This document shows positions 1-4,583 of a stretch of DNA of 4,583 nucleotides, piece by piece. This stretch comes from a virus (taxonomy: Duplodnaviria; Heunggongvirae; Uroviricota; Caudoviricetes). The position numbers were made by a program, and so were the translations under genes. Position 1 is the first letter of the stretch, and every line of letters begins with the position of its first letter. Location of the stretch: IMG/VR virus record IMGVR_UViG_2529292996_000007; one strand, written 5' to 3'. The notes under the pieces were generated by a model. That model was not told the DNA's origin. It saw nothing but the letters and a program-made list of their open reading frames with translations, and did not search any database.

Positions 1-348
1 GGCTATGTGCATTTCCCTGACTGGCTGGGGAGCTGGTTTTACGACGAACTGACGTATGAAGAGCGGAGCAGTGACGGGAAATGGAGTAAGCCTGGTCGCG
101 GTGCCAACGAAGCTTTTGACCTGATGGTGTATGCCGAGGCTCTGGTCATTCTGCATGGATACGAAAAGATCCGCTGGCCGGATGCACCGGAGTGGGCGAG
201 CCGGGAAACCTGGCTGGAGTGTGTCCAGGACAGTACCGAACCGTCATCCTCACCGGAACCGGTATCCACGCCTGTTAAAAAACAAAAACGGAAGAAAACA
301 GTAACTGACGATGTTAACCCCTGGCTGACTTCCGGAGGATGGTTATGA
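1..348 (+). CDS. Terminase large subunit, C-terminal fragment (5' end lies upstream of the window)
   Basis: Frame 1 is open from base 1 to the TGA at 346-348, so the first listed Met at 7 is probably internal. It sits immediately upstream of the gpW-like and portal genes, which is the lambda A-W-B gene order, and its stop overlaps the next start (ATGA at 345-348). The C-terminal tail is Ser/Pro/Glu-rich followed by a Lys-rich cluster (KKQKRKK). The call rests on position and context; I cannot verify terminase motifs in a 113-aa tail. Confidence 0.6.
   Translation, partial: GYVHFPDWLGSWFYDELTYEERSSDGKWSKPGRGANEAFDLMVYAEALVILHGYEKIRWPDAPEWASRETWLECVQDSTEPSSSPEPVSTPVKKQKRKKTVTDDVNPWLTSGGWL
334..338 (+). 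promoter_or_regulatory. Shine-Dalgarno (GGAGG) for the gpW-like gene, 6 nt upstream of ATG 345
   Basis: GGAGG at 334-338, followed by a 6-nt spacer and ATG at 345-347. Confidence 0.6.
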
Positions 349-557
349 ACCAGAATGATATCGAAGCCATGATTCAGCGTTATATGGAAGCTGAAATGGC
401 GGTGCTGGACGGAAAATCCGTCACCTTTAATGGTCAGCAGATGACCATGGAAAACTTATCTGAGATCCGGCAGGGACGGCAGGAGTGGGAGCGCCGCCTT
501 GCGGCTCTGATTACACGACGACGGGGGCATCCCGGGTACCGGCTGGCGAGGTTCTGA
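345..557 (+). CDS. gpW-like head completion / head-tail joining protein (70 aa)
   Basis: Start ATG 345 is preferred over ATG 339 because the SD at 334-338 has no spacer to 339. The 70-aa product matches lambda gpW in size (about 68 aa) and ends in a basic RRRG-containing tail (…ITRRRGHPGYRLARF) that resembles my recollection of the gpW C-terminus. It sits between terminase and portal. Stop TGA 555-557 overlaps the portal ATG 557-559. Confidence 0.75.
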   Translation: MNQNDIEAMIQRYMEAEMAVLDGKSVTFNGQQMTMENLSEIRQGRQEWERRLAALITRRRGHPGYRLARF

Positions 558-2065
558 TGGCAATTCTTGATGATGTGATTGGCGTTTTTTCACCTGGATG
601 GAAAGCGGCAAGGCTGCGTTCCCGTGCGGTGATCCAGGCTTATGAAGCCGTAAAAACGACGCGGACACACAAAGCCCGACGGGAGAACCGAACTGCCGAC
701 CAGCTAAGCCAGTACGGGGCCGTGTCGTTACGTGAGCAGGCCCGTTACCTTGATAACAACCACGATCTGGTTATTGGTGTATTTGACAAGCTGGAAGAAC
801 GGGTGGTGGGGAAAAACGGGATTATTGTCGAGCCACATCCGGTATTACGCAATGGGGCCATTGCCCGTGATCTGGCAGCGGAGATTCGCACCCGATGGAG
901 TGAATGGTCTGTCAGCCCGGAAGTCACCGGGCAGTTTACCCGTCCGATGCTGGAACGTCTGATGCTGCGTACCTGGCTGCGCGATGGTGAGGTGTTTGCC
1001 CAGATGGTTTCCGGGCGCATAAACAGCCTGACGCCTTCTGCCGGTGTTCATTTCTGGCTGGAGGCGCTCGAGCCGGACTTTATTCCCATGACCAGTGATG
1101 AGAGCAACAGGCTGAATCAGGGCGTGTTTGTTGATGACTGGGGGCGTCCCGAAAAATATCTGGTGTATAAAAGCCGTCCCGTATCCGGACGGCAGATGGA
1201 AACCAAAGAAGTGGATGCAGAGCGAATGCTGCATCTTAAATTTGTTCGCCGTCTGCACCAGATGCGCGGGACGTCTTTGTTGTCCGGTGTGCTGATCCGC
1301 CTCAGTGCCCTGAAAGATTATGAAGATTATGAGCTGACTGCAGCAAGGATCGCCGCTGCTCTGGGGATGTACATCCGCAAAGGCGACGGGCAGAGCTATG
1401 AACCGGATGGTAATGGCAGCAAGGATAAGGAACGCGAGCTTACCATTCAGCCAGGCATTATTTACGATGATCTGAAACCCGGCGAAGAAATCGGAATGGT
1501 GAAGTCGGATCGCCCCAATCCTAACCTTGAAACTTTTCGTAATGGTCAGTTGCGTGCCGTGGCGGCGGGCAGTCGTCTGAGTTTTTCCAGTACAGCGCGC
1601 AACTATAACGGCACTTACAGCGCCCAGCGTCAGGAGCTGGTTGAATCTACTGATGGCTACCTGATCCTGCAGGACTGGTTTATTGGTGCCGTCACCCGCC
1701 CGATGTATCGTGCATGGCTGAAACAGGCTGTGGCATCCGGTGTTATCAGGCTACCCCGCGATCTTGACCGTTCTTCACTGTATACCGCGGTGTATTCCGG
1801 ACCAGTGATGCCGTGGATTGACCCTGTTAAGGAGGCTGAGGCCTGGAAAATCCAGATTCGTGGTGGAGCGGCGACAGAATCAGACTGGGTACGTGCTGGT
1901 GGTCGTAATCCGGATGATGTCAAACGTCGGCGCAAGGCCGAAATTGATGAAAACCGCAAGCTGGATCTGGTATTTGATACCGATCCGGCCAGTGATAAAG
2001 GAGGCAGTAGTGCCGCAACGAAACGACAGGAGCCGCAGCACACCGACGACCAGTCCGAAGATTAA
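557..2065 (+). CDS. Portal protein (502 aa)
   Basis: Long ORF ending at TAA 2063-2065. ATG 557 is preceded by GAGG at 548-551 with a 5-nt spacer and overlaps the upstream stop (TGATG). Size and position after the gpW-like gene and before the protease/capsid gene fit a portal. The track's upstream start at 485 is a GTG with no properly spaced SD and would overlap the gpW-like gene by 73 nt. The C-terminal tail is acidic and polar (…KRQEPQHTDDQSED). Confidence 0.8.
   Translation: MAILDDVIGVFSPGWKAARLRSRAVIQAYEAVKTTRTHKARRENRTADQLSQYGAVSLREQARYLDNNHDLVIGVFDKLEERVVGKNGIIVEPHPVLRNGAIARDLAAEIRTRWSEWSVSPEVTGQFTRPMLERLMLRTWLRDGEVFAQMVSGRINSLTPSAGVHFWLEALEPDFIPMTSDESNRLNQGVFVDDWGRPEKYLVYKSRPVSGRQMETKEVDAERMLHLKFVRRLHQMRGTSLLSGVLIRLSALKDYEDYELTAARIAAALGMYIRKGDGQSYEPDGNGSKDKERELTIQPGIIYDDLKPGEEIGMVKSDRPNPNLETFRNGQLRAVAAGSRLSFSSTARNYNGTYSAQRQELVESTDGYLILQDWFIGAVTRPMYRAWLKQAVASGVIRLPRDLDRSSLYTAVYSGPVMPWIDPVKEAEAWKIQIRGGAATESDWVRAGGRNPDDVKRRRKAEIDENRKLDLVFDTDPASDKGGSSAATKRQEPQHTDDQSED
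1999..2004 (+). promoter_or_regulatory. Strong Shine-Dalgarno (AGGAGG, within AAAGGAGG 1997-2004) inside the portal 3' end, 5 nt upstream of in-frame GTG 2010 of the protease/capsid ORF
   Basis: AGGAGG at 1999-2004, spacer 2005-2009 (cagta), GTG at 2010-2012, which is in frame with the long ORF ending at 4037. Confidence 0.5.
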
Positions 2066-4037
2066 TTCCTGGTTCAGGATGCAGGCTGGTCACCAGAGTG
2101 ACGCGGATATTTATATTTATGACGAGATTGGTTTCTGGGGTGTTACAGCGAAGCAGTTTATCAGTGATCTGAATGCACTGGGCGATATCACCCACATTAA
2201 TCTCCATATCAATTCACCGGGTGGCGATGTCTTTGAAGGCATCGCCATTTTTAATGCACTGAAAACACATGGTGCGTCCATTACCGTTTATGTCGACGGT
2301 GTGGCGGCGTCAATGGCGTCGGTCATTGCGATGGTGGGAAACCCGGTCATTATGCCGGAAAACACCTTCATGATGATTCATAAACCATTTGGCTTTACGG
2401 GCGGTGATGCGGAGGACATGCGCACCTATGCCGACCTGCTCGATAAGGTTGAGGCGGTTCTGTTACCCGCTTATGCACAGAAAACCGGGAAAACCACCGA
2501 TGAAATTGCTGCCATGCTGGCGGATGAGACCTGGATGTCCGGTGCCGAATGTCTGGCACATGGATTTGCTGATCAGGTAACGCCAGCCGTTAAGGCAATG
2601 GCATGTATTCAGTCAAAACGTACAGAGGAATTTAAAAAGATGCCGGAATCCATTCGAAACATGATTACTCCGCCACGCAACAGTGCTCCACGCGTACAGG
2701 ATGATGAACCTGCAGCCTCCCGGACGCCAGTGCAGGCAGCAGCACCCGTGGTGGATGAAAACAGTATCCGTGCGCAGGTACTGGCAGAGCAAAAAGCGCG
2801 TGTAAACGGTATTAATGATCTGTTTGCCATGTTTGGCGGGCGTTATCAGACGCTGCAGGCTCAGTGTCTTGCCGATCCTGAGTGTTCGCTGGAGCAGGCC
2901 CGCGAAAAGCTGTTGAACGAGATGGGGCGCGAGTCCACGCCATCCAATAAAAATACACCGGCTCATATTTATGCTGGTAACGGTAATTTTGTGGGGGACG
3001 GGATTCGCCAGGCGCTGATGGCGCGTGCCGGATTTGAAAAAACCGAACGTGATAATGTCTACAACGGGATGACCCTGCGTGAATATGCCCGTATGTCACT
3101 GACTGAACGGGGTATTGGGGTTTCCGGTTATAACCCGATGCAGATGGTCGGTGCGGCGTTCACACACAGTACGTCTGACTTCGGTAATATTCTGCTGGAT
3201 GTTGCGAACAAAGCCATTCTGCAGGGCTGGGAAGATGCTCCTGAAACCTATGAACAATGGACGCGGAAAGGTCAGTTGTCTGATTTTAAAATTGCCCATC
3301 GTGTGGGTATGGGGGGCTTCAGTGCTCTGCGTCAGGTGCGTGAAGGGGCGGAATATAAATACGTCACCACCGGAGATAAACAGGCCACTATTGCACTGGC
3401 GACCTATGGCGAGCTGTTCAGTATCACCCGTCAGGCCATTATCAATGATGATCTGAATATGCTGACCGATGTCCCGATGAAACTGGGCCGTGCGGCGAAA
3501 TCCACTATTGCCGATCTGGTTTATGCCATTCTGACGTCTAACCCGAAAATCTCCACAGATAATGTAAGTCTGTTCGATAAAGCGAAACATGCAAACGTAC
3601 TGGAGAGCGCTGCAATGGACGTGGCATCGCTGGATAAAGCCCGCCAGTTGATGCGCGTTCAGAAAGAGGGGGAGCGTCATCTGAATATTCGTCCTGCGTT
3701 CGTACTGGTACCGACGGCGATGGAGTCTGTTGCTAACCAGGTCATTCGCTCCTCAAGTGTCAAGGGGGCTGACATTAACGCCGGTATTATTAACCCGGTG
3801 AAAGATTTTGCGACCGTTATTGCAGAGCCTCGTCTTGATGATAACAGCCAGACCACCTTCTACCTGGCTGCGTCAAAAGGCTCCGATACGATTGAAGTGG
3901 CTTATCTCAACGGTGTGGATACGCCATATATTGATCAGATGGAGGGCTTCAGTGTGGATGGCGTGACAACGAAAGTGCGTATTGACGCCGGTGTCGCGCC
4001 AGTTGATCACCGCGGTCTGGTGAAATGTACGGCGTAA
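2010..4037 (+). CDS. Fusion polyprotein: ClpP-like (S14) prohead serine protease, linker/scaffold-like segment and HK97-fold-type major capsid domain
   Basis: Continuous ORF ending at TAA 4035-4037. The N-terminal region carries ClpP-family motifs: GVAASMAS (candidate catalytic Ser codon 2310-2312), MMIHKP (candidate His codon 2379-2381) and a C-terminal ClpP-like motif ADETWMSGAECLAHGFADQV. The C-terminal roughly 360 aa (about 2950-4037) has the length and character of a phage major capsid protein. The start is ambiguous: GTG 2010 has a canonical SD but overlaps the portal by 56 nt, while ATG 2079 is the first ATG after the portal stop and has no SD. I report 2010; the alternative gives 2079..4037 (652 aa). 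Confidence 0.8.
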   Translation: MPQRNDRSRSTPTTSPKINSWFRMQAGHQSDADIYIYDEIGFWGVTAKQFISDLNALGDITHINLHINSPGGDVFEGIAIFNALKTHGASITVYVDGVAASMASVIAMVGNPVIMPENTFMMIHKPFGFTGGDAEDMRTYADLLDKVEAVLLPAYAQKTGKTTDEIAAMLADETWMSGAECLAHGFADQVTPAVKAMACIQSKRTEEFKKMPESIRNMITPPRNSAPRVQDDEPAASRTPVQAAAPVVDENSIRAQVLAEQKARVNGINDLFAMFGGRYQTLQAQCLADPECSLEQAREKLLNEMGRESTPSNKNTPAHIYAGNGNFVGDGIRQALMARAGFEKTERDNVYNGMTLREYARMSLTERGIGVSGYNPMQMVGAAFTHSTSDFGNILLDVANKAILQGWEDAPETYEQWTRKGQLSDFKIAHRVGMGGFSALRQVREGAEYKYVTTGDKQATIALATYGELFSITRQAIINDDLNMLTDVPMKLGRAAKSTIADLVYAILTSNPKISTDNVSLFDKAKHANVLESAAMDVASLDKARQLMRVQKEGERHLNIRPAFVLVPTAMESVANQVIRSSSVKGADINAGIINPVKDFATVIAEPRLDDNSQTTFYLAASKGSDTIEVAYLNGVDTPYIDQMEGFSVDGVTTKVRIDAGVAPVDHRGLVKCTA

Positions 4038-4060
4038 ACGTCGCAGACAACAACTCTGAT

Positions 4061-4080
4061 GGCCCGTAAGGGCTTTTTTT
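4061..4080 (+). terminator. Putative intrinsic terminator, copy 1 (short GC stem with GUAA tetraloop plus U7)
   Basis: ggccc-GTAA-gggc at 4061-4073 gives four G-C pairs plus a possible G-U closing pair around a GNRA-type tetraloop, followed by seven T at 4074-4080, directly after the capsid stop. The stem is short, so strength is uncertain. Confidence 0.45.
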
Positions 4081-4119
4081 GTACCGTACGGCGTAAACGT
4101 CGCAGACAACAACTCTGAT

Positions 4120-4139
4120 GGCCCGTAAGGGCTTTTTTT
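4120..4139 (+). terminator. Putative intrinsic terminator, copy 2 (identical to copy 1)
   Basis: Identical hairpin at 4120-4132 and T7 at 4133-4139 within the second repeat unit. Confidence 0.45.
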
Positions 4140-4150
4140 GTACCTGAAAT

Positions 4151-4169
4151 CAGCCCCTGAACGGGGCTG
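4151..4169 (+). other. Perfect 7-bp stem / 5-nt loop hairpin in the 5' leader of the downstream gene
   Basis: cagcccc (4151-4157), loop tgaac (4158-4162), ggggctg (4163-4169) form an exact inverted repeat. There is no T-run after it, so it is unlikely to be a terminator. It lies 4 nt upstream of the SD at 4173-4177. Confidence 0.4.
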
Positions 4170-4172
4170 TGC

Positions 4173-4177
4173 GGAGA
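4173..4177 (+). promoter_or_regulatory. Shine-Dalgarno (GGAGA) for the DUF2190-like gene
   Basis: GGAGA at 4173-4177, 5-nt spacer, ATG at 4183. Confidence 0.55.
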
Positions 4178-4182
4178 CAGTT

Positions 4183-4506
4183 ATGGCAAAGAATTTTGTA
4201 GAAGAAGGAAAAACGGTGGCGATTGTTGCCAGTGCAGCCATCAGCAGCGGAGACCTGGTGCAGGTGGGTGATGTTTTTGCGGTGGCGCTGACCGATATTC
4301 CACAGGGTGAAACAGGCGACGGCCTGACCGAAGGTGTGTTTATGCTGCCTAAGCTGAAAACGGATGACATGAAAACGGGTAAGAAGGTTTATCTGAAGTC
4401 CGGAAAAGTTCAGCTGACTAACAGCGGCTCTGATCCGCTGGTCGGGGTTGTCTGGGCAGATGCCGGAACCAGTGCAGAAGAAGTGCCGGTAAAACTCAAT
4501 GTCTGA
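4183..4506 (+). CDS. Small DUF2190-like phage head protein, putative capsid decoration protein (107 aa)
   Basis: ATG 4183 with SD; stop TGA 4504-4506. The track's longer ORF starts at TTG 4138, which lies inside the terminator repeat and has no SD. The protein has the Gly/Val-rich pattern I associate with the DUF2190 family (…GDLVQVGDVFAVAL…GVFMLPK…GKKVY…PLVGVVWADA…VPVKLNV), which is commonly found just downstream of major capsid genes. Family assignment is from memory, not a search. Confidence 0.7.
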   Translation: MAKNFVEEGKTVAIVASAAISSGDLVQVGDVFAVALTDIPQGETGDGLTEGVFMLPKLKTDDMKTGKKVYLKSGKVQLTNSGSDPLVGVVWADAGTSAEEVPVKLNV

Positions 4507-4583
4507 TCCCTTTTCCCGGCTGGCAGCGCGTATGGATGCGATCACGGTCAGAAAGATGGGAAAGACAGCCTCGATTAATGATG
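4499..4583 (+). CDS. Start of next late-operon gene (partial, runs off the window; function unknown)
   Basis: Frame is open from ATG 4499 (MSDPFSRLAARMDAITVRKMGKTASIND…) to the window end. ATG 4499 overlaps the upstream stop (ATGTCTGA), as at the other junctions. No convincing SD is present; alternative in-frame starts are ATG 4532 and ATG 4556. Too short to assign function. Confidence 0.25.
   Translation, partial: MSDPFSRLAARMDAITVRKMGKTASIND

What the first reader, a model, noticed from the sequence alone, without database searches (positions are those of the whole stretch)
2010..4037. Protease, linker and major capsid protein encoded as one polypeptide
A single ORF contains a ClpP-like serine protease domain (Ser motif GVAASMAS at codon 2310-2312, His motif MMIHKP at codon 2379-2381, and a ClpP-like C-terminal motif around 2520-2580), followed by about 120 aa of linker and a capsid-sized domain of about 360 aa. 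No separate scaffold or protease gene lies between portal and capsid. This implies a self-processing assembly polyprotein in which the maturation protease is delivered covalently attached to every capsid subunit or is cleaved off during maturation. Protease-capsid fusions of this kind are known in some lambdoid prophages, so the architecture is unusual rather than necessarily new; the cleavage sites and the fate of the protease domain would be the unresolved part.
Basis: partly seen in the sequence, partly recalled or inferred. Interest (0 to 1): 0.45.

Follow-up and report, generated by a model that had tools for sequence, protein, structure and literature searches.

The report
Phage protease-scaffold-capsid fusion gene
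This is the head-building gene of a common E. coli lambda-like phage, in which the maturation protease, a scaffold segment and the capsid protein are one reading frame; the fusion is already catalogued, but comparison suggests the gene also makes a shorter, protease-free copy from an internal start.

Summary
Window 2010-4037 (+) is one ORF of 675 codons. It encodes a ClpP-like (S14) protease domain, a linker of about 135 aa, and an HK97-fold capsid domain of about 350 aa.

The fusion is not new. The protein matches NCBIfam NF045540, [quoted passage not shown], over its full length (986 bits, cut-off 475), and PHROG 133. The window is 99-99.9% identical to phages cdtI, mEp460, Tritos and Ayreon. 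The gene's 3' end, tested with a 401-nt query, occurs in 1826 of 5426 complete E. coli genomes. It is not a sequencing artefact.

One addition: the gene is probably nested. ATG 2640-2642 (Met211) follows a conserved GAGGA.
- Of 16 conserved in-frame start-type codons, only codon 1 and codon 211 carry a Shine-Dalgarno (SD) motif.
- The SD is held by a constrained synonymous site.
- The surrounding mRNA is unusually unstructured.
- Distant fusions, including ones with an S78 protease, have an SD-ATG at the same domain boundary.

A 50.7-kDa scaffold-capsid product would then co-assemble with the 73.5-kDa full-length form, as with lambda C/Nu3.

The cleavage sites remain untested. The window also carries a unique, perfect 59-bp tandem duplication (4027-4144).

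The parts
2010..4037 (+). Full-length gene: 675 codons plus stop, 73.5 kDa. Encodes ClpP-like prohead protease, scaffold-like linker and HK97-fold major capsid protein. It overlaps the 3' end of the portal gene by 56 nt.
   Evidence: ORF. NF045540 match at 986 bits against a cut-off of 475, full length. PHROG 133 full length. Start column conserved with an SD. Masses.
2000..2004 (+). Shine-Dalgarno GGAGG for the main GTG start at 2010, with a 5-nt spacer.
   Evidence: Sequence. The AAG codon just upstream has G at its third position in 17 of 17 homologues. It is one of only two such constrained columns out of 58.
2073..2582 (+). ClpP-fold (MEROPS S14) serine protease domain, aa 22-191. Ser101 is at 2310-2312, His124 at 2379-2381, and Glu173 at 2526-2528 occupies the ClpP catalytic Asp position.
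   Evidence: Pfam PF00574. NF045542 'head maturation protease, ClpP-related' at 216 bits. PDB ClpP sequence matches at about 1e-16 with alignment. AF2 plus Foldseek. Invariant Ser and His.
2625..2642 (+). Probable internal translation-initiation site: GAGGA (2625-2629), a 10-nt A/U-rich spacer, and ATG 2640-2642 (Met211). The predicted product is aa 211-675, 465 aa and 50.7 kDa: scaffold plus capsid without protease.
   Evidence: ATG in 22 of 23 homologues, and 22 of those 22 have an SD-like motif; the other conserved Met codons have 0-4. Glu206 is GAG in 19 of 20 although GAG makes up only 0.12-0.5 of Glu codons gene-wide in most of these genes. The third-position G is constrained. Local mRNA structure is low: median 92nd percentile in 22 homologues, and -1.4 kcal/mol in the window. 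Stand-alone relatives begin MP... at the aligned position.
2667..2750 (+). Variable Pro/Ala-rich segment predicted to be disordered (aa 220-247). Flexible tether between the protease and the scaffold helices.
   Evidence: pLDDT below 50. Poorly conserved columns with gaps.
2757..2930 (+). Predicted three-helix scaffold-like segment (aa 250-307), placed N-terminal to the capsid fold like the HK97 delta domain.
   Evidence: Helices 250-273, 280-288 and 294-307 at pLDDT 77-89 in the full-length model. They recur at about 80-92 in the second model. Conserved R264, I268, D289, A297 and L302.
2934..2987 (+). Disordered junction (aa 309-324) plus the conserved H-I-Y-A-G-N-G-N motif (aa 319-326, nt 2964-2987). 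Predicted region of the maturation cleavage that creates the mature capsid N-terminus. This is an inference.
   Evidence: pLDDT below 50 for aa 309-324. N324 is 99/101 and G325 is 101/101. The first capsid helix starts at aa 327.
2988..4034 (+). HK97-fold major capsid protein domain (aa 327-675). The mature protein is predicted to be 38-40 kDa.
   Evidence: PF25209 at 8e-55 and PF10124 Mu-like gpT at 4e-8. AF2 pLDDT is mostly above 85. Foldseek PDB hits to HK97, encapsulins and phage capsids. BFVD major capsid proteins.
4027..4144 (+). Perfect 59-bp tandem duplication (4027-4085 and 4086-4144). It covers the last 11 nt of the gene, including the stop, and the terminator-like hairpin, which is therefore present twice (4061-4074 and 4120-4133, each followed by a T-run). 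It does not change the protein.
   Evidence: TRF: period 59, 2.0 copies, 100% match. Alignment to cdtI and Tritos, which have one copy. Terminator scan. The junction is absent from complete E. coli genomes and from IMG/VR.
557..2065 (+). Lambda-family portal protein gene, immediately upstream (context).
   Evidence: PF05136 at 7.5e-82. TIGR01539 at 1.3e-135. cdtI annotation.
4183..4506 (+). Capsid cement/decoration protein gene (DUF2190 / Phage_cement_2), immediately downstream (context).
   Evidence: PF09956 at 2.3e-20. PHROG 122 'head decoration' at 4.9e-47.

Best explanation
The ORF is the head-assembly gene of a lambdoid E. coli siphovirus of the cdtI/mEp460/Tritos group. It is a member of the catalogued family of ClpP-like prohead protease / major capsid protein fusions.

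Shown by the sequence: one frame encodes four parts.
1. An S14 serine protease domain with Ser101, His124 and Glu173.
2. A flexible Pro/Ala-rich tether.
3. A helical, scaffold-like segment.
4. An HK97-fold capsid domain.

Inferred mechanism: two nested in-frame products are translated. The 73.5-kDa full-length protein starts at GTG 2010. A 50.7-kDa scaffold-capsid protein starts at ATG 2640 (Met211). Both co-assemble through the capsid domain on the lambda-type portal into a procapsid. A T=7 shell is assumed from the genome size and the measured head diameter; it was not determined. The scaffold and protease parts point inward, so the protease is delivered as a covalent part of a subset of subunits. 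The protease then removes itself and the scaffold segment from all subunits. The final cut is expected in the disordered junction at aa 309-326, near the conserved HIYAGNGN motif. This would leave a shell protein of about 38-40 kDa, which expands and is then bound by the downstream cement protein.

My confidence in the identity of the gene is about 0.97. My confidence in the nested second product is about 0.65. The exact cleavage position is a guess at region level only.
For: Identity:
- Pfam, PHROG and NCBIfam matches.
- 99-99.9% nucleotide identity to 16 sequenced phages.
- 100% protein identity to a phage protein.
- NCBI's own name for the homologues.
- The 3' end of the gene (401-nt query) is present in 1826 of 5426 complete E. 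coli genomes.
- The 99%-identical phage Tritos forms plaques and has a 57-nm head (PMC9928086).

The fusion is ancient. It is full-length in Enterobacteriaceae, Pasteurellaceae, Pseudomonas, Parashewanella, Spongiibacter and Vibrio phages, down to 25% identity and with the same gene neighbours.

Folds.

Nested start:
- Of 16 conserved start-type codons, only codon 1 and codon 211 carry an SD.
- Synonymous-site constraint creates GAGGA. The main start's SD behaves the same way and serves as an internal positive control.
- The mRNA around the ATG is open in 22 of 22 homologues.
- Database relatives of 410-480 aa consist of scaffold plus capsid only. Two of them begin MPxSAK... at the position aligned to Met211.
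- In 19 of 22 distant fusion loci, ClpP-type and S78-type, an SD-ATG lies 243-302 residues upstream of the IINDD capsid anchor. In the window it lies 266 residues upstream.
- In 11 non-redundant ORFs, 10 of 15 ATGs in that zone have an SD. Outside that zone and the N-terminal start region, about 7 of 150 do.
Against: - There is no experimental evidence here or in the searchable literature for either product, for protease activity or for any cleavage site.
- The SD is weak (GAGGA with a 10-nt spacer, or about 8 nt when aligned to the anti-SD). It is also tied to a conserved peptide (E/Q-E/D-F-x-x-M-P) that could be kept for a protein-level reason such as a cleavage or docking site.
- In the Vibrio clade the linker Met (M247) is invariant, but the upstream motif is only AGGT in 13 of 15 sequences.
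- The homologues are phylogenetically related, so the counts are not independent.
- The short 'stand-alone' relatives could be truncated gene calls, because their genomic context could not be seen.
- The acidic triad residue is Glu rather than the canonical Asp.
Confidence: 0.75

Rival explanations
1. There is a single product only. Every capsid subunit is made as the 73.5-kDa protease-scaffold-capsid polyprotein, giving about 415 proteases per T=7 procapsid. The conserved Met211 and the GAGGA are kept for protein-level or other reasons.
For: This is the simplest reading of a single ORF. The motif F208-x-x-M-P212 is conserved as a peptide, so it could be a cleavage or docking site. By my own estimate, about 14.5 MDa of internal protein would fill roughly 40% of a T=7 prohead cavity. 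That is crowded but physically possible.
Against: The constraint is at a synonymous position (GAG in 19 of 20 at codon 206, against a mostly GAA-biased background). A peptide-level explanation does not predict this. The same nucleotide-level signature marks the bona fide main start. An SD-ATG recurs at the same domain boundary in unrelated linker sequences and with a different protease fold. The local mRNA is open.
Confidence: 0.22
2. The fusion is artefactual. A sequencing or assembly error, or a decaying prophage, has joined separate protease and capsid genes.
For: The window does contain one oddity that could be an assembly artefact, a perfect 59-bp tandem duplication just past the stop codon. 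Some database entries in this family are clearly chimeric gene calls, such as P0006, P0033 and P0061.
Against: The same uninterrupted frame is present in 16 near-identical sequenced phages, including plaque-forming ones, and in 80 phage records at 80% coverage or more. It is also present in loci from several Gammaproteobacterial families and genera and is the basis of a curated NCBIfam model. Among the 150 best 50%-identity cluster representatives found with the capsid domain, most are fusions of 620-790 aa. The duplication lies outside the coding sequence.
Confidence: 0.01
3. The C-terminal domain is a scaffold or other internal protein, as in older annotations ('protease/scaffold protein', 'Nu3', 'protease C'), and the real major capsid protein is encoded elsewhere.
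For: Many GenBank records annotate the gene that way.
Against: The domain has the HK97 capsid fold with high model confidence and matches capsid Pfam families. No other capsid-like gene is present in the head-to-tail module of cdtI or Tritos. Newer annotations call it the major capsid or head protein (H6, H8, H16, H18).
Confidence: 0.02

Closest known systems
NCBIfam NF045540 (scaf_prot_MCP1, 'ClpP-like prohead protease/major capsid protein fusion protein') = PHROG 133. Examples: gp05 of phage cdtI and the homologous genes of mEp460, Tritos, Ayreon and the VT1-Sakai/Stx lambdoid prophages.
   Same: It is the same protein family and effectively the same gene. The profile match is full-length and far above the cut-off. 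Nucleotide identity to these phages is 99-99.9%. The gene order is the same: large terminase, W-like adaptor, lambda-type portal, fusion, cement protein.
   Different: Nothing in the protein differs. The window differs only by the 59-bp tandem duplication downstream of the stop. The family name says nothing about an internal start.
HK97 gp4 protease plus gp5 (delta domain fused to the major capsid protein)
   Same: Both have an HK97-fold shell protein with an N-terminal helical scaffolding segment that is expected to be removed by a phage serine protease (fold; scaffold fused to the capsid protein as described for HK97 in PMC10275583). There is no separate scaffold gene.
   Different: The HK97 protease is a separate gene of the S78 family, and it is targeted non-covalently. 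Here the protease is ClpP-type (S14) and lies in the same frame. Sequence identity of the capsid domains is about 12% or less. Whether this capsid cross-links like HK97 was not examined.
Nested protease/scaffold genes: lambda C/Nu3, Mu I/Z, herpesvirus UL26/UL26.5 (from established knowledge of these systems)
   Same: The logic is the same. The long product carries the protease N-terminal to a scaffold, and a shorter in-frame product from an internal start supplies the scaffold in excess. That sets the ratio of protease to scaffold. The head-gene neighbourhood is lambda-like, with a lambda-family portal and a W-like adaptor.
   Different: In those systems the capsid protein is a separate gene. 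Here both nested products would also carry the capsid protein. Lambda gpC is an S49-family protease rather than S14. The internal start here is inferred from comparison only.
NCBIfam NF045541 (scaf_prot_MCP2): S78/HK97-type prohead protease fused to the same capsid family
   Same: The linker plus capsid part is homologous. Window aa 197-649 (652-aa numbering) match profile positions 176-630 at 402 bits. Examples are P0322/P0323 and loci L130-L140. An SD-ATG lies at the same boundary.
   Different: The protease fold is different (Peptidase_S78, PF04586). The window scores below that model's cut-off of 525, so it is not a member.
Protease-scaffold-capsid fusions of small-genome actinobacteriophages (Microbacterium cluster EE, Arthrobacter AN/AX/FE, Gordonia CW/DM, Rhodococcus RRH1)
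   Same: The three-part architecture in one gene is the same, and it is noted as a recurrent feature (PMC7302621; genome announcements).
   Different: The hosts are Gram-positive, the genomes are very small, and no sequence relationship to this family was tested here.

Membership tests
NF045540 ClpP-like prohead protease / major capsid protein fusion | Whole-protein score above the curated cut-off with a full-length profile match | tested here: met
   986 bits against a cut-off of 475. Residues 9-651 match profile positions 2-651 of 652.
NF045540 ClpP-like prohead protease / major capsid protein fusion | N-terminal ClpP-related head-maturation protease domain and C-terminal capsid domain in one uninterrupted frame | tested here: met
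   NF045542 at 216 bits (cut-off 120) for residues 9-167. PF00574 and PF25209 in the same ORF. No stop between 2010 and 4034.
NF045540 ClpP-like prohead protease / major capsid protein fusion | Position in a phage head module between the portal gene and the head-completion/tail genes | tested here: met
   Portal upstream and cement protein downstream in the window. The same order is seen in cdtI, Tritos, a Pseudomonas phage, a Vibrio phage and an Stx phage.
MEROPS S14 / ClpP serine peptidases | ClpP fold | tested here: met
   AF2 model aa 22-191 at pLDDT about 80-94. Foldseek matches to ClpP crystal structures at a target-normalised TM-score of 0.74-0.83 and rmsd 1.6-4 Å.
MEROPS S14 / ClpP serine peptidases | Ser-His-Asp catalytic triad | tested here: inconclusive
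   Ser101 and His124 are invariant. The position aligned to the ClpP catalytic Asp is Glu173, conserved in at least 90% of sequences. This may be a Ser-His-Glu variant. Activity was not tested.
MEROPS S14 / ClpP serine peptidases | Heptameric or tetradecameric barrel working with a Clp ATPase | not testable with these tools
   No oligomer modelling was done. No ATPase partner is expected for a prohead protease.
HK97-fold major capsid proteins | HK97 fold (N-arm, E-loop, P-domain spine helix, A-domain) | tested here: met
   Model of aa 211-675 at mean pLDDT 84. Foldseek probability 1.0 to HK97 Prohead II/Head II, encapsulins and the capsids of phiXacJX1, FCWL1, SU10 and HRP29, and to BFVD major capsid proteins. 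Individual sub-domains were not mapped one by one.
HK97-fold major capsid proteins | It is the major shell component of the virion | not testable with these tools
   This needs virion proteomics. Indirect support: it is the only capsid-fold gene in the head module.
Delta-domain type capsid proteins (HK97/T5-like; scaffold fused to the capsid protein and removed by the protease) | N-terminal helical scaffolding segment directly preceding the capsid fold | tested here: met
   Predicted helices 250-273, 280-288 and 294-307, followed by a disordered junction at 309-324.
Delta-domain type capsid proteins (HK97/T5-like; scaffold fused to the capsid protein and removed by the protease) | Proteolytic removal of that segment during maturation | not testable with these tools
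   No published N-terminal or mass-spectrometry data for this family were found.
Nested protease/scaffold genes (lambda C/Nu3 type) | In-frame internal start with its own ribosome-binding site downstream of the protease domain | tested here: met
   This was tested at the level of sequence signals only. There is a conserved ATG with an SD, a synonymous-site constraint and open mRNA. An SD-ATG recurs at the same boundary in distant fusions.
Nested protease/scaffold genes (lambda C/Nu3 type) | Two protein products actually made | not testable with these tools
   This needs western blot, mass spectrometry or initiation-site ribosome profiling.

The most novel reading that the evidence does not exclude
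The 'fusion' genes may really be nested two-product genes, and this may be general. On this reading, in protease-scaffold-capsid fusions of both protease types (ClpP/S14 and HK97-like/S78), a conserved internal ribosome-binding site just after the protease domain produces a protease-free scaffold-capsid protein. The protease would then be carried by only a tunable minority of shell subunits. That would combine the lambda C/Nu3 strategy with the HK97 delta-domain strategy in one reading frame. I found no description of this in the searchable literature.
Probability: 0.6. Interest if true: 0.45.

Novelty: already known. Interest (0 to 1): 0.28.

Why it matters
The fusion itself does not change anything. 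It is a curated, named family, it is abundant in E. coli prophages, and the window is essentially identical to sequenced phages.

Two things give it modest value. First, this very common head type appears to have no solved structure: the capsid part has no sequence match in the PDB. I also found no mapped cleavage sites for it. That makes it an under-studied assembly system in organisms of medical interest, namely Stx, Cdt and Gifsy-like prophages. The Gifsy link is from memory and was not tested here.

It would also give a simple, testable rule for a whole class of fused head genes. Annotation pipelines would then need to record two products for these genes.

Tried and rejected
- ATG 2079 as the start (annotated in cdtI, 652 aa). 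Rejected in favour of GTG 2010 because of the strong SD, the conserved SW[FY] residues upstream of 2079, and the lack of an aligned Met in Pseudomonas and Vibrio homologues.
- Sequence search of the PDB for a solved relative of the capsid domain. Only ClpP chains were hit. Fold search of the full-length model was swamped by ClpP, so a second model of aa 211-675 was made.
- Ten literature searches for experimental work on this fusion: processing sites, virion proteomics, internal start. Nothing specific was found. Three papers that might bear on it could not be read: Oh et al. 2014, Liu & Mushegian 2004, and a 2026 bioRxiv ribosome-profiling study of the archaeal virus HFTV1.
- The internal start in the Vibrio clade (25% identity). 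The Met at the E. coli position is absent. A different, invariant linker Met (M247) exists, but it has only a weak AGGT motif upstream. I count this as partial support, not confirmation.
- Rfam scan of the window: no RNA family.
- Inverted-repeat tool on 3950-4250: nothing reported, although folding shows the hairpins.
- Source of the 59-bp duplication: the junction was not found in complete E. coli genomes or in IMG/VR.

Full report
**1. What is there**

The window is the left end of the head-gene module of a lambdoid E. coli phage. In order, it holds:
- the 3' end of the large terminase gene (1-348; GpA nuclease domain);
- a small W-like adaptor gene (339/345-557);
- a lambda-family portal gene (557-2065);
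- the long ORF in question;
- a DUF2190/Phage_cement_2 decoration gene (4183-4506).

The whole window is 99-99.9% identical to 16 sequenced phages. These include cdtI, mEp460, Tritos, Ayreon, phi458 and vB_EcoS-813R6. The 3' end of the gene, tested with a 401-nt query, is found in 1826 of 5426 complete E. coli genomes. Tritos, which is 99% identical, is a plaque-forming siphovirus with a 57-nm head (PMC9928086). The gene is therefore functional.

**2. The observation**

The stop-to-stop frame opens at 1809. The best-supported start is GTG 2010, 5 nt after GGAGG.
- The aligned column is a start codon in 19 of 21 non-redundant homologues, 14 of them with a Shine-Dalgarno (SD) motif.
- Residues upstream of the alternative ATG 2079 (SW[FY]) are conserved in Pseudomonas and Vibrio homologues, which have no Met there.

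The product is 675 aa and 73.5 kDa. The gene overlaps the portal gene by 56 nt.

Profile searches give CLP_protease (E 4.5e-36) and Phage_capsid_4 (E 8.3e-55), plus a weaker Mu-like gpT match. PHROG 133 matches end to end.

Ser101 is 2310-2312 and His124 is 2379-2381. Both are invariant in a 101-sequence alignment that spans 26-100% identity. The residue aligned with the ClpP catalytic Asp is Glu173 (2526-2528). It is conserved in at least 90% of sequences, whereas the neighbouring Asp172 is not.

**3. Structure**

An AlphaFold2 model of the full protein has mean pLDDT 80. In 675-aa numbering it shows:

| Residues | Prediction |
|---|---|
| 22-191 | ClpP fold |
| 203-219 | two short helices |
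| 220-247 | disordered Pro/Ala-rich stretch |
| 250-307 | three helices |
| 309-324 | disordered |
| 327-675 | well-predicted C-terminal domain |

The N-terminal domain superposes on ClpP crystal structures at a target-normalised TM-score of about 0.8. A second model, of aa 211-675, has pLDDT 84. It matches HK97 Prohead II and Head II, many encapsulins, and the capsids of phages phiXacJX1, FCWL1, SU10 and HRP29. Probability is 1.0, E is 1e-8 to 1e-9, and identity is 14% or less. It also matches annotated major capsid proteins in BFVD.

By sequence, no solved structure matches the capsid part. The C-terminal domain is therefore an HK97-fold capsid protein without a close structural precedent. 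The three helices in front of it sit where HK97 and T5 carry their scaffolding (delta) domain (PMC10275583).

**4. It is a known family**

NCBIfam has a curated model, NF045540 (scaf_prot_MCP1), named 'ClpP-like prohead protease/major capsid protein fusion protein'. The window protein scores 986 bits against a cut-off of 475, over the full length. NCBI and UniRef use that name for hundreds of identical or near-identical proteins.

The fusion is old and widespread.
- 80 phage records carry it at 80% coverage or more.
- Full-length copies with the same neighbours occur in a Pseudomonas phage (56% identity), a Vibrio myovirus-like phage (25%) and Stx phages (76%).
- They also occur in genomes of Enterobacteriaceae, Pasteurellaceae, Pseudomonas, Parashewanella and Spongiibacter.
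- A search of 1.84 billion cluster representatives with the capsid domain alone found 2696 clusters at E ≤ 1e-30. Most of the 150 best are 620-790 aa with the capsid domain at the C-terminus.

A sister family, NF045541, fuses the same linker-capsid module to an S78 (HK97-type) protease instead. Protease-scaffold-capsid fusions are also noted as typical of small actinobacteriophages (PMC7302621).

Its statement that such fusions are known is correct.

**5. What the comparison adds: a probable internal start**

I aligned the coding DNA of 23 non-redundant homologues (47-100% protein identity). I then asked which in-frame ATG/GTG/TTG codons are conserved and which are preceded by GGAG, GAGG or AGGA at -18 to -5.

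Sixteen start-type codons are conserved. Only two have the motif in most sequences.
- Codon 1: 14 of 19.
- Codon 211, which is ATG 2640-2642: 22 of 22. The ATG itself is present in 22 of 23.
- The other fourteen have it in 0-4 sequences.

The motif (GAGGA at 2625-2629 in the window) comes from codons 206-207. Glu206 is GAG in 19 of 20 sequences. GAG makes up only 12-50% of Glu codons gene-wide in most of these genes, and neighbouring Glu codons are mostly GAA. The one GAA belongs to the one homologue that lacks the Met.

Among 58 columns rich in Glu/Gln/Lys, only two have G at the third position in nearly all sequences. One is the column inside the SD of the main start (17 of 17). The other is column 206 (22 of 23). 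The known ribosome-binding site thus acts as a positive control for the signature.

The 41 nt around ATG 2640 are among the least structured windows of the gene in all 22 homologues tested. The median is the 92nd percentile, and the value is -1.4 kcal/mol against a gene mean of -8.0 in the window.

Aligned to the anti-SD, the spacing is about 8 nt, which I consider workable. This spacing estimate is my own analysis of the sequence.

**6. Support from more distant relatives**

- Some 50%-identity cluster representatives of 410-480 aa consist of scaffold plus capsid only. Several begin with Met-Pro. Two of them (P0336, MPPSAKNLFEP; P0341, MPKSAKRFFEP) begin at the position aligned to window Met211 (MPESIRNMITPP). 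Their genomic context could not be inspected.
- In 22 distant viral contigs carrying ClpP-type or S78-type fusions, 19 have an SD-preceded ATG 243-302 residues upstream of the conserved IINDD capsid motif. In the window the distance is 266.
- In 11 non-redundant ORFs, 10 of the 15 ATGs in that zone carry an SD. Outside that zone and the N-terminal start region, about 7 of 150 do.
- In the Vibrio clade the E. coli-type Met is absent. A different linker Met (M247) is invariant, but it is preceded only by AGGT in 13 of 15 sequences. This is weaker evidence.

**7. Most likely mechanism**

Shown: one frame encodes the protease, a tether, a helical segment and the capsid fold. The sequence signals of a second, in-frame initiation site lie just after the protease.

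Inferred:
1. Two products are made: 73.5 kDa (full length) and 50.7 kDa (Met211-end).
2. They co-assemble through the capsid domain on the portal.
3. The helical segment acts as a built-in scaffold, as in HK97.
4. The protease enters the procapsid as part of a minority of subunits. This is the logic of lambda C/Nu3, Mu I/Z and herpesvirus UL26/UL26.5 (established knowledge of those systems).
5. It then removes itself and the scaffold.

The final cut is expected in the disordered junction at aa 309-326, next to the almost invariant HIYAGNGN motif (N324 in 99/101 sequences, G325 in 101/101). That would leave a shell protein of 38-40 kDa, which the cement protein then decorates.

The single-product alternative is not excluded. 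By my estimate, about 415 copies of a 35-kDa internal part would occupy roughly 40% of a T=7 prohead cavity.

**8. Verdict**

The feature is already known, down to a curated family name. To these I add a specific, testable proposal of a nested second product. I found no experimental paper on processing in this family, within the limits of the library.

**9. Noticed besides**

The window carries a perfect 59-bp tandem duplication (4027-4085 and 4086-4144). It repeats the last 11 nt of the gene and the terminator-like hairpin after it. All phage relatives have one copy. The junction is absent from 5426 complete E. coli genomes and from IMG/VR. It does not alter the protein. It may be a recent slippage event or an assembly artefact.

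Noticed in passing
window 4027-4144: Perfect 59-bp tandem duplication (2.0 copies, 100% identity). It covers the last 11 nt of the fusion gene, including its stop, and the terminator-like hairpin GGCCC-GTAA-GGGCT plus T7, which therefore occurs twice (4061-4074 and 4120-4133). All 16 near-identical phages have a single copy. The junction is absent from complete E. coli genomes and from IMG/VR. It could be a recent slippage event or an assembly artefact, and it might strengthen termination before the cement gene.
   Followed up: partly
window 4151-4169: Stable stem-loop (7-bp G+C-rich stem, AGCCCC-UGAAC-GGGGCU; -17.9 kcal/mol for 4140-4190, z = -2.5). It lies between the terminator and the GGAG ribosome-binding site of the cement/decoration gene and is conserved in cdtI and Tritos. 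It might modulate expression of the cement protein. No T-run follows it.
   Followed up: partly
window 2010-2065: The fusion gene, starting at GTG 2010, overlaps the last 56 nt of the portal gene in a different frame. Its SD (2000-2004) lies inside the portal coding sequence. The N-terminal 18 residues of the fusion are predicted to be disordered, and they differ between the cdtI and Stx groups.
   Followed up: partly
L130-L140, L143, L146 (IMG/VR contigs); P0322, P0323: A sister architecture has an S78 (HK97-type) prohead protease fused to the same linker-capsid family (NCBIfam NF045541). It is again followed by a DUF2190-like gene, and it again has an SD-ATG just after the protease domain. 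This looks like displacement of the protease domain in front of a conserved scaffold-capsid module.
   Followed up: partly
Database proteins P0006, P0033/P0034, P0061, P0080/P0081: Predicted proteins join this fusion protein, at 99-100% identity, to terminase, portal, minor tail protein L or tail-fibre (DUF1983) domains, giving lengths of 796-1135 aa. These are probably rearranged or decaying prophages, or gene-call or assembly chimeras.
   Followed up: no
L004 and L068-L125 (Vibrio/Photobacterium clade): In this clade, the main start in L004 (and the clade consensus) and the invariant linker Met (M247) both read M-P-K-P. The codons before M247 are nearly fixed as CAG GTA AGC/T GAC/T, so synonymous sites are constrained there too. 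In L004 the same head module is joined to myovirus-type baseplate genes rather than a siphovirus tail.
   Followed up: partly
window 339-348: The W-like adaptor gene (ATG 339 or 345) overlaps the end of the large terminase gene (stop at 346-348), and its own stop overlaps the portal start at 557. The arrangement 339-2065 is tightly coupled, as is typical of lambda-like head operons.
   Followed up: no

Follow-up and report, generated by a model that had tools for sequence, protein, structure and literature searches.

The stretch of DNA analysed here, which we refer to as the window, is 4,583 nucleotides long and comprises the block of head genes from an E. coli prophage that is lambdoid and belongs to the mEp460/cdtI/Ayreon type, as judged from its open reading frames, from the annotation of E. 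coli and phage records that are 99-100% identical to it, and from Pfam. Its genes are arranged as follows.

to 348: large terminase gene, 3′ end
345-557: gpW-like gene
557-2065: portal gene
2079-4037, plus strand: ClpP-like prohead protease/major capsid protein fusion gene (identical-record annotation, 99.9%; Pfam)
4183-4506, plus strand: head-decoration gene (DUF2190/Phage_cement_2; record annotation and Pfam)

A protein identical to the protease/capsid fusion of the window matches Pfam families PF00574 and PF25209. The start assigned to this gene by PGAP is a GTG at 2010, with 2079 as the alternative start. The start of one further gene lies 3′ of the decoration gene, at the end of the window. 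The gene junctions prove more varied than the earlier note had stated in describing all of them, apart from the one downstream of the capsid gene, as overlaps of 1-4 nt. The terminase and gpW-like genes do overlap by 4 nt (ATGA), and the gpW-like and portal genes by 1 nt, but at the portal/capsid junction the choice of start decides between a 13-nt gap and a 56-nt overlap, and the decoration gene overlaps the next gene by 8 nt. The region is very common in E. coli, as a 601-nt query (window positions 3800-4400) matches approximately 1,990 places in 1,828 of 5,426 complete genomes, and a single genome carries up to 6 copies of the head module.

Where the capsid gene gives way to the decoration gene, Tandem Repeats Finder (TRF) reports a repeat spanning positions 4027-4144 with a period of 59, 2.0 copies, 100% matches and a score of 236, and the same two 59-nt copies were recovered by a separate repeat search. 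Positions 4027-4085 are identical to 4086-4144, which bears out the perfect 59-bp tandem duplication previously proposed, and an exact doubling of this length cannot be a chance occurrence. The features of this interval and of the sequence that leads to the decoration gene are the following.

4021-4026, no strand: TGAAAT, immediately left of the unit pair, with an identical TGAAAT immediately right, at 4145-4150
4027-4085, plus strand: unit 1, with the native left flank, containing the true capsid stop codon and hairpin copy 1
4062-4073, plus strand: hairpin copy 1, GCCC-GUAA-GGGC, with U7 at 4074-4080 (terminator scan and folding)
4084-4091, no strand: novel junction 4085/4086 between the units, creating the 8-bp palindrome CCGTACGG
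4086-4144, plus strand: unit 2, with the native right flank, its hairpin sitting in a complete conserved module
4121-4132, plus strand: hairpin copy 2, GCCC-GUAA-GGGC, with U7 at 4133-4139 (terminator scan and folding)
4140-4150, plus strand: A/U-rich single-stranded spacer, GUACCUGAAAU in the window, consensus AUAyCUrAAAU (module alignment)
4151-4169, plus strand: hairpin 2 of the module, CAGCCCC-UGAAC-GGGGCUG, -13.2 kcal/mol, with covariation and no U-tract
4173-4176, plus strand: Shine-Dalgarno sequence GGAG of the decoration gene, invariant (module alignment)

The capsid stop codon (TAA, 4035-4037) lies inside the duplication, as had been noted, and specifically within unit 1. From this stop codon to the next ATG (4183) the window has 145 nt, versus 86 nt in every relative, so the spacer length given in the earlier note is correct, but the spacer is conspicuous solely because of the extra 59 nt. 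The sequence at the junction between the units reads ...TTTTTTTGTACC / GTACGGCG..., in which the stroke marks the boundary. No base is common to the edges of the duplication (T4026 versus C4085 on one side, T4145 versus G4086 on the other), an absence of microhomology that would be out of the ordinary for an E. coli duplication of the slippage type and that counts against a real mutation. GTAC motifs do occur at the positions for which they were claimed, but they do not constitute a microhomology at the junction. The two GTACs within one unit are 54 nt apart rather than 59, and slippage between them would therefore yield a 54-nt repeat, so we reject this motif as the mediator of the duplication. 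The TGAAAT hexamers on the two flanks were likewise rejected, as slippage from one to the other predicts a 65-nt period and a central TGAAAT, and none is present there; their occurrence on both sides is probably coincidental, and the palindrome CCGTACGG may also be a coincidence. Neither of the hallmarks expected of slipped-strand events was found, as there is no short direct repeat at both edges and no copy-number variation among relatives, every relative examined having one copy.

A GUAA-tetraloop hairpin followed by U7 is present in each unit, and a consensus terminator scan detects both. The hairpin core consists of four G-C pairs with a predicted stability of -6.7 kcal/mol, or -8.3 kcal/mol if an optional closing G.U pair is included, and the predicted probability of the stem in the nascent RNA is 0.88-0.97 for copy 1 and 0.70-0.97 for copy 2. 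These elements have a G+C-rich stem-loop that is short and weak for its kind, a U-tract directly 3′ of the stem in both copies, and a location on the sense strand just 3′ of the stop codon that is kept in relatives. Indeed, among 67 species-level loci, about 50 have a hairpin with a T-run no further than approximately 100 nt from the capsid stop codon (a simple scan gives 53 of 67, including a few weak ones), and in relatives from Pseudomonas, Shewanella and Halomonas the same position is occupied by ordinary terminator stems of 8-12 bp with T-runs, with no second hairpin. The hairpin-U7 element therefore looks like an intrinsic terminator, in agreement with the reading that had been offered for it, and we predict terminator activity on the basis of its sequence. 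A stem of four to five pairs is at the weak end for intrinsic terminators. The exact hairpin is annotated, in single copy, as a terminator in the phages Ayreon (MF807953, 6325-6359) and mEp460 (JQ182728/NC_019716), and thus the single-copy terminator is already known, as a predicted one, from public phage annotation.

Several other roles for this segment were considered and set aside. On the minus strand no T-run follows either hairpin, which argues against a terminator in that direction. The U7 tract was rejected as a site of -1 frameshifting or of slippage during transcription, as it lies 3′ of the stop codon and no conserved open reading frame crosses it. A 19-codon open reading frame that traverses the junction (ATG at 4058) has no Shine-Dalgarno sequence, and its ATG is not conserved.

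Alignment of related loci reveals that the hairpin belongs to a fixed module common to approximately 20 genera of Enterobacterales and represented by 29 distinct sequences. Its elements occur in the order GCCC/GGGC hairpin (hairpin 1), T7-8, A/U-rich spacer, hairpin 2, GGAG and decoration-gene ATG. Among the 29 sequences the GCCC/GGGC stem of hairpin 1 is invariant and is capped by 12 different tetraloops. Hairpin 2 is GC-rich, with 6-10 pairs and predicted stabilities of -10 to -17 kcal/mol. Changes on both sides are observed at all 7 of its pairs, and 92.6% of the alignment cells are paired in the true register, whereas sliding the 3′ partners gives no more than 67%. Its covariation score of 0.32, versus 0.153 in shuffles, is reached by 0 of 500 shuffles, although this value was obtained from loci realigned to a covariance model built from the module itself, and such a fitted alignment leans towards the structure. 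Folds computed for each sequence independently show the same hairpin 2. When applied to the window, the covariance model gives a full match at 4114-4185 (68.5 bits) and a weak match at 4055-4099 (25.3 bits). Hence the hairpin of unit 2 resides in its native context, and the hairpin of unit 1 is a stray half-module. A scan against Rfam 15 revealed nothing in 4000-4200, and the sole Rfam match of the window, at 268-330, is to a snoRNA and is due to chance. The sequence of sRNA-17, a small RNA reported in an mEp460-like prophage (PMC7719688), does not occur in the window and was dismissed as a candidate.

We searched widely for relatives that share the doubling. In the best 40 and a further 60 evenly spread matches among the approximately 1,990 E. 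coli places, the 601-nt query spans 539-543 nt, which corresponds to one unit, the exception being one partial match of 61 nt that does not cover the repeat. The same query reveals one unit in 16 of 16 phage records. One copy is likewise present in all 80 of the IMG/VR loci that span the unit (two further loci begin downstream of it and fall outside this number), in 67 species-level relatives, and in the 20 contigs that encode an identical capsid protein among the matches listed; this protein occurs as a 652-aa form in 17 contigs, and the collection lists its 675-aa form in 1,171 blocks. Two hairpins are carried by none of the first 279 loci fetched. The comparison with related prophages that the earlier note had called for thus shows one unit wherever we have looked.

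Searches directed at the junction itself gave the same picture. A 52-nt junction query, whose design keeps one-copy DNA from seeding a match, found none in E. coli genomes, phages or plasmids, and the exact junction 32-mer GGGCTTTTTTTGTACCGTACGGCGTAAACGTC was not found in IMG/VR, in one genome per GTDB species or in JGI metagenomes. A gapped pattern describing any two such hairpins 15-45 nt apart recovered the window itself, as a control, and no other case in either IMG/VR or the metagenomes of JGI. These negative results are not caused by low-complexity masking, since the 59-mer alone matches 1,904 places. If one unit is removed, an ungapped alignment is obtained between the window and a prophage of E. 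coli APEC E18005 (NZ_CP126946, 433306-437829), from which it differs by four synonymous substitutions, all at third-codon positions and all representing alleles common in other loci, and apart from the doubling the window accordingly has a natural appearance. By these sequence comparisons, the duplication is the sole structural peculiarity of an otherwise ordinary sequence.

These observations favour the suggestion of a very recent duplication or an assembly artefact, as no relative carries two copies. We give about an even chance to the extra copy being a real mutation, that is, a private, very young, non-homologous tandem duplication that would have arisen in one lineage and that bears no evidence of selection. 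Short tandem duplications do occur, and two observations count for a real event: the window is clean elsewhere, with nothing abnormal in the rest of its length, and the bases flanking the unit show no polymorphism in 80 close relatives, of which a branch point in an assembly graph would need some. A substantial possibility, if one that falls somewhat short of an even chance, is that a 59-base overlap, either between separate contigs or between the ends of one circular contig, was left untrimmed on concatenation, so that the real DNA has one unit. The copies are identical and number exactly 2.0, the junction is blunt with no common base, and no relative or collection searched contains a second case of the doubling, all of which is the pattern expected of a contig-overlap artefact. 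In addition, 59 is an odd number, a plausible k that resembles the k-mer length of a de Bruijn assembler, and we take it to be in the default k list of MEGAHIT. The presence of up to 6 copies of the head module per E. coli genome means that assemblies tend to break at this region. Among IMG/VR sequences, one (L002) begins 2 nt past the end of the unit, and another (L070) stops 6 nt before the ATG of the decoration gene. Arguing in the other direction, the 59-mer never occurs twice, in the style of a terminal repeat, among the matches listed, which come from at least 120 IMG/VR stretches; origin from the terminal repeat of a circular contig was accordingly set aside as a candidate, although this result is uninformative on the source of the window itself.

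The earlier note had also raised the possibility that a doubled copy strengthens polarity or stabilises the capsid mRNA. We consider it very improbable that the doubling is a selected adaptation of this kind, in which a tandem double terminator would confer stronger polarity or greater capsid-mRNA stability. In its favour, folding is predicted for both hairpins, selection clearly acts to keep a terminator at this position, and tandem terminators are used elsewhere, as in rrnB T1-T2. Nevertheless, there is no second case in roughly 2,300 related loci, no hairpin pair 15-45 nt apart exists in the collections scanned, and the copies are wholly undiverged. Moreover, 11 nt of coding sequence and a non-conserved 3′-untranslated region have been dragged along with the hairpin, which is what a random event would do. 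As a singleton that is absent from every relative examined, the doubling does not appear to be an evolved polarity device, and selected or other functions, taken together, are improbable.

We take the functional element to be the single conserved module between the capsid and head-decoration genes of the lambdoid head operon, and we infer, from its sequence and by analogy with known systems, that hairpin 1 would serve as a leaky terminator that stops part of the RNA polymerase not modified by antitermination, as a barrier to 3′ exonucleases, or as both. The expected outcome would be a capsid mRNA that is more abundant or more stable than the mRNA of the downstream genes. Hairpin 2 may cap or insulate the 5′ side of the ribosome-binding site of the decoration gene, protecting the 5′ side of its message, and the A/U-rich spacer is a possible processing site. 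True termination in a Q-antiterminated late operon may be small, and it is not obvious that a terminator ahead of the decoration gene would be optimal, since the decoration and capsid proteins are required in comparable quantities.

A further alternative holds that the hairpin-U7 element is not mainly a terminator, that the two-hairpin module is a site of RNase E or RNase III processing or of translational control of the decoration gene, and that the extra copy is a non-functional half-site. The architecture of the module, in which a hairpin is followed by a conserved A/U-rich single-stranded spacer and by a covarying hairpin that abuts the Shine-Dalgarno sequence, is consistent with such a role, as are the invariance of the GCCC/GGGC stem sequence, which goes beyond the needs of stability alone, and the antitermination-modified state of the polymerase that transcribes the late operon of lambdoid phages (PMC8022706). 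The relatives from Pseudomonas, Shewanella and Halomonas, which have long terminator hairpins with T-runs and lack the second hairpin, argue against it, as does the absence of an Rfam family, and we regard this alternative as having only the slightest probability. A broader proposal, which we consider unlikely, is that the module represents an undescribed intercistronic RNA element that would tune capsid versus decoration and tail expression through coupled attenuation, processing and 5′/3′ protection rather than simple termination, with the two-copy allele of the window being a real variant that perturbs the ratio.

Should the duplication be real, the window would contain two weak terminators of identical sequence, one following the other at a distance of 59 nt. 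For unmodified polymerase, the read-through that reaches the decoration and tail genes should drop to approximately the square of the value for one site, and Q-modified polymerase would be little affected. The biological weight of the doubling is small, as the terminator is already annotated in close phages and the extra copy is a one-off. Its value as a quality flag is more immediate: a perfect 59-bp duplication with no homology at the junction, absent in thousands of relatives, calls for a check of the reads before it is interpreted. The two-hairpin module provides a defined target for studying the stoichiometry of late-operon expression, and the one-copy and two-copy forms make up a ready-made pair of test constructs.

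Among known systems, the Tφ terminator that follows gene 10 of phage T7 offers a functional parallel, in that it is leaky and the capsid mRNA exceeds the downstream mRNA, as has been proven experimentally. Like the element described here, it is an intrinsic-type terminator located directly after the major capsid gene, but it acts on T7 RNA polymerase, has a long stem and an unrelated sequence, and is present in single copy. The rrnB T1-T2 arrangement consists of two different, conserved terminators in series. The window likewise has two predicted intrinsic terminators in series, but its copies are identical to each other and are found in one sequence alone. Lambdoid late operons are known to contain terminators at the end of the procapsid module. 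In phage L, which is P22-like, a predicted rho-independent terminator ends the procapsid module inside a single antiterminated late operon, for which the authors proposed partial termination or the blocking of non-antiterminated transcripts, calling the roles not known (PMC8022706); the head module and the sequence differ from those of the window. Beyond this statement on phage L, our search of the literature on capsid-gene terminators yielded nothing (PMC8022706).

The closest counterparts are mEp460 and Ayreon, in which the 601-nt region (window positions 3800-4400) is 99.5-99.7% identical and the identical hairpin with U7 lies between the capsid fusion and decoration genes. They differ from the window in having one copy rather than two, and the terminator annotation in these phages is itself a prediction. 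A second terminator is annotated in Ayreon and mEp460 after the major tail gene.

Across about 20 genera of the Enterobacterales, a bipartite RNA module, for which Rfam contains no family, occupies the interval from the stop codon of the capsid gene to the ATG of the decoration gene. In 5′ to 3′ order, it comprises an invariant GCCC-N4-GGGC hairpin followed by U7, a spacer of the form AUAyCUrAAAU, a second hairpin exhibiting covariation at seven of its seven base pairs, and the sequence GGAG. The positions of this module and of the other elements considered here, in the window, in homologous loci (L-numbers) and in the related phage Ayreon (MF807953), are as follows.

Window 4114-4185, and about 2410-2500 in L082-L123: bipartite RNA module
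L136, L137, L139, L141, L142 and L143, about 2415-2560: non-coding stretch of about 100 nt after the capsid gene
L142 3873-3918, minus strand: tRNA fragment
L001 6669-6709, corresponding to Ayreon 8742-8782: second annotated terminator, GCCCCGG-TTAT-CCGGGGC-T6

Relatives from Kluyvera, Trabulsiella, Yersinia, Pectobacterium and Moellerella, whose capsid is 53-54% identical, carry no decoration gene directly 3′ of the capsid gene. In these five genera, the capsid gene is followed by about 100 nt of conserved non-coding sequence (..GGTACTCCC..CCACGGGGCGG..CGCGGRAAACGGCTNGTTTTT..), which has no match in Rfam and may represent the end of a satellite-like element.

The second annotated terminator in L001 and Ayreon adjoins the 3′ end of the major tail protein gene, and thus the genes for both of the most abundant virion proteins precede a terminator.

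Identical TGAAAT hexamers reside on both sides of the duplicated pair (window 4021-4026 and 4145-4150). In the one-copy form, deletion between them would join the capsid and decoration proteins in frame through the linker SAPERGCAETV. Because conservation of the left hexamer does not extend to other genera, this flanking arrangement is probably coincidental.

Two homologous loci have ends within the capsid-decoration spacer. L002 (IMGVR_UViG_2537561709_000011) begins at the equivalent of window 4146, 2 nt past the end of the 59-nt unit, and L070 (IMGVR_UViG_2740892521_000003) terminates 6 nt upstream of the decoration gene ATG. This spacer is therefore a site where boundaries of contigs or proviruses cluster, which is the behaviour anticipated of a multi-copy prophage module.

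Annotations of the capsid fusion gene start (window 2010-2079) conflict: PGAP assigns GTG 2010, yielding 675 amino acids and a 56-nt overlap with the portal gene, and phage records assign ATG 2079, yielding 652 amino acids.
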